Positions 1-64,000 of a DNA stretch of 64,000 nt are shown here, piece after piece. A model generated the notes under the pieces. That model was not told where the DNA came from, made no database searches, and saw nothing but the letters and a program-made list of their open reading frames with translations. The translations under genes and the position numbers were made by a program. This DNA comes from an uncultured Candidatus Saccharibacteria bacterium (GTDB taxonomy: Bacteria > Patescibacteriota > Saccharimonadia > Saccharimonadales > SZUA-47). The stretch is taken from contig CAZHXX010000001.1 in assembly GCA_964536485.1 (NCBI GenBank), forward strand, positions 149,643 through 213,642. Reading direction: 5' to 3'. How positions within the stretch are numbered: the first letter of the stretch is position 1; the number at the start of each line of letters is the position of its first letter.

Positions 1-639
1 GCTGTTATTGTCTCTGGTGGGCATACGCAACTAGTCCTGTTTCGGAATCATTTTGACTATACGCTTCTGGGTAAGACTCGAGATGATGCAGTTGGTGAGG
101 CATTTGATAAAGTTGCAAAGATAATAGGCCTCCCCTACCCTGGTGGCCCGAATGTGGCGAACGCAGCAGAGCGAGGGGACGCAAAAAAATATCGACTTCC
201 TAAAGCAAGGCTAGATGAAAAGTATGAATTTAGCTTCTCTGGCATTAAAACAGCCGTTCTAAGGCTTGCACAGGAAGAAATTGGGGAAGATTTCACCTTC
301 CCTTCTTATCAACTGCCAGAGCGCCTCTCTGAGCTTCAAAAGAATGATATCGCGGCCTGTTTTCAGCGAGTAGCAATTGAGACGATTGTCGACAAAGCTG
401 TTCTAGCCTGTGCCGAGTTTACCCCACAATCTGTGGTGGTGGCTGGGGGTGTGGCTGCCAATCAAGAGCTCCGCAGGCAACTAGCCGAACGTTTGCCGGT
501 TAATCCCCAGTATACCGACATAAAACTATGTACAGATAACGGGGCGATGATTGCGACGCTTGGGTGCTTCAAAGCAATGTTAGGTGCCGAGAAAGCCGAC
601 CCCTACAGCCTAGCAATTCAACCAAATCTTAAGATGTAG
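1..639 (+). CDS. tsaD: tRNA N6-adenosine threonylcarbamoyltransferase TsaD (Kae1/Gcp family), 5'-truncated by window edge
   Basis: Frame 1 is open from nt 1 (AVIVSGGHTQLVLF...DDAVGEAFDKVAKIIGLPYPGGP...VVVAGGVAANQELR), the typical TsaD core and C-terminal half. Stop at 637-639. Confidence 0.9.
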   Translation, partial: AVIVSGGHTQLVLFRNHFDYTLLGKTRDDAVGEAFDKVAKIIGLPYPGGPNVANAAERGDAKKYRLPKARLDEKYEFSFSGIKTAVLRLAQEEIGEDFTFPSYQLPERLSELQKNDIAACFQRVAIETIVDKAVLACAEFTPQSVVVAGGVAANQELRRQLAERLPVNPQYTDIKLCTDNGAMIATLGCFKAMLGAEKADPYSLAIQPNLKM

Positions 640-1369
640 CCGCTACCCCACCAGGAACAACGACTCTTCCAAGTGATGCAACGCGTTGAAAGGTTGCTAA
701 CGATCCGTCGGCACGCACACTCTTTGTCTCATGAGAAAGTATCTCGTTTCCGTAGCCGAAGCCGTTTAAGAAGACCGCTGTTGAACCAATCGGCACATCG
801 ATTACGAAGACTGTTTTGGCGGCAGGAAGTTGATGCCCTACGGTCTTCATCATGTTTGCGAAAGACGTATCCACGTAGGGCTGTTCTACGTGTTGGATGC
901 GTTTGGAGTCGACATACTCCCGTTCTAAACTGTGTGACGGCTTCTTGGGTATAACATCTCCGACTAAGAGCCCGTTTGGGAGTAAGTACCTTCTCATTAT
1001 GAATCGAGTAGCACCTTGTATCGGTGCAATCTGAAGATCTCTATCGGCAAAATAAGTCGTATGTATCTGAAGGTATGGGTCTACTACCCCGTCTATATGC
1101 TCCGAGTTAGCAGATTTAAAATTATGTCCTCGTGTTTCTAGGCGATAAGTACCCCCAAAGATTCTTGCCACACTTAAGCCAACCTCTTTCGTGCGGGCCG
1201 TTGCTTGTCTTTCATGAAAATGGCGACGATATGGTTCATGGTCTACGACGAACAGAGGAGCAACAAGTAAAGACTCTTCTGAGGCTGAGCGCAGATCATC
1301 AACAGAACCTCTCCAGTATGGATGCGGTGCTCTGGGTTGTAGATTGATTTCACCTTTAGGTGTGGACAT
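629..1369 (-). CDS. hypothetical protein (246 aa)
   Basis: Long ORF convergent with tsaD. No family recognised by eye. Confidence 0.55.
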   Translation of the reverse strand: MSTPKGEINLQPRAPHPYWRGSVDDLRSASEESLLVAPLFVVDHEPYRRHFHERQATARTKEVGLSVARIFGGTYRLETRGHNFKSANSEHIDGVVDPYLQIHTTYFADRDLQIAPIQGATRFIMRRYLLPNGLLVGDVIPKKPSHSLEREYVDSKRIQHVEQPYVDTSFANMMKTVGHQLPAAKTVFVIDVPIGSTAVFLNGFGYGNEILSHETKSVRADGSLATFQRVASLGRVVVPGGVAATS

Positions 1370-1688
1370 AGAGCGAAACTATAGAATAAATACGTGAATA
1401 AATCAATATATACCCTGCTCTTCTCTGTTGGTATAGTGGATGTGAAAACAAAAAGTTTGTACGTATTCTTCGTGTCACGAACGAAGTGCACCTAACGAAC
1501 AAAAAACGAACTGATTTCTGAGGGATGTCTTTTCGTCAATTTGGGCACTGTATATGAGGGGTTATAGATAACTACTCTTGATATTTTTTGCTCAATTTTC
1601 ACGTGAAAAGCACTGTGTAAGCGTTTCAAACAAAAGCCCAAACCTTAGTTCGTGCTTTCTTAACAGAGGTGGTATACTATTTACATCT

Positions 1689-4244
1689 ATGAAATTACCA
1701 AAAACTTACACACCAAGTGACTATGAAGCAGATATTTATGCTCTCTGGGAAAAGACAGAGGCCTTTCAACCGAAAGGAAAGGGTGACTTCTTTAGTATTG
1801 TCTTGCCACCGCCTAATGCAAACGCGCCACTACACATTGGCCATTCGCTCGACTTCTCTTTAAAAGATATCGTTGCTCGCTATCAGCGGGCAAAAGGCAA
1901 ACGAGTGCTTATGGTACCGGGCGCTGACCACGCGGGGTTTGAGACACAAGTTGTGTATGAAAAACACTTGGCCAAAGAAGGGAAGAGCCGTTTCGATTTT
2001 TCTCGCGAGGAGCTGTACTCGCGAATATGGGATTTTGTCCAAGAAAATAAAGGTACCTTTGAGTCGCAACTTCGTTCTTTTGGAACGAGCTGTGATTGGA
2101 CTCGGTTTACCTTTACGCTCGACGAGAAAGTGGTACACACCGCCTACGGGACATTTAAGCGACTATGGGACGATGGGCTTATTTATAGAGGTGAACGACT
2201 GGTAAACTACTGTACCTTTCACCGAACTGGCTTTGCGGATATCGAGGTAAAATACGAAGATAGAGTCACGCCCCTATACTACTTGAAGTATGGGCCGTTT
2301 GTACTTGCAACGACGCGTCCTGAAACTAAATTTGGTGATACTGCTGTGGCAGTACATCCAGACGACGAACGATACAAAGACTACGTTGGCAAGGTGCTTA
2401 CAGTAGATGGCGTAAATGGTCCGTTTGAGATACGCGTTATTGCAGATGAGATGGTAGATCGCTCTTTTGGAACGGGCGTCGTTAAGATTACGCCTGCACA
2501 CGATGTAAACGACTGGGAAGTAGCTCAGCGTCATAATTTGGAAGCAATACGAGTCATTAACCATGACGGCACGATGAATCACCGAGCAGGCCAGTTTGAG
2601 GGCATGCCAGTTGCAGAAGCTCGTAAAGCGGTGGTTGAGGCGCTCAAAGAAAAAGACTTGCTTGACCATGTAGACGAGAAATATCAAAACAGGGTAGGGG
2701 TCTGCTACAAATGTGGCACAGTTATCGAACCAATGCTTCTCGATCAATGGTTTGTCGATATGAAAAAACTTGCTCAGCCAGCGATAAAGGCGCTCCGTGA
2801 GAAAAAAATTACTTTCTATCCTGAAGCAAAGCGCGCCCAGACGATTGAATACCTTAAGAATGTTCGCGATTGGAACATTAGTCGTCAGATTGCGTGGGGA
2901 ATCCCTATTCCAGCGTTTCAGAATGTTGATGACCCAGATGACTGGATTTTTGACGAGGCAGTGAGTGAAGAAATTATTGAACGAGACGGAAAACATTACC
3001 GTCGCGATCCGGACGTTTTTGACACCTGGTTTTCTAGCGGTCAGTGGCCGTATGTCACTCTTGGCTACCCAGACAATGATGACTATAAGGATGGGTACCC
3101 AACATCGTTTATGGAAATGGGCGTTGATATCTTGTACCAGTGGGGTGCACGTATGATTTGTCTCGGGTTGTATGTGACCGGAGATGTTCCTTTTAAAGAG
3201 CTCTACCTTCACGGCATGGTGCGTAGTGAAGATGGCCGAAAAATGAGCAAAAGTCTTGGCAATGTTATTGACCCAAATAGTGTGCTTGCAGAGTATGGTT
3301 CTGATGCTTTGCGCATGGGTATTGTCTCTGGGAGAAGCCCGGGAGATTCAGCTGCTTACTCGCAGGCCAAGATACTCGCTGGCCGGAACTTTGCAAACAA
3401 GCTGTGGAACATTGCCCGCTTTTGCGAAGGATTGTTAGATGACAAGAATCCAAACTCTCATCAAGCAAAGGCAGTGACTCCTGCGGATCACTGGATGTTG
3501 AGCAAATTACAACAATCATCAGATGAGATTAGCGCTCATCTTGATGTGTATCGCATTAGCGAAGCGTATGAAGCAATGTACCACTTTGTCTGGGATGACG
3601 TTGCGGACTGGTATGTGGAGGCAAGTAAGCGCGAACTTAACCCTGACCTCTTGCTCTATGTGCTAGAGAGTGTGTTGATACTCGCACACCCATTTGCCCC
3701 GTTTGTGACAGAGACAATCTGGCAGACGTTGGCCATTACCGATGACTCGGTGCTTGCAACGGCGCTGTGGCCAAAAGCGTTGAAGTTTGACAGTAAAAAA
3801 GTTGATGAGTTTGCTGAAATACAGCGGATAGTTATTGAGACAAGAGCAATTGTCTCTGCTATGCAATTGCAGAAGACGTCTTTGTATCATAGCGACGTGG
3901 CCTTTTTGCAGGAGCACGCGACCCTTATTGCGCAACTTGCCCGGATCGACGGCGTACACCAAGTAGAAGACGGGAAGGGGCTTCGACTCACAACTACCAA
4001 GTATAACTGCTGGTTAGACATAGACCGTGAGCGTGCAGAGCGTTATGTTAAAAAGCTAGCAGCTCACCAGGAAGAGGCTAAAAACCGCCTAGAGGGCCTC
4101 AAAAAGCGTCTAGAGAACAAAAATTATGTCGATAACGCCCCAAAGGAACTGGTTGCTGAAACAAAACAACAACTTGCTGATGCTGAAGTGCTTATAGAGA
4201 ATATGAGCCGTGAAATTGCCAGAATAAGCGGCGTGACAGAGTAA
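1689..4244 (+). CDS. valS: valine--tRNA ligase
   Basis: Class I aaRS with a HIGH-type motif (PLHIGHSL), KMSKS, and a C-terminal coiled coil. The ATG at 1689 (MKLPKTYTP...) is preferred over the TTG at 1578. A TATACT box lies at 1673-1678. Confidence 0.95.
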   Translation: MKLPKTYTPSDYEADIYALWEKTEAFQPKGKGDFFSIVLPPPNANAPLHIGHSLDFSLKDIVARYQRAKGKRVLMVPGADHAGFETQVVYEKHLAKEGKSRFDFSREELYSRIWDFVQENKGTFESQLRSFGTSCDWTRFTFTLDEKVVHTAYGTFKRLWDDGLIYRGERLVNYCTFHRTGFADIEVKYEDRVTPLYYLKYGPFVLATTRPETKFGDTAVAVHPDDERYKDYVGKVLTVDGVNGPFEIRVIADEMVDRSFGTGVVKITPAHDVNDWEVAQRHNLEAIRVINHDGTMNHRAGQFEGMPVAEARKAVVEALKEKDLLDHVDEKYQNRVGVCYKCGTVIEPMLLDQWFVDMKKLAQPAIKALREKKITFYPEAKRAQTIEYLKNVRDWNISRQIAWGIPIPAFQNVDDPDDWIFDEAVSEEIIERDGKHYRRDPDVFDTWFSSGQWPYVTLGYPDNDDYKDGYPTSFMEMGVDILYQWGARMICLGLYVTGDVPFKELYLHGMVRSEDGRKMSKSLGNVIDPNSVLAEYGSDALRMGIVSGRSPGDSAAYSQAKILAGRNFANKLWNIARFCEGLLDDKNPNSHQAKAVTPADHWMLSKLQQSSDEISAHLDVYRISEAYEAMYHFVWDDVADWYVEASKRELNPDLLLYVLESVLILAHPFAPFVTETIWQTLAITDDSVLATALWPKALKFDSKKVDEFAEIQRIVIETRAIVSAMQLQKTSLYHSDVAFLQEHATLIAQLARIDGVHQVEDGKGLRLTTTKYNCWLDIDRERAERYVKKLAAHQEEAKNRLEGLKKRLENKNYVDNAPKELVAETKQQLADAEVLIENMSREIARISGVTE

Positions 4245-4281
4245 GTTGATATAGAGTTAAAAATATTTTATAATAAATAAC

Positions 4282-4995
4282 ATGACAGAGTTTCTTCTAG
4301 GTCTTGAGCTTGAGCCTTTTGTAGATGGTAAGCCTCATTTACAGTTGTTGACTACCGACAAAGGTGTTCATGTTGTACGTTTTCCTCGAGATATGGGCGA
4401 ACAACGCTCAATTAGTATGGATACGGCGTTAAATCGAGAAGATTGGATTATGCGTGTACTTGGTGAGCATCAAAAACTTCGAGATCGTGGAGTTAGAGTG
4501 CCTGTTACGAGAGCACAGACTGCGCATACTCGCTTCTACACTGGAGATTCATATCATATGACTGGGAGTGGTGTTGTTATGATTAGTGAATTTGTTTCCG
4601 GTATTCCGTTGCTCGATGTAGATTCTAGGAAACTCGATAATCGTAAAAGACAGTTACTTCACAAATCTGGGACAAGAACTGTCATCGGCCTTTGCATGTA
4701 CGCGAGCGTGGCTACAGACAATGAAGCTGAAATCCTACATGATATATTTCCCCCTAAGCAATTTATGGTGGGTAATCTGATAGATGATGCTCCGCACACG
4801 GATGCTGATCTATTTATGATTGATACAGAAGGTATGCTGGCCTCGACGACAGACCTCAATACGCTTGAAGGAACGGCTAATCTTATAGCAGATCTAGTAG
4901 GTACAATTGAAGAGCTGTCAGGACTTGAAATGCCCACCGCTAGACGAGCACTACATTCGTTTAGATATGGTGATTTTAGTGTCCCTCAAGTATAG
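4282..4995 (+). CDS. hypothetical protein, possible protein-kinase-like fold
   Basis: 237-aa ORF. ILHDIFPPKQF...LFMIDTEG weakly resembles the HxD...N / DxG catalytic segments of the kinase-like fold. TATAAT at 4269-4274, 7 nt before the ATG. Confidence 0.5.
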   Translation: MTEFLLGLELEPFVDGKPHLQLLTTDKGVHVVRFPRDMGEQRSISMDTALNREDWIMRVLGEHQKLRDRGVRVPVTRAQTAHTRFYTGDSYHMTGSGVVMISEFVSGIPLLDVDSRKLDNRKRQLLHKSGTRTVIGLCMYASVATDNEAEILHDIFPPKQFMVGNLIDDAPHTDADLFMIDTEGMLASTTDLNTLEGTANLIADLVGTIEELSGLEMPTARRALHSFRYGDFSVPQV

Positions 4996-5000
4996 TTTGT

Positions 5001-5855
5001 TTAGACAAGTTCGAGAGCTGAGCGGATGCGCTCTACAGACTCAGCAGGACGCATATCGTCGAACCACATGACCCGCCACCCTTGTTGTTCGGCGGCCATA
5101 AGGTTTGTTCTGCTGTCGTCGATAAATAGAATTTCTTCTGGAGGAACGCCTGAGCGGTCAGTCGCTACCGAGTAGATATGAGGCTCTGGCTTAATGGTAC
5201 CTACCTGAGAGGAGTCAATGATACTATCATAGGCAAGATTGGGCAGGAGCCCGCCGTAAAGCAATTTCTGGATAAGCCCAGGCATGATATTAGAGAGTAG
5301 GCCGATTTTATAATGTTGCGAAATCCAGCGAGCAAGTGTGTGCATCTCGGTAATTGGCTCTACTGCATCGAGATAGTATTCTTCCCACTTTATGGAGCGT
5401 ACACCTATCCGTTCAGCAAATTGTTGGTTGAATTCCTCGAGGCTTATTTCGCCACGACACGCAACGTCATTAAGATGCCAAAAGGCTGTTTCTATTGTTT
5501 CACTTGAAACGCCTGTTTCATGGGATATTTTGGTGAAGGCTGCATGAAAGAAATGCACCATACAGCCGTTAATATCGACATACACAAACGAAACGCCTGA
5601 TTTGCTTGTTCGTTTCTGGACCGCCGGTGGGGTGGCAAGCGATAAGTGACCTAGCAGTGTATCAAGCGATACGCCCAGGACCGATGCAATTCGCGCAACG
5701 GTGAATACCGATGGCGTCTTGATCGCTCCTCGCTCGATTTTTGCTAAGGTCGAATAAGACAAATCTGCCCTAACACACAGTTCTTGTTGTGTCAGAGCAG
5801 CAGTTTGCCGTGCTGTTTGTATAGCTTTTCCCAAAGCTAGCTCCACCCGATCCAT
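5001..5855 (-). CDS. XRE-family HTH domain fused to a HAD-like hydrolase domain
   Basis: N-terminus LTQQELCVRADLSYSTLAKIERG (Cro/C1 HTH). C-terminal half has HAD motifs (VYVDINGCM, LLSN, K...FIDD). Start set at M35 (5855; M31 at 5867 is also possible) because the upstream extension overlaps a small ORF. Confidence 0.7.
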   Translation of the reverse strand: MDRVELALGKAIQTARQTAALTQQELCVRADLSYSTLAKIERGAIKTPSVFTVARIASVLGVSLDTLLGHLSLATPPAVQKRTSKSGVSFVYVDINGCMVHFFHAAFTKISHETGVSSETIETAFWHLNDVACRGEISLEEFNQQFAERIGVRSIKWEEYYLDAVEPITEMHTLARWISQHYKIGLLSNIMPGLIQKLLYGGLLPNLAYDSIIDSSQVGTIKPEPHIYSVATDRSGVPPEEILFIDDSRTNLMAAEQQGWRVMWFDDMRPAESVERIRSALELV

Positions 5856-5910
5856 TAGTACTATCATACCAGCTGGAGCGTAAAAATGGAATAAAAATGG
5901 TACGAAAAGG

Positions 5911-6084
5911 CTAGACAGGGATAAACGACAGAATGATGAGCATAAGAATGAAGGCAAGAACGCCCACTACTACGCCACCACCGACTGACTTCTGCGTGTT
6001 GCCGCCTGTACGCTTGTAGAACTTATTTGCAACCCAGGCACCAGAGCCTAGCGCAACTAAAAAAGCAATAAGTGTGTTTCCCAT
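5911..6084 (-). CDS. small two-TM membrane protein (57 aa), below the ORF-track cutoff
   Basis: Hand translation: MGNTLIAFLVALGSGAWVANKFYKRTGGNTQKSVGGGVVVGVLAFILMLIILSFIPV*. An AGGAA lies just upstream of the ATG. Confidence 0.45.
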   Translation of the reverse strand: MGNTLIAFLVALGSGAWVANKFYKRTGGNTQKSVGGGVVVGVLAFILMLIILSFIPV

Positions 6085-6105
6085 ATGTTCCTAGTATACG
6101 AGAAA

Positions 6106-7467
6106 TTAGCGAAACGAGAAAGCCTCAAAGTGCATTTGAGAAAGTGGGACGCCTGCTTTTTGAAGTTGCGTGGTAAGGGCTTTCACCATAGGAGGAGGGC
6201 CACATATGAGGTAATCGAACTGGCGCAAATCGGCTAAAGAGTTTTTTAGCATGTCTACCGTCACAAAGCCACTGAAGTTTTTTGCAACGACACTTGTTGC
6301 GAAGTTCTCTGGCAGGTGGCGGGTAATATCTATAAATTCGTTCAGAAAGACTGCTTCATCGAGCGATTCGGTCCCGTAGTAAAAGCGTATATCGTACTCC
6401 TCTGTGCCAGAAAATGAGCGAGCCATACTGAGGAATGGCGTGATCCCAATGCCACCTGCTATCCATACTTGTGAGCGATTCTTCACATTTTTGTAGCTGA
6501 ACCTTCCATAAGGGCCCTCAAGCTGTACGGCAGTGCCTGGCTGTAGGTCCATAAAACGTTTTGTGTCGTCACCAAGTGCTTTAATCGTAAAACGGATATA
6601 TGGGCCGTTATGGGCATTTGAAAAAGAGAATGGGTGTGGTTCTGGGTCCACGCCGATTGCGTCAAAAGAGGCATAGGCATATTGGCCTGCTTCATAATGC
6701 ATTTTTTGACCACTTGTACGCAGGACTAGTTCTGCAACTGTGGGGTTGAGTCTATTTATCTCTGCAATCTCGTATTGATATCGTCGTATAACTTTTTTCC
6801 AAACAACGGAGCGGTATAAGAAGGCGATAAACCCAGCAGTCCCTAGGATTCCAAAAAAGACAAAAAGCAGAGGGATCTTCGTAATTTGCCCACGAGCAAG
6901 AAGACCGTGTAAAAAGAAGAGAGGGATAAGCCATCCAAAAAATCGATGTACCCATATCCATTTTTGGTGAGTCACGTGGGCGTAGATACTCATTCCCGTC
7001 ACGAAGATGAGCCCAAAAAAAGCGCCTATTCCTAAAAATATGACAAGGCTCGACCAGTCCCAGATATGGCTCAATGGGGTGTCTTTTAAGTATCGCCCTA
7101 GCCCAAGAAATACCGGGTGAAGTATGATTAGCCAAAAAGCGATTTTACCTGATGCAATATGCACTTTTGTGAGTTTGTCGAGCCCTCCGTAGAGCTTTTC
7201 CAGAACACGTAGTCGAGCACTTAAAATTGGATTAAGGCAGTAAAGCGTTGTCCCGCAGAGAGCCACAGCTTTACCTAGGGAAGCAATGCTCGTGCCTAAA
7301 TTTGCTGTGGCGTTACTAAGGCCGAAGCTTTCAAGCCAAATGAAAATAGGGATACATCCAAACAGAACGAGTAATACATTACTCATGTATTTATCTATAA
7401 AAGTCACGATTCTATTGTCCCGAATGTGCTTGTGTTTTGCAAACTCAAGTCTAGAGAAGGAAAACAT
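6106..7467 (-). CDS. ferric-reductase-domain flavocytochrome (NOX/FRE-like: 6-TM heme domain + FAD + NAD(P)H domains)
   Basis: His pairs with NOX-like spacing in TM helices (HIASGKIAFWLIILH; HRFFGWLIPLFFLH). HPFSFS FAD motif. GGIGITP NAD(P)H motif. The start could instead be M28 (7386). Confidence 0.8.
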   Translation of the reverse strand: MFSFSRLEFAKHKHIRDNRIVTFIDKYMSNVLLVLFGCIPIFIWLESFGLSNATANLGTSIASLGKAVALCGTTLYCLNPILSARLRVLEKLYGGLDKLTKVHIASGKIAFWLIILHPVFLGLGRYLKDTPLSHIWDWSSLVIFLGIGAFFGLIFVTGMSIYAHVTHQKWIWVHRFFGWLIPLFFLHGLLARGQITKIPLLFVFFGILGTAGFIAFLYRSVVWKKVIRRYQYEIAEINRLNPTVAELVLRTSGQKMHYEAGQYAYASFDAIGVDPEPHPFSFSNAHNGPYIRFTIKALGDDTKRFMDLQPGTAVQLEGPYGRFSYKNVKNRSQVWIAGGIGITPFLSMARSFSGTEEYDIRFYYGTESLDEAVFLNEFIDITRHLPENFATSVVAKNFSGFVTVDMLKNSLADLRQFDYLICGPPPMVKALTTQLQKAGVPLSQMHFEAFSFR

Positions 7468-7503
7468 AAACCAATAGAACTATTGACTCCCGTAAAGCTA
7501 AAG

Positions 7504-8058
7504 CTAAGGTTGGGTAGCCCCTCTTACAGCTAGGCCGCCTGATGCGGGCGCCACGGCCCGAAGTTTTTCCGACGCATTTACTAACATCTCAGAAAGCTCA
7601 TGGAACGGGCTAACGGCACCTATCTCTTCGTGCGAAGTGCTACCAGGGCTCGTCTGGTCATATTTCACTAAGACGCTCTTCACCGGGTCTTCTATTCCTA
7701 TATCTACTACTCCCCATGTTTCTCCAATAGTAACCTCTTCTGGCTGGCCGTTAAGAAGTGCTCCCGATTTTGGTTGCGGGGAGGCAAACTTACCGGTAGC
7801 TTTATCGATTTCTGGTAGTTCAATGATTACACCCTTACCAATACCAAATCTTCTACCCGCATCAGTTGTTACTATTACGGCGTCGTCTGATGAAGGTGAC
7901 CTTAGTTGTCTCGTGCGCGTATGTTCGCCCCATCGTGTAGATTGTCCTGGTTCACTCATAAGTAATGCAAGTGATCCATCTCTGAATTGTGCCATAGTGT
8001 AGCTGTTGGGGCGGGGTGCCATTTCACCTTGGCCAGGCATTTTTGTTTTATCTGTCAT
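7504..8058 (-). CDS. hypothetical protein (184 aa)
   Basis: ORF only; no recognisable motif. Confidence 0.5.
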   Translation of the reverse strand: MTDKTKMPGQGEMAPRPNSYTMAQFRDGSLALLMSEPGQSTRWGEHTRTRQLRSPSSDDAVIVTTDAGRRFGIGKGVIIELPEIDKATGKFASPQPKSGALLNGQPEEVTIGETWGVVDIGIEDPVKSVLVKYDQTSPGSTSHEEIGAVSPFHELSEMLVNASEKLRAVAPASGGLAVRGATQP

Positions 8059-8158
8059 GTTCTTATGATAGCACTAAAACAATAATTTGTCAATAAGTAA
8101 GCACTTTACAGTGGTTGATTTCGACCCGAAGTGACGTTATGAACAATAAAATACCAAT

Positions 8159-8182
8159 AAAAAAGACCCAGATAACTGAGTC
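8159..8182 (-). terminator. rho-independent terminator following element A
   Basis: Minus strand reads GACTCAG-TTAT-CTGGGTC followed by TTTTTT. Confidence 0.6.
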
Positions 8183-8190
8183 ATTTTTAT

Positions 8191-8343
8191 TGGTACACCC
8201 GATACGATTTACCCGCATTCTGCGGGCCTGAAACTTCATCTTTGAAAACAAGTTTTCAAGAAAAGGTTTCCTTGCAAAATGCCACCGGCATTTTTCACCT
8301 CCGACCTCTTTTCGGTCGTACGTGTTGGATCGAGGACACCAAA
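8191..8343 (-). repeat. structured element copy A (three-hairpin core; ends in a 20-nt copy of the tRNA-Arg 3' end)
   Basis: Core 8306-8211 aligns with 8538-8638 (copy B). 8191-8210 is identical to 8377-8396. See findings. Confidence 0.6.
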
Positions 8344-8345
8344 TT

Positions 8346-8367
8346 AAAAACCCCGCATAAAGCAGGG
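8346..8367 (-). terminator. rho-independent terminator after tRNA-Arg
   Basis: Minus strand reads CCCTGC-TTTAT-GCGGGG followed by TTTTT. Confidence 0.55.
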
Positions 8368-8376
8368 TTCTTAATT

Positions 8377-8453
8377 TGGTACACCCGATACGATTTGAAC
8401 GTACGACCTCCTGTACCGCAAACAGACGCTCTATCCAGCTGAGCTACGGGTGC
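8377..8453 (-). tRNA. tRNA-Arg, anticodon GCG by my fold, CCA encoded
   Basis: Hand-folded cloverleaf: GCACCCG-TA-GCTC-AGCTGGATA-GAGC-G-TCTGT-TTGCGGT-ACAGG-AGGTC-GTACG-TTCAAAT-CGTAT-CGGGTGT-ACCA. Confidence 0.85.
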
Positions 8454-8499
8454 TTTTCGCTGTGAATTTCACACAGAACAGAGGTAATTCTAGCATATC

Positions 8500-8510
8500 T
8501 GGTATATAAT
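8500..8510 (+). promoter_or_regulatory. candidate -10 region (TGGTATATAAT) driving element B / tRNA-Ser
   Basis: TATAAT at 8505-8510, 10 nt upstream of the GGAGAGATGG at 8521. Confidence 0.45.
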
Positions 8511-8520
8511 TACCAGTGCT

Positions 8521-8652
8521 GGAGAGATGGCCGAGTTGGTCGAAGGTGAGAAATGCCCATGAGCGCATTTCGCAAGACAGGCAACACTTGAAAACTTGTT
8601 TTCAAAGCTGTTGTACTGTGGGGTCGCCGAAGGTGACCACGACGTAGTCGTG
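8521..8652 (+). repeat. structured element copy B (starts with a copy of the tRNA-Ser 5' end, then the three-hairpin core)
   Basis: 8521-8548 matches 8702-8729 at 26 of 28 positions. Core 8538-8638 is homologous to copy A. An extra hairpin CACGAC-GTA-GTCGTG lies at 8638-8652. Confidence 0.6.
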
Positions 8653-8701
8653 CGCCATCAAGGCTGTGCCAGCAAAATAATGAGTTAAAATAACTTTAAG
8701 T

Positions 8702-8794
8702 GGAGAGATGGCCGAGTTGGTTGAAGGCGCACGACTCGAAATCGTGTAAGTATGGCAACATGCTTCGAGGGTTCGAATCCCTCTCTCTCCGCCA
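8702..8794 (+). tRNA. tRNA-Ser (anticodon CGA), class II long variable arm, CCA encoded
   Basis: GGAGAGA-TG-GCC...GGC-G-CACGA-CTCGAAA-TCGTG-(variable arm)-GAGGG-TTCGAAT-CCCTC-TCTCTCC-GCCA. Confidence 0.92.
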
Positions 8795-8805
8795 AAATAA
8801 GGATG

Positions 8806-8829
8806 CCGTCATTTATGACGGTATTTTTA
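8806..8829 (+). terminator. rho-independent terminator after tRNA-Ser(CGA)
   Basis: CCGTCA-TTTA-TGACGG followed by TATTTTTAT. Confidence 0.6.
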
Positions 8830-8835
8830 TTCTGA

Positions 8836-8956
8836 GTGCTAGGATGATTCGAACGACGATGTCCGGTGGACATCGGCCGCCCTTTAGCCCCGAGTGGGGT
8901 TGTCTCTAGCGAAAGTAATTTTCTCTTTCGCGGGGACAAGGTCGAATCCCTCTCTC
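8836..8956 (+). other. hairpin-rich spacer bounded by tRNA-Ser T-arm-derived fragments (element C)
   Basis: GATTCGAAC at 8846-8854 is an inverted T-arm-like piece. Hairpins: CGATGTCC-GGT-GGACATCG and GCGAAAG...CTTTCGC. GGTCGAATCCCTCTCTC at 8940-8956 copies the tRNA-Ser 3' region with one T missing. Confidence 0.4.
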
Positions 8957-8980
8957 AAGATGACAAGCTAATGAATTCTT

Positions 8981-9955
8981 CTAATCTTCTCGTGTTGCCG
9001 ATGTATCTGGGTGCTTTAATCCTTCAACGTAATTACTCACATTTATAGCTGCTGGCTCGCCATGGAGCAAGTAGTATTCTTGATTATCGTGATGAGTTGC
9101 TCCAGATATGAGCAACCATGTTCTGTCTTCATCATACTCAATAGAGAAGAACATGCGGTATCCGCCGGGGCCGTTATCGCGTGACTTGTATATTATTTTG
9201 CCATCTTGAGTTTTGCAATCTACAGCAGCTGAGTTAAAGTTTTTTAAAGAGGCTTTTATGCCATCATTTTTTATCATTTCAAAAAGATTTGATAGCTCTG
9301 CTTTTATTACTCTTGATCCACGGTCATTTTCTGAAGTGATATCCGTTATGTCTCCAGTGGTATCAATTATCGCAATATCTCTTTCATGTTTTCCTCTCTC
9401 ACTTGGCCCATCGTTAACAACAAATACCCTTGTCCCATTTGCCATTTCTTCCACATGAGCATTTTGCTCAGCTACTTTGTCGAGCATTTTGAAAGTTACT
9501 GATTCGTCTGAAACTTTATGGTCAGTATCTTTGATGTTTTTTGCTGAAGTCTCAAGCCAGACTCTTGAAATTGGGTCACCTTCTTCTGAAGCAGTGATGA
9601 TACCTTCAAGCTGGATAAGGTTAGTTGTTCTTTCTGCTCCTCGTTCTATTGCAACAGGAATTGGGCACACACCGGCAAGCTTACATGCCTTGCAACCCAA
9701 AAAATCGATAATTGGTTCTGTATCACCTTGTTCTTTGTATCTGCTGTATTCACCCGATATTTGAGCTAGTATTTCTAATGCTCCTGATTGGTCAGGGAGA
9801 AAGTCTATCGTTTGTTCAGTCGTTGTTAATTGGTCCGCAAGGGCGATATCTGGCAGAACGCGTGTTCTAACGTAGGGATTGTCTACCGGACAGTCAAGAG
9901 GTACATCTGTTTCGATCATTGTTTGTGTTTTACTTTTATGATATAATTCTAGCAT
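8981..9955 (-). CDS. hypothetical protein (324 aa); C-terminus weakly RelE/ParE-like
   Basis: AT-rich ORF. GCKACKLAGVC Cys cluster. C-terminal GYRMFFSIEYDEDRTWLLISGATHHDN resembles the RelE/ParE toxin core pattern (weak, by eye). Confidence 0.6.
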   Translation of the reverse strand: MLELYHKSKTQTMIETDVPLDCPVDNPYVRTRVLPDIALADQLTTTEQTIDFLPDQSGALEILAQISGEYSRYKEQGDTEPIIDFLGCKACKLAGVCPIPVAIERGAERTTNLIQLEGIITASEEGDPISRVWLETSAKNIKDTDHKVSDESVTFKMLDKVAEQNAHVEEMANGTRVFVVNDGPSERGKHERDIAIIDTTGDITDITSENDRGSRVIKAELSNLFEMIKNDGIKASLKNFNSAAVDCKTQDGKIIYKSRDNGPGGYRMFFSIEYDEDRTWLLISGATHHDNQEYYLLHGEPAAINVSNYVEGLKHPDTSATRED

Positions 9956-9987
9956 AAAAGTGCTAATTAGTCAATAAAAGGATATTC

Positions 9988-10185
9988 ATGATAGACGGTT
10001 TAGAAGCTCAACATGAAGGCAGAATAGTTTCTTCTGGTGTAGTTGAACATGTAAAGGGATTCATAAATCATCTTGTTAGAGATCTTGATAATATAGCTAC
10101 TGCTGAAACAACAGACTCTTTTGTAGCAGATAAGTCTGATAAAAACCAGCGCAACCAGCCTTCTTCAGACGCGACTGTTCTTTAA
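9988..10185 (+). CDS. hypothetical small protein (65 aa)
   Basis: Divergent from 8981..9955. AAAGGA lies upstream of the ATG. Confidence 0.35.
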   Translation: MIDGLEAQHEGRIVSSGVVEHVKGFINHLVRDLDNIATAETTDSFVADKSDKNQRNQPSSDATVL

Positions 10186-10709
10186 AACCGCAGACGGCGT
10201 GAGGCGCGATCAATAGCGTCTAGCTCGCGCTGTTCGTGTGGCAAGAAATTACTTATCATTGTGGCTATTTTGTCTTCTTCTTCGGGAGAAAAATAGATAA
10301 TTATGGCCGGCTTATACTTGCTTAAAGGTTTAAGCCATATGCTGTCGATTGCGCCCTCTTCAACAATAGAAAATGACCGGAAATCAGCGTAGCTATATAG
10401 TCTACCGTCGACTTTAAGCCCTTTTGCGGATAGCTCGTAGCGTTTTGAGCCGGGCTGGCGTGAGGCAAAAAATCCAGCACAAAGCGACACTGTTAAGATT
10501 GCGACAGAGGTAAGGACATCGCGGTTTAAGAGGTAGACGACGGCAGTAATAAGCAAAGAAGCGCCAAAGAGTGCCATATACCAACTAACGGGTTTTTCAT
10601 GGGCGATATACTCGGATGCTTCCCACGTAATAACTTCTTGGGGGAGAGTCATGTCCTGTTCGGGAATATCTGCTCCGTTATAGCTCCAAGGAGTTTGCTC
10701 ATCTTCCAT
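10182..10709 (-). CDS. membrane protein with C-terminal PH-like (bPH/YdbS-type) region
   Basis: Two TM helices, then YELSAKGLKVDGRLYSYADFRSFSIVEE. Start placed at M16 (MEDEQTPW); 10736 or 10754 are also possible. Confidence 0.6.
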   Translation of the reverse strand: MEDEQTPWSYNGADIPEQDMTLPQEVITWEASEYIAHEKPVSWYMALFGASLLITAVVYLLNRDVLTSVAILTVSLCAGFFASRQPGSKRYELSAKGLKVDGRLYSYADFRSFSIVEEGAIDSIWLKPLSKYKPAIIIYFSPEEEDKIATMISNFLPHEQRELDAIDRASRRLRF

Positions 10710-10802
10710 AAGCGTATTGTACACGAAATAATCCATAGATACATAACACTTCAAAAATACACGGATATAAGGTACAATTTATGAAGTAAAATCTAAAAGC
10801 GT

Positions 10803-10895
10803 GGAGAGATACCCAAGTGGCTGAAGGGGACGGTTTGCTAAATCGTTAGTGGGGCGAAAGTTCCAGCGAGGGTTCGAATCCCTCTCTCTCCGCCA
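10803..10895 (+). tRNA. tRNA-Ser (anticodon GCT), class II, CCA encoded
   Basis: GGAGAGA-TA-CCC...GGG-G-ACGGT-TTGCTAA-ATCGT-(variable arm)-GAGGG-TTCGAAT-CCCTC-TCTCTCC-GCCA. Confidence 0.92.
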
Positions 10896-10900
10896 TAAAG

Positions 10901-10933
10901 AAAAAGCCGAGACATGTACGTCTCGGCTTTTTC
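10901..10933 (+). terminator. bidirectional rho-independent terminator
   Basis: AAAAAGCCGAGAC-ATGTAC-GTCTCGGCTTTTT. Confidence 0.7.
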
Positions 10934-10935
10934 TC

Positions 10936-11107
10936 TTGATGAATAGTGTAGTATTCGAACCCGACCTTTTTACTTTAGCAAAAAAGGGTTCGCTAAATAG
11001 TCTCATCACCCTTAGGGCTGATAGATTATTTAAGTATTCTCATCCCTCTCTCAATCTTAACGACAGCACTTTTTGTGCTCGTCTATCAAGGCGAATCCCT
11101 CTCGCCA
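10936..11107 (+). other. spacer bounded by tRNA-Ser T-arm-derived fragments (element D)
   Basis: ATTCGAACCC at 10953-10962 is an inverted copy of GGGTTCGAAT. ATCCCTCTCTC lies at 11042-11052. GGCGAATCCCTCTCGCCA lies at 11090-11107. Confidence 0.4.
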
Positions 11108-11120
11108 TAAATAAAAGGTC

Positions 11121-11342
11121 TTAGTCCTCTTTCACGCCTCGGTCATATTTCCCGGTAACCATTATAACCAGGCCTACCGTGGCAATCCCCACTAGAGAAT
11201 AGATAATGCGCTGTAGGTTGTCGGAATTAAATAGCTCTGCTACTAGGTTATAATCAAATAGTCCTATGAGCCCCCAGTTAAGCCCGCCAACAGCTGTCAG
11301 TATAAAAAATATCCATTCAAGGGTAGTCATTCTTTGATTCAT
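11121..11342 (-). CDS. DUF378-family small membrane protein
   Basis: MNQRMTTLEWIFFILTAVGGLNWGLIGLF... pattern. AAGGAG lies 7 nt upstream of the ATG at 11342. The longer ORF-track version is rejected. Confidence 0.75.
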   Translation of the reverse strand: MNQRMTTLEWIFFILTAVGGLNWGLIGLFDYNLVAELFNSDNLQRIIYSLVGIATVGLVIMVTGKYDRGVKED

Positions 11343-11475
11343 GCATCTTCTCCTTATTACTTGGCCTAAGGTTATCAGCTGGTACCAAAGAAAGAAGTAA
11401 GAATAGTTACACTGTGTGTTTACGTCTCCAGCACGTATACTAGTAACAAAGTAAGGGCAGCGTAGTATAAAAATT

Positions 11476-12075
11476 ATGAGCACAACAGTAGAACGCTGTG
11501 GCTGGGTAAGCGACGACCCGCTCTATGTGCGCTATCACGATAGCGAGTGGGGCGTGCCAGTTCATGACGACAGAGTACTTTTTGAATTTCTCATACTAGA
11601 GGGCGCACAAGCAGGCCTCAGTTGGATTACTGTACTGAAAAGAAGGGAAGGCTATAGAACGGCTTTTGCTAACTTTGACGTAAAGACCGTTGCAAGTTTT
11701 GACGATAAAAAAGTAATAGAACTTCTCGAGAATCCAAATATCGTACGCCATAGCTTGAAAATTAGGTCGGCAATTAGCAACGCGAAGATAGTTCTCGCCT
11801 TGCAGAAGGAATTCGGAAGTTTTTCTGCTTATTTATGGGGATTTGTCGGCAATAAGCCAATTACTGCTCGCCCTAAAACTTTGACCGACGTCCCAAGTAC
11901 GAGTGCTCTTGCCGTAGAAATTAGCAAGGACCTCAAGAAGAGAGGCATGAGTTTTGTTGGCCCAACGATCGTGTACGCCTATCTGCAGGCTGTTGGAGTA
12001 GTGAATGACCATGTCAAAAACTGTTTCAAGTCTGTATCATATGAGTATGACTACACCACTCACCGTCATTTTTGA
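11476..12075 (+). CDS. tag: DNA-3-methyladenine glycosylase I
   Basis: RCGWVSDDPLYVRYHDSEWGVPVHDD...EGAQAGLSWITVL is the Tag signature. Confidence 0.9.
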   Translation: MSTTVERCGWVSDDPLYVRYHDSEWGVPVHDDRVLFEFLILEGAQAGLSWITVLKRREGYRTAFANFDVKTVASFDDKKVIELLENPNIVRHSLKIRSAISNAKIVLALQKEFGSFSAYLWGFVGNKPITARPKTLTDVPSTSALAVEISKDLKKRGMSFVGPTIVYAYLQAVGVVNDHVKNCFKSVSYEYDYTTHRHF

Positions 12076-12694
12076 TTTTGATGGGACGCTCGCGAACACC
12101 CTAGAACTTGTTGCAAAAATCTATAACGATAATGCGCATAATTTTGGTGCGCTCCAGATAGATCTCGAGCAAATGTCAGAATACAGGAAGCTGGGGTATA
12201 AGAAGGCAATGAAGAAGCTCCATATTCGGTGGACTGTTCTGCCTCGCCTTGTGTTGTTTGTGAGCCGAGAAATGAAGCAGCAAATGAAAGGGGTAAAGCC
12301 CTACCCAGGTATCGTGGCTACTTTAAAAGAGCTACAAGGGCAGGGAATTTCTATAGGAGTTTTAACCTCCAATGATGCCGAACTAGTACAAGATTTTTTT
12401 ACGGCTCACCAGTTCCCGCATTTTGACTTTGTGGTGAGTGAAAAAACAATGTTTGGTAAAGAAAAAGCGTTGCGCCGGATAATGAAGCGCCACAAGTTAC
12501 CCACAGACCGCGTTATCTATGTGGGGGATGAACCGCGGGATATTACGGCAAGTAATAAGGCTAGCATTAAAGTGATTGGGGTAACTTGGGGTGTTGGAGG
12601 AAAAGAAGCATTTGTTGCTACTCCCCCGGACGTTCAAGTTGACAGTGCGGATGAACTAAAAAAGGCCGTTATTCGTCTGAATAGCGACCTTTAA
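12047..12694 (+). CDS. HAD-family hydrolase (phosphoglycolate phosphatase/PpaX-like)
   Basis: VIFDFDGTLANT motif I, LTSN, K...YVGDEPRD. Start at M15 (M13 at 12041 is also possible). Confidence 0.8.
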   Translation: MTTPLTVIFDFDGTLANTLELVAKIYNDNAHNFGALQIDLEQMSEYRKLGYKKAMKKLHIRWTVLPRLVLFVSREMKQQMKGVKPYPGIVATLKELQGQGISIGVLTSNDAELVQDFFTAHQFPHFDFVVSEKTMFGKEKALRRIMKRHKLPTDRVIYVGDEPRDITASNKASIKVIGVTWGVGGKEAFVATPPDVQVDSADELKKAVIRLNSDL

Positions 12695-12711
12695 AGTTAC
12701 AAGAAATTGTT

Positions 12712-13152
12712 TTACAAACCGATTGGCTCGAATGACTGTTTGTTTACCTTGAGTTTTAGGCTGTCAATTTTCCATCTTCCGGCTACCTTGCGGAAGTTGT
12801 ATTCATAGACGCCGTTCATCTTGTGTACGTAGCGCTTACCTTCCTTAAGGGTATAGTAGCGAGCTTCAATTTCGCTTGTTGCTGCTACTTCTTTTTTCCC
12901 GGTTCGCTCAATATCCATGTGTCCAAGACGGTGACGAGCGCTGTAATAAAGGTCGCGAATCATACGGCGCCAACCGTACAAGACACTTGCGGCTGCCTTT
13001 TTGCCTGGAGCTTCTTTGTTAAAAACACTTTCATCAATGTAAGGTGTTTCGGTAAAAAGCTGTTCAAGCTTATCCCACTGACCCTGGTCTCGGTATTCCA
13101 TAACCTGCTCAATGAGTTCTCGTATGTGTGCGTTTACTGCTGCTGAGTACAT
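12712..13152 (-). CDS. NTF2/SnoaL-like fold protein
   Basis: IRELIEQVMEYRDQGQWDKLEQLFTE...GRWKIDSL follows the SnoaL_4-like pattern. Confidence 0.6.
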   Translation of the reverse strand: MYSAAVNAHIRELIEQVMEYRDQGQWDKLEQLFTETPYIDESVFNKEAPGKKAAASVLYGWRRMIRDLYYSARHRLGHMDIERTGKKEVAATSEIEARYYTLKEGKRYVHKMNGVYEYNFRKVAGRWKIDSLKLKVNKQSFEPIGL

Positions 13153-13279
13153 GTAATGTAACCCTCCTTTACCCCCAATTACTTGGGTAGTTTTTCTATA
13201 CTACACTATGGCTGAAAAATTAGCAATAAGCAATGCCGAGTGCTAAAATTACAACTTTTTCATCTGTTACAATAGACAA

Positions 13280-13735
13280 ATGACTATAGCAATAATTAGT
13301 GTTGGTGCTCGGCCCAAGTCAGAAGTTGCATTGCTTATTAATGATTTTCTAAAACGCCTCCCAAAACACATTCATGTGTCCTGGCACTTCGTCAAACACG
13401 GATCGGGTGATCCGCAAACAAGTAAACAGCAGGAAGCTGAGGCTATCCTGAGAACCATCGGAAGCCGCCGGCAGAAAATTATCTTGCTTGACGAAAAAGG
13501 CACACAAATGAGCTCGCCCGAGCTTGCGAAGACTGTGTTTGCAGAAGGTAATGAAGATATAACTTTTATAATTGGCGGGGCTTACGGTGTGGCAGAGTCT
13601 ATTGAGCAAAGATCAGACAGTATATGGTCACTCGGTAGACTCGTATATCCGCACCAACTTGTGAGGGTGATACTAGCAGAGCAACTTTACCGTGCTTACG
13701 CCATTCATAGTGGTCACCCGTATCATCACGAATAA
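13280..13735 (+). CDS. rlmH: 23S rRNA (pseudouridine1915-N3)-methyltransferase RlmH
   Basis: SPOUT pattern: LLDEKG...FIIGGAYGV...LVYPHQLVRVILAEQLYRAY. Confidence 0.88.
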   Translation: MTIAIISVGARPKSEVALLINDFLKRLPKHIHVSWHFVKHGSGDPQTSKQQEAEAILRTIGSRRQKIILLDEKGTQMSSPELAKTVFAEGNEDITFIIGGAYGVAESIEQRSDSIWSLGRLVYPHQLVRVILAEQLYRAYAIHSGHPYHHE

Positions 13736-13769
13736 CAAACGTAAGCAAGTTGTGAGATAATACTCACAT

Positions 13770-14441
13770 ATGAATGTTTTGATGGTCTATGCACACGAAG
13801 ATCCTACCTCCTTTGGTGCTGCGATGCATAATCGAGCGCTAAGCTTTTTAGAAAAAAATGGGCATCACGTCGTCGTTTCTGACCTCTATGCGTCAGGATT
13901 TCATGCGGTTGCGGCAAAATGGGACTTTGTGGTGTCCGGCGGAGCTCATCAAAATTACATGCTTGAACAAAAGCGAGCCTCTACAAGTGATGATGCCGGC
14001 TTTGCGGAAGATATAAAAACAGAAATTGCGAAAGTACGCACCGCAGACCTATTAATAATTGAGTTCCCTCTGTGGTGGAGCGCAATGCCAGCAATGATGA
14101 AGGGCTGGTTTGATAAAGTTTTTGCGATGGGTATAGCTTGGGACGGCGAACACCGCTACTCGAGCGGGCTATTGAGAGGGAAGCAGGTGCTAGTAATGAC
14201 TGATGTTGGTGACCCAGCGGAGGCTTACAGCGTTAATGGTATCCATGGTGCTACCGTTGAGCAACACCTCTACCCATTGCTCCACAGTACGCTTGCCCAT
14301 GCAGGACTGGACGTCCTTGCACCGTTTATCCCATGCGGTATCACTTTAGCTCGTGACGATGAACGCCAACAACACCTTGATGCGCTAGACGGGTACTTAG
14401 AAAAAATGCAAACAGAACCTTCTTTCTTATACAAACATTAA
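13770..14441 (+). CDS. flavodoxin-like NAD(P)H dehydrogenase (quinone) family protein
   Basis: VLMVYAHEDPTSF...SDLYASGF...FPLWWSAMPAMMKGWFDKV (Flavodoxin_2/NQO-like). Confidence 0.8.
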   Translation: MNVLMVYAHEDPTSFGAAMHNRALSFLEKNGHHVVVSDLYASGFHAVAAKWDFVVSGGAHQNYMLEQKRASTSDDAGFAEDIKTEIAKVRTADLLIIEFPLWWSAMPAMMKGWFDKVFAMGIAWDGEHRYSSGLLRGKQVLVMTDVGDPAEAYSVNGIHGATVEQHLYPLLHSTLAHAGLDVLAPFIPCGITLARDDERQQHLDALDGYLEKMQTEPSFLYKH

Positions 14442-14447
14442 CTAGCT

Positions 14448-15002
14448 CTAAAATGGCTTGTCTTGAAGGCGTAGCAACCAGGCAACTATGTTTAATGCTG
14501 GGTGTAAAAATAGGGTAAGCAGAAGCCCAAAAATATAGTAACTTGTAGGCAGGACAAAAAAGGGTAGGCTTGCAACAAGTCCGCCCAAGACAAAATCAAG
14601 TTGATCAAAAGGTACCCAGCTTTTACCTGGCGCAACGTTTGCCTGCCGTTTGAAAAAACTTTTTATTGCATCCCCCGCCATAGCCCCAAATCCTAAGCAG
14701 GCTCCCATGAGCAGTATCTTCGGTGATGTGTAGTCAACACCATAGCTAAATCTTGTAAAGAAATCGGTAACATTACTTAAGAACAGCTGAATAAGTGCTA
14801 CTAAAATTCCAAAAATGGTGCCAGCCATAATGCCTCGGATCGTTTTATGCGAGCCAAAGATTCGTTTTCCGCGAAAGGTTTTATGAAAGTCGAGAGGCTG
14901 AGTATACTTTTTTAGGAACGAAATATTGTCTGCAATGACCGGCCCCATATTAGCAATGCCAGTAGGTAGGTAGAGCCAAAGAATGATAAAAAGTTCATGC
15001 AT
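14448..15002 (-). CDS. CDP-archaeol synthase-like (CarS/DUF46 family) membrane protein
   Basis: GSHKTIRG and GDAIKSFFKRQ...PFDQLDF motifs. Multi-TM. Confidence 0.7.
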   Translation of the reverse strand: MHELFIILWLYLPTGIANMGPVIADNISFLKKYTQPLDFHKTFRGKRIFGSHKTIRGIMAGTIFGILVALIQLFLSNVTDFFTRFSYGVDYTSPKILLMGACLGFGAMAGDAIKSFFKRQANVAPGKSWVPFDQLDFVLGGLVASLPFFVLPTSYYIFGLLLTLFLHPALNIVAWLLRLQDKPF

Positions 15003-15657
15003 TTTTTTGTCGCCTTAGTACTTTTACTATTTTCGCACGTTTTGGGGCTAAAACATCACCGATACTTGGGCGTTGATACGTTTTTTTAGCTTTTTGTAGC
15101 AGTTGTATGAGTGTTTCTCTGGTGGGAAGTGTCTCTAGAGTCGTAAATGTTTTACCTAAAGCTTTTGCACGGTGCGCGTCGCTAGAAGCGAACGTTGGTA
15201 TGTTGTGAAGACGTGCCCATGTATGAGCTTGTGGTCCTTTGTTTTGAAGCAAAGCTCTCCCGTTGGCACTTTCAAGGATGTCTATTGACGATCGTATTCT
15301 TTGCAATGCCTGGGGTGAGATACCTTTGCGAACGGTTTCAAATGGGTGAGGTATATAAACTATGCCACCCTGTTTTCTGACAGCTTCTATAGTGACCTCT
15401 AGTGATTGGTTAGGGAGGATAGGTGACGATAAGTAGAGGCCGATAATTTCTCCTTCGCTGGTGGCTATCTCTTCACCAACGATGATTTTGTCGCTCCCCA
15501 GTTCTTCTTGAAGCTTTTGTGCAAGATCAATTCGATTATGGTCGGTAATAGCAATACAATCAAGAACACCAGACGCTAAGACTTTTTTGTACTGGGCCAT
15601 GCTGATGGCGCCATCATGAGATGCAGTGGAGTGAGTGTGTAAATCAACTCGAGGCAT
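14995..15657 (-). CDS. PHP-domain metal-dependent phosphoesterase
   Basis: VDLHTHSTASHDGA...ITDHN...HPF...SDAH. Confidence 0.8.
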   Translation of the reverse strand: MPRVDLHTHSTASHDGAISMAQYKKVLASGVLDCIAITDHNRIDLAQKLQEELGSDKIIVGEEIATSEGEIIGLYLSSPILPNQSLEVTIEAVRKQGGIVYIPHPFETVRKGISPQALQRIRSSIDILESANGRALLQNKGPQAHTWARLHNIPTFASSDAHRAKALGKTFTTLETLPTRETLIQLLQKAKKTYQRPSIGDVLAPKRAKIVKVLRRQKNA

Positions 15658-15659
15658 GA

Positions 15660-16370
15660 CTACTTGAGGGTCTTTTTTTTGATAGTCACCGTGCTACGCG
15701 CCGCCGTATCTTCGATAGAAAGCAGGCGTGCTACTTCCATAAAGCGCATCGATGCTGTAATAAGATTGAGGGCAATAATAAGGTTCAGGAGAGGTGCGAG
15801 GAGTCCTGAGACTAACCCTGCAATTAGCAGAAACATCCGAATTTCATAGCGAGCAATTCCTTGTGAGAAAGCTCGATTAAGAAGTTGCTTATCATGTGCA
15901 TCTGTTGATACAGCCATTTCACCCTTGGCTTTTACATAGCTTACTAAAAGGCTTGTTGACGCGACGGCTGGTACCACCCATACACTAATATCTTTTGCAT
16001 ATGAAGGGTCGTGAGCAATATATACAGCAAGTGCAGAGTAGATGAGTGTCTCCTTTAGTCTGTCGGTCACTGCATCAAAAAACATGCCCATTTTGCTTGC
16101 TGACTTTTGTTCCCGTGCGAGAGCGCCGTCAAGAGAGTCCATGAGTCCAAAGACAGCAATGTAGATGGCTGCAAATATCGGCCTACCCGTCCATAAAGCC
16201 CACGCCGCGGGGAAGTGCCCGAGGAGTGACAAAAGGGTAATATGTGCAGGCTTTATTGCTCCATTAGTGGCGTTGTTTAGGAAGTGAGCAAAGCGTGCCA
16301 TCACCACACGAACAGCGTTGCCAATTGTTTCAGTAGGATCTTGCATGCCTACAGTATAACTTACTTCCAA
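15660..16370 (-). CDS. CDP-alcohol phosphatidyltransferase family protein
   Basis: DSLDGALAR...G...DAVTDR signature. Multi-TM. Confidence 0.85.
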   Translation of the reverse strand: MEVSYTVGMQDPTETIGNAVRVVMARFAHFLNNATNGAIKPAHITLLSLLGHFPAAWALWTGRPIFAAIYIAVFGLMDSLDGALAREQKSASKMGMFFDAVTDRLKETLIYSALAVYIAHDPSYAKDISVWVVPAVASTSLLVSYVKAKGEMAVSTDAHDKQLLNRAFSQGIARYEIRMFLLIAGLVSGLLAPLLNLIIALNLITASMRFMEVARLLSIEDTAARSTVTIKKKTLK

Positions 16371-16429
16371 AAAAAGAATATCTCATGGAGTACTGCCAAG
16401 AACAAACTCTGTCGTATAATAGGACGAGT

Positions 16430-18094
16430 ATGGAGCTATTACAAAACGCAATACAAGAAGTAGTCGCAGAGATGTTTAGTGTTGAGCATCCTGTTCTTTT
16501 GACGGTGCCTGATGAACAGTTTGGAGACGCCTCTACAAATATTGCTTTGCAATTGTCCAAAGCTTTAGGCAAACCTCCGCGTGAGATTGCAGAAGAGCTT
16601 CTCCCTAAAATTACCGCCGTCCCAACAGTTGTGAGTTGTTCAGTTGCTGGTCCTGGGTTTATAAACTTGCGCATAAGTGATGAGTTCTTGGCGGTGTTAG
16701 CACGCCAGGCACCGAGAAAAATACATCAAGACAAAGTCATCGTTTGTGAGTATTCAGACCCAAACCCGTTCAAAGTCTTGCACGCAGGACATCTCTACAC
16801 AACGCTTGTTGGAGATGTGATTGGCAACTTGTATGAAGTAGCCGGAGGCATTGTCAAGCGAGTAAATTTTGGTGGAGATGTTGGCTTGCATGTAGCGCGC
16901 GCAATGTGGGCAATTATGCGAGCCATCGGTGAGCAAGACGTTGAAGCTTTCCTTGGCGCTGTCGAGGAGACAAAGCGGCCAAACTGGATTAGTGAGCGAT
17001 ATGTGGAAGGCAACACGGCTTATGAAGAAGACGAACATGCAAGGGCTGAAATTATTGCGCTAAATAAGAGTATCTATACGATACATGCAGAGACAGAGAA
17101 AACGTCACCTCTAGCCCGCGCCTATTGGACATGCAGACAATGGAGCTATGACGGGTTCGAAGTGTTGTATGAAAGACTTGGAGTTAAGAAGTTTGATAGG
17201 TATTATCCAGAGAGTGTAACGGCTGGGCAAGGCCTGCAGGCCGCCCATGAAGCCCTCCAAAATGGCGTACTGAGTGAGTCAGACGGAGCAGTCGTATTCA
17301 AGGGCGAAGAAGTTGGTCTGCATACGCGGGTCTTTATAAATAGTGAGGGCTTGCCAACTTACGAGTCAAAAGACTTGGGGCTTGCGCTTGCTAAGTGGCA
17401 GGATTATCACTTTGACCAGAGCGTTATGATTACCGGCAACGATATCGTTGAATATATGAAGGTAGTACAGGCTGTTGTTAAAAGTTTTGCACCAGAAATT
17501 GTTGAGCGGTCCAGACATCTTACTCACGGGATGATTAAGCTTGCAGGCGGTAAGAAAATGAGTAGCCGAAAAGGAAACGTCCTGCTTGCACAAGAGGTGA
17601 TTGACGTTGCTGAAGAAGCAAACAAAACTGCAACAGGTAAGGATGACATGTCGGTTGTGCTGGGTGCGATAAAATGGGCATTTTTAAAGAATCGTATTGG
17701 CGGAGACATTGTGTATAACCCAGAAGAATCGGTGAGTATTGTCGGGAACTCCGGGCCTTACCTACAGTACGCTCACGCACGCGCATGTTCTATTTTGCGC
17801 AAGACAAGTATTTCCGAAGTACCCTTAATTGAACTCGAAGAAGGGGAGCGTTCACTTCTACGAAAACTCTCTCACTATAGTGCGGTTATTGAGCAGGCAG
17901 TCGAAGAGCTCGCCCCGCACCTGGTCTGTACGTATCTCTATGAACTTGCCCAAACATTCAACAGTTTTTATGAGCACAACAGAGTTCTTGACGATCCACG
18001 ACAAGCGCTTCGTCTTGAACTTGTAAAGCTCTACAAGCAGACTCTTGCAAATGGCCTAGACATACTAGGCATCAAAGCCCCAGAACAGATGTAG
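16430..18094 (+). CDS. argS: arginine--tRNA ligase
   Basis: NPFKVLHAGHL (HIGH-type motif), MSSRKG, C-terminal DALR-type domain. TATAAT at 16415-16420 favours the ATG at 16430 over 16385. Confidence 0.93.
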   Translation: MELLQNAIQEVVAEMFSVEHPVLLTVPDEQFGDASTNIALQLSKALGKPPREIAEELLPKITAVPTVVSCSVAGPGFINLRISDEFLAVLARQAPRKIHQDKVIVCEYSDPNPFKVLHAGHLYTTLVGDVIGNLYEVAGGIVKRVNFGGDVGLHVARAMWAIMRAIGEQDVEAFLGAVEETKRPNWISERYVEGNTAYEEDEHARAEIIALNKSIYTIHAETEKTSPLARAYWTCRQWSYDGFEVLYERLGVKKFDRYYPESVTAGQGLQAAHEALQNGVLSESDGAVVFKGEEVGLHTRVFINSEGLPTYESKDLGLALAKWQDYHFDQSVMITGNDIVEYMKVVQAVVKSFAPEIVERSRHLTHGMIKLAGGKKMSSRKGNVLLAQEVIDVAEEANKTATGKDDMSVVLGAIKWAFLKNRIGGDIVYNPEESVSIVGNSGPYLQYAHARACSILRKTSISEVPLIELEEGERSLLRKLSHYSAVIEQAVEELAPHLVCTYLYELAQTFNSFYEHNRVLDDPRQALRLELVKLYKQTLANGLDILGIKAPEQM

Positions 18095-18155
18095 AACATT
18101 GACAAATCGTAAAAATTGTGTATAATACAAGTAAGTAATTATAAAAAAATAAAAA

Positions 18156-19127
18156 ATGATTAACTCAGATATTGCTCCATACCCAAAGCCTGAAACATCT
18201 GAGCACTCTGAAATAAGCAGTCTTGCCAGGGTTGTTGTAAGCGCAAGCAGTGGGAGTGATAGTACTGGGGTAGAGACATTGAGAAAAGCAATGTCGGAGA
18301 TACTGCCCTTGTTTGATCTTCCTGAAGCTGAATTTATGGGCGAAGAAAAAAGATATGTATCTAGTAGAGTCGAATTTCTGAGTGCTCAAAGTAGGGTGGA
18401 TTACATAGCTTATGAAACAAGTGTAGAAGAATTTATTAGTCCTACTACCGATATTGACGCACATTTTTCTGAAGGAATATTCGACTTACGGCCGTTTCGG
18501 CTCGATGATGCAGCTATGTATACTGGGCTATTACCAGCGCTTAAGACTAGGTACGCACGGTATCTAAAGGATGGTCGCAATCCCGAAGATGCTTTTTTCA
18601 CTGTAGCAGTACTAGGTGCGGAAGAAGTACAAAGAAGATATTTTGGTAATAAAATTGGTCAGCAAAATTCAGGGAAAATTGTTGATATACTTTCAGAAGA
18701 TATTGGCGACAATAGCCAACAAGAACCGTTTGTCTCAATTAGTGCGCTGAAAGACAGCCCTATGTGCTTACAGAGAGCGGTAGTTGAACATAATTTGCTC
18801 AAAGTTCTAGGAGTAGATTCTACTCTCACGAAAGGTACGTTAACTTTCCAATTAGAGGATAAAGAACCAAAAACTGAACACCATGCTTTTTTAATTGTAA
18901 ATAATGAAAATGGCGACCCAAGGATAATCGACCCACAGAATCCAATCTTGAAGAAGCGAATTGCTCAAGACGGCACAGTAAGTTTAATTGGAGCCTCAAC
19001 TCGATCTATACCGATTACACCAGGCAAAAACCACTATGAAAGTGTGGGGGTACACGAGGTGATAGTGGGGTCGGACGGGAGTGAGACGCGAAGCCAAGTA
19101 CGACTAAACTATGAATTAGTAGGGTAA
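18156..19127 (+). CDS. hypothetical protein with possible C-terminal transglutaminase/papain-like Cys-His-Asp core
   Basis: AT-rich ORF. SPMCLQRAVVEHNLLKVLGV...EHHAFLIV...RIIDPQN ordering resembles the transglutaminase-core C...H...D pattern. Confidence 0.6.
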   Translation: MINSDIAPYPKPETSEHSEISSLARVVVSASSGSDSTGVETLRKAMSEILPLFDLPEAEFMGEEKRYVSSRVEFLSAQSRVDYIAYETSVEEFISPTTDIDAHFSEGIFDLRPFRLDDAAMYTGLLPALKTRYARYLKDGRNPEDAFFTVAVLGAEEVQRRYFGNKIGQQNSGKIVDILSEDIGDNSQQEPFVSISALKDSPMCLQRAVVEHNLLKVLGVDSTLTKGTLTFQLEDKEPKTEHHAFLIVNNENGDPRIIDPQNPILKKRIAQDGTVSLIGASTRSIPITPGKNHYESVGVHEVIVGSDGSETRSQVRLNYELVG

Positions 19128-19201
19128 AAGAAAAACACTAACTTGTAGTTACATGCTATTACTGGCACAATAGAGCTATATTAAAATGTGGGAAAATTAA
19201 A

Positions 19202-20710
19202 ATGTCGCAACCGCAAAATGTTCTTCTGCTCTATCCGCACCAACTATATCCAATTGAGGAGCTTCCTCAAGATGTAGACCAGGTATTTGTTATTGAAGAT
19301 CCGCTGTTGTTTGGACGAGATCCGCAGTACCCACTGTATCTTCACAAACAAAAGTTGGTTCTGCACCGCGCGACTATGCGACGCTATGTAGAAGAAGTAC
19401 TATGGCCTGCTGGTTACCAAGTTGAGTACATTGAGTTTCATCACATGAATGAGACCGGCGATATCGTGAATAAGCTTACCCATGCAGCACGGGTTGAGTA
19501 CTTTGACCCAACTGATGATGTGCTGCAACGGCGTCTTAGTGTCGCCTTGAGCGGGCTTGAGCATCAGCCTGAGCTACGTCAAATAGAGTCACCAAACTTT
19601 TATCTGAGCGCAGACGAGGCACGGAGTTTTTTTGAAAAGAAAGACAAGGCTAATTTTACGGAGTTTTATCAGTGGCAACGAGAGCGCTTTAATATCCTTA
19701 TAAATCCCGATACCTATAAACCTATAGGGGGTAAGTTAAGTTTTGATACTGATAATCGTAAGCGCTTGCCAAAAGATCATGTCCTTCCGGGCCATGCAGT
19801 CTATGGTTCCAATGAGTTTGTCGAGGAAGCGATGCGTTATGTTTCCGAGCACTTCCCAGATAACCCGGGTAGTCTTGAAGATTTTCCATGGCCAACAAAC
19901 AGACACGAGTCGCTTACATGGCTTGATGAATTTTTAGATACCCGCCTAGATAACTTTGGACCATATGAAGACGCTATCGATGGAAGTGCACCTTGGGTGT
20001 ATCACAGCGCCCTAACACCTATGATGAACATTGGGCTTATAAGCCCAATAGAAGTAGTGACCAAGGCTATAGAGCGCCACCAGCATAAAGAAGTGCCTAT
20101 TGCTAGTCTTGAGGGTTTTGTGAGACAAATTCTTGGATGGCGAGAGTACATGCGTGGGCTCTACCTTAATCGTCACGTAGCACTGCGCACGACAAACGCC
20201 TTCGGTCATCAAAAGCACCTTACTAATGATTGGTACTACGGTACGACAGGGTTGCCGCCAGTGGATGATGTTATCAAGAAAACGCTTGCAAGGGGCTACG
20301 CGCACCATATCGAACGACTGATGATAATGGGGAATGTCATGTTCTTGTGTGAATTTAACCCCGAAGATGTCTACCGCTGGTTTATGGAAATGTATATCGA
20401 TGCCTACGACTGGGTAATGGTACCGAATGTTTACGGGATGAGTCAATATGCTGATGGTGGAAGTATGACAACGAAGCCATACGTCTCGAGCAGTAACTAT
20501 ATTTTGAGCATGAGTTGGTATGAACGTGGAGAATGGTGTGATGTATGGGATGGGTTGTATTGGGGCTTTATAGAGAAGAACAGAGAGCAATTTAGCCGTA
20601 ACCCCCGAATGCGAATGATGGTGCAACAGCTTGATAAGCTCAAAGAGGAGCGCAAGCGCATTATTAGCTACCGGGCGCAGGATTTTTTGAACGAAAAAAC
20701 ACAAGACTAA
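19202..20710 (+). CDS. cryptochrome/photolyase-related protein (COG3046-like)
   Basis: GGKLSFDTDNRKRLP, HHIERLMIMGN, DAYDWVMVPNVYGMSQYADGG, and NPRM near the C-terminus. Confidence 0.8.
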   Translation: MSQPQNVLLLYPHQLYPIEELPQDVDQVFVIEDPLLFGRDPQYPLYLHKQKLVLHRATMRRYVEEVLWPAGYQVEYIEFHHMNETGDIVNKLTHAARVEYFDPTDDVLQRRLSVALSGLEHQPELRQIESPNFYLSADEARSFFEKKDKANFTEFYQWQRERFNILINPDTYKPIGGKLSFDTDNRKRLPKDHVLPGHAVYGSNEFVEEAMRYVSEHFPDNPGSLEDFPWPTNRHESLTWLDEFLDTRLDNFGPYEDAIDGSAPWVYHSALTPMMNIGLISPIEVVTKAIERHQHKEVPIASLEGFVRQILGWREYMRGLYLNRHVALRTTNAFGHQKHLTNDWYYGTTGLPPVDDVIKKTLARGYAHHIERLMIMGNVMFLCEFNPEDVYRWFMEMYIDAYDWVMVPNVYGMSQYADGGSMTTKPYVSSSNYILSMSWYERGEWCDVWDGLYWGFIEKNREQFSRNPRMRMMVQQLDKLKEERKRIISYRAQDFLNEKTQD

Positions 20711-20780
20711 AAAACATTGTTGCGTTGTCGAGTCGTGTGGGTGTAATGTTTAAGTAATCACTTAAACATGAGGGGACACG

Positions 20781-21989
20781 ATGCTAAAGACTGCACACGC
20801 ACACATACAAAAGACAGGTGAAAAACTTGGGTTAAAAGCCGAAGAAATTGCAAAGCTCCTCGAAGTAGAAGCTGCACATGAATTTGAGATTGTACTTGAA
20901 AATGGCAAAAAGTTTAAAGCGTTTCGTATGCAACATTCAAGCGCACGTGGGCCATACAAGGGAGGAATTCGTTTTCATCCTGAGGTAAATCGGGATGAGG
21001 TCCAAGCCCTCGCGACACTGATGAGTTTTAAGACAGCTGCAGTTAACCTCCCGCTGGGCGGCGGGAAGGGTGGAGTGGTAGTTGACCCTAAGGAGCTAAA
21101 CGAAGCTGAGCTAGAAGAGCTCGCTCGGAAATATGTGCAGCACCTAGAAGAGCATATTGGTCCACAAAAGGATGTTCCCGCACCAGACGTGAATACCAAC
21201 CCCAAAATTATCGACTGGATGGTGCAAGAATATGCCGCCTTAACCGGCGACACAACAAATGCTACCTTTACAGGGAAGAGCATTGCGCATGGGGGAAGTG
21301 AAGGGAGAGACGCTGCAACTGGACGAGGCGGTGTGATTGTCCTTCGTACTTTACGAGAACTTGAAGATCTTGCAGATACTCCCCTGACATACGCGGTACA
21401 AGGCTATGGGAATGTTGGGTCGTTTTTTGGTGAAGTTGCTGAGCACGACCATCCAAACTGGAAACTCGTGGCTGCGACAGACTCTCGTGGGGGTGTTTAT
21501 GATACTAATGGGTTTTCTGCACAAAAACTTAGTGCTTGGAAGGCAAAGGGAGAGTCACTAAAAGACTTTACTCAGGGAACTGCTATTACCAATGAAGAGC
21601 TGTTAGCGCTCGATGTTGACGTACTCATTCTCGCGGCACTTGGGGGAGCTGTAGACGCAGAAAACCAAGCAGAGGTGAAGGCAAAATATATTATCGAGCT
21701 TGCAAACGGCCCAGTCGATAGCTCTGCAGAAGAATCACTCCAAGAGCGTGGGGTAGTTGTGGTCCCAGATATTTTGGCGAATGCTGGCGGTGTAACTGTA
21801 AGTTACCTGGAATGGCTACAAAACTTAGCAGAAGAGCATTGGGACTTGGCGACTGTCAATGAAAAGCTTGAAGGGTATCTTGTCCCGGCAACAAAAGATA
21901 TCTTTGAGCGAGCAAAAGTAGACTGCTCGAACTTAAAGGAGGCTGCTTTTGCCGTAGCAACTGAACGGCTCGTTTCGGCTTCAAAGTGA
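20781..21989 (+). CDS. gdhA: Glu/Leu/Phe/Val dehydrogenase (glutamate dehydrogenase-like)
   Basis: PYKGGIRFHP, LGGGKGG, GYGNVG Rossmann motif. Confidence 0.9.
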   Translation: MLKTAHAHIQKTGEKLGLKAEEIAKLLEVEAAHEFEIVLENGKKFKAFRMQHSSARGPYKGGIRFHPEVNRDEVQALATLMSFKTAAVNLPLGGGKGGVVVDPKELNEAELEELARKYVQHLEEHIGPQKDVPAPDVNTNPKIIDWMVQEYAALTGDTTNATFTGKSIAHGGSEGRDAATGRGGVIVLRTLRELEDLADTPLTYAVQGYGNVGSFFGEVAEHDHPNWKLVAATDSRGGVYDTNGFSAQKLSAWKAKGESLKDFTQGTAITNEELLALDVDVLILAALGGAVDAENQAEVKAKYIIELANGPVDSSAEESLQERGVVVVPDILANAGGVTVSYLEWLQNLAEEHWDLATVNEKLEGYLVPATKDIFERAKVDCSNLKEAAFAVATERLVSASK

Positions 21990-22055
21990 TAGACTCTTGC
22001 AGAATGAATATTTTCGTTATACGATTTAGGCATAACTAAAGGGAGAGTTCAAAAA

Positions 22056-22376
22056 ATGAACAAAATGATGAAAGAATTTATGGTATTTGTGCGTGAGCAA
22101 GGTGTTGTCGGCTTGGCAGTCGGTCTTGCAATTGGTGCAAGTGCAGGGGAAGCAGTGAAAGCAATTGTTGAAAACTTTATTAACCCACTTGTAGGACTTA
22201 TTCTCCAGGGGACAGATCTAACAAACATCAAGTCAACCGTTACAGTCAGTGGCGAAAAGTTGGTATTTGGTTGGGGCTTTATCTTGCAAGCTGTTATTAC
22301 CCTGCTTGCAACTGCTTTTGTTGTGTACTTTATTGTCGACAAAGCTGGTCTTACAAAAGTTGATAAGAAAAAATAG
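22056..22376 (+). CDS. mscL: large-conductance mechanosensitive channel
   Basis: KEFMVFVREQGVVGLAVGLAIGASAG...INPLVG. Confidence 0.9.
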   Translation: MNKMMKEFMVFVREQGVVGLAVGLAIGASAGEAVKAIVENFINPLVGLILQGTDLTNIKSTVTVSGEKLVFGWGFILQAVITLLATAFVVYFIVDKAGLTKVDKKK

Positions 22377-22396
22377 GTAAGTAGTTTTCGCAGATA

Positions 22397-22426
22397 AAAG
22401 GATTGCGTCTGCGCAGTCCTTTTTCT
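22397..22426 (+). terminator. rho-independent terminator after mscL
   Basis: AAAGGATTGCG-TCTG-CGCAGTCCTTT followed by TTTC. Confidence 0.6.
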
Positions 22427-22457
22427 TATGACGGGGCAAGATTGGTACACTATATGT

Positions 22458-22835
22458 ATGAAACAACGTAATCCAAAACTCACTGACGAACAAAAAGAGG
22501 TACTTTTTAATAAAGCGACTGAAGCACCATTTTCAGGGGCATTTTTACACAATGAAGAAGATGGAGAGTATGTTTGCGCAAATTGTGGGGCTGTGTTGTT
22601 TGGTGCTGAAACAAAGTTTGATTCAGGCTCTGGCTGGCCGAGCTTCTACGATGTGCGGGATGCAAAAGCAGTGAAACTTGTTGAGGATGCGTCTCATGGC
22701 ATGCAACGCATAGAAATTTCTTGTGCAGAGTGCGGAGGGCACTTAGGACACGTATTCCATGATGCGTATGACCAGCCGACTGGTATGCGCTTCTGTATCA
22801 ATTCGCTCTCACTAGACTTCAAAGAGCGTAAGTAA
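22458..22835 (+). CDS. msrB: peptide-methionine (R)-S-oxide reductase
   Basis: CANCG...GWPSF...CAECGGHLGHVF. Start moved to 22458 because TACACT lies at 22446-22451 and the terminator overlaps 22428. Confidence 0.9.
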   Translation: MKQRNPKLTDEQKEVLFNKATEAPFSGAFLHNEEDGEYVCANCGAVLFGAETKFDSGSGWPSFYDVRDAKAVKLVEDASHGMQRIEISCAECGGHLGHVFHDAYDQPTGMRFCINSLSLDFKERK

Positions 22836-22883
22836 GCTTGCAGACTCTGTCATAATAGAAGTGTAAGACTGGAGGTTTCTCTT

Positions 22884-23261
22884 ATGTACTACACACTCAC
22901 AAAGCAAACGCTCTCGTTTGTACTAGAAGGCACCGAGCAAGTCGCCGCATTACGCGCAAAGGTAAGTGTCGCAAAAGAAGACATCCTCTCGGTAGAATGG
23001 CGAGAGGTCTTTTCAGACTGGAGTAGTCTTACGATTCGTATGCCTGGCAGTTATATGCCACGCTGGATTATGGCAGGAAGCTATTGGAGTGAAGAAGGAT
23101 GGGATTTTGTGTATGCGCATAAACCGCGTGGGTTAGTGAAGCCACTACTTCATAAAGTAGTCGTTATTATTACCAAAAAGGAGAAATATCGACGGCTTAT
23201 TATCGAGAGCACGAAAGACAATGCGGACGAAATACGGGCGTGGTGGCAGGAAAAATCCTAG
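22884..23261 (+). CDS. hypothetical protein (125 aa)
   Basis: ORF with GGAGG upstream. No family recognised. Confidence 0.55.
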   Translation: MYYTLTKQTLSFVLEGTEQVAALRAKVSVAKEDILSVEWREVFSDWSSLTIRMPGSYMPRWIMAGSYWSEEGWDFVYAHKPRGLVKPLLHKVVVIITKKEKYRRLIIESTKDNADEIRAWWQEKS

Positions 23262-23296
23262 CTCAGAACAAGCAGTAAGGTATACTTGTAGGCAAG

Positions 23297-23860
23297 ATGG
23301 CAAAAGAAAAGTTTGTACCGACAAAGTTTTTGTGGATTGATTTAGAGATGACGGGGCTCGTTCCTGAGCTTGACGTTATATTGGAAGTTGCGGCTGAAGT
23401 AACTGATGCGAAGCTTGAAACAGTAGATTCTTACGAGTCACGCATTGGCTACCCGCGCGAGCAAGTGCTTAAACGCATGCAAGAAAATTCATGGTGGAAA
23501 GACTTCCCAGAAAATCGCGATGACTTTTTGCATAATTTAAGTGGAGCAAAGTCATTGGCCGCCGTAGAGAAAGAACTTATTGCGGTTATTGATCACAATT
23601 TTGGAAACGAGCCAGCAGTTTTGGCGGGAAACTCAATTCAGAGCGACCGAGCATTTATAAAAAAATGGATGCCGGAACTTGAGCTTCGCCTTCACTATAG
23701 AATGCTTGACGTTACTTCTTGGAAAATTGTCATGCAAACGCAATTTGGGGTTGAATTTGAAAAGCCTGAAATACATCGAGCGTTTGAAGATATTCAGGCG
23801 AGCATTGCTGAACTACAATATTATTTAGAATGGTTTAAAAAGCATGGCCATGACGCGTAA
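23297..23860 (+). CDS. orn: oligoribonuclease
   Basis: LWIDLEMTGL...ILEVAAEV...AGNSIQSDRAFI...HRAFEDI (DEDDh exonuclease). Confidence 0.88.
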   Translation: MAKEKFVPTKFLWIDLEMTGLVPELDVILEVAAEVTDAKLETVDSYESRIGYPREQVLKRMQENSWWKDFPENRDDFLHNLSGAKSLAAVEKELIAVIDHNFGNEPAVLAGNSIQSDRAFIKKWMPELELRLHYRMLDVTSWKIVMQTQFGVEFEKPEIHRAFEDIQASIAELQYYLEWFKKHGHDA

Positions 23861-24206
23861 AGAAGTGGAAGAGTATATTTTAAGTATGCCGAATTCACGG
23901 CTTGACTATCCTTTTGGCGAGGATGTTGCAGTCTACAAGGTGGCTGTTGATGATGAAGAAAAAATGTTCGCGCTCATAGCCGAGAAGAAGACACCGGTGA
24001 ATCTTAGCTTAAAGTGCGACCCGACGCTCGCTAAACTTCTGCGTGATAAGTATGAATCCGTTATGGAAGGGTACCATTTAAACAAAAAGCACTGGAATAC
24101 AATGCTTCTTACCGGCCAGCTTGACGACCAAGAAGTAAAAGACTTAATCGTACACTCCTACAATATGGTAATTGGCAACAAAGACCACGTCCCAAGTTTT
24201 AAGTAA
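23844..24206 (+). CDS. MmcQ/YjbR-family protein
   Basis: DYPFGEDVAVYKV...KMFALI...LKCDP...GYHLNKKHWNT. Confidence 0.8.
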   Translation: MAMTRKEVEEYILSMPNSRLDYPFGEDVAVYKVAVDDEEKMFALIAEKKTPVNLSLKCDPTLAKLLRDKYESVMEGYHLNKKHWNTMLLTGQLDDQEVKDLIVHSYNMVIGNKDHVPSFK

Positions 24207-24247
24207 AAACGACTTCTAAAGCGAGAGTAGTTTTGTATAAAGGTGCG

Positions 24248-24844
24248 TTACTGTTGTGTCGCTTCGTAGGTTTCAAGATTCTTGCTCGCACTATCGAGGA
24301 GGTCTTTTTCGGCCTTTGTTTCTACGTCTAGTTTGGCTGCCTTGAGTGATGCGTAGTAGTCGCCCGCAAGCGTGTTGACGGTCTTGAGAAAGACGGTGTC
24401 ATAAGAGCCATTTTGGAGCGCTGTCTCGAGTGACTTATCGGTCGCTGCATCCTTCTTAGATTCAAGAACTGCCTTTTCTATTTCCACACCACGCTTATCG
24501 AGTAGGCTTTTTAACGAAGTGCTATCACTTGCTAACGATAATTGCAGACTGGCGAGCGTGTTTTTGATGGCACTGCTGGAAACGTTTTTTAAGCCCGAAT
24601 CTAACACGCGTGAAAGTTCGGTCTGTTCTTGTCTGACAAGCACAAGATCGTCATTGCCAGCTTTGCCAATAGAGCTAATAAGAGAAAAACCAACAATAAG
24701 TACGATAATAACCCCCGCCACAAAACCTATACTGAGCAGGATCTTACTGCTATTGCTACGAGGTTGAAATTTTGAGGGTGATGGTTGTTTCCCCTGACCA
24801 AAAATGAACTCGTAAGGGTTGTCGTTATTTGGTTGCATAAGCAC
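24248..24844 (-). CDS. N-terminally membrane-anchored hypothetical protein
   Basis: Single TM (ILLSIGFVAGVIIVLIVGFSLI) followed by a helical ectodomain. Confidence 0.6.
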   Translation of the reverse strand: MLMQPNNDNPYEFIFGQGKQPSPSKFQPRSNSSKILLSIGFVAGVIIVLIVGFSLISSIGKAGNDDLVLVRQEQTELSRVLDSGLKNVSSSAIKNTLASLQLSLASDSTSLKSLLDKRGVEIEKAVLESKKDAATDKSLETALQNGSYDTVFLKTVNTLAGDYYASLKAAKLDVETKAEKDLLDSASKNLETYEATQQ

Positions 24845-24920
24845 TATTGTAGCAACAGAATGGCTTACCGAGAAGTTCTCATGCTTGATAGTTCATAGAC
24901 AATACTTGATACTGGTAGTT

Positions 24921-26645
24921 ATGGACGCTGTTGCAGAAATAAAATCACGCTTAAATATTGAAGATGTTATCTCTGAATATGTGCAACTAAAGCGCGCAGG
25001 ACGTAATTTTAAAGGTTTGAGCCCGTTCACCAACGAACGTTCACCAAGCTTTGTGGTAAGTCCAGACAAACAGATATGGCACGACTTCAGCTCTGGTAAG
25101 GGTGGCGATATGTTTACGTTCCTCCAAGAAGTAGAAGGGGTTGATTTTAAAGGTGCACTTGAGTTGCTTGCACGCAAAGCGGGTGTTGATCTTGCCGAGT
25201 TTCAGTTAAAGCAGGGCGCGGGTCAGCCACGTTCAAACGAAAAAGAGCGATTATATGACGCGGTAGAACAGGCAGTAAAGTTTTATCAAGTCCAGCTCAC
25301 AAAATTCCACCCAGCGCTTAAATATCTTCGAGAGAAGCGTGGCTACGAAAAGCAAACGTTACTTGATTTTCGGTTTGGCTATTCGCCAGCCTCAGGTACG
25401 GCGTTGCGTGACTACCTTCTACAAAAAGGGTTTCATAGCGACGAACTAAAAAAAGTGGGGCTGTTGTCTGCGCGGGGTGGCGAGAGTTATGACATGTTCC
25501 GTAATAGGATCATGGTTCCACTGCTTGACCCGCAAGGAAGGGCTGTTGGCTTTACTGCACGGCAACTTGTTGACGAGAAAAATTCACCAAAATATATCAA
25601 CACGCCAAGCACAATCCTCTACGATAAGAGCCGGCAAGTCTTTGGCCTGTCACAGGCAAAAGAGGCAGTTAGGAAAAGTGGTTTTGTGGTGGTGGTCGAA
25701 GGAAATCTTGATGTTGTAGCGAGTCATCAGGCGGGTATCAAGCAGGTGGTCGCATCGGCAGGCACTGCGCTTACCACCTTTCATCTGAAAAGTCTCCAAC
25801 GCTTTACCGGAGATATACGTTTGTGTTTTGACGATGATCGCGCGGGCCAGGAAGCAGCCGAACGGGCTATACCACTTGCACAAAGTTTGGGCGTAGACTT
25901 AAGTATCGTGAGCCTGCCAAAGGGCAAAGACCCAGACGAGCTCATACGCGAAAATCCAGAATTGTGGCTTAAGACTATTGAGCAACAACAGTACATGGTA
26001 GATTGGCTTATCCAGCGGATAGCTTCCGGCCTAGATTTAAAGAGTGCGCTTGGAAAAAGGCAGTTCACCAACCGAATTTTAGGTATAGTAAGACAGCTTA
26101 AAGAAACGGTAGAACAAGAACATTATGCACGGCTTCTCGCCGAGCTCACTCACACGAGCTTTGAAACAATTCAGGCAAAACTTCAGGAGCCATCTGGCAC
26201 CACAACGACACTAAAACGAATAAAAACTACAGAAACCGAACTTCCAGAAAAAAAGGAACTACGTGTTTTAGAACAGCACTTGTTGTCTATGGCGTTACAT
26301 AGGGAAAGCATTGCACGGTTACTCGCACCGCTTCCACTTGATGTTTTTAACGAAGAAGCACAAGAAACTGCTCGCTATATCCAGCAACACCCTGGTGTGT
26401 CGCCAAATGACTCAGAATATGGTACTATGTTGACACTTCTATTTGAGGAACATTACCAGCTGACAACAGAAGAGGAGCTCGCGTATCAGGCGAAAAGACT
26501 CCTTTCCAGACTGGTCAATACATATGCAAAACGAAAAAAACAGGCAATTGTCCAGGAGCTGGAAACTGCCAATGAATCAACACAAAAGACATTACTCACA
26601 GCCGTGAAACATCTCGATGAACTCGTGGCACAATTTAGTAACTAG
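24921..26645 (+). CDS. dnaG: DNA primase
   Basis: Zn-ribbon-like N-terminus (ligands substituted, see findings), RNA polymerase core, TOPRIM (VVVEGNLDVV...DDDRAGQ). ATG at 24921 with GATACT at 24908-24913. Confidence 0.92.
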   Translation: MDAVAEIKSRLNIEDVISEYVQLKRAGRNFKGLSPFTNERSPSFVVSPDKQIWHDFSSGKGGDMFTFLQEVEGVDFKGALELLARKAGVDLAEFQLKQGAGQPRSNEKERLYDAVEQAVKFYQVQLTKFHPALKYLREKRGYEKQTLLDFRFGYSPASGTALRDYLLQKGFHSDELKKVGLLSARGGESYDMFRNRIMVPLLDPQGRAVGFTARQLVDEKNSPKYINTPSTILYDKSRQVFGLSQAKEAVRKSGFVVVVEGNLDVVASHQAGIKQVVASAGTALTTFHLKSLQRFTGDIRLCFDDDRAGQEAAERAIPLAQSLGVDLSIVSLPKGKDPDELIRENPELWLKTIEQQQYMVDWLIQRIASGLDLKSALGKRQFTNRILGIVRQLKETVEQEHYARLLAELTHTSFETIQAKLQEPSGTTTTLKRIKTTETELPEKKELRVLEQHLLSMALHRESIARLLAPLPLDVFNEEAQETARYIQQHPGVSPNDSEYGTMLTLLFEEHYQLTTEEELAYQAKRLLSRLVNTYAKRKKQAIVQELETANESTQKTLLTAVKHLDELVAQFSN

Positions 26646-26711
26646 TAAGGATTAAGAAAGGGGAGGCATCTTTTTTTGCGGTAACGTAAACTAATAGGTG
26701 CGAACATTTTA

Positions 26712-27839
26712 ATGGCTAAAAAAGACGAATCGACAAACGCAACCCATCCACTTGATGAAGCGGCAAAAGCGCTTCTAGAACGGGCAACAAAAGATGGCAA
26801 GATTGACCAGAAGGATATTCTTAAAGATATCCCAGAGACGCCAGAGAATCTAGATATACTTGATAAGCTTTATAACGATTTAACAGAGGCAGGCGTTGAT
26901 GTCAGCGGTTCAGTCGTCGAGCCGAACCCAGAGCTGTTTACTGACGAATGGGCCGATGAAGAAGGTGACGAAGAAGAAATAATTCAAGATACCAGCTATC
27001 TTGATGATGTTGCTGATGACTCAGTGCGACTTTACCTGCGAGAAATTGGTAAAATTCCTCTTTTGAATGCGGAAGAAGAACTTGCGTTAGCACAGAAGGT
27101 GGTTGCAGGCGACAAGCGAGCTAAAGACAAGATGGCTGAGGCGAACATGCGTCTGGTTGTCTCTATTGCAAAGCGATATGTTGGGCGTGGACTGGATCTT
27201 CTAGACCTTATTCAAGAAGGTAATACCGGACTTCTTCGCGCTGTTGAAAAGTTTGACCCAGACAAGGGCTTCAAATTCTCAACGTATGCAACGTGGTGGA
27301 TTCGTCAGGCTATTACTCGCGCGATTGCCGACCAAGCACGTACCATTCGTATTCCTGTACATATGGTAGAAACAATTAACAAATTGCTTCGAACTCAGCG
27401 TCGTTTAACACAAGATTTGAACCGCGAACCAACCAACGAAGAAATAGCTGAGGCGATGGAACTTGATGTTGAAAAAGTCGAACACATCATGAAGATTAAG
27501 CAGGATATTTCTAGCCTTGATGCCAGTGTACGTGATGACGAAGAAGACTCAGTACTGCAAGACTTTATTGAAGACGAAGACACCGTAACGCCAGAAGAGT
27601 CTGCAACTGGCCAGCTTCTCAAAGAGCAGGTAAAAGATTTGCTCGGAAGTTTGAGTGAGCGTGAACAAAAGATTTTACGCCTCCGCTTCGGGCTAGAAGA
27701 TGGGAAGCAACACACGCTTGAAGAGGTAGGACAAGAGTTTAGCGTGACCCGTGAGCGTATTCGCCAGATTGAGGCAAAAGCGCTTGCTAAGCTGAAGAAG
27801 CACAAAGACTCTCGCAAGTTTATGGAATATTTGAAATAA
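26712..27839 (+). CDS. rpoD: RNA polymerase sigma factor RpoD (sigma-70)
   Basis: Regions 1.2-4.2 present: [54 protein letters not shown]. Confidence 0.95.
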
Positions 27840-27976
27840 CGGCAAGTCTTTTTAGGGCAGCCGACGGTTTTCCTCGTACTTAGCGGGATAGCCAAGTAAA
27901 TCGTCTATGTCGGCCGCTCTTTTTCCTTAGCTTATTGCTAATCAAAGTTTAAAAATGTGGTGGGAAGGAATGAAAC

Positions 27977-28828
27977 ATGAAGCAAACAATCGAAGTTGAT
28001 CCAGCATTAATTGCTTATAGAACAGTTGCAAATGTCTTTACGGTAGCAACGTTTCAGAATGGCATATTCTCTGCGACAACAGCAGATACCGCAGAGGATA
28101 ATTTAGTCTATCTTCAATTACAATGCGAACAGGATCGTCCATTTGCGAATGGTGCAAAGCCAACAGATTCATTCAAGGTTGCCTTGGGGCAGCTTGTCGG
28201 CGTAAAACGTATTCCTTCACTTTTTGCTGCTGCAGGCCATGAGGAAATTGCCGAGCAATTTTTTAATTCTGGTGCGTTAGCATTCGAAAACCCCGAACAA
28301 CAATACGAGGATGTTTTTGGTCCTGAACCAAACCGAATGGAAGCTTTTTTGATCAGACAAGCTTGCGCAGAACTTGACCCTCGATTCTTATTCGATGTAC
28401 ATCCTGACAGTGATTTAGTTGTTCCCGCAGTGTTCAGTGAAGCTATCCCAGAATCTGAGGAAGCATATCGGACGTTTGTGAGTAATGGGCGTATGGCACG
28501 GCTGTATCATTATATGAAAGAGTACTTGAGAGCTACAGATAAAGAAACGGGTGCGGTAGTCACCGTTACTCCTCCACAACCACCAAAAGCGCATATTGAG
28601 GTCATAGATTGGCAGGACCAAGAACGATTAGTTGCATGCTTTATCAATGCGCATGGTTTTGCCCCTGCAAACGATAGGTACAAAAATTTTGCCGTCTATG
28701 CTGCACATGCTGATGACCTAGAACGACGAACTTCTAGGCTATATAACGACAATTCAACACAAGTATCGCTGCAGGTCTCACATCTTTTAAGAGACTTAAG
28801 TAAAATTAAAGATCCATTAAAGTATTAA
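27977..28828 (+). CDS. hypothetical protein (283 aa)
   Basis: ORF with GGGAAGGAA upstream. No family recognised. Confidence 0.55.
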   Translation: MKQTIEVDPALIAYRTVANVFTVATFQNGIFSATTADTAEDNLVYLQLQCEQDRPFANGAKPTDSFKVALGQLVGVKRIPSLFAAAGHEEIAEQFFNSGALAFENPEQQYEDVFGPEPNRMEAFLIRQACAELDPRFLFDVHPDSDLVVPAVFSEAIPESEEAYRTFVSNGRMARLYHYMKEYLRATDKETGAVVTVTPPQPPKAHIEVIDWQDQERLVACFINAHGFAPANDRYKNFAVYAAHADDLERRTSRLYNDNSTQVSLQVSHLLRDLSKIKDPLKY

Positions 28829-28844
28829 AGGTATACTAGGAGCA

Positions 28845-29411
28845 ATGAGATTAATAGGATTATCAGGGACGAATGGGGCGGGGAAGGACACTGTTGGTGA
28901 GCTTTTGGCAAGCGAGCACAATTTTTTGTTCATTTCGATGACTGACATGCTTCGCGAGGAGGCACTGAACAGAAATTTAGATACAAGTCGTGAAGTTTTA
29001 CGCACTATCAGCGCAGAATGGCGCCGTGAATCAGGCTTGGGCGTGCTTGTAGATAAATCTGTTGAGCACTATGAAAAGCTTGGCGGTGACAGCAAGTACG
29101 CAGGGCTGGTTGTTGCATCTCTACGAAACCCGGGGGAGAATGACAGAGTTCACCAACTAGGCGGAGAAGTTATCTGGGTAGACGCAGACCCGCATGTCCG
29201 GTTTGGTCGTTTGAAAGGACGCATGCGAGCAGACGACCCTGCAAGTTTCGAAGAATTTGTTGCAAGTGAACAAGCTGAAATGCAACGCACAGGTGACGAA
29301 GCTACCTTAAGCATGGCCGAGGTAAAAGATAAAGCCGATAGAATATTTATGAACGATGGTGACGATACGGAACTGTTAAAAATAAGAGTAGCAACTGAGC
29401 TCATTGCTTAG
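28845..29411 (+). CDS. P-loop nucleotide kinase (dNMP-kinase/dephospho-CoA-kinase-like)
   Basis: IGLSGTNGAGKDT Walker A. The layout ...LRNPGE...VIWVDAD...NDGDDTELL resembles T4-type dNMP kinases. Confidence 0.6.
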   Translation: MRLIGLSGTNGAGKDTVGELLASEHNFLFISMTDMLREEALNRNLDTSREVLRTISAEWRRESGLGVLVDKSVEHYEKLGGDSKYAGLVVASLRNPGENDRVHQLGGEVIWVDADPHVRFGRLKGRMRADDPASFEEFVASEQAEMQRTGDEATLSMAEVKDKADRIFMNDGDDTELLKIRVATELIA

Positions 29412-29477
29412 AGGATTAGCCGAAGAACGGCACCCTAATATTTACAATATACTTTTTAGTTGTATAGTAATCATATA

Positions 29478-30542
29478 ATGATTATTGAACCTCTTACGAG
29501 AGCTACTGGTGAGCGCGTTGCTATTTCAGTGATGAGAAATGGCAATGCTTTTGGAGATAAGTCAGATGGTTTACAAGATGGGAACGTATCACCTGCTTTT
29601 TGCCTGGCATTTGGCAAAGAAGCTTGCAAGCTTGCCTGTCAAAATATAGGTCAAAACACGGCTGAACCTAAAATGTGTGCCGAAGAAAACTTGAGCGTTG
29701 CAATTGAGACATTTGGGGTAAGCGCCGATAGATTCGCGCTGGTTATTGCAAACGCCGACAATGTAAAGTTTGGCGATGAGACGGTAAGGGATAAAGAACC
29801 AAAAGGTGAGGGTACTTATACAAAAGTAGAGGACTCAAATGCCTTCTTTTTCCGGCCTGGCTATGACCGGACAGCTGACGGTGAGCCACTTTTAGCTGCT
29901 GGGATGCGAATGGCAGACTGTGGTGCTCTGGTTGTTCGGTTTAGTGATGACGAAGGACGCTTAGTGCATGGAATGGTGCACATGTCTCGTACAAACATGA
30001 GAGGACCTGATGCGTATAAAGATGAACATGTCCTAAACGGCAAGAAAGTTTTTTGGGCAGAATACGTTTTAGGAAGCGCAATTGAGCATTACGGGACAGA
30101 CCCTTCTCAGGTGAGCGTAAGGCTACTTGCCTCCGTTGATCAAGGAACATTTATTCACAACTATGCTAACGAAGCCAAAATGGAAGCCGCATATCCAGGG
30201 TGGGATAAGCTTGGTTTTATGAAAAGAAAAGATGACAAGGCTGAAGATTTTGACTGTGCGATAGATTTTAGAGGGATGATTGGCTGGCAACTTGGGCAGG
30301 CGGTTAAAACTCTTGGGCTAGAGCCAAATTTACTAGATTTAGAAGGTGCTATTAATACGGGTGTTCTCGAGAGTGGCTTCGCTTCGCACTATTTAGCTGC
30401 ACGCCGCAAACTGCTGGTAGCAGAGGGGAGAGACTTGTATCTAATTGGCATTACAAACGCAGAATGGCAAAAAAATCGCATTCGTTATTTGGGGAGCGAA
30501 GTAGGTCGTAGAGTGTATGCCGGCGACAGTGTTACGGATTGA
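29478..30542 (+). CDS. divergent DUF152/YfiH (PgeF)-like protein
   Basis: MADCGALVV...LVHGMVHMSRTNMRG and C-terminal FASHYLAARRKLLVAEGRDLYLIGI resemble YfiH-family blocks (weak). The ATG at 29478 is preferred to the TTG at 29460. Confidence 0.45.
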   Translation: MIIEPLTRATGERVAISVMRNGNAFGDKSDGLQDGNVSPAFCLAFGKEACKLACQNIGQNTAEPKMCAEENLSVAIETFGVSADRFALVIANADNVKFGDETVRDKEPKGEGTYTKVEDSNAFFFRPGYDRTADGEPLLAAGMRMADCGALVVRFSDDEGRLVHGMVHMSRTNMRGPDAYKDEHVLNGKKVFWAEYVLGSAIEHYGTDPSQVSVRLLASVDQGTFIHNYANEAKMEAAYPGWDKLGFMKRKDDKAEDFDCAIDFRGMIGWQLGQAVKTLGLEPNLLDLEGAINTGVLESGFASHYLAARRKLLVAEGRDLYLIGITNAEWQKNRIRYLGSEVGRRVYAGDSVTD

Positions 30543-30603
30543 CAAAAATAATAAAAATTGTTATAATTTAAATATATTTTTTAAGTAAGAAAATACAGAT
30601 ATA

Positions 30604-31269
30604 ATGCCAAATAGAAAATTATCAGATAACGGTGAGACTGTGCGAGTCGCGCCACCTTCAAGATTTGAGGGCCCAAGGCACAGAGAGAGTGTACTGGCTT
30701 TAGCTCGTTCTGCGCTAGAGCTACGAAACAAAGACAGCGAACTTTTCATAGACGCAAAGACAGGCCTCCCAAACAGGCGTGCTTTTGAAAGAGATTTCTC
30801 TGGTCTGCTAAACGAGGCTCGTCCTGGTCAAGTGAGTGTTATATTTTTTGATCTTAATAAATTAAAAAGAGTGAACGACACAGTCGGGTGGCATGCAGGA
30901 GATAAGTATAAGTTAGTAGCTGGAGATACTTTAACAAATGCATTTGGTATCAGACCTTATGACAGAATATATATTCTAGAGGGTGATGAATATTGTGTCA
31001 CTATCGATCACCGTTATGATAAAGGTGTCCCAAATCTAGAAGAGATTACTCAGCGCGTCCAAGGTCAGGTCATAGATAATATTTATATGCATGATGAATT
31101 TACAAATACCACAGGTCTAGGTGTCTCTGCAGGTTGGGATACGTATGCAGAAGGTGATACAGCAGAATCATTATTAGAAAGAGCACACGACAAAATGATG
31201 ATCCAAAAGGGAGAGCTGTATGCACGACCTGAAGAAGCTCATCTTGTAAGAGACGATTTAAGAAGATAA
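30604..31269 (+). CDS. GGDEF-like domain protein with non-canonical EGDEY motif
   Basis: DAKTGLPNRRAF...FFDLNKLKRVNDTVGWHAGDK...ILEGDEYCV...GVSAGW. Short N-terminus; AT-rich upstream region. Confidence 0.75.
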   Translation: MPNRKLSDNGETVRVAPPSRFEGPRHRESVLALARSALELRNKDSELFIDAKTGLPNRRAFERDFSGLLNEARPGQVSVIFFDLNKLKRVNDTVGWHAGDKYKLVAGDTLTNAFGIRPYDRIYILEGDEYCVTIDHRYDKGVPNLEEITQRVQGQVIDNIYMHDEFTNTTGLGVSAGWDTYAEGDTAESLLERAHDKMMIQKGELYARPEEAHLVRDDLRR

Positions 31270-31349
31270 GACTAAGGCGACTTGCTACTTAGGAATACGT
31301 ACCTAATACAGGGGTGTGTTTTCTTTTTTCACAGCGTATACTACTTCTT

Positions 31350-34022
31350 ATGAGTGAGCGCAAAAAACTGGCTATTATTGATGGGAAGAGTGTCTTTTAT
31401 CGTGGCTATTATGCAATGCCAAACCTTAGTACAAAGGATGGCACACCAACCGGTGGGGTCTACGGCTTTTGTGCGATGGCCTTGGAGCTCATTAAGCGCT
31501 TGAAGCCGGACTACGTATGTGTGGCGTGGGATAAGCCGAAGACGAACATTAGAAGACGACTTGAGCTTTTGCCTAGCTATAAGGCAGGGCGTAAACCAGC
31601 GCCACCGGACTTTTATGCGCAAATACCTATTTTGCACGAAGTACTAGAAGCCTTTAACTGGCCACTGTATGAATACGATGATTACGAGGCAGACGACATT
31701 ATGTGTTCGCTCAGTAAGAAGGCTGCCAGTGAAGGCATAGAAACGATGCTTATTAGTAGTGACCTCGATATGTTGCAGTGTTTGAGCCCACTGACGCACA
31801 TGTATGCACTCAAAAAGGGGCTGACAAACATAGAGCGATTCGACCCAGAAAGCTTTGAACAAAAATACGGCATTAGCACTGACCAGTTCTTGGACTTGAA
31901 AGCATTAAAGGGGGACGGCTCTGACAATATCCCCGGGGTACCAGGCATTGGAGAGAAGGGTGCTGCTGATTTGCTCAGAGAATACAAGACATTGGAAGGC
32001 GTGTACGAAAACCTCGCACTGATTAAATCTGGTGTTGCCAAAAAGCTGGAAGCGGGGCGTGAATCTGCCTTCATGAGTAGAGAAGTTGCACGATTGTTTG
32101 ATGACGCGCCTGTGCCACTAGACCTTGAACAAATGGACGTTGCGAAGTTAGATGTTCACTTGCTTGAAAAACTGTTAAAAAAATTAGAGTTTAGGTCATT
32201 ATTACGTAATCTACCAGACGTAATGAAAGTGACATCTAACGATGTTGGAGTTTCGACGATTGATGATAATTCGTACATCAAAAATCAAATATCGAGTATC
32301 AAATTACCAAAGGTTGTTCATATAACCAATGCATCTGGCATGAAGGCTATAACGCTTGACGGTGATGTAGTATTGCATGCAAGAAGCAGTGGCAAGCATG
32401 GTAAAAACCCAACAGTATTATTGCTCTCAGACAGCGAAACTTGTTACGCAGTTGATGTTCGAGGATGGACGTTTGATGATCGTAGAACTGCAGAGCTAAA
32501 ATCGAAAATCGAACAGCTAACATCTGTGTCTGGGCATGATTTAAAGAACTCTTTCAAGGTATTGCTTGAGTTAGGGGTTGAAAGGCTACCGCGTGTTGCT
32601 CATGACACACTGATTGGTGCGTTTATTGTAAACTCTTTGCGACGCGACCAAAGTTTAAGTGAGCAGGCTAGCAACGACCTTGGTTATGAGGTTGAACTTG
32701 AGAATCTTGACGATGAAAAGCTTCTGAGCAAAGCAGGCGAGATAGTAGCGGTAATTTGTGAGCTTGCGAATTTGCAAGGTGAGCAAATGAGCGAGGTGAC
32801 AAGTCTTATTAAAATGGCCGAGACTGTCGATTGGCCGGTGATTCCGGTACTTGCGCGTCTTGAGCGAGCCGGCATGAAGCTAGACCCCGTTTTCTTTAAG
32901 GGCTTAAGCGAGCAGTTAGCAGACCAGATTAGTGATGTTGAACAAACTATTTATGGGCATGCAGATCAAGAATTTAACATCTCAAGCCCGAGCCAGCTTA
33001 GCGAAATATTGTTTGAGAAGCTAGGCCTGCCTGTTGCAGTAAGCAAAAAAGGTAAAGCGGGACACTACAGCACCGCAAGTAACGTACTAGTAAAATTGAA
33101 GGGCATTCACCCGATTATTGAATGCATAGAACAGTACCGTGAGTATACAAAGCTCAAGAGTACCTATGTTGACCCGCTCCCGCTCATGATAGATGAAAGC
33201 AACCGTGTGCACAGCACTATGAACCTCACTATTGCGGCAACCGGGAGACTCTCGAGCATTGATCCAAACTTGCAAAATATTCCGGTTCGGACTGAGCTGG
33301 GGCGCAAGATTCGCGAAGGCTTTATTGCCGAGCCGGGCAACGTGATTATTAGTGCAGACTATAGCCAGTTTGAACTGCGTATAGCTGCTGCGATGAGCGA
33401 TGACCAAGCCATGATAAGTGCCTTTAACGAAGACCGCGACATTCACACCGAAACAGCAGCACTGATTCAGGGAGTTGACCCGAAAGAGGTGACGAAAGAG
33501 ATGCGCTATGCTGCTAAAGCAGTAAACTTCGGTATCTTGTATGGCCAAGGTGTGCATGGCCTGAGCGAGGGAACGGGTATTTCTTATGCAGAAGCAAAGA
33601 AGTTTATAGACAAGTATTTTGAAGTGAGACCAAAGCTTAAGGGCATGATTGAACACTTCCGCGCTGAAGCAAAAGACAGAGGTTATGTAGAAACGGTCAT
33701 GGGGCGCAGACGCCCCACGCCAGATGTGCAGTCGAGCAATTTTATTGTGCGCGAAGGTGCCTACCGTGCAGCGATAAACATGCCGATTCAGGGAAGTGCT
33801 GCCGACCTTACCAAAATGGCCATGGTCGCTATTGAGCCAAAACTGCCAGAAGGAGCATTCCAGATTATGCAAATCCACGACAGCATCATGGTTGAATGCC
33901 GTGAGCAGGATGCAGAAGCCGTGAGCGCGATGATGAAAGAAACTATGGAACAAATCTACCCAGAGCTCGGTGTAAACCTCCGCGTTGACGTATCCATAGG
34001 CAAAAACTGGGGTGAGCTCTAG
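31350..34022 (+). CDS. polA: DNA polymerase I
   Basis: 5' nuclease domain (LAIIDG...YKAGR), an exo-like middle domain, and the pol domain (DYSQFELRI, QIHDSIMVE). ATG at 31350 with TATACT at 31337-31342. Confidence 0.95.
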   Translation: MSERKKLAIIDGKSVFYRGYYAMPNLSTKDGTPTGGVYGFCAMALELIKRLKPDYVCVAWDKPKTNIRRRLELLPSYKAGRKPAPPDFYAQIPILHEVLEAFNWPLYEYDDYEADDIMCSLSKKAASEGIETMLISSDLDMLQCLSPLTHMYALKKGLTNIERFDPESFEQKYGISTDQFLDLKALKGDGSDNIPGVPGIGEKGAADLLREYKTLEGVYENLALIKSGVAKKLEAGRESAFMSREVARLFDDAPVPLDLEQMDVAKLDVHLLEKLLKKLEFRSLLRNLPDVMKVTSNDVGVSTIDDNSYIKNQISSIKLPKVVHITNASGMKAITLDGDVVLHARSSGKHGKNPTVLLLSDSETCYAVDVRGWTFDDRRTAELKSKIEQLTSVSGHDLKNSFKVLLELGVERLPRVAHDTLIGAFIVNSLRRDQSLSEQASNDLGYEVELENLDDEKLLSKAGEIVAVICELANLQGEQMSEVTSLIKMAETVDWPVIPVLARLERAGMKLDPVFFKGLSEQLADQISDVEQTIYGHADQEFNISSPSQLSEILFEKLGLPVAVSKKGKAGHYSTASNVLVKLKGIHPIIECIEQYREYTKLKSTYVDPLPLMIDESNRVHSTMNLTIAATGRLSSIDPNLQNIPVRTELGRKIREGFIAEPGNVIISADYSQFELRIAAAMSDDQAMISAFNEDRDIHTETAALIQGVDPKEVTKEMRYAAKAVNFGILYGQGVHGLSEGTGISYAEAKKFIDKYFEVRPKLKGMIEHFRAEAKDRGYVETVMGRRRPTPDVQSSNFIVREGAYRAAINMPIQGSAADLTKMAMVAIEPKLPEGAFQIMQIHDSIMVECREQDAEAVSAMMKETMEQIYPELGVNLRVDVSIGKNWGEL

Positions 34023-34023
34023 A

Positions 34024-34809
34024 ATGATTGTTGAAGAAGTTCAAAATATCGTTGAGCGTATGTTTACTAAATACCATTATTCAATCAGAATTATTTGTGA
34101 CAACCCCGCGGGTTTTGTTAAAGAGCTTGAAGCGATAGATGACCTTACTCTTTTTGAGAAGCCATATTGTTATAAAAACTCTAATGAAGTAATTGTTTAT
34201 CCACGCCCGTTGAATGTAAAGCTGAGGTATTACTATTTACGAATTCCTGGAAAGAGTAAGAATGAGTGGAAGTATAATGACATTGTTTTCGAAGATTTTA
34301 AAGGTAGCAAAAGTTTTTATGCAGTGTTTACAAAAAAGAAAGGAGCTAAAATACTCTCCGATGAATATTCAAATAGACGTGCGAAGTTGTTATATGAAAA
34401 AGTCGGTGCTTTAGAACAAACATTGAGAACTTGGTATTATGATTTATACGGCTTAGAAAAAATTGATAAAGGTGACAAGCGTACAAAGGACGCAGATCAT
34501 CCCATCGCGCAATTAGAGTTAGGTAAGTTCTTTTATAGCTATTTGTCTGAGCCACCAAGTGATGACTTTTTTCTAGCTAAATATGGTGACGCTAGAAGTG
34601 AAAGAGAGGTTCTTCAGTTAAAAGCCTTAACAAGATTCGATGAGATGTTTCATGATATTAGTAAGGGAGAGTTTAGTAAGTTTATAAACATAAGAAATGC
34701 TATTATGCACTTTAAAGTCTTAACAATTAGTGATGCTCTATTCACTATTGACTTTATTAGCAGGTTCAATACAGAAAATCTTGTAGCGCAATTTCTTAAA
34801 AAGACTTAA
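34024..34809 (+). CDS. HEPN-domain protein (Abi-like), N-terminal domain unknown
   Basis: C-terminal helical half ends with INIRNAIMHF, an Rx4H HEPN motif at 34693-34710. AT-rich. Starts 2 nt after the polA stop. Confidence 0.65.
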   Translation: MIVEEVQNIVERMFTKYHYSIRIICDNPAGFVKELEAIDDLTLFEKPYCYKNSNEVIVYPRPLNVKLRYYYLRIPGKSKNEWKYNDIVFEDFKGSKSFYAVFTKKKGAKILSDEYSNRRAKLLYEKVGALEQTLRTWYYDLYGLEKIDKGDKRTKDADHPIAQLELGKFFYSYLSEPPSDDFFLAKYGDARSEREVLQLKALTRFDEMFHDISKGEFSKFINIRNAIMHFKVLTISDALFTIDFISRFNTENLVAQFLKKT

Positions 34810-34839
34810 CAGTAAAACTTCTTGAAAAGGCTTTAAAGA

Positions 34840-35316
34840 ATGATGATTGAAAAAGAATTACTCACAAAAGTGCGGCATGTGGCGCTCGCTACAGTAAATG
34901 AGGATGGGACTCCGCATAACACGCCACTTTTTTTCATCTATAGTGGAGATCTAAAGAAGTTTTATATGAGTACACATCCGCTATCTTTGCACGCGAAAAA
35001 TGTTATGAGAACGGGGGAAGGGTTTGCTGTTGTCTACGATTCGGCAGTTTTTATCGGTGGTATCTATCTTACACTTGATAATTTTAGAGTTATTCTCGGA
35101 AAAGATTTAGCTGAAGGCATGAAGACGTATAACGAAACACGTAGAAGATGGGCCATGGAAGCATCAGCTATTGAAGACTATCTGGATCCAAACGAAAGAA
35201 GGCTTTACTGTGCAGATATTAAGAAAATTGAGGTATATGGGTCAAAAGAAACTCATGAGGGTAAAATTTTAAACGAAATGCGAGTTCAAGTTAGTCCTGA
35301 GGAACTACTTAGTTGA
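34840..35316 (+). CDS. pyridoxamine 5'-phosphate oxidase-family (FMN-binding split-barrel) protein
   Basis: LLTKVRHVALATVNEDGTPHNTPLFF pattern. Confidence 0.7.
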   Translation: MMIEKELLTKVRHVALATVNEDGTPHNTPLFFIYSGDLKKFYMSTHPLSLHAKNVMRTGEGFAVVYDSAVFIGGIYLTLDNFRVILGKDLAEGMKTYNETRRRWAMEASAIEDYLDPNERRLYCADIKKIEVYGSKETHEGKILNEMRVQVSPEELLS

Positions 35317-35858
35317 TAAAATTCTATTTCGTAAGACACGGTCAGAGTGAAGCGAATGTCGCAGGCATAATAGGAGTGCCTAGCACCAAACTTACAGAGA
35401 TTGGGATTGAACAGGCTATAAAAACTGGCAAAATGCTGAAAGGTAGGGGAATTACTAAGATTTTATGCTCACCGTATATTAGAGCGCAACAAACAGCACA
35501 AGTTATAGCCAGTGAACTGGGTCTTCCGACTAGCAGAATCGAAATAGTTGACGAGTTGCACGAACGTCGGCTGGGAGATGCTGAAGGAAAACCAAAAAAA
35601 GATTCTAAAGAGTGGTTTTTCCTACGGGATGATAAAGTTCGTGGTCAAGAGCCGACTGATGAGGTGATTAAACGTAGCTTGTACGTTCTTAAAAAGATTG
35701 AGTCTGAAACAGAGCACGAAGTATTGGTAGTTGTTGGGCATTCTGTGGCTGGCTTTTACTTACTTCAGCTATCGAAAGGAAATCTTAGCCTTGAAGAGTT
35801 TGACCCAGTTGAACAATTAGACAACGCTGGTTTTATTGAGGTTATAATTGACAAGTAA
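35313..35858 (+). CDS. histidine phosphatase family protein (phosphoglycerate mutase-like)
   Basis: FYFVRHGQSEAN...SPYIRAQQTA...VVGHS. TTG start overlapping the upstream stop. Confidence 0.8.
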   Translation: MIKFYFVRHGQSEANVAGIIGVPSTKLTEIGIEQAIKTGKMLKGRGITKILCSPYIRAQQTAQVIASELGLPTSRIEIVDELHERRLGDAEGKPKKDSKEWFFLRDDKVRGQEPTDEVIKRSLYVLKKIESETEHEVLVVVGHSVAGFYLLQLSKGNLSLEEFDPVEQLDNAGFIEVIIDK

Positions 35859-35893
35859 AAAACAACAATCAACTCTGATGTTACAATTTAGTA

Positions 35894-36472
35894 ATGATTA
35901 AAGCCATTGTCTTCGACTGTTTTGGCGTTATTGTAGCCGATACCACAGAAGCTACATACAAGTTGCTTGGTGGTGACAGCGAAAAGGACAAAGAGTTTCT
36001 AAGAGATATTTATCACAAAAGTAGCAGTGGGCTTATTCCTGCTGCCTCCCCATTTATTGCAGAAAGACTTGGTGTCCCAATTGAGACTTGGGAGCAAGAG
36101 TTGAAGAACGGCAGGACAATAAACGAAGAATTGCTCCTGTATATAAAAACGCTCAAAAAAAGCTATAAAGTAGGTATGCTGTCCAATGTAAGTTCTTTGG
36201 GACTACAACGATTTATTACTCAAGAGCGTCTTGCTGAATATTTTGAAACAGTCGTTGAGTCACATGTCATAGGTTTTGCTAAACCAGAAGCAAGAGCATA
36301 TGAAATTGTCGCCGAGAGTCTTAACGTGCGCTTGGATGAATGCATTTTTACGGATGATAGAGAGGAATATATTGAAGGTGCTCAACATGTAGGCATGAAG
36401 ACGATTTTGTTCACGAATACGGGACAATTTAAGAGGGACCTTGAGGCTTTGTTGAGCAAGGAGAAAGAGTAG
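35894..36472 (+). CDS. HAD-family hydrolase (paralog 1, DCFGV type)
   Basis: MIKAIVFDCFGVIV, MLSNV, KPE...FTDDREEYIEGAQHVGMKTILF. TACAAT at 35882-35887. Confidence 0.85.
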   Translation: MIKAIVFDCFGVIVADTTEATYKLLGGDSEKDKEFLRDIYHKSSSGLIPAASPFIAERLGVPIETWEQELKNGRTINEELLLYIKTLKKSYKVGMLSNVSSLGLQRFITQERLAEYFETVVESHVIGFAKPEARAYEIVAESLNVRLDECIFTDDREEYIEGAQHVGMKTILFTNTGQFKRDLEALLSKEKE

Positions 36473-37110
36473 TGGGTATACCCGAACAAAAAACCATGTG
36501 GGATAAAATACATGCAGAGCGTGAAGACGAGTTCCTCTCAAACGAGCCGAACGAATTTGCTCAAAAGCTAAGTAAGAAACTCAAGAAAAATGCTCTCTTA
36601 CTAGAGCTAGGATGTGGTAAAGGAAGAGATGCGCGATATTTTTCTCAGAAGGGGCTCACTGTTTTAGCGACAGACTTTTCTGAAGTGGCTGTAGATAAAA
36701 ATCGATCTAACTCTCAAAATAGTTCCCTGGCCTTTGAAAAGCTTGATATGCGACATAAGTTTCCTTATGTAAGTAAAAGATTTGATGTGGTGTACTCACA
36801 TCTAGCGCTTCATTATTACACCGACGAGGAGACGAAGGGTATATTCAACGAAATACATAGAGTTTTAAAAGAGGGAGGCCTCTTTGCTTTCGTGTGTAAA
36901 ACATATGATAAAAATCGCATGGAGAATGCACAAGAAATAGAAAAATCAGTATTCTTGGACAAGAATAATCATGTTCTACATGCTTTTTCTAAGGAGTTTG
37001 TTGAGCTACTAGTCTCTGATTTATTTAAAATTGAATCCATGGTAGAAGAAGAAAGAATTTACTATGGCAAACCATCCATAATGCTTGAATGTATAGCGAG
37101 AAAAATATGA
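36472..37110 (+). CDS. class I SAM-dependent methyltransferase
   Basis: LLELGCGKGRDARYF (motif I), DVVYSHLALHY. GTG at 36472, or possibly ATG at 36496. Confidence 0.8.
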   Translation: MGIPEQKTMWDKIHAEREDEFLSNEPNEFAQKLSKKLKKNALLLELGCGKGRDARYFSQKGLTVLATDFSEVAVDKNRSNSQNSSLAFEKLDMRHKFPYVSKRFDVVYSHLALHYYTDEETKGIFNEIHRVLKEGGLFAFVCKTYDKNRMENAQEIEKSVFLDKNNHVLHAFSKEFVELLVSDLFKIESMVEEERIYYGKPSIMLECIARKI

Positions 37111-37688
37111 TTAAAGCCATTATCTTCGATTGTTTTGGAGTCGTAGTTTCTGATACGTTGCAGGCTGCATATGAAACATTGGGTGGAGACTTTGAAAAAG
37201 ACCTGCCATTTATACGTGAAGTTTTGGCTGCAACAGACCGTGGGGAAGTGTACCGTTCCTACCAACCTATAGCAGAGCATTTAGGAGTGACAGTAGATAC
37301 GTGGGTGGACGCACTTGCTTCGGGACGCAAAATAAACATGCAACTCCTAGAATACGTAAAAGAATTAGGTACAAAATACAAAGTTGGCATGCTGTCGAAC
37401 GTGGGTAAGGGAAGACTCCCTGAGTTGTTTGGAGAAGGATTCTTGGAAGGATATTTTGATGTGGTGGTGGCATCCGGTGACATTGGGTTTGCCAAGCCCC
37501 AAGCACGCGCTTACGAATATGTAGCTGACCAAATTGGGGTTCGCTTAGACGAATGCGTGTTTACGGATGATAGAGAAGAATATATTGAGGGTGCGCAACA
37601 CGTTGGCATGAAGACGATTTTGTTCACTGGTACAGAGAAGTTTAAGGCTGAGCTTGAAGAAATGCTTCTTTTGGATAAAAGTAAGTAA
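37107..37688 (+). CDS. HAD-family hydrolase (paralog 2)
   Basis: MIKAIIFDCFGVVV. ATGA overlap with the methyltransferase stop. The 3' third is near-identical at nucleotide level to paralog 1. Confidence 0.85.
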   Translation: MIKAIIFDCFGVVVSDTLQAAYETLGGDFEKDLPFIREVLAATDRGEVYRSYQPIAEHLGVTVDTWVDALASGRKINMQLLEYVKELGTKYKVGMLSNVGKGRLPELFGEGFLEGYFDVVVASGDIGFAKPQARAYEYVADQIGVRLDECVFTDDREEYIEGAQHVGMKTILFTGTEKFKAELEEMLLLDKSK

Positions 37689-37693
37689 AATTT

Positions 37694-37721
37694 TTGCAAC
37701 TTTTGTTAGTCAAATTACAAT
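37694..37721 (+). promoter_or_regulatory. candidate sigma-70 promoter for unit L
   Basis: TTGCAA (37694-37699), 16-nt spacer, TACAAT (37716-37721). Confidence 0.5.
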
Positions 37722-37936
37722 GGGCTTTTCGCGCCCATACCCACGCCATACTTTTGACTACAGTCTCAAAAGTATGCAAAAAGTCCGCAGCATGCAAGAA
37801 AAGTACTATTGCCCCTCTCTTAAAATGTAGTGTTCCTGCGGAACGCAAGCGACCACAATAGTTACTGAAAAGGAGTATTGTGGTTGGTCCTCGGAAGTGA
37901 TTCACTACATTTTGAGAGAGGGGCATCGGTTTTCTT
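37720..37936 (+). ncRNA. candidate structured RNA, unit L (unclassified)
   Basis: Hairpins at 37720-37738 and 37747-37776. 22-bp helix 37811-37832/37903-37924 enclosing the hairpin 37852-37884. T-run at 37930-37936. Homologous to unit R with compensatory changes. Confidence 0.55.
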
Positions 37937-37982
37937 GCGGTGCTGGAGAGCTACGGAGCTACTGTAGCCACACCAGCCTTTA

Positions 37983-38216
37983 CCCTAAAAACCGAGAAAA
38001 TGAGACAGAAGACAAAGGAGTCATTGCCGAGGACATGGCAACATACTCTTAACAAATAACTATGTTGCCCGACCGTAAGGGAGTTCCGCAGGCACGTTTG
38101 TTCTTGTGTTCTATTTTCATCGTTTGTTTTTGGGGAGGCTGCGGGGTTTTTGCTTACTTTTGCACCTGCAGGCAAAAGTAAGGCTGGGTAAAGGGCAGGC
38201 ATCTCCCTTTTAGTGA
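37983..38216 (-). ncRNA. candidate structured RNA, unit R (diverged inverted paralog of L)
   Basis: Same element order on the minus strand: 38210-38190, 38182-38153, helix 38122-38097/38016-37993, hairpin 38069-38037, T-run (fw A-run 37987-37991). Confidence 0.5.
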
Positions 38217-38257
38217 ATCAGGCAGGAACTGGTATATTTCGGTGATACAATCTAGTA

Positions 38258-38824
38258 ATGATTAAAGCCATTATCTTCGACTGTTTTGGGGTCCTAGTCA
38301 CCAGCTCTTACGAACCATTCAAACAAAAATATTTCCACGGTGACGCAGAACTTATTAGAAAATTTATCGAGATAGAAGACCTCTCAAGTAGGGGAGAGAT
38401 AACTCTTGAAGAAGCGGAGCAAGGATTTGCTGATTTGGCGGGAATTTCTCTTGAGCAGTGTGCTCACGAGCTGGCGCAAAATCCGCGCAACGAGAGCCTG
38501 CTTGCATATATTCCAGAATCGTTAAAGGGCGTATATAAAATTGGATTCCTTTCAAACGTTGCGAAAGACCGCACGCATGAGCTGTTTACAGATACCGATA
38601 TTGCGCTGTTTGATGATATGGTCTTGTCGTTTCAGGTAGGCATGGCAAAGCCAGAACCAGAGATTTTCCGACTGTCTGCTCAGCGTTTGGGTGTTCAACC
38701 TGAAGAATGCGTGTTTTTGGATGATTTGAGCAAATATCTCGTTGGCGCAGAAGAAGCGGGCATGCACACTATTTTGTTCAAAAATACCGAGCAGTTTAAG
38801 AGGGATTTAGCAAAACTGCTATAG
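38258..38824 (+). CDS. HAD-family hydrolase (paralog 3)
   Basis: MIKAIIFDCFGVLV, FLSNV, KPE...FLDD. TACAAT at 38246-38251. Confidence 0.85.
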   Translation: MIKAIIFDCFGVLVTSSYEPFKQKYFHGDAELIRKFIEIEDLSSRGEITLEEAEQGFADLAGISLEQCAHELAQNPRNESLLAYIPESLKGVYKIGFLSNVAKDRTHELFTDTDIALFDDMVLSFQVGMAKPEPEIFRLSAQRLGVQPEECVFLDDLSKYLVGAEEAGMHTILFKNTEQFKRDLAKLL

Positions 38825-38831
38825 TAGTAAA

Positions 38832-39377
38832 ATGTTTCCATTTCTTTTACTTTTCTCACCAATTGCTGTAGTAAATCTTTGGCATGGATATCTGCTTGGA
38901 AGCCGAAGAGATGACGGCAAGCCGCACACGATCAGTGAACATGGGGCAGCGAATGTACAGCTACTATTAATCCATCGTGCACTGCATATTTCAGCTTCAG
39001 TATTTCTTATAACCTATGCACTTACCTTTTTACGAGAGCACGGTCTTATACTTGCTATGACCTTTCTTACTGTTGGGGCGATATGCGACATTGCTGAAGT
39101 TCTTGCACTTAAGCTAAATGTTAAGTTTGGTCCGGACCTTAGAGATGTGCATCAGCTTACAGCATGGGGAATGGCGTTTTGTTATATGGCCTTTGCTATA
39201 ACGATAGCGCTCGCGGCCCATTTTTCGGGGTTTGTGGTAAACGGCGTGTGGTTGGTCTTTCTCGCGATGTTACTTATGTCTATCAAACAGAAGTTCTATA
39301 AATTTTGGGTTTACCAAATGACATACTTTGTGATGCTTTCGGTGGTAATACTTGCTTCGCACGTTGCTATTGCATAG
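38832..39377 (+). CDS. multi-pass membrane protein, hypothetical
   Basis: Five or so hydrophobic helices. Confidence 0.6.
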   Translation: MFPFLLLFSPIAVVNLWHGYLLGSRRDDGKPHTISEHGAANVQLLLIHRALHISASVFLITYALTFLREHGLILAMTFLTVGAICDIAEVLALKLNVKFGPDLRDVHQLTAWGMAFCYMAFAITIALAAHFSGFVVNGVWLVFLAMLLMSIKQKFYKFWVYQMTYFVMLSVVILASHVAIA

Positions 39378-39458
39378 GGGTGCACCCTAAAAAGCATAAG
39401 TAATTATCAAAAACATTAATTTGAAGAAAAGACTAGTACAGTAGCATATACTAAACAT

Positions 39459-40109
39459 ATGCTAGACAATCTTGAGAGGCTGTCACCACCAAGACGTAGA
39501 AGACTATGGCCGTATGCAATGCTTGCTATCGCCGCAGCTGGAGGTACATTTTATTTAGGTAAAAAAGATACCGGTGAGGTAGAGCAGAATGTTCCAGCTA
39601 CTTCAACTACTGCGGTATTCGAGCTAGACACACAGACATTACCTCCGACTCTACCACCAGGTGAGGTGGCAACAACTATTGCAGAGGGAACTATACTCCC
39701 CATAGATCACCACCCTAGCACACTACCGAGCGATACGATTGCCCCAACAATAACTGTCCAAACAGCGGGCAGTACAGAGGCTGTAACGACCGAAGCGCAC
39801 GATCACCCCGCGCCTGCGATTACCATTGGGCAAGAGACTGCTCCGCAAGTTGCAACGCCCGCACCAGCAGATACGCATCAGCACCCCGCGCCTGTTATTC
39901 CTGTGGCTGAACAACCAGTAACAGTGACTACTGCAGTAGCGCACGATCACCCTGCGCCTGTAGTTGTCGTAACACCAGGTACTCCAGCTCCCACGACTCT
40001 AGCCCCTGTAGAGACAGCACCGGCAACACTTGCACCTGTGGGAACTCCAGAGACTGTCCCGCCAACGCTCGCACCACCCGTAGGAACAATACTGGCCCCG
40101 TCAGGGTAA
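39459..40109 (+). CDS. membrane-anchored Pro/Thr-rich protein with three H(D/Q)HPAP repeats
   Basis: N-terminal TM (LWPYAMLAIAAAGGTFYL). Repeats AHDHPAPAI, THQHPAPVI and AHDHPAPVV. Confidence 0.65.
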   Translation: MLDNLERLSPPRRRRLWPYAMLAIAAAGGTFYLGKKDTGEVEQNVPATSTTAVFELDTQTLPPTLPPGEVATTIAEGTILPIDHHPSTLPSDTIAPTITVQTAGSTEAVTTEAHDHPAPAITIGQETAPQVATPAPADTHQHPAPVIPVAEQPVTVTTAVAHDHPAPVVVVTPGTPAPTTLAPVETAPATLAPVGTPETVPPTLAPPVGTILAPSG

Positions 40110-40138
40110 AATAAGAGAGAAGAAGGAGTGTTTAGACT

Positions 40139-41392
40139 ATGAAACGAAAAATCTGTTCAGCACTGTTGGTCGTATTGGTGTCTGCATTTTCTTTTGCGTC
40201 GGGAAGTGCGCAAACAATAAGTAGTGGAACAAGTACGATGATGACGAGTTACCAAGTGACTACTGTTGGATCAACCAACTGGGCTACAACCTTAACTGCC
40301 CCGGCAGGGACGACAGTCTCTTGGCTGTTAAGCTATCACAATATGGGGACAGCAAATGTTGGAAAGCTTATTATTTCTTCGTCGCTGGTCTCTAACCAGA
40401 CGCTTGTCCCTGGAAGTGTGATGTGGTTTGACGGAAACTTTCCAAATGGGTACAAACTGAGCGACACTGGCCTATTTGATGCAGGAGTCGATGTTGGGGG
40501 TGTGGCAGCAGGAACGAATGGCTTCATACGGTACCGAACTCAATCGGTAGAAGCGACGCCTTGTGGCATAAAGAGTGAATCAGCTGGTTATTTTGATGCG
40601 GATGGTGTGAAGAGTACCTATAAGGCAACTTTTTCAACGCCGGCTTGCATAGAACCAATTGCCTCATCGACAGTGCAAGTACCACCAACGACGGTAACAA
40701 CAGCCACTGCCACTCCTGTGGCAACAGCTGATACGACAACTCACGACCACACAACTACGACAGATCAGCAAACGACCACTACAAGCTCGTCTGCATCATC
40801 AGTAACAAGTACCAGCGGTAGCGTTACTGCTACGGCAACGCCTGTAACTACAACAGCAACTTCCTCGCCAACAACTGCAACAGTTCATGAAGGACACACT
40901 ACCAGTACACCTGCTAGTACTGATATCGTTAGTAGCGCAGTAGTTACTTCAACTAACGTGGTGCCTGCAACTGATAGTACGTCTCTAGCTCAAACAACCA
41001 ACGAGTCTGAAAGCACCGTACACGATCATAGTGTTACGTCACCTCAAGTTACGACTACCGCGCCGGTTGTCGCACAGGCAACGCAAGTAGCCACTCTAAC
41101 AGCAACTGAAGCCTCTACTCACACAAATCATGATGTGAGCACGCAGACAGCAGCAGCAACACAGGTGGCAGGCGCAAGTAATGAACCTGCTGCTCATAGT
41201 GACCACACCACCACTACTTCACCTACTGTAACTACTAGCGAATCAACCGAACATGCAGGCCACACTATCCCTGCTACTGGTGGTAATCCTTTATGGTTGA
41301 TGAGCGGGGCACTCGCACTTGGCTATATTGGAAAACTTCTCTTTCTAAAGCGAAGAATGCGAACCCAGCCAGTAATGATCTATTGGCAATAA
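40139..41392 (+). CDS. secreted cell-wall-anchored protein (LPXTG-like IPATG sorting signal) with Thr/Ser-rich His-pair repeats
   Basis: Signal peptide, beta-rich N-domain, repeats HDH/HEGH/HDH/HTNH/HSDH/HAGH. IPATG at 41267-41281, then a hydrophobic stretch and KRRMR. Confidence 0.75.
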   Translation: MKRKICSALLVVLVSAFSFASGSAQTISSGTSTMMTSYQVTTVGSTNWATTLTAPAGTTVSWLLSYHNMGTANVGKLIISSSLVSNQTLVPGSVMWFDGNFPNGYKLSDTGLFDAGVDVGGVAAGTNGFIRYRTQSVEATPCGIKSESAGYFDADGVKSTYKATFSTPACIEPIASSTVQVPPTTVTTATATPVATADTTTHDHTTTTDQQTTTTSSSASSVTSTSGSVTATATPVTTTATSSPTTATVHEGHTTSTPASTDIVSSAVVTSTNVVPATDSTSLAQTTNESESTVHDHSVTSPQVTTTAPVVAQATQVATLTATEASTHTNHDVSTQTAAATQVAGASNEPAAHSDHTTTTSPTVTTSESTEHAGHTIPATGGNPLWLMSGALALGYIGKLLFLKRRMRTQPVMIYWQ

Positions 41393-41393
41393 A

Positions 41394-41960
41394 ATGAGTA
41401 CTAATGGAGAGATACGACATTTTGAAGTAGCCCAGCAACGCCATCGTTGGCCGTTGCGTAAGTTTGCTGGGCTTGTCGTCGCAGCTGCAACAGGTGTTGC
41501 GGGTGGAATACTGTTAACGAAAGAATATCAGTTGCAACACACTGAGAAGCCGAGCTCATCTACATCTGCTCCAGGAACTACTGAAGTTTTTGCACCGACA
41601 GCTGAAACAGAGGGTATCCAAGCACTCTATATATGTACGATTCAGAATGCAGACGGAAGTGTTAGTACAGTAGAGATTAATATTTATGGTCCAGAAACCC
41701 CGGTTGAAATTGCAAAGATTCTCGCAGGCCAAACGGGAAGTGCCGCAGGAATATTGCTAGATGGTATAAACAGTTACAATGCTCGATATGGCGCTGATCT
41801 TGCGTTGCTTGTAGGAAATGATATGGAAGTCCTTAATCTTTCTGAAGGCATTGGCGCGAGCGCAATAACTTCGACGCAAGGTTTGGGGCTCAAGAATGAG
41901 ATACTCGGTGACTTTGTTCATCACGGTGAAGAAACAGTAGCTTCAACTCTCGCACCATAA
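41394..41960 (+). CDS. membrane-anchored hypothetical protein
   Basis: Single TM (FAGLVVAAATGVAGGILL). Start is 1 nt after the upstream stop. Confidence 0.6.
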   Translation: MSTNGEIRHFEVAQQRHRWPLRKFAGLVVAAATGVAGGILLTKEYQLQHTEKPSSSTSAPGTTEVFAPTAETEGIQALYICTIQNADGSVSTVEINIYGPETPVEIAKILAGQTGSAAGILLDGINSYNARYGADLALLVGNDMEVLNLSEGIGASAITSTQGLGLKNEILGDFVHHGEETVASTLAP

Positions 41961-42007
41961 ATATTTAGATAATTGACATAATGTTGTGTATGTGCAACAA
42001 TCTAGTC

Positions 42008-42235
42008 ATGATACACAATAGAATTGCCGTCTTGCGTACAGAAATGGGCTTAAGTAGGCAAGAGCTCGCCGACAAAGTCGGGGTTAATTATCAGACAATT
42101 GGGTTTATCGAGCGGGGTGATTATAGCCCTAGTTTGGAGCTCGCCTTTAAGTTTGCAGAACTATTTTCTGTTGAGCTTACCGATGTGTTTAACGATAAAC
42201 CGTTTAAACCACTCATAGAAAGGAAGAAATCGTGA
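42008..42235 (+). CDS. XRE/Cro-C1 family HTH transcriptional regulator (small, YozG-like)
   Basis: IAVLRTEMGLSRQELADKVGVNYQTIGFIERGDYSPSLELAFK. ATG at 42008, 6 nt after AACAAT. Confidence 0.85.
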   Translation: MIHNRIAVLRTEMGLSRQELADKVGVNYQTIGFIERGDYSPSLELAFKFAELFSVELTDVFNDKPFKPLIERKKS

Positions 42236-42687
42236 GTAAAAAGAAAATGAATGAGAAGTCAAAGAATGTCATTTTTTATAGAATCCTTGTGCTGTTAGCA
42301 ATGATATTTGGTTTTTGCGTGCTTCAGCTCACCTATCTATCAACAAACGAGCCACTTTATGAACATACGCGAAAGTATATATATGAAAACCTAGGCACAA
42401 CTTTCCTCGCCGGGTATATCGTACTTGGGATGTTTTTGGCCTGGAAGCATTCACAATATTGGCCTTTTCTAAGTAAAGTAGAGCGAAGGCTTCTTGATGA
42501 ACGGCAGGTTGACATTCGTGAACGAGTATTTGAGAGGTCATATAGAGCTCTTGCTAGCCTTGTGCTTGTAACGGTCATAATTTTCAACTCCACTAATAAT
42601 AGGATGCACGCAGTTCTTTTGTGGTTTAATATCGCAAGCTTTTTTCTGTTGCCGGTATTCATAGCCGCTTGGCGCAAAGATAGTTAA
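42232..42687 (+). CDS. membrane protein partner of the small HTH regulator
   Basis: 4-nt overlap with the HTH gene. Four TM helices. Confidence 0.6.
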   Translation: MSKKKMNEKSKNVIFYRILVLLAMIFGFCVLQLTYLSTNEPLYEHTRKYIYENLGTTFLAGYIVLGMFLAWKHSQYWPFLSKVERRLLDERQVDIRERVFERSYRALASLVLVTVIIFNSTNNRMHAVLLWFNIASFFLLPVFIAAWRKDS

Positions 42688-42740
42688 CGCTTTAGAAACA
42701 TAACCGTGTTAGAATTTCTTTATAAAGAGGAGTTCCATCT

Positions 42741-43589
42741 ATGTTCAAGCGATTCTTGTCTCATCTGCTGATTTCTTTGGCTGTCTTTGTGCTCACGGCA
42801 ACGTTCTTTATGTGGACGGTAGACGGTAGAGTTCTTGAGCCGGGCATTTTGTCTGGCGAGCTAAGAAAAGCTGGTGTTTCGCAAGAGTTTTCAAACCTAT
42901 TGCCTCAAATAATTACGACAGATTCTGATTCTTCACCTATAGAAAAAGCTGAGATGGCGCAAAAAGTTTCTCAAGCGATTACTGCGCGGTACGTTGACCA
43001 AAAGATTGGACAAATTACTGACTCGATACTCACTTTTGTAAAAGCAGGAGAGCCACAGCCCGTCATTGATCTTAGTGACTTTCCGAACCAGCTTCAGAAT
43101 GCCGGAGTAGAGGTAGGGGATGAAATAAATGACAAATTTGATGAACCAATCAAACTTAATGAAAACGGGGCTATGGATAAGGTGACGGATGCATACAGGA
43201 TATTTGGGTACATTAAATATGCAGGGATTGCTCTCTTTTTGGCGGTTTTATTACTTGAGTGGTACATAAGTGAACGAGGCAAAAAACTACGACGCATCAG
43301 TAGAATCTTTCTGTACTCTGGGGCTTCCTACCTCATCTATTGGGGCCTTCTTGTGGGTGCACCTGGACGGCTGGCTACGACTTTGCAGAAAAATGTTCAG
43401 GCTGAATATGACACAACTGCTCTTATCGACGCAATAATGAAGGCGTTTCGGGGGCTTTTTGCCGGCTACTTCTTGAGCTTTGCGGTGGTATGCCTTGGGG
43501 TCACAGTAGTACTCTATATTATCCGTCACTATAAACATGGCGATGTGGCACTTGCCACTCCTAACGCGTCAACCACGTCAAAAAGATAG
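42741..43589 (+). CDS. membrane protein, hypothetical
   Basis: N-terminal TM, soluble middle region, three C-terminal TM helices. GAGGAG upstream. Confidence 0.6.
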   Translation: MFKRFLSHLLISLAVFVLTATFFMWTVDGRVLEPGILSGELRKAGVSQEFSNLLPQIITTDSDSSPIEKAEMAQKVSQAITARYVDQKIGQITDSILTFVKAGEPQPVIDLSDFPNQLQNAGVEVGDEINDKFDEPIKLNENGAMDKVTDAYRIFGYIKYAGIALFLAVLLLEWYISERGKKLRRISRIFLYSGASYLIYWGLLVGAPGRLATTLQKNVQAEYDTTALIDAIMKAFRGLFAGYFLSFAVVCLGVTVVLYIIRHYKHGDVALATPNASTTSKR

Positions 43590-43615
43590 CGCAGACGCTC
43601 TGCTACAATGGGCTC

Positions 43616-44428
43616 ATGAATACAACAACTTTGTCAAACGGAGAAGTATTACCTTTACTAGGACTTGGCTTGTGGAAAGTAACTGAGTCGAAGGACGCAA
43701 GCACTGCGGTGCAAGCGGCTCTTAAAATTGGGTATACTCATTTTGATAGCGCACAGATTTACGGTAATGAAGCACTTCTGGGCGAAGCGCTTAAAGTAGC
43801 GGGGGTGAAGCGAGAAGACGTGTTTATTACGACAAAAATATGGAACGATAATTTTTGGCCAGGTGACCTGGAAGAAAGTTTTGAGCAATCACTAAAAAAT
43901 TTACAAACTGACTATGTTGATTTGCTGTTGCTACACTTTCCAGTGACCGAAACACGACGAATTGCTTGGACAAGTCTTGAGAAGCTGTATAAAGATGGCA
44001 AGGCCAAGGCTATTGGCGTGAGCAACTTTACAATTAAGCACCTGGAAGAAATGAAAGAATGGGCAACCGTTACGCCGCATGTTAACCAAGTTGAACTACA
44101 TGTGTTTTTGCAACAACCAGAGCTTCTTGCTTACTGCAAGCAAAATAACATTTTGGTTGAGGCATATTCACCACTTGCACACGGGCATGGACTAGATAAT
44201 GCTTTGCTTAAAGAAATTGCAAAAAAGCATGGAAAGACCAGCGCTCAAATTATGATTCGCTGGTGTTTGGACTCCGGGACGGTGCCATTGCCTAAATCGA
44301 CAACCCCAGAGCGAATTGTTGAAAACGCCGATGTCTTTGACTTTAGCCTTGATGCAGAAGATATGAAAAAGCTAAAGAGCCTCGATAAGAACTTAAGAAC
44401 CTGTTGGGACCCTACCAACATACCATAA
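43616..44428 (+). CDS. aldo/keto reductase (2,5-diketo-D-gluconate reductase-like)
   Basis: GLGLWKV...HFDSAQIYGNE...ITTKIW...LLLHFP...NQVELH. Confidence 0.88.
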   Translation: MNTTTLSNGEVLPLLGLGLWKVTESKDASTAVQAALKIGYTHFDSAQIYGNEALLGEALKVAGVKREDVFITTKIWNDNFWPGDLEESFEQSLKNLQTDYVDLLLLHFPVTETRRIAWTSLEKLYKDGKAKAIGVSNFTIKHLEEMKEWATVTPHVNQVELHVFLQQPELLAYCKQNNILVEAYSPLAHGHGLDNALLKEIAKKHGKTSAQIMIRWCLDSGTVPLPKSTTPERIVENADVFDFSLDAEDMKKLKSLDKNLRTCWDPTNIP

Positions 44429-44437
44429 GGAGTTTGC

Positions 44438-44857
44438 ATGACAATGAAGAAGTTTTTTGTAGGGGTGAAGGCAGTAATCCATGATGAGCAAAAGGGCTAT
44501 CTTTTACTACAACGAGCAAGCCATGATGCGGCACCGGGGCACTGGGACATGCCTGGTGGCCGTATAGAAGATAATGAAAGCTTTGGTGAAGCTCTTAGCC
44601 GTGAAATTGCCGAGGAACTTCCTGGAAGCTCACTTGTCTCTGTGGGAGACCTGTTAGGGTCGTTTCGGCTACCGTTTGATGTTTCTGAAGATACCGGGCT
44701 GGTACTTCTCTTTTTTGAAGTAAAGGCAAAGCTTCCGAAAGAGGTTGTATTAAGCGAAGAACACCAAGCTTACTTATGGGTTAAGCAAAAAGTAGATATC
44801 CCCGATGACGGGGTAAACGAAGAGCTGAAGCGAATTCTTACAAAACTCGCAAGATAG
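44438..44857 (+). CDS. NUDIX hydrolase
   Basis: Nudix box GGRIEDNESFGEALSREIAEELPG. Confidence 0.85.
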   Translation: MTMKKFFVGVKAVIHDEQKGYLLLQRASHDAAPGHWDMPGGRIEDNESFGEALSREIAEELPGSSLVSVGDLLGSFRLPFDVSEDTGLVLLFFEVKAKLPKEVVLSEEHQAYLWVKQKVDIPDDGVNEELKRILTKLAR

Positions 44858-44897
44858 TATTGCATTTATGCTTATAGTGTGATATAATATAAACACT

Positions 44898-45497
44898 ATG
44901 GAGTTTACGTCGAAACTACGATGGATTTTAGTCGTCTTTATCTTGTTGTTCTTTCTTATATTTATAGGATGGGGCTTGTCTTCTATTGCCCGAAAAGTCT
45001 TCAGCAGGACCAATACAAGCCAATCTGCAGTTGAAACAACAGAGAATAAGAGCCTCGAAGGTATACGTGTTGCACGATATATTGTTGACGGGCCTGTTGT
45101 TGCCAGTGCTGATCACCGAAAGTATGTTATCGAAGTTTCTCCGAGTGTAGTGATGATGCGAGTCTATTCTGACTATGGCCAAAAAGTTATAGCAGAGAAG
45201 AGCTACACTAATAACCCTGAAGCATTTGACGCGTTTATGAAATCGCTTGAAGGCGCAAACGCTACGGCGCGATATGCAAACACAAACGAAGATGACGACA
45301 TAGCAGATACTGGGGTATGCCCTGACGGCAGACGCTTCATTGTAGAGCTTGGTAATGACGTTCGACGTTGGACAACTTCTTGTGATAGAAAACAGGGAAC
45401 AGCCGCTGGCAAAATGACGACGATGCGCAAACTATTTGCAAAACAGATTCCCGATTTTGAAGCTTTGGTAAAAGATACCGAACTGAATCGTAACTAA
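44898..45497 (+). CDS. membrane-anchored hypothetical protein
   Basis: N-terminal TM (WILVVFILLFFLIFIGWGL). TATAAT at 44883-44888. Confidence 0.6.
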   Translation: MEFTSKLRWILVVFILLFFLIFIGWGLSSIARKVFSRTNTSQSAVETTENKSLEGIRVARYIVDGPVVASADHRKYVIEVSPSVVMMRVYSDYGQKVIAEKSYTNNPEAFDAFMKSLEGANATARYANTNEDDDIADTGVCPDGRRFIVELGNDVRRWTTSCDRKQGTAAGKMTTMRKLFAKQIPDFEALVKDTELNRN

Positions 45498-45526
45498 ACC
45501 TTGTTACTGCAAGCTATACTTAGTTC

Positions 45527-46108
45527 ATGACTATTCGTGCAATTATATTTGATTGCTTTGGCGTGCTTGTTTCTGGCTCGCTTGAGCAATTTATCAGCAA
45601 ACATTTAGCGCATGATGCGACATTGGTGCGACGGGCTCATGAGCTCAACGACCAGGCTAGCTTAGGTCTAATTAGCTATGAAGACCAGATAATGGGCTTT
45701 GCAGAAATGGCTAAGATACCGGCAGGTGAAGTGCATAAAGAGATGGATAAGAACCCACGTAATGAAGCTTTGCTTGCTTATATCGAAACGCATCTTTACG
45801 GTAAGTATAAGATTGGGTTTCCTTCAAATGCCTCAGATAATTGGCTAGACGACTTATTTCTGAAGAAAGACTTGGAGTTATTTGACGACTTTGTACTCTC
45901 GTATTCGGTGAAGTTAGCTAAGCCTGACCCGTTAATTTATGAGCTCGCAGCAAACAGGCTGAATGTTGAACCATCGGAGTGTGTGTTTGTTGATGATATT
46001 GAACGCTACTGCGAAGGTGCAACTGCGGTTGGTATGCAGGCTATTCAGTATTCCCATATGCAGGATTTCAAGCTTAAGCTAGAAGAGCTCACTGCTCATT
46101 GTCATTAG
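45527..46108 (+). CDS. HAD-family hydrolase (paralog 4)
   Basis: IRAIIFDCFGVLV, KPD...FVDD. TATACT at 45515-45520. Confidence 0.85.
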   Translation: MTIRAIIFDCFGVLVSGSLEQFISKHLAHDATLVRRAHELNDQASLGLISYEDQIMGFAEMAKIPAGEVHKEMDKNPRNEALLAYIETHLYGKYKIGFPSNASDNWLDDLFLKKDLELFDDFVLSYSVKLAKPDPLIYELAANRLNVEPSECVFVDDIERYCEGATAVGMQAIQYSHMQDFKLKLEELTAHCH

Positions 46109-46344
46109 TAGCCAATGTGAATAATGAGGCGTTTTTCTAGCTGGCAGGCTTCGGCAATTGCTTCGGTGTCAACGCGCACTTTATGGGCGTATGCGGCGCC
46201 AGGCACCGTAACCAAGTAGTGCGAACGACTTGTTCGAACTTGTATTTCTATGCCGTAGTGTTCACGTGCATAGGCTTTTAGCGCCTGCACTTGCGGAGGC
46301 TCATTTGGTCGTTTGTCTTGTAACATGTCTTGCAATGACTGCAT
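46105..46344 (-). CDS. small hypothetical protein, possibly DUF721/DciA-like
   Basis: 79 aa. HYLVTVPGAAYAHKVRVDTEAIAEA resembles the DUF721 pattern (weak). Confidence 0.45.
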   Translation of the reverse strand: MQSLQDMLQDKRPNEPPQVQALKAYAREHYGIEIQVRTSRSHYLVTVPGAAYAHKVRVDTEAIAEACQLEKRLIIHIGY

Positions 46345-46375
46345 ATGTACTAGTATAACGCGCTACACTGTAGGT

Positions 46376-47269
46376 ATGCCTGAATTACCAGAAGTAGAAA
46401 CCGTAAAGCGCGGACTAGAAAAACTAATTATTGGTCGAAGCATTGCTTCGGTTACTTACGATACGGCTAAGAGTTTTCCGAATGCGCCAGCAGACGTAGA
46501 TGAATTCATGGTAGGTGCAGAGATCAAGGAAGTTCGACGGCGTGCTAAAGTTTTGTTGATAGATTTAAGCACGGCATACACATTAGTTATTCATTTGAAG
46601 ATGACAGGACAGCTCGTGTACCGTGGTGAATCAGATTTTGGTGCAGGGCACCCTAATGATTCACTTATTGGCGAGCTCCCAGACAGATCGACACGTGTTG
46701 TTATCAGCTTTAAAGACTCTTCAAAGCTATTTTTTAATGATCAACGTAAGTTTGGATGGGTCCGGCTTCTTCCGACGGTGCAAGTACCCGAGATAGACTT
46801 CTTTAAGAAGGTTGGCCCAGAGCCTCTATCAGATGATTTCACGCCGAGCATTTTTATTGAGCGAATACAAAAGCGCGCAAATACAACTATAAAGGCAGCA
46901 CTACTAGACCAAACAGTGTTAGCGGGGGTAGGAAATATTTATGCCGATGAGAGTTTGTGGGGAGCATGCCTACACCCTGCAGCACGGGTGCGTGACATTT
47001 CCGAGAAGCAACTAAGAAAATTGTATGACGAATTGCGGTTTGTTCTAATCCTTTCTATAGAAAAAGGTGGAAGCACGGACAGAAATTATGTTAACGCTGA
47101 GGGTAAAAAGGGGAGCTATATAGACTTTGCACGAGTGTTTCGACGAGAGAACCAGCCTTGTCCTCGTTGTAAGAGCATAATTGAGAAGTCAAAAGTTGCT
47201 GGGCGCGGAACGCACACGTGCCCAAATTGCCAGAAGCAAGAAGCAGAAAATATAGAAAATAGAAAATGA
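46376..47269 (+). CDS. mutM: formamidopyrimidine-DNA glycosylase
   Basis: MPELPEVETV N-terminus, H2TH domain, C-terminal CPRC...CPNC zinc finger. ATG at 46376, 6 nt after TACACT. Confidence 0.93.
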   Translation: MPELPEVETVKRGLEKLIIGRSIASVTYDTAKSFPNAPADVDEFMVGAEIKEVRRRAKVLLIDLSTAYTLVIHLKMTGQLVYRGESDFGAGHPNDSLIGELPDRSTRVVISFKDSSKLFFNDQRKFGWVRLLPTVQVPEIDFFKKVGPEPLSDDFTPSIFIERIQKRANTTIKAALLDQTVLAGVGNIYADESLWGACLHPAARVRDISEKQLRKLYDELRFVLILSIEKGGSTDRNYVNAEGKKGSYIDFARVFRRENQPCPRCKSIIEKSKVAGRGTHTCPNCQKQEAENIENRK

Positions 47270-47300
47270 ATTACAGGGTTGAGTACTATACACTGGTGCT

Positions 47301-48209
47301 ATGATACGAACTTTGACGGGGAAGAATAGCTATAAATTGCACGCATATTTGCAAGAGCGCGTGGATGATGTATTGGCTAGATCTGGCGAACTTGCGATAG
47401 AGCGTCATGATGCCTCAGAAGCAAGCGTCGATACCGTATTGCAAGCGGTGCAAAGTCTCCCTTTTTTGGTTGAACAAAAACTTGTGATTATTTCTAATAT
47501 ACAAGCAAACTCACCGCTTATGGAACGACTCGCAGAGCTTGTAGAACGCGTGGCAGAGGGTGTGGAGGTGTTGCTCGTTGACCCAAGTCTAGATAAGCGA
47601 AAAGCTGGCTACAAGCTACTGCAAAAACAGACAGAGCTTCATGATTTTGTTGAACCGTCATCACGTGATCTGCCCGGCTGGCTGGTCGCTGAAGCCAAGC
47701 GCCTGGGAGCTGAACTTAGTTTAGCTGATGCACAGTACTTGGCAGATCGGGTGGGGGCTAACCAGCAGTTGCTCGCAAACGAATTGCAAAAGCTTTGCAC
47801 CTACGAACCAAAGATCACACGCATGACAATTGAATTGCTTACGGAACAGAGCCTGCAGAGTACTATTTTTTCGCTGCTAGATGCGGCTTTTGCTGGGAAT
47901 GTAAAAAAGGCCGTTGAAATGTATCGTGAGCAACGTAAAGCCAGAATCGAACCACATTACATCTTGGCGATGATGGTGTGGCAGCTCCAATCACTATCCC
48001 TTGCTGTGTATGCGTCGGATGCGTCAGAAGGTAGTCTCGTGGCCACGGGTATGTCACCGTTTACCGCACGAAAAGTGCTAGCGCTTGCACGAGGCAAATC
48101 GAAAGCGGATATAAAGAAAATGGTAGTGGCACTCACTGAGCTTGACGCTCAAATAAAAACCAGCGCCGATGCCGACGCTGGTGTAGAACTCTATTTAATG
48201 AGTCTTTAG
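47301..48209 (+). CDS. holA: DNA polymerase III delta subunit
   Basis: Length and pattern (LPFLVEQKLVII..., LANELQKL) are typical of HolA. Confidence 0.8.
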   Translation: MIRTLTGKNSYKLHAYLQERVDDVLARSGELAIERHDASEASVDTVLQAVQSLPFLVEQKLVIISNIQANSPLMERLAELVERVAEGVEVLLVDPSLDKRKAGYKLLQKQTELHDFVEPSSRDLPGWLVAEAKRLGAELSLADAQYLADRVGANQQLLANELQKLCTYEPKITRMTIELLTEQSLQSTIFSLLDAAFAGNVKKAVEMYREQRKARIEPHYILAMMVWQLQSLSLAVYASDASEGSLVATGMSPFTARKVLALARGKSKADIKKMVVALTELDAQIKTSADADAGVELYLMSL

Positions 48210-48224
48210 ACTATTTCTTGGCAG

Positions 48225-48593
48225 CTACTTTTTTAGCTGGTGCTTTTTTGCGGTAGTCTTTTTAGCAGGTGATGCCTTCTTGGCTGCAGGTTTTTCGGTA
48301 GGCTTTGCGACTTTCTTTGTTACCGTACGGGTTCCGCCAGTTGTTTTTTTGGCTGCGCTATTGAGCTGGCTTTTCTTGCGAGCTGCCTTATTCTTGCTCA
48401 TAATGCCTTTTTTGACGGCTGTGTCGATTGCGCTTTGTGCTGCAATTTGTGCTTCATCAACTTTTTTGCCTGATGTAAGCGCATTCTGGAAAGCTTTTAG
48501 TGTTGCGCGCAATCCTTTTTTTGTTCGGGCGTTTTGCACGCTCTTTGATGTGGTTACTTTTACACGCTTTTTTGCTGATTTAATAATTGGCAT
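48225..48593 (-). CDS. rpsT: 30S ribosomal protein S20 with Lys/Ala-rich C-terminal extension
   Basis: MPIIKSAKKRVKVTTSKSVQNARTK... AAGGAG lies 11 nt upstream. The ORF-track N-terminal extension is rejected. Confidence 0.9.
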   Translation of the reverse strand: MPIIKSAKKRVKVTTSKSVQNARTKKGLRATLKAFQNALTSGKKVDEAQIAAQSAIDTAVKKGIMSKNKAARKKSQLNSAAKKTTGGTRTVTKKVAKPTEKPAAKKASPAKKTTAKKHQLKK

Positions 48594-48789
48594 GGGTGAG
48601 ATTTCTCCTTGTCCTGTGGATAACCGCAGAAACATCGTTATTAGGTACTTATATTTCAGACAATTATACCGGATATAAACAAGGATGTAAAGTGTTGCAC
48701 CCCTGCCGTTTGCAGGGCTTGACAAAAAACTGGACAGACTGACAAAAATAGTGGTACGATTATTACCGTAAGCGATAAAAAATCAAAAA

Positions 48790-50532
48790 ATGCAAAATCC
48801 AAACATACCACAAGTGTTAAAAACGTTGAAGGAAGCCAACTGCGTCTTGGTGACGGTTAAGAATGGTCCGACAGTTGATGAGTTATCGGCAGCGATCGCG
48901 TTAACTTTGATGCTGAACCATCTAAATAAGCACGCGGTAACAGTCTTTAGTGGACGCGTTCCATCAATGCTTGAATTTTTGCAGCCAGAGATGGCAATTG
49001 ATACGACTACTGACAGTTTGCGAGATTTTATTATCGCTCTCGATAAGTCAAAAGCTGACAAGTTGCGGTATAAAGTCGAAGATAACGTGGTTCGTATATT
49101 TATTACGCCATACAAAACATCCATTACTGACAAAGACCTAGAATTTAGCCAAGGAGATTTTAACGTTGATGCAGTGGTTGCCCTTGGTGTTGTAACAAAA
49201 GAAGATTTTGATCAGGCGGTAACAGCACACGGCAGAATCTTGCACGATGCAACGGTTGTTGCACTCACCAACCATGACGTTATCAGCCAAATTGGGGCCA
49301 TAAACTGGCAAGAGCAACTTGCAAGTAGTGTCTCTGAGATGGTTGCAATGCTTACGGACGGCTTGGGCCCTGAAGTCCTAGACGCACAAGTTGCTACGGC
49401 ACTTATGACCGGTATTATTGCTGAGACAGATCGTTTTAGGAACTCATCGACGACACCAGAGGTTATGTCAATAAGTGCAAAGCTTATGGCAGCTGGAGCA
49501 AACCAGCAACTTATTGCGGAAAAACTCGAAGAGCCAGATATGGGAAGCGTTGCACGACCACTTTCATATAACGAAGCAACTAAGGATGCCGATGATGGTG
49601 CTCTAGAAATTGTTCATGATGAGAGTGATGAGGTGCAAAACATCCATATCGACGACGCAGGGAACCTTGCCTTACCGTCAACTCCTGATGAAGACATGCC
49701 TCATATTGCGACAGAAGAAGCGCCAGCTGAAGCACCAAGCTTAGTGCCAATGCCTCCTTCGGCTGTTGATGACCAACAACTGCCGTCGTCGCGTTCTTAT
49801 ATAGAGCCAGCTCGGCCTCCTCAGTTGTATGCCCAAGACGACAGTGGGAGCGTATCTGCCCAGCCACTGCTCGATACGCCACTTGTTTCTGTACCAGAGC
49901 GAACTATTGCAACTCCTCAAGAAGCGCCACTCATGCCTATGGAGCCTCGTCATAAGGTAATAGCCCCACTGCCTGAAGGTGAAGAGCACGGGAGTTATGG
50001 GCGAGCCTTTGTGCCACCTTCTGAGCCACCAGCTCCAAGTCCTTATGACCCGACTGCACCACCACCTGCTCCTTTGCGGGGTGAACCAGAACCACCAGCT
50101 TCTGAAGAACACAGTGTAGCGCCACCACCACCTATCCCAGCACCTAGTGCGATGCCAGCATCTACTGGGTTTATTGAAACGCCTGTTGCGCCTCTTGTCC
50201 CAGAACAAGGGCAAACGCTTAGTGATATAGAACAGGCAGTCGGAAGCCCGCATGCGGAAAGTAGTGACAGCACAACTAATTCAGTGGACAGCTTTCTTGG
50301 AACGACACGACCAACTAGTGAAGAAGCGCCAGTAGCAGAACCAGCTCCTACAGAAGCACAGAACGAGACAAAACAAGAAGAGAAGCAGGAAGAAACACCA
50401 CCAGAACCTCCAAAGGTGCAAGATCCAAATGCGCCACCAGAGGTGCCACCACCACTTATGCCGGCACCAACACAGCCTCAGTTCTATGACCAAGACGGTA
50501 ACAGTGCTAATCCCTTTTTGAACCCTAACTAA
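48790..50532 (+). CDS. DHH-like (NrnA-type fold, motifs degenerate) N-domain fused to a long Pro-rich disordered tail
   Basis: N-terminal ~250 aa resemble the DHH/DHHA1 layout, but the H/D metal motifs are replaced (VTVKNGPTVDELSAAIAL). The C-terminal ~300 aa are rich in P/A/E/S. Confidence 0.6.
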   Translation: MQNPNIPQVLKTLKEANCVLVTVKNGPTVDELSAAIALTLMLNHLNKHAVTVFSGRVPSMLEFLQPEMAIDTTTDSLRDFIIALDKSKADKLRYKVEDNVVRIFITPYKTSITDKDLEFSQGDFNVDAVVALGVVTKEDFDQAVTAHGRILHDATVVALTNHDVISQIGAINWQEQLASSVSEMVAMLTDGLGPEVLDAQVATALMTGIIAETDRFRNSSTTPEVMSISAKLMAAGANQQLIAEKLEEPDMGSVARPLSYNEATKDADDGALEIVHDESDEVQNIHIDDAGNLALPSTPDEDMPHIATEEAPAEAPSLVPMPPSAVDDQQLPSSRSYIEPARPPQLYAQDDSGSVSAQPLLDTPLVSVPERTIATPQEAPLMPMEPRHKVIAPLPEGEEHGSYGRAFVPPSEPPAPSPYDPTAPPPAPLRGEPEPPASEEHSVAPPPPIPAPSAMPASTGFIETPVAPLVPEQGQTLSDIEQAVGSPHAESSDSTTNSVDSFLGTTRPTSEEAPVAEPAPTEAQNETKQEEKQEETPPEPPKVQDPNAPPEVPPPLMPAPTQPQFYDQDGNSANPFLNPN

Positions 50533-50586
50533 AAAAATCTAAAGTGTAATTTCTTGTTCTTGAGCAAATAGGAGATACTGTTTTCT

Positions 50587-51285
50587 ATGAACGGACTACT
50601 GTATATAGATAAGCCAGAAGGCTGGACTTCTTTCGACGTCGTGAATTATGTTCGCCGTATGGTGACACGACTAGAAGGTAAAAAGCCTCGTAATGTGAAG
50701 GTTGGGCATACTGGTACACTTGACCCGGCGGCTACAGGGTTACTAGTGCTTTGTGTCGGTAAGGCTACAAAACAAGTTGAGTCACTCATGAAACAAGACA
50801 AAGTTTATGAGGTGGAACTCACTCTAGGTAAGGTAAGCACCACAGAAGATAAAGAGGGAGTTATTACTGATAGCGAGCCAAAGACTGAGGGCTGGGAAGT
50901 GCCGACACTATATGAGGTGCAGGTAGTGGTGGCAACTTTTGTTGGAGAAATAGAACAAACCCCACCAATATTTAGTGCGATTAAGATTGACGGTAAACGA
51001 GCATACGACTTGGCTCGAGCGGGTAAGCCAGTGCCGATTAAGAGCAGAGTGGTCAAGATATACGAGATCTCTGAGCTTTCGTATGACTACCCGGAACTGC
51101 GGTTTAAAGCTCATGTTGGCAGTGGGACGTATATCCGTTCTCTGGCGAGAGATATAGGTGAAAAACTTGGGTGCGGTGCTTATATGAGCAACTTGCGACG
51201 AGTAAGCATAGGGGACGTAACCCTGGCCGAAGCATATGCAGTTTCAGCGCTGACAGATGAGATTTTGCAAAAAACACTTGTCTGA
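50587..51285 (+). CDS. truB: tRNA pseudouridine(55) synthase
   Basis: GLLYIDKPEGWTSFDV...GHTGTLDPAATGLLV. Confidence 0.93.
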   Translation: MNGLLYIDKPEGWTSFDVVNYVRRMVTRLEGKKPRNVKVGHTGTLDPAATGLLVLCVGKATKQVESLMKQDKVYEVELTLGKVSTTEDKEGVITDSEPKTEGWEVPTLYEVQVVVATFVGEIEQTPPIFSAIKIDGKRAYDLARAGKPVPIKSRVVKIYEISELSYDYPELRFKAHVGSGTYIRSLARDIGEKLGCGAYMSNLRRVSIGDVTLAEAYAVSALTDEILQKTLV

Positions 51286-51317
51286 ACAGATGAGACGTGC
51301 TATAGTATTACTCAACA

Positions 51318-51575
51318 ATGACTGAAACGAAAGAAAAAAGCACGGCTAAGCGTGTCGCATCAACAGATGTCGGCTCTCCAGAAGCGCAAGTAAGCGCTAT
51401 GACAGCACGCATTAACGAGTTGACTGGTCACTTGAAAGTGAACAAAAAAGACCACATGGCTCGACGCGGACTCCTTGCTCTTGTTGGTAAGCGAAAACGA
51501 CTTTTGAAATATTTGGCATCTAGAGATAGTGCTGCATATCTCGCGCTCATTAAAAAACTCGGCCTAAGAAGATAA
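51318..51575 (+). CDS. rpsO: 30S ribosomal protein S15
   Basis: [48 protein letters not shown]. Confidence 0.95.
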
Positions 51576-51581
51576 TTTAGC

Positions 51582-51665
51582 GCAACGCGCCCCGTTTCTC
51601 TCCAGTGCTCGCTCAACGTATTAAAATACGTCTCGTTCCGCGCTTCGAGAAACAGAACACGTTGC
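51582..51665 (+). other. 84-nt extended hairpin between rpsO and pnp
   Basis: GCAACG/CGTTGC and GTTTCTC/GAGAAAC pair around an apical ACGTATT-AA-AATACGT. No U-tract follows. Confidence 0.5.
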
Positions 51666-51857
51666 ATCTAAATTCTCATCTTAGTTAAACATATATATTT
51701 TCTTGTGACGCGTGCGTAGTTCTTCTCTTGCAGGAGATGGGTATGTGCGGGCTAGAGGCAAATAACATGTAGCTTCAGTGGTAGAGCACAGCTTGCGGTG
51801 GATGAATACGCAAACTGAACCCTGTTACTGAACTACAAAGAAGGAAAAGGATTAACA

Positions 51858-53996
51858 ATGGAATCAGCAATCATCAACCCATTTGGGAAAACAGTGATGA
51901 GTGTATCAACCGAACTATGCGGTAAAACGCTTACGCTTGAAATCAACCGCGTCGGCTTTCGTAGTACCGCATCTGTACTTGCTCGTTATGGTGAGACAGT
52001 GGTGCTTGGTACGGCAATGGTGTCAAACCGCTCAGTGAGTGGGATGGACTATTTCCCGTTGAGTATTGATTATGAAGAAAAGTTTTATGCAGCCGGCAAG
52101 ATTAGCGGGTCGCGATTTATTAAGCGTGAAGGTCGCCCAAGTGAAGAAGCAATTCTTATTGGACGTATTATTGACCGCCCAATCCGCCCGTTATGGCCAA
52201 AGGGCTACCGCCAAGAAGTACAGGGCATCGCAACTGTCTTGAGCACTGACCCAGAATTTCGTCCAGATATGATTGCCATGATTGCGATGAGTACGGCATT
52301 TATGCTCACTGGTGCACCGTTTGACGGCCCAGTCGCAGGACTTAGAGTTGGTATTGACGAGAACGGTCAGCTTAAAGCCTTCATGAGTGCAAGTGAATAC
52401 GATGCAAGTAGACTTGACCTTGTCGTTGCGGGTACCGAGCAAGGCATTATGATGGTTGAAGCCGGTGCTAACGAAGTAACCGAAGCAGAAGTGATTGAGG
52501 CAATGAATTTTGCCCATGAAATGATGCAACCAGCAATTGCACTACAAAAAGAACTCGTTGCTAAAGTTGGTGTTACACCACTCGAATATGAGCTTATTAA
52601 GCCAAACGAAGACATTCAAGCGGCAGTAGACGCCTGGACGAACGGCAAGCTCGGTGCAAACTTACGTGCAGAATATCCAAAGCGCAATCAACTTGTTGAT
52701 GCACTGCGCGAAGAGATGCATGCTCATTTTGAAGCAGAGCTTGGCGAAGAAGAATATGCACTTTTGCGCAACGAATATGCAGAAGCATTCCAAATGAGTA
52801 TTCATGCAGACGTACGAAAAGGCATCGTGACAGAGCAGGTGCGTCCTGACGGCCGTCAGATGACCGACATCCGACCTCTTTCAAGTGAAGTAGGCTTTTT
52901 GCCACGTGCACACGGCTCAAGCTTATTTACTCGTGGTATGACTCAGGCTATGAACATAGTGACGCTTGCACCTCTCAGCTACGCCCAAATTGTTGACACT
53001 ATGGAGCGAGACAGTGAACGACGCTACATGCACCACTACAATGCCCCAGGCTGGACCGTTGGCGAAGTGAAGCGCCTTGGGTCTCCAGGACGTCGCGAAA
53101 TTGGTCATGGCTACCTCGCAGAGCGAGCTCTCTTGCCGATGTTGCCTGACGAAGCAGATTTTCCGTATGCAATTCGTAGCGTGACTGAAATTATGAGCCA
53201 GAACGGTTCTACGTCTATGGCAGCAACTTGTTCGTCTTGTATGGCGCTTTTGAATGCAGGTGTGCCGTTGAAGCGTCCAGTAAGCGGTATCGCGATGGGA
53301 CTTATGATGGATGGTGATACGCCGTTTATCTTGAGCGACATTGCTGATGCTGAAGATTTTGCGGGTGATATGGACTTTAAGGTGACGGGTACTGAAAATG
53401 GTATTACCGCACTGCAAATGGACATGAAAGTCCACGGCTTACCAACGAGCGTGCTTGCAAAGGCACTTGAGCAGGGTAAGCAGGGACGAGCACACATCTT
53501 ACAGCACATGCTAAGTGTGATTAACACACCTGGTGAAATGAGCCCGTATGCGCCACGAGTTGAAAGCATCAAGATTAACCCTGACAAGATCCGTGAAGTG
53601 ATTGGTAAGGGTGGCGAGACTATCCAAAAGATTACAGCAGAAACTGGTACCGAGATCGACATTAAAGACGACGGAACGGTGATGATCGCGAGCCCAGACA
53701 AAGAGAAGATTGAAGCTGCGATGCAGTGGATCCGCGACATTACTGAAGAGCCAGTCGTGGGAACAATTTATAAGGATCGACCAGTGGTGAGCGTTATGGA
53801 CTTTGGAGCTTTTGTGCAAATTTTGCCTGGAAAAGACGGGCTTGTGCATGTGAGCGAGATGAGTGAAGAGCGAGTTGAGAAGCCAAGTGATGTCGTGAAA
53901 GAGGGAGACAAAGTAACGGTAAAATTGGTTGCAATCGATGACAGAGGTCGTTTACAACTAAGCATGAAAGCTGCTGCACGAGAGCAGAAAAACTAA
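51858..53996 (+). CDS. pnp: polyribonucleotide nucleotidyltransferase (PNPase)
   Basis: Two RNase PH domains, then KH (GKGGETIQKI) and S1 domains. Confidence 0.95.
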   Translation: MESAIINPFGKTVMSVSTELCGKTLTLEINRVGFRSTASVLARYGETVVLGTAMVSNRSVSGMDYFPLSIDYEEKFYAAGKISGSRFIKREGRPSEEAILIGRIIDRPIRPLWPKGYRQEVQGIATVLSTDPEFRPDMIAMIAMSTAFMLTGAPFDGPVAGLRVGIDENGQLKAFMSASEYDASRLDLVVAGTEQGIMMVEAGANEVTEAEVIEAMNFAHEMMQPAIALQKELVAKVGVTPLEYELIKPNEDIQAAVDAWTNGKLGANLRAEYPKRNQLVDALREEMHAHFEAELGEEEYALLRNEYAEAFQMSIHADVRKGIVTEQVRPDGRQMTDIRPLSSEVGFLPRAHGSSLFTRGMTQAMNIVTLAPLSYAQIVDTMERDSERRYMHHYNAPGWTVGEVKRLGSPGRREIGHGYLAERALLPMLPDEADFPYAIRSVTEIMSQNGSTSMAATCSSCMALLNAGVPLKRPVSGIAMGLMMDGDTPFILSDIADAEDFAGDMDFKVTGTENGITALQMDMKVHGLPTSVLAKALEQGKQGRAHILQHMLSVINTPGEMSPYAPRVESIKINPDKIREVIGKGGETIQKITAETGTEIDIKDDGTVMIASPDKEKIEAAMQWIRDITEEPVVGTIYKDRPVVSVMDFGAFVQILPGKDGLVHVSEMSEERVEKPSDVVKEGDKVTVKLVAIDDRGRLQLSMKAAAREQKN

Positions 53997-54007
53997 GGGG
54001 GCAAGCG

Positions 54008-54250
54008 GTGGTACTAAGAGAGGGAAGAGTAGAGCTAACGACCGGCGAGACAATTTTCGCCCTGGTTGTGTTAGGAATAAGCGCCTATGTGTCGGCAAGC
54101 TGGGCAATAGGCAGCGGAAGCCTTGTTGGCTACGGCGTCGCCTTCCTAAGCGCCTATTACGGCGTCTACTTTTTGGCAAGACTCATCAAGAGAAATTACA
54201 TAGATAATGACAAAACAAGCAGAGCTCGAGCAGCTAAAAAAGCTCATTGA
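54008..54250 (+). CDS. small two-TM membrane protein, hypothetical
   Basis: GTG start, two hydrophobic helices. The 3' end overlaps the udg start in another frame. Confidence 0.35.
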   Translation: MVLREGRVELTTGETIFALVVLGISAYVSASWAIGSGSLVGYGVAFLSAYYGVYFLARLIKRNYIDNDKTSRARAAKKAH

Positions 54251-54791
54251 GACAAAGCGAGTGTGTCCTGAGCTGGCTGCTCAGGCCACCCAACTCGTGT
54301 TTGGGTCTGGAAACGTTGATGCTGATATCGTGTTTATCGGGGAGGCTCCTGGCAAGAATGAAGATTTGACTGGCGAGCCATTCGTGGGCGCTGCAGGAAA
54401 ATTTTTGAATGAAATGCTTGCAAGTGTCGGCTTGGAACGAGAGGACATTTACATTACAAACATCGTGAAGTACCGGCCCCCAGACAACAGGGATCCACTT
54501 CCAGAAGAGAAGACAGCTTTTTGGCCGTATCTTCTAAAACAATTGTCGATTATTAACCCAAAAGTTATCGTGACTCTTGGTCGTCATAGTGGGCAAGCCT
54601 TTTTACAAGACTTGCGCATAAGTGTCGATCATGGGCAACCAAAGCGCATAAAGGTCATGAGAGAAGGCAAAGAAGCATCATTGCTTATCCTTCCGCTCTA
54701 CCATCCAGCAGCGGCCCTATATAACGGAAGTTTACGCGAAACGTTACTGTCCGACTTCCAAATCGTCACAAAATTATTACAAGAAATCTAA
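54207..54791 (+). CDS. uracil-DNA glycosylase, family 4
   Basis: VFIGEAPGKNEDLTGEPFVGAAGKFL...HPAAALY. Confidence 0.88.
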   Translation: MTKQAELEQLKKLIETKRVCPELAAQATQLVFGSGNVDADIVFIGEAPGKNEDLTGEPFVGAAGKFLNEMLASVGLEREDIYITNIVKYRPPDNRDPLPEEKTAFWPYLLKQLSIINPKVIVTLGRHSGQAFLQDLRISVDHGQPKRIKVMREGKEASLLILPLYHPAAALYNGSLRETLLSDFQIVTKLLQEI

Positions 54792-54807
54792 AGGAGAAAT
54801 GAAATAA

Positions 54808-56880
54808 ATGAATCCAAAAAATAGAGGGAATGGCAACAGACCTCCTCAACAACAGAAACCTAAATCTGGCATTGATACAAAACCACGTCCAAAGACAACA
54901 GACCAAGCCCGAAGCGCCTCAAGAGGTGAAGCAATTAGAGCGCAACGACGTAGTCATGACGATGCCACGCGAATGATTAGCCAGTATAACCTTGCTGACG
55001 CACCAGACATGAACCAAATACGTCGTGCGAATCAGATCGATGACAGCCCACGCCTAAAAATCATCGGTCTTGGTGGTATGGACGGCGGTGGTTCGAAGAA
55101 TATGATGCTGGTTGAATACAAAGATGATGCAGTGGTGATTGACTGTGGGAGTGACCTCGGGGTTGACTTGCCGGGTATTAACTACGGTATCTGCGATATT
55201 AGCTACCTCGAGTCTATTAAGCACAAAGTGAAGGGGTATATCATCACGCATGGTCACCTTGACCATATTGGTGGGTTGCCTCATGTTGTCCCGCGGGTGC
55301 CGGCCCCAATCTATGGAAGTAGATTTACGATTGGCCGAGTCGAGGAAATTTTTAGTAACTTTGGACTTCCGATGCCCGAAGGCTTTAATTTGCAAACGGT
55401 CATTATGAATGAGCGAACGCATGAGAAGCTAAAAATTGGTGTCTTTTTTGTCGAACTTGTAGGGATTACCCATTCGATTCCAGGAAGTACTTGTGTGGTG
55501 CTAGATACTCCAGTGGGACGCATTATCAACACTGGTGACTTCCGTCTTGATCCAAACCCACTTGACCATGAAAAGACTGACAGTGATCGGCTTATGGAAC
55601 TTGGACGCGAAGGTGTGCTTGCACTTTTGAGCGAAAGTACCACCACCGAACGTCCTGGTCGAACACCGAGTGAAAGTACTATTGAGCAGAGCTATATCGA
55701 CGTCATGCAACGTTCATCTGGACGTGTTTTTGTGGCGGTCTTCTCGACAAATGTTAACCGTATTCAAATGATTGTGAATGCGGCGGTGCACCACAATCGC
55801 AAGATTGCTCTTGATGGAAGAAGCATGATGAGCACGCTTGAAATGGCAGTACGCAACGGCTTCATGAAGATTCCAAAGGGTACTTTTGTGCCTATTGCGA
55901 GTGTGCCAAACATGAAAGATAACGAAGTTATCGTGGTGTGCACTGGGTCGCAAGGTGAGCCTAACTCGGCGTTGCAACGTATGGCAGCGGGCGAGCACAA
56001 GCACGTGAAACTCAAAGAACAAGATACGGTCGTGCTTTCTAGTACACCAATTCCTGAGAGTGGTAACGATGCACTTATTGGGCGTATGGTTGACGATCTT
56101 ATGCGCATGGGCGTTCATGTCTTCCGTCACGAAACATACCAGATTGATGGCTGTGGTCCACTGCACGTTTCTGGACATGCGAGTATTGAAGAATATCGCG
56201 ACATGATTCAGATGCTTCAGCCAAAGTTCTTTATTCCAATTTATGGAAGCTATCGAAGTAAGAAGCGTCATATTGATATTGCGCTTGAAGAAGGTGTACC
56301 TCGTGCAAATACAGTAAATGCGGAGAATGGTCATATCATTGCGCTCACACAAGACAAGATGGAAATTATTGGCGAGATTCCTACGGGAACTACTTTGGTT
56401 GACCAAACTGGTGCCATTGTGAACAGCGTGGTGGTGAAAGACCGTGTCCTCTTAGCAGAAGAAGGCTTGGTAACCGTTATCTTGACGCTCGATAAAAAGA
56501 CCGGTCAGCTTATGACAAGCCCAGATATTATTAGTCGTGGGTTTATCTACATGCGTGACAATGAGGAACTTATGAACTTGTTCCGCGCAGAGCTAAAGCG
56601 AGCGGTATTGCAACGATTTAAACGTGTCGATCTAGACCGCTTTAAGGCCGAACTCAAAGACTATGTGACACACTTCCTCTACGAACAGACGCAACGAAGC
56701 CCGATTGTTATCCCAGTAGTGAATATTATTGGCGGTGGCAAGCCAGCAGGGAACGGCAAAGGAAACAATGGCAAGCCAGAAGCTCCAGAGAAAACCCCTG
56801 AGCAAGTTGCTGCAGAACAACAGAAGCGCTTTGCAGACATGCGCAAAGCCCTCCTCGGCCAAGACGCCCGCATCGACTAA
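54808..56880 (+). CDS. rnj: ribonuclease J
   Basis: Metallo-beta-lactamase HGHLDHIGG, beta-CASP domain, C-terminal domain. Basic N-terminal extension of ~75 aa. Confidence 0.92.
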   Translation: MNPKNRGNGNRPPQQQKPKSGIDTKPRPKTTDQARSASRGEAIRAQRRSHDDATRMISQYNLADAPDMNQIRRANQIDDSPRLKIIGLGGMDGGGSKNMMLVEYKDDAVVIDCGSDLGVDLPGINYGICDISYLESIKHKVKGYIITHGHLDHIGGLPHVVPRVPAPIYGSRFTIGRVEEIFSNFGLPMPEGFNLQTVIMNERTHEKLKIGVFFVELVGITHSIPGSTCVVLDTPVGRIINTGDFRLDPNPLDHEKTDSDRLMELGREGVLALLSESTTTERPGRTPSESTIEQSYIDVMQRSSGRVFVAVFSTNVNRIQMIVNAAVHHNRKIALDGRSMMSTLEMAVRNGFMKIPKGTFVPIASVPNMKDNEVIVVCTGSQGEPNSALQRMAAGEHKHVKLKEQDTVVLSSTPIPESGNDALIGRMVDDLMRMGVHVFRHETYQIDGCGPLHVSGHASIEEYRDMIQMLQPKFFIPIYGSYRSKKRHIDIALEEGVPRANTVNAENGHIIALTQDKMEIIGEIPTGTTLVDQTGAIVNSVVVKDRVLLAEEGLVTVILTLDKKTGQLMTSPDIISRGFIYMRDNEELMNLFRAELKRAVLQRFKRVDLDRFKAELKDYVTHFLYEQTQRSPIVIPVVNIIGGGKPAGNGKGNNGKPEAPEKTPEQVAAEQQKRFADMRKALLGQDARID

Positions 56881-56936
56881 GAATCCTTTAGGTGCTTATG
56901 CTTGCTTGCACTGTGCCGGTGGGGTAATCTTGAGTT

Positions 56937-57584
56937 ATGCCAAGTCGAAATCGAGCACGAGAAATAGCAAAATTTGGAGAAGTTAAGCAGTACGTTGGAT
57001 CTCCACCCAATAAGCAAACCGTAGTTGTTGGTCCAGAAGATCTCAGGCGGTTAAGTGCTGGAACTAGATGGTTATTTTCTTATCTTGATCGAATATTTGA
57101 GAGGAATGAGCCGAATTACCCGATGCTTAGGCAAAGTTCAAACGAGGTGTTGAGTTGGCATCTTACGAAGGTGGGTCACGACAAGAGAGAGTTTACTGCG
57201 ACTAGCAGTGGCCTACAGGCAGGTTTTTACCCTGATGCTTCTTCACCTGCTCGCGTGTGGTATAATCCGGGGGACGGTTTTAAATTTGCCATGAGAAGGT
57301 CTCTTGAAAGCGGAGCAGGAGAAGAGTCCATAAGACTTTCGCTTGTTGATCACAGGATTGTAGCAGGAGCTTATCGTTATTTTGACTACGCAACACCAGA
57401 TGAAGCACCTGCTCCTGATGCTGACTTTGCTTCTATAGAAGAAGCGCATCACCAAACGGTGTCGGGTCGTCTAGGTGTGTTACTAGGTTCTTTTCGAGAA
57501 ATGGTAAGTGACCCGACAGATCCTATTTATCTAACCCACTATGGCAGGAAGTTACCTCATAGACCACCTTCAGAGCTTCTTTAG
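56937..57584 (+). CDS. hypothetical protein (215 aa)
   Basis: ORF only. Confidence 0.5.
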   Translation: MPSRNRAREIAKFGEVKQYVGSPPNKQTVVVGPEDLRRLSAGTRWLFSYLDRIFERNEPNYPMLRQSSNEVLSWHLTKVGHDKREFTATSSGLQAGFYPDASSPARVWYNPGDGFKFAMRRSLESGAGEESIRLSLVDHRIVAGAYRYFDYATPDEAPAPDADFASIEEAHHQTVSGRLGVLLGSFREMVSDPTDPIYLTHYGRKLPHRPPSELL

Positions 57585-57716
57585 TTTTCTGTTTGTTGCG
57601 ACGAAAAGAACTCAAGGACTGTGCGAGATTGATGTAAGTGACTAACTCGACCTCTCATAACTAGACAAAATTAATAAAATGTGATAATATTTACTTATTA
57701 AGTAAGTAAAACAAAA

Positions 57717-58985
57717 ATGACAGATGAAAATCGACAACCGGTTGACGGTTCAGATCCATATTCAATTAGTAACCCTAGCAATCCAAACTTAAATAATAAT
57801 ATTGATCAACGTTTTGATAGGGATGAGTTTGAACTTGCAGACCCACTAGAGCTTGGTAACTTTAACTATAGTTTGTCTCAGCGTATAGAGCAGCTAGCTG
57901 GAGCTCAAGGAGTTGTTCAAACATTAGAAAATGTATTTTTGGACAATGATGCCCCTTTGAGCGACGAACCATTGGATGAGTCAGTTCAAGTTATGGAGCG
58001 TACTGAAAGCCGAAAAGGCGAACCTCCCTCCACTATAAAAGATGTCATCTTAAGATTCTCAGAAACACAAGAAGAGGGGGGCATTAGGGATGTAGCTATT
58101 CACTATGATGATGAGGAAGTCTTCCCCGTATTGCAGATAAATGGTGTTTCACGTTACCCACTAGGTGAAGATAGAATAACGGACGATGAAGCTGACTATA
58201 TAAAAAGTAGACTTTACCCGATTTTGAATCCTGTCAGCGAAAAACCACTAGAGCAAATGACTCCTAGCCAGAGATATTTTGTTGATGCTCTTCGATTGGT
58301 TGCTACGTTTGTTTCAGGAGAAGGTAGCTCAGAAGATATAGAAAGTTTTTTCGTCAGAGTACTTAATTCGGGTGAATCTGGTGTAAGTCGGGTTAAATAC
58401 TCTAGCTTTGATGCTTCAGTAACTGATGAAGAAGGTAGACAATTTGATCTCCATCATTATCGTTCGGAGGGGCATCTATTTAATAGTGGAGTAGTCGTGG
58501 AAGATGGAGTAATGGTGCACGCCTATCCTGGCAATGGTCGAAAAGATGAGCAGCTATTGCTTAAGTATATCAACGAGGAAAGAACAGAGGATAATATCGA
58601 TGATCTCATTGATGCTATACCAGATTATTTGCGTGATGAAGAAGATGAAATATCTAGTGAGCGAAAAACTGTCAGGTTTTACGATACAGATCCGCACACC
58701 CCAAGAGAAGGAATAGAGCTTAGTGCAGATGAGCGAGAAAAGAGAGCCAAACTTGGGGGTGCAGTTGCTGGCTTTTTGACAGAAACTCGTGGAGAATTCT
58801 TGGAAGAAGTAACAGATAGTTCTCTACCAAAAGATTCTGAAGGAAAAGCTCAAGTCTGGGACGAATTATCACCTTTTGAAGCAAGAATTATTGACGAAAA
58901 AACGCGTGTTGCCCTAGGAGTGGACGCTATCACTACTTCAAAACTGAAAAGATTAAGGAATGAGCTAGCCTTTGTTGTGTCCTAG
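57717..58985 (+). CDS. acidic hypothetical protein (422 aa)
   Basis: AT-rich, Asp/Glu-rich ORF. GATAAT box and a palindrome lie upstream. Confidence 0.6.
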   Translation: MTDENRQPVDGSDPYSISNPSNPNLNNNIDQRFDRDEFELADPLELGNFNYSLSQRIEQLAGAQGVVQTLENVFLDNDAPLSDEPLDESVQVMERTESRKGEPPSTIKDVILRFSETQEEGGIRDVAIHYDDEEVFPVLQINGVSRYPLGEDRITDDEADYIKSRLYPILNPVSEKPLEQMTPSQRYFVDALRLVATFVSGEGSSEDIESFFVRVLNSGESGVSRVKYSSFDASVTDEEGRQFDLHHYRSEGHLFNSGVVVEDGVMVHAYPGNGRKDEQLLLKYINEERTEDNIDDLIDAIPDYLRDEEDEISSERKTVRFYDTDPHTPREGIELSADEREKRAKLGGAVAGFLTETRGEFLEEVTDSSLPKDSEGKAQVWDELSPFEARIIDEKTRVALGVDAITTSKLKRLRNELAFVVS

Positions 58986-59036
58986 TGTCTTTGGGTTTAA
59001 CACCAAAAACAGGAGTAGATTAGCAGGAATAGTTTC

Positions 59037-59066
59037 TTGACAAAGCATAAGCGATTATGTTAAAAT
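59037..59066 (+). promoter_or_regulatory. candidate promoter of ftsK
   Basis: TTGACA (59037-59042), 18-nt spacer, TAAAAT (59061-59066), with TG upstream. Confidence 0.45.
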
Positions 59067-59113
59067 AACAACGTTAGCATAGCACCGTATGAAAGGTGTA
59101 AAATAAAAACCTA

Positions 59114-61306
59114 ATGGCTAAAAAGAAAAAACACTCAAAAAAAGCACCATCACGTAAACATGCAGAGGTTCCTCAGGAGCCTAATATGTTCCTGCGCGGG
59201 GTGTTTACGGTGCTTTTTTTTGTGCTTGGCTTCTTCCTACTTCTCGGCGGGTTTGGAGCTGGGGGAGCACTTCCAAAGGGGATGTTTAATGCTGTTTACG
59301 AAGTATTGGGCGGTGGTGCGTATTTAGTGCCTGTGGCACTTGGTTTCTGGGGCTTCTATAAGGCAAAGACAGAAGAGCACAAAGTTCCTTTCATGAAGAT
59401 TGCAAGCATGGGGACGCTGCTCGTTATAACGGCAACATGGCTCGAGACAATTACGGCAGAATCAGTGGCTGGGTCTGATGGGGGCACCTCATGGATTAAC
59501 GGGAAGGGTGGTGCAATTGGCGGGCTTATCGGCGGAATTGCACTTGGCTTTTTTGCAAAGCTTTTGGCGATCGTTATATTTTTTGCCCTTACAATTTTGG
59601 CGGCTTGCTGGACGTTTAAAATCCCACTTCGCGTCTTTTTGTTGCCATTTAAGCGTGCTGAGCGAGGTGAAGATACTGATATTAGCGAGCTTAAAGAGAA
59701 ATCACATGGCTTCCAGCTCAATGAAGGCGTGCCTGTAGAGCACAATAGCCCACAAAGAAGCAGTCTCAAAAATAGTGTTTCTGCACGTCTTGCGCCAGAA
59801 GAAAACCACCAGGCGCTCACTGAAGCGCGTGACCCAAACTGGCAGTTCCCAACTACTGACTTACTTATCAAAAAGCAGGATAAGGCAGATGCCGGTGATG
59901 TGAACGGCAACGCAGATATTATTAAAGATACGTTTGAGAACTTTAACATTGATGTTGAGATGGAAGGGGCAAACATTGGCCCGCGGGTCACACAGTTTAC
60001 ACTCAAACCACCAGCCGGTATTAAGCTGAGTAAAATTTCTGCACTTGATCGTGAGTTGGCATTAAACTTAGCAGCACAAAGTATTCGTATTGAAGCACCT
60101 ATTCCTGGAAAGCGCGCGGTAGGTATCGAGGTGCCAAACGTGAAAGCCGCAACGGTACGTATGTCTGGCGTGCTTGACGATAAGGTATGGAAGAGCATGA
60201 ACGAGCCACTTGGCTTTGCGATTGGCCGAGATATTGCTGGTCTACCCGTTGTTGCGGCACTGAACAAGATGCCTCACTTACTGATTGCTGGGCAGACCGG
60301 CTCTGGTAAGTCGGTGATGATAAATACTTTGCTCACAAGCCTTCTCTATAACAATAGCCCGGCGGATTTGAAACTTATTTTGGTTGACCCAAAGCAAGTT
60401 GAGCTGACACCGTATAACGATATTCCACACCTCCTTACACCGGTGATTACCGAGCCAGAAAAATGTATTAGTGCGCTAAAGTGGGCAGTATCTGAGATGG
60501 AACGACGCTTGCGCACCTTTGCCGAGCATCACAAACGTAACATTGCCGAGTACAACAACCTAGCCGACCAAGATTCGATGCCGTATATCGTGATTGTGAT
60601 TGATGAGCTTGCCGACCTTATGATGATGGCCGCACGTGACGTTGAAGCTCTGATTGTGCGTATCGCGCAGAAAGCGCGTGCTGCTGGTATTCATTTGGTG
60701 CTTGCGACACAGCGTCCGAGTGTTGACGTTATCACCGGGCTTATTAAAGCAAACGTGCCTGCACGAATTGCCTTTACTGTTGCGAGCCAAATTGATTCCC
60801 GCACTATCATAGACGGTATGGGGGCAGAGAAGCTGCTCGGTATGGGTGACATGTTGTTTAGCACTTCTGATATGCCAAAACCAAAGCGTGTGCAGGGTGC
60901 GTTTATCACCGATGAAGAAACGGTGAAAGTGAACGATTTCTTGCGCATGCAACGACCTCCACAGTATGACGACGAAGTGGTCAGCCAGCCAGTGCAACTA
61001 AACGGCAAAGGTGGCGTTCTACCTGATAGTGGCCCAAGCGAAGGAGACGACGATATGTGGCGAGATGCGGTGCATGTGGTGGTGGAGAATCGCAAGGCAA
61101 GTACTTCGCTTTTGCAACGACGTTTGCGCATTGGGTATGGTCGTGCCTCAAGACTTATAGACATGATGGAAGAGCAAGGAATTGTGAGCTCTGCAGACGG
61201 TAGTAAGCCACGCGATGTACTGATTTCTAGCATGGACGACGTGTTTGGTGGCAGTAGCACAAGTGGCGTGGCAGCTGAAGAAGACGCCGCCCTTGATGAA
61301 TTGTAG
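59114..61306 (+). CDS. ftsK: DNA translocase FtsK
   Basis: N-terminal TM helices, linker, motor domain with GQTGSGKSV and VIVIDELAD, gamma wHTH domain (LLQRRLRIGYGRA). Confidence 0.95.
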   Translation: MAKKKKHSKKAPSRKHAEVPQEPNMFLRGVFTVLFFVLGFFLLLGGFGAGGALPKGMFNAVYEVLGGGAYLVPVALGFWGFYKAKTEEHKVPFMKIASMGTLLVITATWLETITAESVAGSDGGTSWINGKGGAIGGLIGGIALGFFAKLLAIVIFFALTILAACWTFKIPLRVFLLPFKRAERGEDTDISELKEKSHGFQLNEGVPVEHNSPQRSSLKNSVSARLAPEENHQALTEARDPNWQFPTTDLLIKKQDKADAGDVNGNADIIKDTFENFNIDVEMEGANIGPRVTQFTLKPPAGIKLSKISALDRELALNLAAQSIRIEAPIPGKRAVGIEVPNVKAATVRMSGVLDDKVWKSMNEPLGFAIGRDIAGLPVVAALNKMPHLLIAGQTGSGKSVMINTLLTSLLYNNSPADLKLILVDPKQVELTPYNDIPHLLTPVITEPEKCISALKWAVSEMERRLRTFAEHHKRNIAEYNNLADQDSMPYIVIVIDELADLMMMAARDVEALIVRIAQKARAAGIHLVLATQRPSVDVITGLIKANVPARIAFTVASQIDSRTIIDGMGAEKLLGMGDMLFSTSDMPKPKRVQGAFITDEETVKVNDFLRMQRPPQYDDEVVSQPVQLNGKGGVLPDSGPSEGDDDMWRDAVHVVVENRKASTSLLQRRLRIGYGRASRLIDMMEEQGIVSSADGSKPRDVLISSMDDVFGGSSTSGVAAEEDAALDEL

Positions 61307-61321
61307 AAAAACAGGTATAAT
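61293..61321 (+). promoter_or_regulatory. candidate promoter of the rpsF operon
   Basis: TTGATG, 17-nt spacer, TATAAT (61316-61321). The leader contains the hairpin GATTGTGAA...TTCGCAATC. Confidence 0.45.
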
Positions 61322-61396
61322 TACTCCTACAAACAACTAATTTCTGATTGTGAATCTTAGTTCGCAATCCGAAGACCAAAGAAAGGAGTTCCAGCT

Positions 61397-61783
61397 ATGG
61401 AGCAGTATGAACTAGCAGTGTTGTTTCATCCTGATCTAGAAATCGATCTAGAAAAGGCTGAAAAGCAAGTTGCAAAACTCGTTACTGATGCAGGCGGAAG
61501 CATTACGGCAACTGATAACTGGGGGAAGCGCAAGCTTGCCTACAAGATTGCCGGGCACGAACACGCTGTGTATGTTTTCTATACACTCGAGTTGCCAGCA
61601 AGTGGTGTTTCGCCACTTAACAATGGCTTGAATATCGTGAGCGAAGTGATTCGTTTCTTGATTACAAAGCCAGATCTTAAAGCTATTGCAAAAGCAGAAG
61701 CTATGAAGACGAACCGCGATAAGCGTTTGAGCCAAATGGGCGCAAACGAAACCGATTCTGACGACGAAACTGAAGAAGAGTAG
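61397..61783 (+). CDS. rpsF: 30S ribosomal protein S6
   Basis: YELAVLFHPDLE...WGKRKLAYKI. Acidic tail. AAGGAG upstream. Confidence 0.93.
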   Translation: MEQYELAVLFHPDLEIDLEKAEKQVAKLVTDAGGSITATDNWGKRKLAYKIAGHEHAVYVFYTLELPASGVSPLNNGLNIVSEVIRFLITKPDLKAIAKAEAMKTNRDKRLSQMGANETDSDDETEEE

Positions 61784-61796
61784 AGAAAGGGGTGTA

Positions 61797-61880
61797 GGCT
61801 TTACGCCTATTGTCCCCTGACACCGTTTCGGCTCTGCCTGCACTACGCTTGTAGTGTCAGAGAACAAAAGGCGTAAAGCC
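61797..61880 (+). other. 84-nt extended hairpin between rpsF and ssb
   Basis: GGCTTTACGCC/GGCGTAAAGCC (11 bp) closes CTGACAC.../GTGTCAG and CACTAC-GCTT-GTAGTG. Confidence 0.5.
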
Positions 61881-61940
61881 CGACGAAGCGAGGTGGTAAA
61901 ATGAGATTGTAAAACGACGAAGAACTTTTAGGAGGGTATA

Positions 61941-62396
61941 ATGCGAGGATTTAACAAAGTAGTGCTAATGGGGAACCTAACGCGTGACCCAGAATTGCGC
62001 ACGACGCCAAACGGACAGAATGTTGCAAGCTTTAGCTTGGCAGTAAACCGAAGTTGGAAAAATGCCAATGGTGAGCAACAAGAAGCGGTTGATTATATTG
62101 ACTGCAACATTTGGGGCAAGCCGGCAGAAATCATTACGCAGTACATGAAAAAGGGGAGTGGCATACTTGTATCTGGGCGTTTGCAACAACGTTCATGGGA
62201 GCAAGAAGGCCAGAAGCGAAGTAAGGTTGAAGTTGTTGTAGAAGACTTTAACTTTGTGGGCGGAGATAGAGATGGGGGAGCACCAAGTGGTGGCTCGTCT
62301 AGCTCTAGCAGCGCACCAGCTTCTTCAAAGAAGAGTGAACCAGTGGTTGAAGATATTGGCGATGAGCCAATCAATTTAGACGACATTCCTTTTTAA
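61941..62396 (+). CDS. ssb: single-stranded DNA-binding protein
   Basis: OB fold (NKVVLMGNLTRDPELR), Gly/Ser tail ending DDIPF. Confidence 0.95.
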   Translation: MRGFNKVVLMGNLTRDPELRTTPNGQNVASFSLAVNRSWKNANGEQQEAVDYIDCNIWGKPAEIITQYMKKGSGILVSGRLQQRSWEQEGQKRSKVEVVVEDFNFVGGDRDGGAPSGGSSSSSSAPASSKKSEPVVEDIGDEPINLDDIPF

Positions 62397-62415
62397 CAAT
62401 TACCTCGTTGCACGC

Positions 62416-62497
62416 TTTGGGCGCTGGCCTGCGTCAAAAAGCTTCGCCGTAGCTATATACTACGACTTCAGCTTTTGTGCTCAGCCATCATCCCAAA
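62416..62497 (+). other. ~82-nt imperfect hairpin downstream of ssb
   Basis: TTTGGG/CCCAAA, AAAAGCT/AGCTTTT and CGTAG-CTATATA-CTACG. Confidence 0.4.
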
Positions 62498-62581
62498 TCG
62501 CACTAACGATCTAACTGTTAAAAAATTTTTAGAGACACGGTTGGTTTATATCTGACTTTGAAGAGCTAGTAAGGAGAGAAT

Positions 62582-62815
62582 ATGAATGAAAAACCCGTAC
62601 AAATTGAAATTCAAATAACGCCAGAAATGACTCCGGCGGAGAGAGTAGATGCAAAACTTTCTTTAAATCCGTTCAAAAGGCGTAAACAGGCCGCAGAACA
62701 CATTGCAGCAATGGGGGTGAGTCTTGACCAGATTCATAGTTCTCGAGAATTTTTCTTAGGACGCACAGAGATTATGGTTGCAGCATTGTCCCTCGAAGAA
62801 GCAAGAAGTAAATAG
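62582..62815 (+). CDS. hypothetical small protein (77 aa) inserted between ssb and rpsR
   Basis: Strong AAGGAG 7 nt upstream. Confidence 0.55.
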   Translation: MNEKPVQIEIQITPEMTPAERVDAKLSLNPFKRRKQAAEHIAAMGVSLDQIHSSREFFLGRTEIMVAALSLEEARSK

Positions 62816-62839
62816 AAAATTTATTTAACAACAGATAAG

Positions 62840-62959
62840 CGGTTATTTAGAGCGAGGCAGATTCGTTTGAGGTGAGTAGCGGACGCAGAAGTGTATATTT
62901 CATACAGTGAAGCGCCACGCAACGGAACATCGAACGAATATGGCCGCTATAAATAGGCG
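62840..62959 (+). other. ~120-nt imperfect hairpin upstream of rpsR
   Basis: CGGTTATTTAGAGCG pairs with CGCTATAAATAGGCG. ATTCGTTTGAGG pairs with CATCGAACGAAT. Confidence 0.4.
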
Positions 62960-62977
62960 CGCAAATAGGAGAAAACA

Positions 62978-63181
62978 GTGGCTAAGATTTTTAAACATAG
63001 AACAGACATTCCATATTTTGATTACAAGGATTTCAAAACCTTGCAACGATATGTGAACCAGTACGGACAAATTGAACAACGAAAAAAGACTGGTTTAACC
63101 GAGAGCAAGCAACGTCAGCTCGCACGTGCTATTAAGCGCGCGCGCCATCTTGCATTGCTTCCATTTGTTAGCAATAACTAG
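62978..63181 (+). CDS. rpsR: 30S ribosomal protein S18
   Basis: IPYFDYKDFKTLQRYVNQYGQIEQRKKTGL...QRQLARAIKRARHLALLPF. GTG start. Confidence 0.93.
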   Translation: MAKIFKHRTDIPYFDYKDFKTLQRYVNQYGQIEQRKKTGLTESKQRQLARAIKRARHLALLPFVSNN

Positions 63182-63196
63182 TAAGGAAAAACAGCT

Positions 63197-63607
63197 GTGG
63201 GATATTTTGTTGGCTACCGATTTACCGGTGCGGAACCTGCGTACTTAGACAAGCTCTTGCCTTTGGTGAGAGATACGTTTGCAGAGGAAGGGGTTGAGAC
63301 GTATTGCACGTATTTTGACGAATCATCTTTTCAGAAAGAGAACTTGGACCAGCGTCAAATTATGGATCACGCCTTCCTTAAAATAAACGAGGTGGGAGGC
63401 CTATTTGTGTTGATTGATGGGCCAGAAAAAAGCGAAGGGCAACTCATAGAAGTGGGGTACTGTGTAGCCAAAGGCTTACCGATTGTGGTGGCAAAACGTC
63501 GCTCAGTTGAGAATACTTATGTGCATAAAATGGCTGATACATCTTTTGAATACGACACATTGGAAGAGCTAGCACAAAAAATTAAAGAATTTTGTAAAGG
63601 AGCATAA
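63197..63607 (+). CDS. nucleoside 2-deoxyribosyltransferase-like fold protein
   Basis: GGLFVLIDGPEKSEGQLIEVGYCVAKGLPIVV resembles the ...sdGt.fE.GyA.a.GKP.. block. GTG start. Confidence 0.5.
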   Translation: MGYFVGYRFTGAEPAYLDKLLPLVRDTFAEEGVETYCTYFDESSFQKENLDQRQIMDHAFLKINEVGGLFVLIDGPEKSEGQLIEVGYCVAKGLPIVVAKRRSVENTYVHKMADTSFEYDTLEELAQKIKEFCKGA

Positions 63608-64000
63608 ATGGCATTAGGCGTAACCGATCTAAGAAAAGGACAGGTGTTTGCTTTTGAGGGGCACCCCTACCGAGTGACGGAATATTCTCAGAAAGTTGTC
63701 GGGCGTGGTGGCTCTATCGTGAACGTCACGATAAAAAGTTTGCTCGACGGCAGGGTATTGCAGAAGACTTTTAAGGGAAATGAACAACTTGATAGTGTTG
63801 ACCTGTCTTACAGTAATGTCCAATACCTCTACAATGACGGTGCTAAGTTCTACTTCATGGACAACGAGAGCTATGAGCAAATTGAGCTCAATGCTGATAT
63901 CATTGGTGAACAGGCAGGCTTTTTGAAAGAAGGGGATAGCATCAAGGCAATGAAGCTCGATGGTACAACGGTGAGCATTGAATTGCCAAAGAATGTCTAC
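63608..64000 (+). CDS. efp: elongation factor P, 3'-truncated by window edge
   Basis: Hand translation from the ATG at 63608: MALGVTDLRKGQVFAFEGHPYRVTEYSQKVVGRGGSIVNVTIKSLLDG... Frame is open to nt 64000. Confidence 0.88.
   Translation, partial: MALGVTDLRKGQVFAFEGHPYRVTEYSQKVVGRGGSIVNVTIKSLLDGRVLQKTFKGNEQLDSVDLSYSNVQYLYNDGAKFYFMDNESYEQIELNADIIGEQAGFLKEGDSIKAMKLDGTTVSIELPKNVY

Follow-up and report, generated by a model that had tools for sequence, protein, structure and literature searches.

The window, a 64,000-nt stretch of DNA from an uncultured Candidatus Saccharibacteria bacterium, carries a divergent pair of intact tRNA genes, tRNA-Arg(GCG) and tRNA-Ser(CGA), and each of them adjoins a module of ~95 nt embedded in a partial copy of that same tRNA (Table 1). 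R1, a covariance model derived from 85 related members, finds only two full matches in the window: copy A, which scores 103.4 bits (E = 3.7e-23) against 19.2 bits on the opposite strand, and copy B, which scores 79.5 bits (E = 2.1e-17) against 16.3 bits on the opposite strand.

Table 1. Features of the tRNA-Arg/tRNA-Ser locus, in positions of the window.
Feature	Position	Strand	Basis
Terminator T2 after module A	8152–8189	−	Terminator scan; inverted repeat; L028 orthologue 3803–3841
Sense copy of the tRNA-Arg 3' end	8190–8210	−	Direct repeat, 21/21 identical to 8376–8396
Module copy A, in the T loop of the tRNA-Arg 3' remnant	8209–8302	−	Covariance model R1
hp0 hairpin	8296–8324	−	Fold; overlaps the first bases of module A
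Degenerate antisense copy of the tRNA-Arg 3' part, TTGGTGTCCTCGATCCAA	8325–8342	−	Minimum-free-energy fold; 5' strand of the outer closing helix, with 8190–8203
Terminator-like hairpin T1 and T-run, AATTAAGAACCCTGCTTTATGCGGGGTTTTTAAT, directly 3' of the tRNA-Arg CCA	8343–8376	−	Sequence; missed by a simple terminator scan
Intact tRNA-Arg(GCG), partner gene of module A	8377–8453	−	ARAGORN; Rfam tRNA model, 59.3 bits
Ancestral promoter region of tRNA-Ser(CGA) with a −10 box (TATAAT, 8505–8510), now before the 5' fragment of B	8480–8519	+	L028 alignment
tRNA-Ser(CGA) 5' remnant, positions −1 to 26 (acceptor 5' strand and D arm)	8520–8546	+	Repeat, 26/27 to 8701–8727
Module copy B, at tRNA position 26/27, directly 3' of AAGG	8542–8640	+	Covariance model R1
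tRNA-Ser copy resumed past module B	8638–8659	+	Sequence, fold, inverted repeat
Spacer with −10-like TAAAAT at 8686–8691, 10 nt before intact tRNA-Ser	8660–8701	+	Sequence
Intact tRNA-Ser(CGA), partner gene of module B	8702–8794	+	ARAGORN; Rfam tRNA model
Third tRNA-linked element, different core	8838–8957	+	Repeat, fold, alignment, nhmmer match in L062

The preliminary description had reported two inverted, paralogous three-hairpin elements, and all of the features that it listed, including the three hairpins, are present in the sequence where it placed them. The ~100-nt alignment of A and B was reproduced and was also recovered as an inverted repeat. The shared segment GGTCGRAGGTGARAAATGCC lies at 8287–8306 (−) and 8538–8557 (+), with two matches in 64 kb at up to three mismatches (chance expectation 0.01), and the 21-mer CTTGAAAACTTGTTTTCAAAG has exactly two matches, 8240–8260 (−) and 8587–8607 (+), against 0.01 expected. 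The duplicated tRNA-Arg 3' end is one base longer than the 20 nt first noted; the duplication of the tRNA-Ser 5' end, the TATAAT box 10 nt ahead of the tRNA-like 5' end of copy B, and the hairpin and T-run after copy A (stem 8182–8165, minus strand, found by the terminator scan) were all recovered.

The hairpin hp0 that leads into copy A is made up of an antisense piece of the T stem and variable loop, a loop, and a sense copy of tRNA positions ~45–54 that ends in GGU and runs into the module. Copy A then reads GUGAA, hp1 (AAAAUGCC/GGCAUUUU), GCAAG, hp2 with the 21-mer as its apex, and hp3 (CCCGCA/UGCGGG), and the sense fragment beyond it comprises the 3' half of the T loop, the 3' strands of the T stem and acceptor, ACCA and one further nucleotide. 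The minimum-free-energy fold of the region (−54.3 kcal/mol, z = −4.1) includes the pairing that had been proposed between the degenerate inverted copy TTGGTGTCCTCGAT (8342–8329) and 8203–8190. Past copy B, the tRNA-Ser copy resumes with a remodelled anticodon stem (8638–8652, CACGAC-GTA-GTCGTG), in which the stem is retained and the loop is shortened to GUA; the CGCCATC that follows pairs with GATGGC(C) of the tRNA-Ser 5' fragment. The same remodelling is found where Gly and Phe tRNAs have a copy at position 26. The third element of Table 1 has, in order, an antisense T loop, one hairpin that resembles hp1, two further hairpins, and GGTCGAATCCCTCTCTC, which copies the T loop, the T stem and the start of the acceptor of tRNA-Ser; it scores only 9.9 bits with R1. 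A further tRNA-linked element, at 10935–11116, likewise shares the layout of A and B and has a different core.

A search for homologues, their number and their adjacency to tRNA genes gave at least 134 copies (sense-strand matches to R1) in 104 loci, from a family sample seeded with one hp2 variant. Nearly all hosts are Candidatus Saccharibacteria MAGs, and outside Saccharibacteria the module is confined to a few other CPR lineages. Two sampled MAGs hold at least 6–7 copies per genome. Complete genomes among the family loci measure 0.84–1.23 Mb, Saccharibacteria genomes in general being ~1 Mb in size. Two independent metagenome contigs terminate within the hp2 palindrome. The Rfam scan that had been suggested showed no match of the module to any Rfam 15 family: across the whole window only three tRNAs reach the gathering score, and a cmscan of 7900–9300 at E values up to 10 returned nothing relevant and no intron family. 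Viral contigs gave a single match (21.7 bits), which has no tRNA nearby and was therefore not counted as a family member. A literature search found no paper on this motif, and an exact-sequence text search returned none.

From 5' to 3', the module is composed of GUGAR, hp1, a GNRA-like linker, a long, bulged hp2 with a CUUG-type loop, and hp3. Paired cells make up 97.1% of the positions that R1 pairs, and 26 of the 29 pairs show compensatory changes; the covariation score, computed on an alignment fitted to the model structure, is 0.651, compared with 0.200 after shuffling (0/500) and 0.04–0.11 with slid partners. On the tRNA-sense strand, G·U outnumbers A·C by 103 to 12. That the three hairpins covary and accept G·U but not A·C means that selection works on the tRNA-sense strand. 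The corresponding counts across the family are 49 and 14 for hp0 and 15 and 17 for the outer closing helix, the near equality in the latter resembling a decaying inverted repeat at the DNA level. Although A and B share the 21-mer exactly, it is just the most frequent form that the hp2 apex takes in the family; elsewhere in the family this stem covaries, which rules out a protein-binding DNA palindrome. Hammerhead, twister, hairpin and HDV cores, K-turns, retron msr/msd, integron attC and TIGR arrays were compared by eye, and their defining motifs do not fit. The preliminary description had suggested a family of structured RNAs with tRNA-derived termini, transcribed divergently around tRNA-Arg. 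The family, the structure and the strand are borne out by more than 130 members, strong covariation and strand-specific scores, but the divergent arrangement is incidental, as A goes with its own tRNA-Arg and B with its own tRNA-Ser.

Linkage to tRNA genes is a constant of the family. Within 250 nt of 100 copies lie 70 tRNAs, all but 2 of them co-oriented, and 84 of the 140 tRNAs in family loci bear a module upstream, downstream or on both sides (48 of the 140 downstream). The tRNAs concerned serve at least 16 amino acids, and the arrangement at one and the same isoacceptor can differ among three genomes, with the module upstream, downstream or missing. The ends of the module are constant, and the partial copy of the neighbouring, co-oriented tRNA is interrupted just after G-G(-U). 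The commonest site is the T loop, from nucleotide 54 to 55/56, which is used by copy A and all downstream-type copies; the others are the variable loop, the anticodon loop (37/38) and position 26/27, as in copy B. The duplicated tRNA segment extends from ~10–16 nt beyond the insertion point to the end of the tRNA, is ~12–65 nt long and stops at the tRNA termini; in most copies its 5' limit lies between −5 and +1 and its 3' limit between 0 and +2.

Of 34 downstream-type copies, 23 have antisense T-arm pieces that reach significance in ungapped tests against shuffles; these tests replaced global alignments of the antisense and sense fragments because a shuffled control reached 0.8 identity. These inverted pieces are copies of the local tRNA and not of the element. 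The last 16 nt of the distal sense fragment are perfect in 19 of the 34 copies, whereas the antisense piece is never perfect; in an alignment of the latter that is itself unreliable, no mismatch hot spots at 54–58, as for a cDNA of a modified tRNA, were seen. In one 5' remnant (L030), the D stem carries compensatory changes relative to the neighbouring tRNA. In-silico excision in 96 registers restores a junction-spanning tRNA for only 3 of the 134 copies, and an intact paralogue lies beside at least two of them (L093 and L107). No known insertion mechanism explains the origin of the antisense tRNA pieces or the sharp limits of the duplications.

The two layouts differ in their signals. A terminator precedes the module in 29 of 32 downstream-type copies and follows it in 17 of 32; among upstream-type copies, a terminator stands before the tRNA in 1 of 32 and a −10-like box in 22 of 32. 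Copy B retains the ancestral tRNA-Ser promoter and copy A the ancestral terminator, a complete gene copy adjoins each, and what is fused to the module is in both cases the ancestral end of the tRNA gene.

The module is recognisable as a discrete insertion unit by orthologous sites with and without it, by nested insertions and by tandem arrays. There are two filled/empty comparisons, either of which could in principle be a deletion. The divergent tRNA pair is also present, inverted relative to the flanking genes, in a syntenic relative (L028), which has an orthologue of A but no B: the orthologous promoter stands directly before intact tRNA-Ser, and T2 of the window is the orthologue of the terminator directly 3' of tRNA-Arg there. 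At the other site, the module of L047 holds a second module inside hp3, whereas hp3 is intact in L048, the flanking element being ~96–97% identical. Some tandem copies are 100% identical. Otherwise the copies are old. Median core identity is 0.73 within genomes versus 0.72 between genomes, and near-identity (0.98–1.0) is restricted to local repeats, in tandem or at the same locus, and one pair, possibly one array on two contigs; outside local tandems, dispersed copies are never nearly identical, and no recent transposition burst is visible. Paralogues as divergent within a genome as across species, with their structures intact, point to long-term selection. No integrase, transposase or reverse transcriptase and no recurrent protein family was found beside the copies, the ten commonest neighbour clusters being housekeeping genes or lacking a Pfam match. 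The window neighbours give no integrase signal even at E values up to 1; among the 5.8 billion proteins of a database they are singletons, and a homologue search with the flanking 184-aa protein returned only itself, a look-up of clusters adding no name.

The module family looks like a small insertion element with a fold kept by selection. A and B are two old paralogues of a ~95-nt non-coding module, and the account as a whole, insertion element and selected fold together, has in our judgement an even chance of being right. The module would be a present or past non-autonomous insertion element that lands in tRNA genes and survives only where part of the tRNA gene is duplicated. It is probably transcribed inside the tRNA transcription unit, copy B as a structured 5' leader that would start from the old promoter and run into tRNA-Ser, and copy A as a putative read-through trailer between two terminators. 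The tRNA-derived ends may provide for tRNA-type end processing or protection, and the conserved fold may offer a recognition surface to a trans-acting factor involved in propagation, host function or both.

A further proposal, which we consider unlikely, is a bacterial RNA-mediated mobile element whose RNA is joined to tRNA transcripts or template-switched into tRNA genes, or alternatively a guide-like RNA. The RNA-mediated reading derives from the fact that the duplicated tRNA segment stops at the transcript's own ends: the 5' boundary is at ~−2 to −5, near the expected transcription start, the 3' boundary is the CCA end, and in one locus (L015) it is the terminator U-tract. If true, it would add a SINE-like or intron-like class of retroelements in bacteria without group II introns. 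The guide-like alternative could be a constant scaffold with a tRNA-antisense flank that acts on the cognate tRNA.

Explanations without mobility, or with a different kind of it, have to be set against the insertion element with a selected fold. It is possible, though we doubt it, that the module is a non-mobile host small-RNA family of the TLR type (see below), copied by local tRNA duplication or rearrangement, with a core kept for a cell function (tRNA precursor processing, a protein sponge or a regulator, for example) and a tRNA-derived end that is a processing signal only. Purifying selection on old paralogues, the often perfect distal sense fragment next to an antisense piece that never is, the D-stem compensation in L030, the two-terminator layout as in E. 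coli rrA, rrB and rrF (PMC8144298) and the lack of a mobility enzyme beside the copies would all follow. However, one core with the same ends occurs at four tRNA positions and for at least 16 amino acids, for which local duplication is insufficient without movement of the core; a module nested in a module and an isoacceptor with the module upstream, downstream or absent in three genomes also speak against it. A remnant of a single-strand DNA transposon (IS200/IS605 PATE or REP) would move through hairpins in single-stranded DNA with a HUH/Y1 transposase in trans, inserting 3' of a short GGT target that is not duplicated, the RNA playing no role. The module has a G-G(-T) left flank and hairpins; such an origin would account for the clean, oriented, site-specific insertion after GG(T) and the lack of a short fixed target duplication and of an adjacent gene, and single-stranded DNA could also explain the strand-specific conservation of the hairpins. 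The left-end and right-end hairpins of IS200/IS605 elements are alike, but hp1 and hp3 are dissimilar, old divergent copies that are still intact would not be expected of dead transposons, and long target duplications that stop at the ends of a tRNA do not belong to this mechanism, so that we regard this origin as distinctly unlikely.

The remaining candidates come from tRNA biology and from the other readings of the preliminary description. One of these, remnants of a miniature integrative element that targeted two tRNA genes, stands as far as the discrete insertion unit is concerned (filled and empty sites, nesting, at least 16 amino acids). Its integrative part, attL/attR scars of integrase elements that had tRNA-Arg and tRNA-Ser as attachment sites and whose interior was subsequently lost, is very improbable. 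The T loop and the anticodon loop, reportedly noted by Williams in 2002, are classical integrase sublocations in tRNA genes and would suit such scars. Direct repeats of the tRNA 3' end flank element A, and partial tRNA genes are a common product of integration (PMC9897764). Copy B, however, has a 5' and not a 3' repeat; 5' fragments with ancestral promoters and the internal sites at position 26 and in the variable loop misfit attL/attR, and the module sits inside the loop and not next to a reconstituted att core. No integrase or element genes were found beside the copies examined, the copies are old and intact, one conserved core serves the tRNAs of at least 16 amino acids, and covariation with a G·U bias speaks of a folded single strand and not of protein-binding arms. 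A new class of small introns, removed from the RNA of functional tRNA genes, would explain clean insertion into tRNA loops and has an analogy in transposing archaeal tRNA introns. The host group also suits it, Patescibacteria being rich in tRNA group I introns (PMC13011429). It is nonetheless extremely improbable and largely refuted by the rarity with which excision restores a tRNA: the host tRNA copies are truncated, Rfam gives no group I intron match, and ~95 nt is far under group I or group II size. The third earlier reading, in which tRNA-Arg lies in a ~450-bp cassette or invertible segment and A and B are its long terminal inverted repeats, could appeal to the mutual inversion of A and B around tRNA-Arg and to the inverted tRNA pair of L028. 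It has next to no chance of being correct, refuted as it is by comparative data: the 104 other loci show single modules on either side of the tRNA, direct tandems or direct-orientation flanking modules, L028 lacks B, and the flanks of each copy derive from its own tRNA.

Small Saccharibacteria genomes still contain several copies of a 95-nt structured module, which is conserved across the phylum while neighbouring proteins of the window lack detectable relatives. With 26 of 29 pairs covarying, it is among the best-supported unannotated RNA structures. If mobile, it would represent a new route for colonising tRNA genes without destroying them. Its repeats also break short-read assemblies and yield spurious ORFs and tRNA pseudogene calls in CPR annotation.

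Several known systems share features with the module. The bulge-helix-bulge tRNA introns of Thermoproteales (Archaea) are short related sequences at several positions, canonical and non-canonical, of many tRNAs, which implies movement; the genes that they interrupt are functional, and splicing is by the EndA endonuclease. The module likewise occurs as related short sequences at several positions of different tRNA genes, but its host copies are truncated and non-functional and its hosts are bacterial. Bacterial miniature repeats (MITEs, Correia, RPE, ERIC, PATE/REP) are small, non-coding, multicopy, hairpin-forming and co-transcribed with their neighbours, and RPEs also insert into RNA genes. 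The module is also small, non-coding, multicopy and hairpin-forming; it differs in having no element-borne terminal inverted repeats, no fixed short target duplication and no near-identical dispersed copies, and in its exclusive targeting of tRNA genes and its RNA-type covariation. The group I introns in Patescibacteria tRNAs are likewise RNA elements in tRNA loops, in hosts of the same phylum, but the module is ~95 nt long, matches no group I model and is located in remnants. Partial tRNAs at att sites (PMC9897764) repeat a tRNA 3' fragment downstream of an intact gene; unlike them, the module has neither integrase nor cargo, a conserved structured core within the loop, and 5' fragments.

By analogy, the closest known system is that of the tRNA-linked repeats (TLRs) of E. 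coli, including the small RNAs rrA, rrB and rrF. [quoted passage not shown] The Saccharibacteria module, too, has several loci per genome and sometimes tandem units, and copy A lies directly 3' of tRNA-Arg on the same strand, between two terminators, with a 21-nt 3' end identical to that of the gene; copy B instead lies upstream of its own tRNA. The module differs from TLRs in being one covarying three-hairpin core within the T loop of a tRNA remnant, and in its upstream layout with 5' remnants, internal sites, antisense pieces and nesting, none of which is described in PMC8144298. There is no sequence similarity between the two by megablast, which detects only high identity (8100–9000 against 5,426 complete E. 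coli genomes, 0 matches). For the exact 3'-end copies downstream of tRNA and rRNA genes, which E. coli TLRs have presented since 1978, the family provides a sequence-rich model.

The module that flanks tRNA-Arg as copies A and B is a real, phylum-wide structured module of unusual architecture. A search with CTTGAAAACNNGTTTTCAAAG against one genome per GTDB species matched at least 119 stretches. Those listed lie mostly in Candidatus Saccharibacteria, Saccharimonadales or Saccharimonas MAGs, with a few labelled as other Patescibacteria; about 14 of the matches listed are in unrelated organisms and come without the remainder of the element; these are chance matches. Around the 21-mer, the near-palindrome at the apex of hairpin hp2, family members share the whole core: GG-U-GAGAA, hp1, GCAAG, hp2 and hp3. 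The RNAalifold structure from an alignment of 85 cores has compensatory change at 17 of 29 pairs. The covariance model built from these cores, R1, detects exactly two full copies in the window and, in the loci fetched from the matches listed, well over 100 further copies, about 30 of which do not contain the exact 21-mer. No counterpart of the module was found in Rfam 15 or the searchable literature; at the A/B locus Rfam 15 recognised the tRNAs only, and no other family even at E values up to 10.

Features of the tRNA-Arg/tRNA-Ser region of the window
Feature	Position	Strand	Remarks
tRNA-Arg(GCG)	8377-8453	minus	one of three tRNA genes in the window
tRNA-Ser(CGA)	8702-8794	plus	one of three tRNA genes in the window
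tRNA-Ser(GCT)	10803-10895	plus	one of three tRNA genes in the window
Copy A	8209-8302	minus	R1 103.4 bits; opposite strand 19 bits
Copy B	8542-8640	plus	R1 79.5 bits; opposite strand 16 bits
Inverted pair, copies A/B	8237-8282 / 8565-8610	opposite strands	repeat finder
tRNA-Arg 3' end, direct repeat	8190-8210 = 8376-8396		21/21; repeat finder
tRNA-Ser 5' end, direct repeat	8520-8546 / 8701-8727		26/27; repeat finder
Terminator T2	8152-8189	minus	after module A
184-aa protein	7504-8058	minus	beside the tRNA cluster
324-aa protein	8981-9955	minus	beside the tRNA cluster
453-aa protein	6106-7467	minus	beside the tRNA cluster

The shared stretches and tRNA-fragment repeats of the preliminary description were recovered. 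Two stretches common to A and B have exactly two matches each in the 64 kb, one per copy, at up to three mismatches (chance expectation 0.01 for each), and both direct repeats were found again. The regions of both copies fold into closed multi-hairpin shapes more stable than shuffled sequence (A, -54.3 kcal/mol, z = -4.1; B, -57.0 kcal/mol, z = -2.6). When 57 diverse copies were aligned to the model, 97.1% of cells proved to be paired, and both sides change at 26 of 29 pairs. The covariation score is 0.651, compared with 0.200 in shuffles (0 of 500 reach 0.651) and 0.04–0.11 with slid partners; this alignment was fitted to the model, and the independent MAFFT/RNAalifold result agrees in direction. 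All eight pairs of the hp2 apex covary, and thus the near-palindrome is no DNA operator: it forms a hairpin that has a CUUG-type loop and a bulged A that is conserved. Core G.U pairs outnumber A.C mismatches 103 to 12, so selection for the fold acts on the tRNA sense strand. The first reading offered earlier, a family of structured RNAs, is supported for family, structure and strand.

The module is closely linked to tRNA genes. Within 250 nt on each side of 100 copies, ARAGORN found 70 tRNAs, all but two co-oriented with the module. In the listed family loci, 92 of 134 modules have a co-oriented tRNA no more than 170 nt away, the others being mostly in tandem arrays or at contig ends, and 84 of 140 tRNAs bear modules (36 upstream only, 40 downstream only and 8 on both sides). 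The linked tRNAs represent at least 16 amino acids, and the same isoacceptor in different genomes may have a module upstream, downstream or not at all. In the downstream type, as in copy A, the first part 3' of a tRNA ending in CCA is, in 29 of 32 copies, a terminator-like hairpin. Next come an antisense version of the T arm, which is degenerate (significant in 23 of 34 copies, perfect in none), a loop, and a sense copy of approximately tRNA positions 45–54 that leads into the module. Beyond the module, tRNA sense sequence resumes at position 55/56 and runs to the 3' end, with its last 16 nt perfect in 19 of 34 copies; in 17 of 32 a second terminator follows. The upstream type, as in copy B, opens with a copy of the downstream tRNA that begins at -5 to +1 and is interrupted by the module, most commonly in the T loop and otherwise in the variable loop (GGU^C), in the anticodon loop (37/38) or at about position 26. 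Past the module, another 8–16 nt of the tRNA copy end in a short hairpin formed by an inverted repeat; then come a -10-like box and the intact tRNA. Copy B is interrupted at about position 26; 3' of the module it retains the tRNA-Ser anticodon stem, with the loop shortened to GUA (8638-8652).

Upstream-type spacers (for example, L041, L097, L003 and L089) contain an antisense T-arm piece, GGATTCGAACC, and then TATAAT; this piece regularly precedes the -10 box of the intact tRNA at a short, non-canonical distance, and may be a promoter element or a by-product of rearrangement. Past the terminator of tRNA-Ser(CGA) comes a third tRNA-linked element (8838-8957, plus). It is laid out as A, with an antisense T loop, an hp1-like hairpin (GATGTCC-GGT-GGACATC) and two more hairpins, and then repeats tRNA-Ser sequence (8942-8956 = 8773-8787) from the T loop through the T stem to the start of the acceptor, but its core differs from the module (R1, just 9.9 bits). 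A relative with covarying hp1 follows tRNA-Ser(GGA) in L062 (657-775). Downstream of tRNA-Ser(GCT) (10899-11116, plus), a terminator (10899-10934) is followed by the antisense T-arm piece GTATTCGAACCCGACC; after about 95 unrelated nucleotides, the gene's own 3' end recurs in degenerate form, GGCGAATCCCTCTCGCCATAAATAAAA (11090-11116). Thus, all three tRNAs in the window carry downstream partial copies.

The module behaves as a discrete unit. Its ends are constant (5' GUGAR; 3' end of hp3) at each of four tRNA positions, and G-G(-U) always precedes it. In L047, hp3 of one module is interrupted at GGGU^C by another, from a sister subfamily, whereas in the related L048 hp3 is uninterrupted and the surrounding element is ~96–97% identical; such nesting also occurs in L063, L071, L086, L089 and L118. 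The nested subfamily (for example, L086 3415-3510) has GAGAUGAGCC... and an hp2 of the CUUGACUGAUUUGAAGC type, and L029, L066, L028, L011 and L078 have solitary copies of a related variant that shares this hp2 apex. Tandem arrays that are 100% identical occur in L021, L048, L058 and L102.

L028, a Saccharibacteria MAG syntenic with the window (HTH-HAD gene, 66% identity; tRNA-Arg, 96%), has the same divergent tRNA-Ser(CGA)/tRNA-Arg(GCG) pair but lacks module B, which speaks against the third earlier reading, an inverted-repeat cassette carrying tRNA-Arg, rejected here. In L028, the promoter region immediately upstream of tRNA-Ser aligns to window 8480-8519, now 5' of B's tRNA fragment, which is therefore the ancestral gene start. 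Likewise, the terminator directly 3' of its tRNA-Arg is T2, which in the window follows module A's distal fragment, so this fragment is the ancestral gene end. After tRNA-Arg, L028 has two tandem downstream units, the first with a variant core, compared with one in the window, a difference that unequal exchange through the 21-nt repeats would produce. The tRNA pair is inverted relative to the flanking HTH-HAD gene (L028 3454-4200 versus window 8150-8800), and the window has two extra genes between them. The GCG anticodon of tRNA-Arg is genomically encoded in both; ACG is the more usual anticodon of bacterial tRNA-Arg.

Excluding tandem copies, median core identity is 0.73 between paralogues within a genome and 0.72 between species, and the copies are therefore old. 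Those with the same tRNA and configuration are slightly more alike (0.77 versus 0.73, p about 1e-4). The proteins beside the tRNA cluster are each alone in their own 90%-identity cluster; the 184-aa protein has no relative detected among 5.8 billion sequences, and neither it nor the 324-aa protein has a Pfam match at E values up to 1. Neutral DNA of this age would have become unrecognisable, yet nearly all copies of the module retain a complete, paired structure, and we conclude that it is under long-term selection. Selection appears to differ between its parts: the bias towards G.U over A.C is strong in the core stems, moderate in hp0 (49:14 across the family), the hairpin that in copy A lies 5' of the module, and absent in the outer antisense:sense helix (15:17), which looks like a decaying DNA-level inverted repeat.

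No neighbour gene recurred when 606 ORFs from within 2.5 kb of modules were clustered: the two top clusters were spurious ORFs through the module itself, and the next ten, searched against Pfam, comprised eight housekeeping genes and two without a match. The window's own neighbour genes have no integrase or transposase signal, and the same 21-mer scan of a viral contig collection found the family absent. The spurious ORFs (66–90 aa; window 8242-8442, plus, and equivalent places in 18 and 11 loci) form apparent protein "families" and probably give rise to false hypothetical proteins in annotated Saccharibacteria genomes. Two Logan contigs, independent short-read assemblies of the same organism, match window 4739-8259 (L001) and 6186-8259 (L002); both stop at 8259, a position within the hp2 palindrome; de Bruijn graph assemblies break at the inverted module pair.

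The mechanism we favour, at about even odds, is that the module is a non-autonomous tRNA-gene insertion element, expressed within the tRNA transcription unit, with the sense-strand fold as its functional surface. Unit character, sites, polarity, ancestral ends and selection are the demonstrated steps. The module would persist where partial duplication leaves an intact tRNA gene, and would be expressed as part of that gene's transcription unit. Transcription from the ancestral tRNA-Ser promoter would yield B as a structured leader; 31 of 32 upstream-type copies have no terminator ahead of the tRNA. A, with a terminator on either side, would arise by read-through as a trailer with a tRNA-identical 3' tail. 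Processing may use the tRNA-like ends, a trans-acting partner presumably takes part, and propagation could be by DNA or RNA. Duplication of the tRNA segment goes no further than the ends of the tRNA itself (~-2 to -5 at 5', 0 to +2 at 3'), even in copies identical over 50–60 nt. These boundaries hint at a step templated by RNA, but gene conversion could also produce them, as could selection limited to the tRNA-like part. For the module as a whole, an IS200/IS605-like mechanism on single-strand DNA is possible.

The preliminary description had also read the copies as remnants of a miniature integrative element. This reading is partly supported: insertion of a discrete unit is backed by the four sites, the nesting and the lack of B in L028, but integrase scars (PMC9897764) were rejected on their defining tests, as were MITEs and introns, including group I. 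Group I introns are common in Patescibacteria tRNAs (PMC13011429); in silico excision of the module restored the tRNA in just 3 of 134 cases, and thus the modules are not introns of functional tRNA genes.

[quoted passage not shown] Copy A has the position and the 3' identity of these repeats, but a megablast of window 8100-9000 against complete E. coli genomes, which detects high identity only, gave no match, and the covarying T-loop core, upstream configuration, internal sites and nesting of the module go beyond those described. We regard the module as a variant among tRNA-linked repeats and small structured repeat elements.

Follow-up and report, generated by a model that had tools for sequence, protein, structure and literature searches.

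An apparently undescribed family of structured, multicopy intergenic elements in Saccharibacteria

Pneumococcal BOX (made of boxA, boxB, and boxC modules), RUP, the Correia elements of Neisseria, enterobacterial ERIC, and the Rickettsia palindromic elements (RPE) are dispersed intergenic repeats, found in either orientation, which form stable hairpins and whose mobilizing enzyme is not known or is encoded in trans. BOX is modular and RPE hairpins also show compensatory changes, while Correia, RUP, and ERIC are for the most part long, simple hairpins bounded by terminal inverted repeats (TIR). REPINs, mobilized in trans by RAYT, are intergenic and recurrent inverted doublets of 20- to 40-nt REP units with near-identical halves, the units also occurring as singles. 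Orphan loci of HEARO (Rfam RF02033) and omega-RNA, which belong to IS200/IS605-family elements, consist of a 200- to 300-nt multihelix scaffold with a conserved junction, present in several copies per genome, sometimes without a protein gene, and have no TIR or target-site duplication (TSD). In retrons, where a reverse transcriptase (RT) gene lies directly beside the noncoding RNA gene, the msr-msd region starts with small hairpins on its 5' side, after which comes a long hairpin of variable sequence that differs between members, and selection on the complementary strand of the transcript would be expected in the msd stem. The CsrB/RsmX-Z sponge small RNAs (sRNAs) exist as several paralogs per genome and display a short motif both in the loops of their hairpins and along a single-stranded tail. 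As ultra-small episymbionts, Saccharibacteria have reduced genomes, typically ~1 Mb, in which repeated noncoding DNA is unlikely to persist without a reason, and to our knowledge few noncoding RNAs have been described in this phylum. The only TM7 motif in a survey of 224 motifs is lysM-TM7 (PMC5737381). The TIGR-Tas arrays of CPR bacteria, which are tandem 36-nt units adjoining a Nop-domain gene (PMC12045711), are not comparable to the ~250-nt elements that we report here.

We analyzed a 64-kb stretch of Saccharibacteria DNA (the window), in which a 570-bp gap separates two plus-strand genes for HAD-family hydrolases, HAD-B (37107–37688, with Pfam HAD_2 and Hydrolase matches) and HAD-C (38258–38824, also assigned by Pfam), which are context and lie outside the element. 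This gap consists of two back-to-back copies of one ~250-nt element, unit L (37717–37963, plus strand, profile match E = 4e-58) and unit R (37964–38213, minus strand, E = 8.5e-55), where the strands correspond to the reading of the first-pass annotation, hereafter the sense orientation. Unit boundaries were set by comparing copies in different contexts, and L starts 29 nt after the HAD-B stop. The annotation had described two diverged copies of one unit, and L indeed aligns with the reverse complement of R over its full length, with 75% column identity; the hairpins, conserved blocks, and coordinates that it listed are all present in the sequence. As it had reported, the gap holds no plus-strand ORF of 60 aa or more, and the only minus-strand ORFs there (37642–37926 and 37951–38202, encoding 94 and 83 aa) overlap the units. 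None of the eight ORFs of the gap that were searched has a Pfam match at E below 0.03. The two overlapping minus-strand ORFs might point to a gene that has decayed or been frameshifted, against which the annotation had also argued, or to an inverted repeat arisen by chance. Both can be considered refuted: there is no Pfam match, 33 homologous copies occur in unrelated contexts, and changes in one helix arm are accompanied by changes in the other, a pattern incompatible with a reading frame. On the missing Pfam match and the covarying arms, a protein-coding gene or pseudogene was likewise rejected.

Searching 37400–38500 against Rfam 15 with cmscan at E up to 10 gave four noise matches far below gathering (a plant miRNA and a baculovirus element among them), the whole window at the gathering threshold yielded three tRNAs only, and eight loci carrying relatives had no match at E up to 1. 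The families covered included HEARO, IS605-orfB, raiA, and ribozymes. This agrees with the earlier failure to match the region by eye to tmRNA, RNase P, SRP, 6S, T-box, or group I/II introns. CCGCAGC and UGCGG resemble the P/Q of group I introns; we rejected this candidate since their order is reversed and there is no Rfam match.

In the sense orientation, L folds with a minimum free energy of -102.2 kcal/mol (z = -9.7 when compared to shuffles), in the order P1, P2, linker, long helix with a three-way junction, and GCTAC tail. The P1 hairpin ATGGGC-TTTTCGC-GCCCAT, followed by ACCC (37720–37738), is defined by sequence and fold, and the 11-bp P2 hairpin with its loop CTACAGTC (37747–37776) by sequence, fold, and family covariation. 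Next comes the linker CAAAAAGTCCGCAGC (37777–37791), nearly invariant in 27 copies, whose last four bases, CAGC, begin the closing helix. The 5' strand of the lower long helix (37788–37809, CAGC-AT-GCAAGAAAA...) pairs with 37926–37945. Above it lies the 5' arm of the upper long helix, a variable module corresponding to covariation helix 4 (37810–37832), of which the 22 nt at 37811–37832 recur as reverse complement at 37903–37924 with a single mismatch, a U-G pair. The 5' side of the core (37833–37851) is made of TTCCTGCGGAAC, an invariant block that pairs with TCCTCGGAA, and the mini-hairpin CGCAAGCG. It is followed by the P4 hairpin, a module recognized by fold and module comparison (37852–37884), and by the 3' side of the core, TGGTCCTCGGAAGTGATT (37885–37902), where conservation and covariation delineate a conserved 6- to 7-nt bulge. 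The 3' strand of the long helix, defined by fold and covariation, consists of the upper arm and then TCGGTTTTCTTGCGGTGCTG (37903–37945), and copy comparison delimits the tail GAGA-GCTAC-GGA-GCTAC-T (37946–37963). Two conserved blocks, CCTGCGGAAC (37835–37844 on the plus and 38083–38092 on the minus strand) and GTCCTCGG (37887–37894 plus and 38027–38034 minus), are each present at these two places only in the 64 kb.

The unit had been taken to end with a helix followed by CGG and a T-run. This is neither its end nor a terminator, because the T-run (37930–37933), contained in the 3' strand of the long helix, forms covarying pairs with A-rich AAGAAAA on the 5' strand. The "CGG plus T-run" is therefore the 3' strand of the lower helix AAGAAAA/UUUUCUU, which is closed by CAGC/GCUG at 37788–37791 and 37942–37945 and beyond which the GCTAC-repeat tail continues, to 37963 in L and 37964 in R. 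No unpaired U-tract follows a hairpin in the sense orientation, as would be expected of an intrinsic terminator. At the other end, the promoter-like TTGCAA-N16-TACAAT seen earlier is present 5' of L on the plus strand (37694–37721, 9/12 matches; chance alone would give 1.3 sites of this quality in the region); it ends at 37721, so that its -10 box overlaps the first bases of P1.

The minus strand of R folds marginally in the sense orientation (-70.8 kcal/mol, z = -2.4), and its plus strand folds better (-92.3 kcal/mol, z = -3.9). Its parts, all on the minus strand and listed here by ascending coordinate, are the 3' strand of the long helix (37974–38018, with the closing GCTG at 37977–37974, a lower arm, and an upper arm at 37996–38018), the conserved 3' side of the core GTCCTCGGCAATGACT (38019–38036), and a P4 module 92% identical to the P4 of copy L054a (38037–38069). 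These are followed by the 5' side of the core, where GTGCCTGCGGAAC and a variant mini-hairpin region TCCCTTACGGTCG are recognized by conservation (38070–38095), and by the 5' strand of the long helix with the linker, placed by the fold (CAAAAACCCCGCAGC on the minus and GCTGCGGGGTTTTTG on the plus strand, 38096–38152). The P2 hairpin (38153–38182) and the P1 hairpin AAAGGG-AGATGCCTG-CCCTTT (38190–38210) are both defined by sequence and fold; on the plus strand TTTT follows P1, which gives it a terminator-like look. A single nucleotide separates the GCTAC of the R tail (37968–37964) from the last GCTAC of L, and the resulting palindrome GCTAC-T-GTAGC is found in the window only at the L/R junction. 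Segment comparison places L and R in different module lineages, neither being the other's closest relative. Short-read contigs of the source genome break within the P2 of both units, at 37769 in L and at 38174 in R, where a contig begins, as would be anticipated if the element is a repeat.

We next considered how widespread the element is. A scan with a three-motif pattern covered 185,579 species genomes and returned 79 stretches. The true homologs were all in MAGs labeled Saccharibacteria, bar one MAG labeled only "bacterium," and the remaining stretches were scattered over mostly actinomycete and other unrelated genomes, with no match to the family profile. With this profile, nhmmer identified 33 copies in the fetched loci. 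In metagenomes, ~90 of 106 pattern matches were unrelated conserved coding sequences, and pattern scans of viral contigs recovered no family member. Together, pattern and profile searches recovered ~33 copies (27 distinct), roughly 245 to 260 nt long, from MAGs or metagenomes of Saccharibacteria. Several copies are kept in every genome sampled, with at least 7 in the MAG CAYNWE, at least 4 in JAGONL, and 3 in L060 by nhmmer. A full-text literature search found no description of the family. Judged by these sequence comparisons, L and R are two independent members of an apparently undescribed multicopy element family restricted to Saccharibacteria.

The copies occupy intergenic sites that are unrelated to one another, and their orientation is random relative to both genes and GC skew. 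Many begin 10 to 80 nt past a stop codon, and about half are flanked by divergent gene starts or point away from the end of the nearest gene. At one locus present in two MAGs (L014/L114 and L018), the element is kept upstream of the same tRNA promoter region, which indicates that copies can stay stable over the long term. A G(C/T)TAC motif is found 2 to 6 nt past the closing GCTG in ~22/30 copies, often repeated at 8- to 9-nt spacing, and in one subfamily (L097, L106, L113, and L162) GCTACAG flanks both ends. The window shows no enrichment of GCTAC elsewhere (68 observed vs. 49 expected), and the motif was therefore rejected as a general genomic signal.

Helices that persist while their sequences change had been proposed from L and R alone, and family-level covariation confirms this for P2, the long helix P3, and P4. 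RNAalifold on 17 copies gave 45 pairs, 25 of them with compensatory changes. In the 27-copy alignment, 87.9% of cells pair vs. 70.1% in shuffles, a value reached by 0/500 shuffles, and 33 to 48% are paired in controls with slid partners; both-sided changes occur in 42/66 pairs, and the covariation score is 0.43 vs. 0.13 when shuffled and 0.07 to 0.12 with partners slid. P2 (helix 1) has both-sided changes in 7/12 pairs, with 90.7% of cells pairing, the lower long helix (helices 2 and 3) covaries, and the upper long helix (helix 4) has both-sided changes in 19/20 pairs. The search for homologs with covariation that the annotation had suggested was thus productive: the secondary structure is backed by compensatory substitutions, and it is these ~33 homologous copies with strong covariation that raise the evidence above chance.

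When single-stranded, each member of the family folds with 5' hairpins P1 and P2, an A-rich linker, a long helix closed by CAGC/GCUG, and a GCUAC-repeat tail. Its three-way junction is formed by the core helix (CCUGCGGA paired with UCCUCGG), the mini-hairpin CGCAAGCG, and the P4 hairpin. Adjacent to the core helix, pair 136–208 is U-A in 12 copies and G-C in 15, with no exception. About 35 junction nucleotides are invariant, and every copy found keeps the core intact. Selection keeps the fold and these ~35 nucleotides, as read from the alignment, with the helices drifting by compensatory change. The pseudoknot between CCGCAG and CUGCGG that had been raised as a possibility is unsupported. The two blocks are nearly invariant, which places the pairing beyond the reach of covariation; copy L011c disrupts it, and class-B relatives lack it. 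In the one informative case, L093a, an A to G change in the linker is compensated not in CUGCGG but in the closing helix (GCUG to GCCG), an A-U to G-C replacement that is the one compensatory change in the CAGC/GCUG pairing. The diverged class-B relatives have the same architecture and keep the GAACGCAAGCGUCC mini-hairpin and the GCUAC tail; their core helix differs (GCAUUAAG/CUUAAUGC).

P1, P2, P3, and P4 reassort between copies as modules. P1 is separately exchangeable, with at least eight sequence types across copies. L011a and L054b, for example, are 100% identical in P3, P4, and core and only 32% in P1, and L011b and L032a share 87 to 98% in P3 and 58% in P4. Similarly, the P4 of L in the window is 100% identical to that of L032b from a different MAG, vs. 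39 to 51% for the P3 arms, and a copy at L060 (940–1165) combines a class-A frame with a class-B-like interior. In these mosaics, whole helices have been exchanged as modules from copy to copy, and the exchange points fall in the invariant junction sequences.

There are five abutting pairs, ~four of them independent (in the window, L011, L060, and L025/L042), the last of which joins class A with class B. All are tail to tail at their GCTAC ends, with 0 head to tail and 0 head to head, and pair partners are 24 to 78% identical per segment (window and L060). REPINs also recur as inverted doublets and singles in intergenic regions with an enzyme in trans. Unlike near-identical REP halves of 20 to 40 nt, these halves are ~250 nt, structured, and usually of different lineages; a REPIN/REP-RAYT origin was rejected on the size of the units and the identity of the partners. 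BOX-type repeats, in turn, differ from the element by its three-way junction with ~35 invariant nucleotides, its GCUAC-repeat tail, its single-digit copy number per genome, and its strict back-to-back pairing.

Evidence of classical mobility was sought in the flanks and neighbors. The longest word shared by the flanks averages 5.2 nt vs. 5.0 nt in shuffles, giving no TSD, and terminal inverted matches are only 4 to 7 nt in 15 single copies, giving no TIR. Hence a classical, DDE-derived MITE was rejected, and the element differs from Correia, RUP, and ERIC. All-against-all comparison of the ORFs around all copies found no recurrent neighbor protein, and a Pfam scan of the immediate neighbors and ~30 window ORFs found no transposase, RT, or nuclease: the scanned immediate neighbors are housekeeping enzymes or have no Pfam match, and the window encodes PolA, DnaG, RpoD, ArgRS, ValRS, PNPase, RNase J, and FtsK. 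Within the ~8 kb surrounding each copy and the one 64-kb window, we identified no candidate partner protein, and blastn in distant mode detected no plasmid or phage similarity.

These results bear on the suggestion, made with the first-pass annotation, that the two hairpin-rich units are the ends of one IS200/IS605-like element. This is contradicted by the completeness of each unit, which stands alone and is also found singly, by the different module lineages of L and R, and by the absence of transposase, TnpB, and IscB among scanned neighbors. IS200/IS605 membership of the single element was likewise rejected, both by the lack of a linked Y1 transposase, TnpB, IscB, or IsrB among the neighbors scanned and by its ends, which share only 4 to 7 nt, P1 and the GCTAC tail being unrelated, and show no replication-strand bias (GC skew on the element strand is positive about as often as negative in 20 copies, a weak proxy since loci are at most 8 kb). 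In a more elaborate version, the element would be a nonautonomous IS200/IS605 element (PATE) with an omega-RNA-like guide scaffold for a TnpB, IscB, or IsrB encoded elsewhere, GCTAC being the cleavage or target site and the adjoining flank the guide. Its size, conserved scaffold, multiple ORF-less copies, and absence of TIR and TSD do resemble orphan HEARO/omega-RNA loci; P1 forms a subterminal hairpin at one end, the opposite end carries a short conserved motif, and the four copies with GCTACAG at both ends would be consistent. We nevertheless regard this as improbable, given that there is no HEARO or IS605-orfB match in Rfam even at E up to 10, that TnpA, TnpB, and IscB are missing among scanned neighbors, including the housekeeping genes of the 64-kb window, and that the ends have no similar hairpins, differ from those of IS200/IS605, and show no orientation bias relative to GC skew. 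Moreover, on the 5' side in the antisense polarity, the scaffold adjoins the conserved motif and not a variable guide. The variable helix was also rejected as guide or spacer: the arms of L and R match nothing else in the window, and the single L arm that was tried has no match in viral contigs.

The strand on which the element acts is where the structural signals conflict. Read in sense, the upper long helix has 67 A.C against 17 G.U, and by this wobble asymmetry the antisense strand of the variable helix is more stable in 17/20 independent modules; class B shows the same bias (16 vs. 5). P4 and the lower helix lean to the sense strand. The description of L and R as a convergent pair assumes a plus-strand L and a minus-strand R, an assignment toward which the other helices lean and which the long-helix wobble pairs oppose; if the strand these favor is taken as active, the pair is divergent. 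A strand-wide mutational bias was rejected as a source of the A.C excess in view of the variable P4 loop, which is rich in G+T on that strand, and so was a strand choice set by local transcription, with which 10 copies agree and 6 disagree.

A retroelement-like cycle on two strands would explain why the wobble pairs of the long helix are on the opposite strand: P1, P2, the lower helix, and P4 would act as RNA in a sense transcript, and the cDNA of the long helix would be the functional hairpin, as in a retron msd. We consider this very improbable. The strand discordance is robust, is shared by class B, opposes the sense-leaning P4 and lower helix, and is not accounted for by a general A+C mutational bias on the sense strand. 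Set against it, no RT lies beside the copies whose neighbors were scanned, the closing helix does not enclose P1 and P2 as a1/a2 does around msr, and the sense-strand evidence is largely on conserved, not independently varying, positions. A retron proper was rejected since no RT domain is found in the scanned neighbors or window and CAGC/GCUG encloses only the long-helix domain, with P1 and P2 outside; unlike retrons, the element also has a conserved three-way junction inside its long hairpin and multiple dispersed copies. In more general terms, it is conceivable, though unlikely, that both strands are under structural selection, the junction and P4 on one and the variable 20- to 25-bp helix on the complementary one, which would make this a new kind of CPR element. 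Such selection would fit an RNA-to-cDNA or other two-strand cycle run by an enzyme encoded elsewhere; processing that turns the variable helix into a small, specificity-bearing nucleic acid would be compatible with it too. If true, either scheme would represent a previously unknown mobile or nucleic acid–guided system in Saccharibacteria, and the strand-discordant wobble pattern is an unusual signal.

The antisense strand also has features that could suit a cis-acting transcription barrier, i.e., a bidirectional terminator, insulator, or RNA-stabilizing 3' structure between the genes of a tightly packed genome, where the L/R pair would block read-through both ways. Many copies lie 10 to 80 nt past a stop codon, L at 29 nt; the antisense long helix is followed after 2 to 3 nt by a U5 tract (GG-N2-UUUUU, GCUGCGGGGUUUUUGC in R), which only resembles a terminator; P1 is terminator-like in antisense in about a third of copies; and an inverted pair would serve both directions. 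This role is doubtful, however, because a terminator needs no three-way junction with ~35 invariant nucleotides, no mini-hairpin, and no GCUAC tail, and because about half of the copies are between divergent starts or point away from the end of the nearest gene. The strand of the variable helix follows local gene direction in 10 copies vs. 6 that disagree, and both members of inverted pairs favor their own antisense strand.

No conserved promoter or terminator could be defined on either strand. We found -10-like boxes within ~12 nt of P1 in at least 15/26 copies, whose flanks are AT-rich, a perfect TTGACA-N18-TAACAT at L013, and no 3' terminator in the sense orientation across copies. A small ORF or leader peptide at an SD-like AAGGAG in the P4 loop was rejected since frames and starts are not conserved between P4 types. 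Such signals are relevant to the next most plausible explanation, which we consider possible but clearly short of even: that the copies are ordinary trans-acting sRNA paralogs similar to RsmX/Y/Z or Qrr1-5, with their own promoters, serving as scaffold or sponge for an RNA-binding protein and arising by duplication and gene conversion without mobility. The core intact in every copy found, the helices that stay paired within each copy, the -10-like boxes 5' of P1 and the promoter-like sites of L013 and L, the YUAC(A/U)G/GCUAC motif repeated in loops and tail, and conservation at an orthologous site in two MAGs are all consistent with this, and the 5' hairpin P1 would protect an RNA from the RNase J encoded in the window. 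On the other hand, seven or more paralogs are unusual for a ~1-Mb genome, and the strict tail-to-tail abutment of unrelated members in four independent cases is left unexplained. In several copies, L included, the -10 boxes would put the transcript start inside P1, they are expected by chance in AT-rich flanks, there is no 3' terminator in sense, and the wobble of the variable helix favors the other strand. Compared to the CsrB/RsmX-Z sponges, the motif is GCUAC/YUACWG, and the junction and long helix are far more elaborate than a sponge needs.

The reading that we prefer, to which we give about an even chance, is that these are structured, recombining intergenic elements that would function as a folded single strand, most probably of RNA but perhaps of DNA, in concert with a protein. 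This protein, encoded at another place in the genome, would recognize the invariant junction and the repeated YUAC(A/U)G/GCUAC motifs in the P2 loop, the P4 loop, and the tail. Unlike a classical RNA gene present in one copy, the family would persist as a nonautonomous, self-propagating or recombining repeat. The GCTAC end of a resident copy may be the preferred landing site of new or converted copies, which would yield pairs such as L/R. The invariance of the core in every copy is at least as compatible with a function at the level of the host as with a selfish one. If the element is RNA, it is a new candidate ribonucleoprotein component for the phylum. If it is mobile or recombining, it would offer a concrete case of module shuffling between structured elements, account for the contig breaks in the short-read assemblies of the source genome, and mark sites of accessory gene gain, here of an extra HAD paralog.

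At the orthologous HAD locus, relatives L192–L196 have a HAD-methyltransferase-HAD arrangement, with neither HAD-B nor the units. HAD-B has 92% DNA identity to the first HAD gene of a relative vs. ~73% for neighboring genes. We found no clean empty site, the window "insertion" relative to these relatives also spanning the whole HAD gene. At other loci, a hydrolase and a secreted protein are encoded between two units.

The gap that separates the HAD stop codon at 37688 from the following HAD start codon at 38258 wholly contains only two ORFs of at least 60 aa, both on the minus strand, and none of eight gap ORFs matches a Pfam family. The first-pass annotation had described this gap as two diverged copies of one structured unit lying tail to tail, which the sequence bears out. 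Each unit carries a single CCTGCGGAAC and a single GTCCTCGG, on opposite strands in the two, and neither motif is found anywhere else in the 64-kb window; the left unit L (37717 to 37963, plus strand) aligns end to end with the reverse complement of the right unit R (37964 to 38213, minus strand), with 75% column identity. Read in this orientation, L has a fold energy of -102.2 kcal/mol (z = -9.7 against dinucleotide shuffles) and R of just -70.8 kcal/mol (z = -2.4). Two details have to be revised. The "CGG plus T-run" taken to end each unit is instead the 3' strand of the lower part of the long helix P3, where in L UUUUCUUGC pairs with GCAAGAAAA through pairs that covary, and it is no terminator in this orientation. 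The unit runs on for 15 to 25 nt past GCUG, in a tail where G(C/U)UAC appears one to three times, spaced 8 to 9 nt apart (~22 of 30 copies of the family); the rest of the window shows no enrichment of GCTAC. As for the proposed CCGCAG/CUGCGG pseudoknot, covariation cannot test it since both motifs are nearly invariant, but the pairing is disrupted in one relative (L011c), an A to G change in copy L093a is compensated outside it, in the closing helix, and the diverged relatives that we call class B have no equivalent.

Relatives were sought with the pattern CCGCAG-N30-60-CCTGCGGAAC-N30-60-GTCCTCGG in one genome per species. Scanning 185,579 species yielded 79 stretches, ~17 of them clear homologues, which all came from metagenome-assembled genomes (MAGs) labelled Saccharibacteria except for one labelled only "bacterium". 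The rest were mostly from unrelated genomes, largely actinomycetes, and are not matched by the family profile. A second pattern run on metagenome contigs gave ~10 further copies among many irrelevant matches, and a profile made from the first alignment found 33 copies in the fetched DNA, including seven on three contigs of MAG CAYNWE, four in MAG JAGONL, three at locus L060 and, in the window, L and R only. Public short-read (Logan) contigs of the window's organism stop at 37769, within the P2 hairpin of L, and start again at 38174, within P2 of R, as expected where an assembler meets a repeat; the segment from P2 to the linker is evidently repeated elsewhere in the source genome. We found no description of the family in the literature, including a survey of 224 motifs (PMC5737381). 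The family is new and, as a general kind, is one of the structured dispersed non-coding elements.

The earlier claim that helices persist while their sequences diverge is substantiated by covariation across a 27-copy alignment, A3, of class A (the L/R-type elements). RNAalifold had predicted 45 pairs from 17 copies, 25 of them with at least one compensatory double change; in A3, both sides change in 42 of 66 pairs. Standard pairs fill 87.9% of cells, compared with 70.1% in column shuffles (reached by none of 500), and the covariation score is 0.43 against 0.13 when shuffled, a control that overstates significance because the copies are mutually related; with partners slid by 1 to 3 columns, a control free of that weakness, the score is 0.07 to 0.12. 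The supported structure comprises P2, P4, the lower part of the long helix, closed by CAGC/GCUG (an A to G change in copy L093a is compensated there by GCUG to GCCG), its highly variable upper part, with both-sided change in 19 of 20 pairs, the core helix CCUGCGGA/UCCUCGG, with an adjacent pair that is always either U-A (12 copies) or G-C (15 copies), and the two-pair mini-hairpin CGCAAGCG. These findings show that the multi-helix fold of the family is real and selected, and the L/R finding has stronger support than could be known from the window.

Class B is a second repeat of ~280 nt that adjoins units at L025 (4790-5075, minus strand) and L042 (1908-2207, minus strand) and is present also at L018 (2061-2346, minus strand) and L008 (2-185, plus strand). 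On its own strand, it has a P1 hairpin of a type also found in class A, then a U/A-rich P2, then a CAAAGAAA linker and a long helix closed by CACCC/GGGUG; it keeps the class-A mini-hairpin context GAACGCAAGCGUCC, P4 and the GCUAC tail. In place of the class-A core helix stands GCAUUAAG/CUUAAUGC, a swap that amounts to superfamily-level covariation favouring the core helix. There is also a hybrid (L060, 940-1165, plus strand) in which a class-A frame of P2, linker and closing helix holds a class-B-like interior in reverse orientation, and a third, shorter variant (L021 and L036) that retains CCGCAGC, CCUGCGGAAC, GUCCUCGG and a GGCUAC tail. In a subfamily of five loci (L097, L106, L113, L162 and L182, several from sample Ga0316190), (T)AGCTACAG lies directly 5' of a conserved TTTCGCG and recurs in the 3' tail; TAGCTA is self-complementary, which could allow the ends to pair. 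A tandem of two 5' modules is present in L106.

Segment-by-segment identities revealed differing histories for P1, P2, P3 (both arms together) and P4. Copies L011a and L054b are 100% identical in the P3 arms, P4 and core, with 32% in P1; L011b and L032a share 87-98% in the P3 arms and 58% in P4; L025 and L042 have identical P2, 93-98% in P3 and 50% in P4; and L matches L032b, from another MAG, at 100% in P4 and 39-51% in the P3 arms. The two strands of P2 in L011a come from different lineages and full pairing is lost, suggesting a recent exchange. Between L and R, identity per segment is just 38-77%, and each unit is nearer to copies in other genomes, which rules out a local inverted duplication as the origin of the pair. 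These findings show that the family is multi-copy, lineage-restricted and modular.

Inverted units abut through their GCTAC ends at L011, at L060 and in the window, where 1 nt separates the motifs; the abutting tail-to-tail pairs at L025 and L042 join class A with class B. At L054 and L162, inverted units with facing tails bracket one accessory-looking gene, encoding an alpha/beta hydrolase (L054, 2620-3231) and a 252-aa secreted or membrane protein (L162, 283-1041), respectively. None of the abutting pairs seen was head to tail or head to head; at L032, a head-inward pair has a gene between. With ~4 independent abutting cases all in one of four geometries, our own arithmetic gives (1/4)^4 ~ 0.004, so that a single geometry by chance is unlikely. 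The pairing geometry is thus non-random: either the GCTAC end is a target for insertion or conversion, or the pair itself is favoured.

Signals conflict over whether L is read on the plus and R on the minus strand. This orientation is better for P4 and its base pair (CGRYC/GRYUG, with G.U) and for the lower helix (GG opposite UU), and at least 15 of 26 copies have -10-like boxes directly 5' of P1, which also favours it; much of this evidence lies at conserved, not independently varying, positions and is therefore weighted less, not dismissed. The variable upper helix favours the complementary strand instead. There, the 67 A.C and 17 G.U cells of the original orientation become 67 G.U and 17 A.C, and the helix is stabler in 23 of 27 copies, or in 17 of 20 when independent modules are counted, with a mean energy of -26.6 versus -19.2 kcal/mol (Wilcoxon p = 3e-5). 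Class B is biased in the same direction, 16 versus 5. A strand-wide mutational bias was rejected as the cause of the A.C excess, the variable P4 loop being G+T-rich on the same strand. On the complementary strand, moreover, the mini-hairpin (CGCUUGCG) gains a loop of the stable CUUG tetraloop family, a U5 tract follows the long helix by 2 to 3 nt, and P1 is a terminator-like hairpin in about one-third of copies. L is one of three exceptions, folding slightly better on the plus strand (-102.2 versus -97.7 kcal/mol), and R folds much better there (-92.3 versus -70.8 kcal/mol). This discordance between helices is the oddest feature of the family. Across the family, the favoured strand is independent of the direction of neighbouring genes, and a cis-acting transcription barrier is, in our judgement, improbable. 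A retroelement-like cycle using two strands seems very improbable indeed; the window ORFs that were scanned include neither a transposase nor a reverse transcriptase, and the family differs from retrons in having no reverse transcriptase among the scanned neighbours and the wrong helix topology.

Unit orientation is random, following neither the flanking genes nor local GC skew, and there is no recurrent neighbour family, the neighbours being unrelated genes, housekeeping or of unknown function. None of the known RNA families, proteins or mobile-element signatures tested matched. An omega-RNA element of the IS200/IS605 type is quite improbable, since the neighbours scanned include no linked gene, the two ends lack similar hairpins, and neither a strand bias nor an Rfam match was seen. 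The nearest functional likeness is to orphan HEARO/omega-RNA scaffolds or to the structured, modular repeats (BOX, Correia, RPE) of small genomes, although the family lacks the testable defining features of both. Unlike classical MITEs, the family has neither terminal inverted repeats nor target-site duplications; as a REPIN, it would be of the wrong size, and an L/R-type pair is made of dissimilar halves. The TIGR arrays that were recently reported in CPR bacteria consist of tandem 36-nt units beside a Nop-domain gene (PMC12045711), a form unrelated to that of this family. We give an even chance to a combined reading in which the element would act as a folded single strand, most likely RNA, both its invariant junction and its repeated GCUAC-type motifs would be recognized by a protein encoded elsewhere, and the family would persist as a repeat that is non-autonomous and either recombining or self-propagating. 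A plain family of paralogous sRNA genes without mobility is possible, if rather unlikely.

Copies can be long-lived, as judged from L014/L114 and L018, whose elements, in different MAGs, seem to share one site upstream of the same tRNA promoter region. The conserved segment GGGGGAGACGAGGGGTTGTTTTTAACACCTTAGGATGTTATTAT downstream of the unit tail (L014 about 210-330, L114 and L018), which is followed in L014 by tRNA-like sequence, is probably a strong promoter, and its recurrence in different MAGs marks an orthologous site that has kept the element. In the window, three tRNA genes at 8377-10895 (Arg-GCG, Ser-CGA and Ser-GCT) are the sole Rfam or ARAGORN matches.

The window itself is core chromosome (PolA, DnaG, RpoD, ArgRS, ValRS, PNPase, RNase J and FtsK). 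At 35894-38824 lie three paralogues of the HAD family, the first and second separated by a SAM methyltransferase. Relatives of the organism have HAD-methyltransferase-HAD without units, so units are present or absent between relatives at this locus; extra in the window, between the methyltransferase and the last HAD, are the two units and the HAD gene flanking L (HAD-B, 37107-37688, plus strand). HAD-B shares 92% DNA identity with the relatives' first HAD, compared with ~73% for the surrounding genes, which indicates that the locus has been rearranged; the relatives do not offer a clean empty site. The first 50-60 nt are conserved in all the HAD genes and may be recombination points. Elsewhere in the window, 5001-5957 (minus strand) encodes an unusual protein in which a Cro/C1-type HTH domain at the N terminus is fused to a HAD-hydrolase domain. 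Secreted or surface proteins are probably encoded by two adjacent ORFs at 39459-41392, of 216 and 417 aa, which combine low-complexity repeats and a richness in Thr, Pro, Ala and Val with raised G+C (up to 0.58) and reversed GC skew; the 417-aa ORF has a hydrophobic segment at its end.
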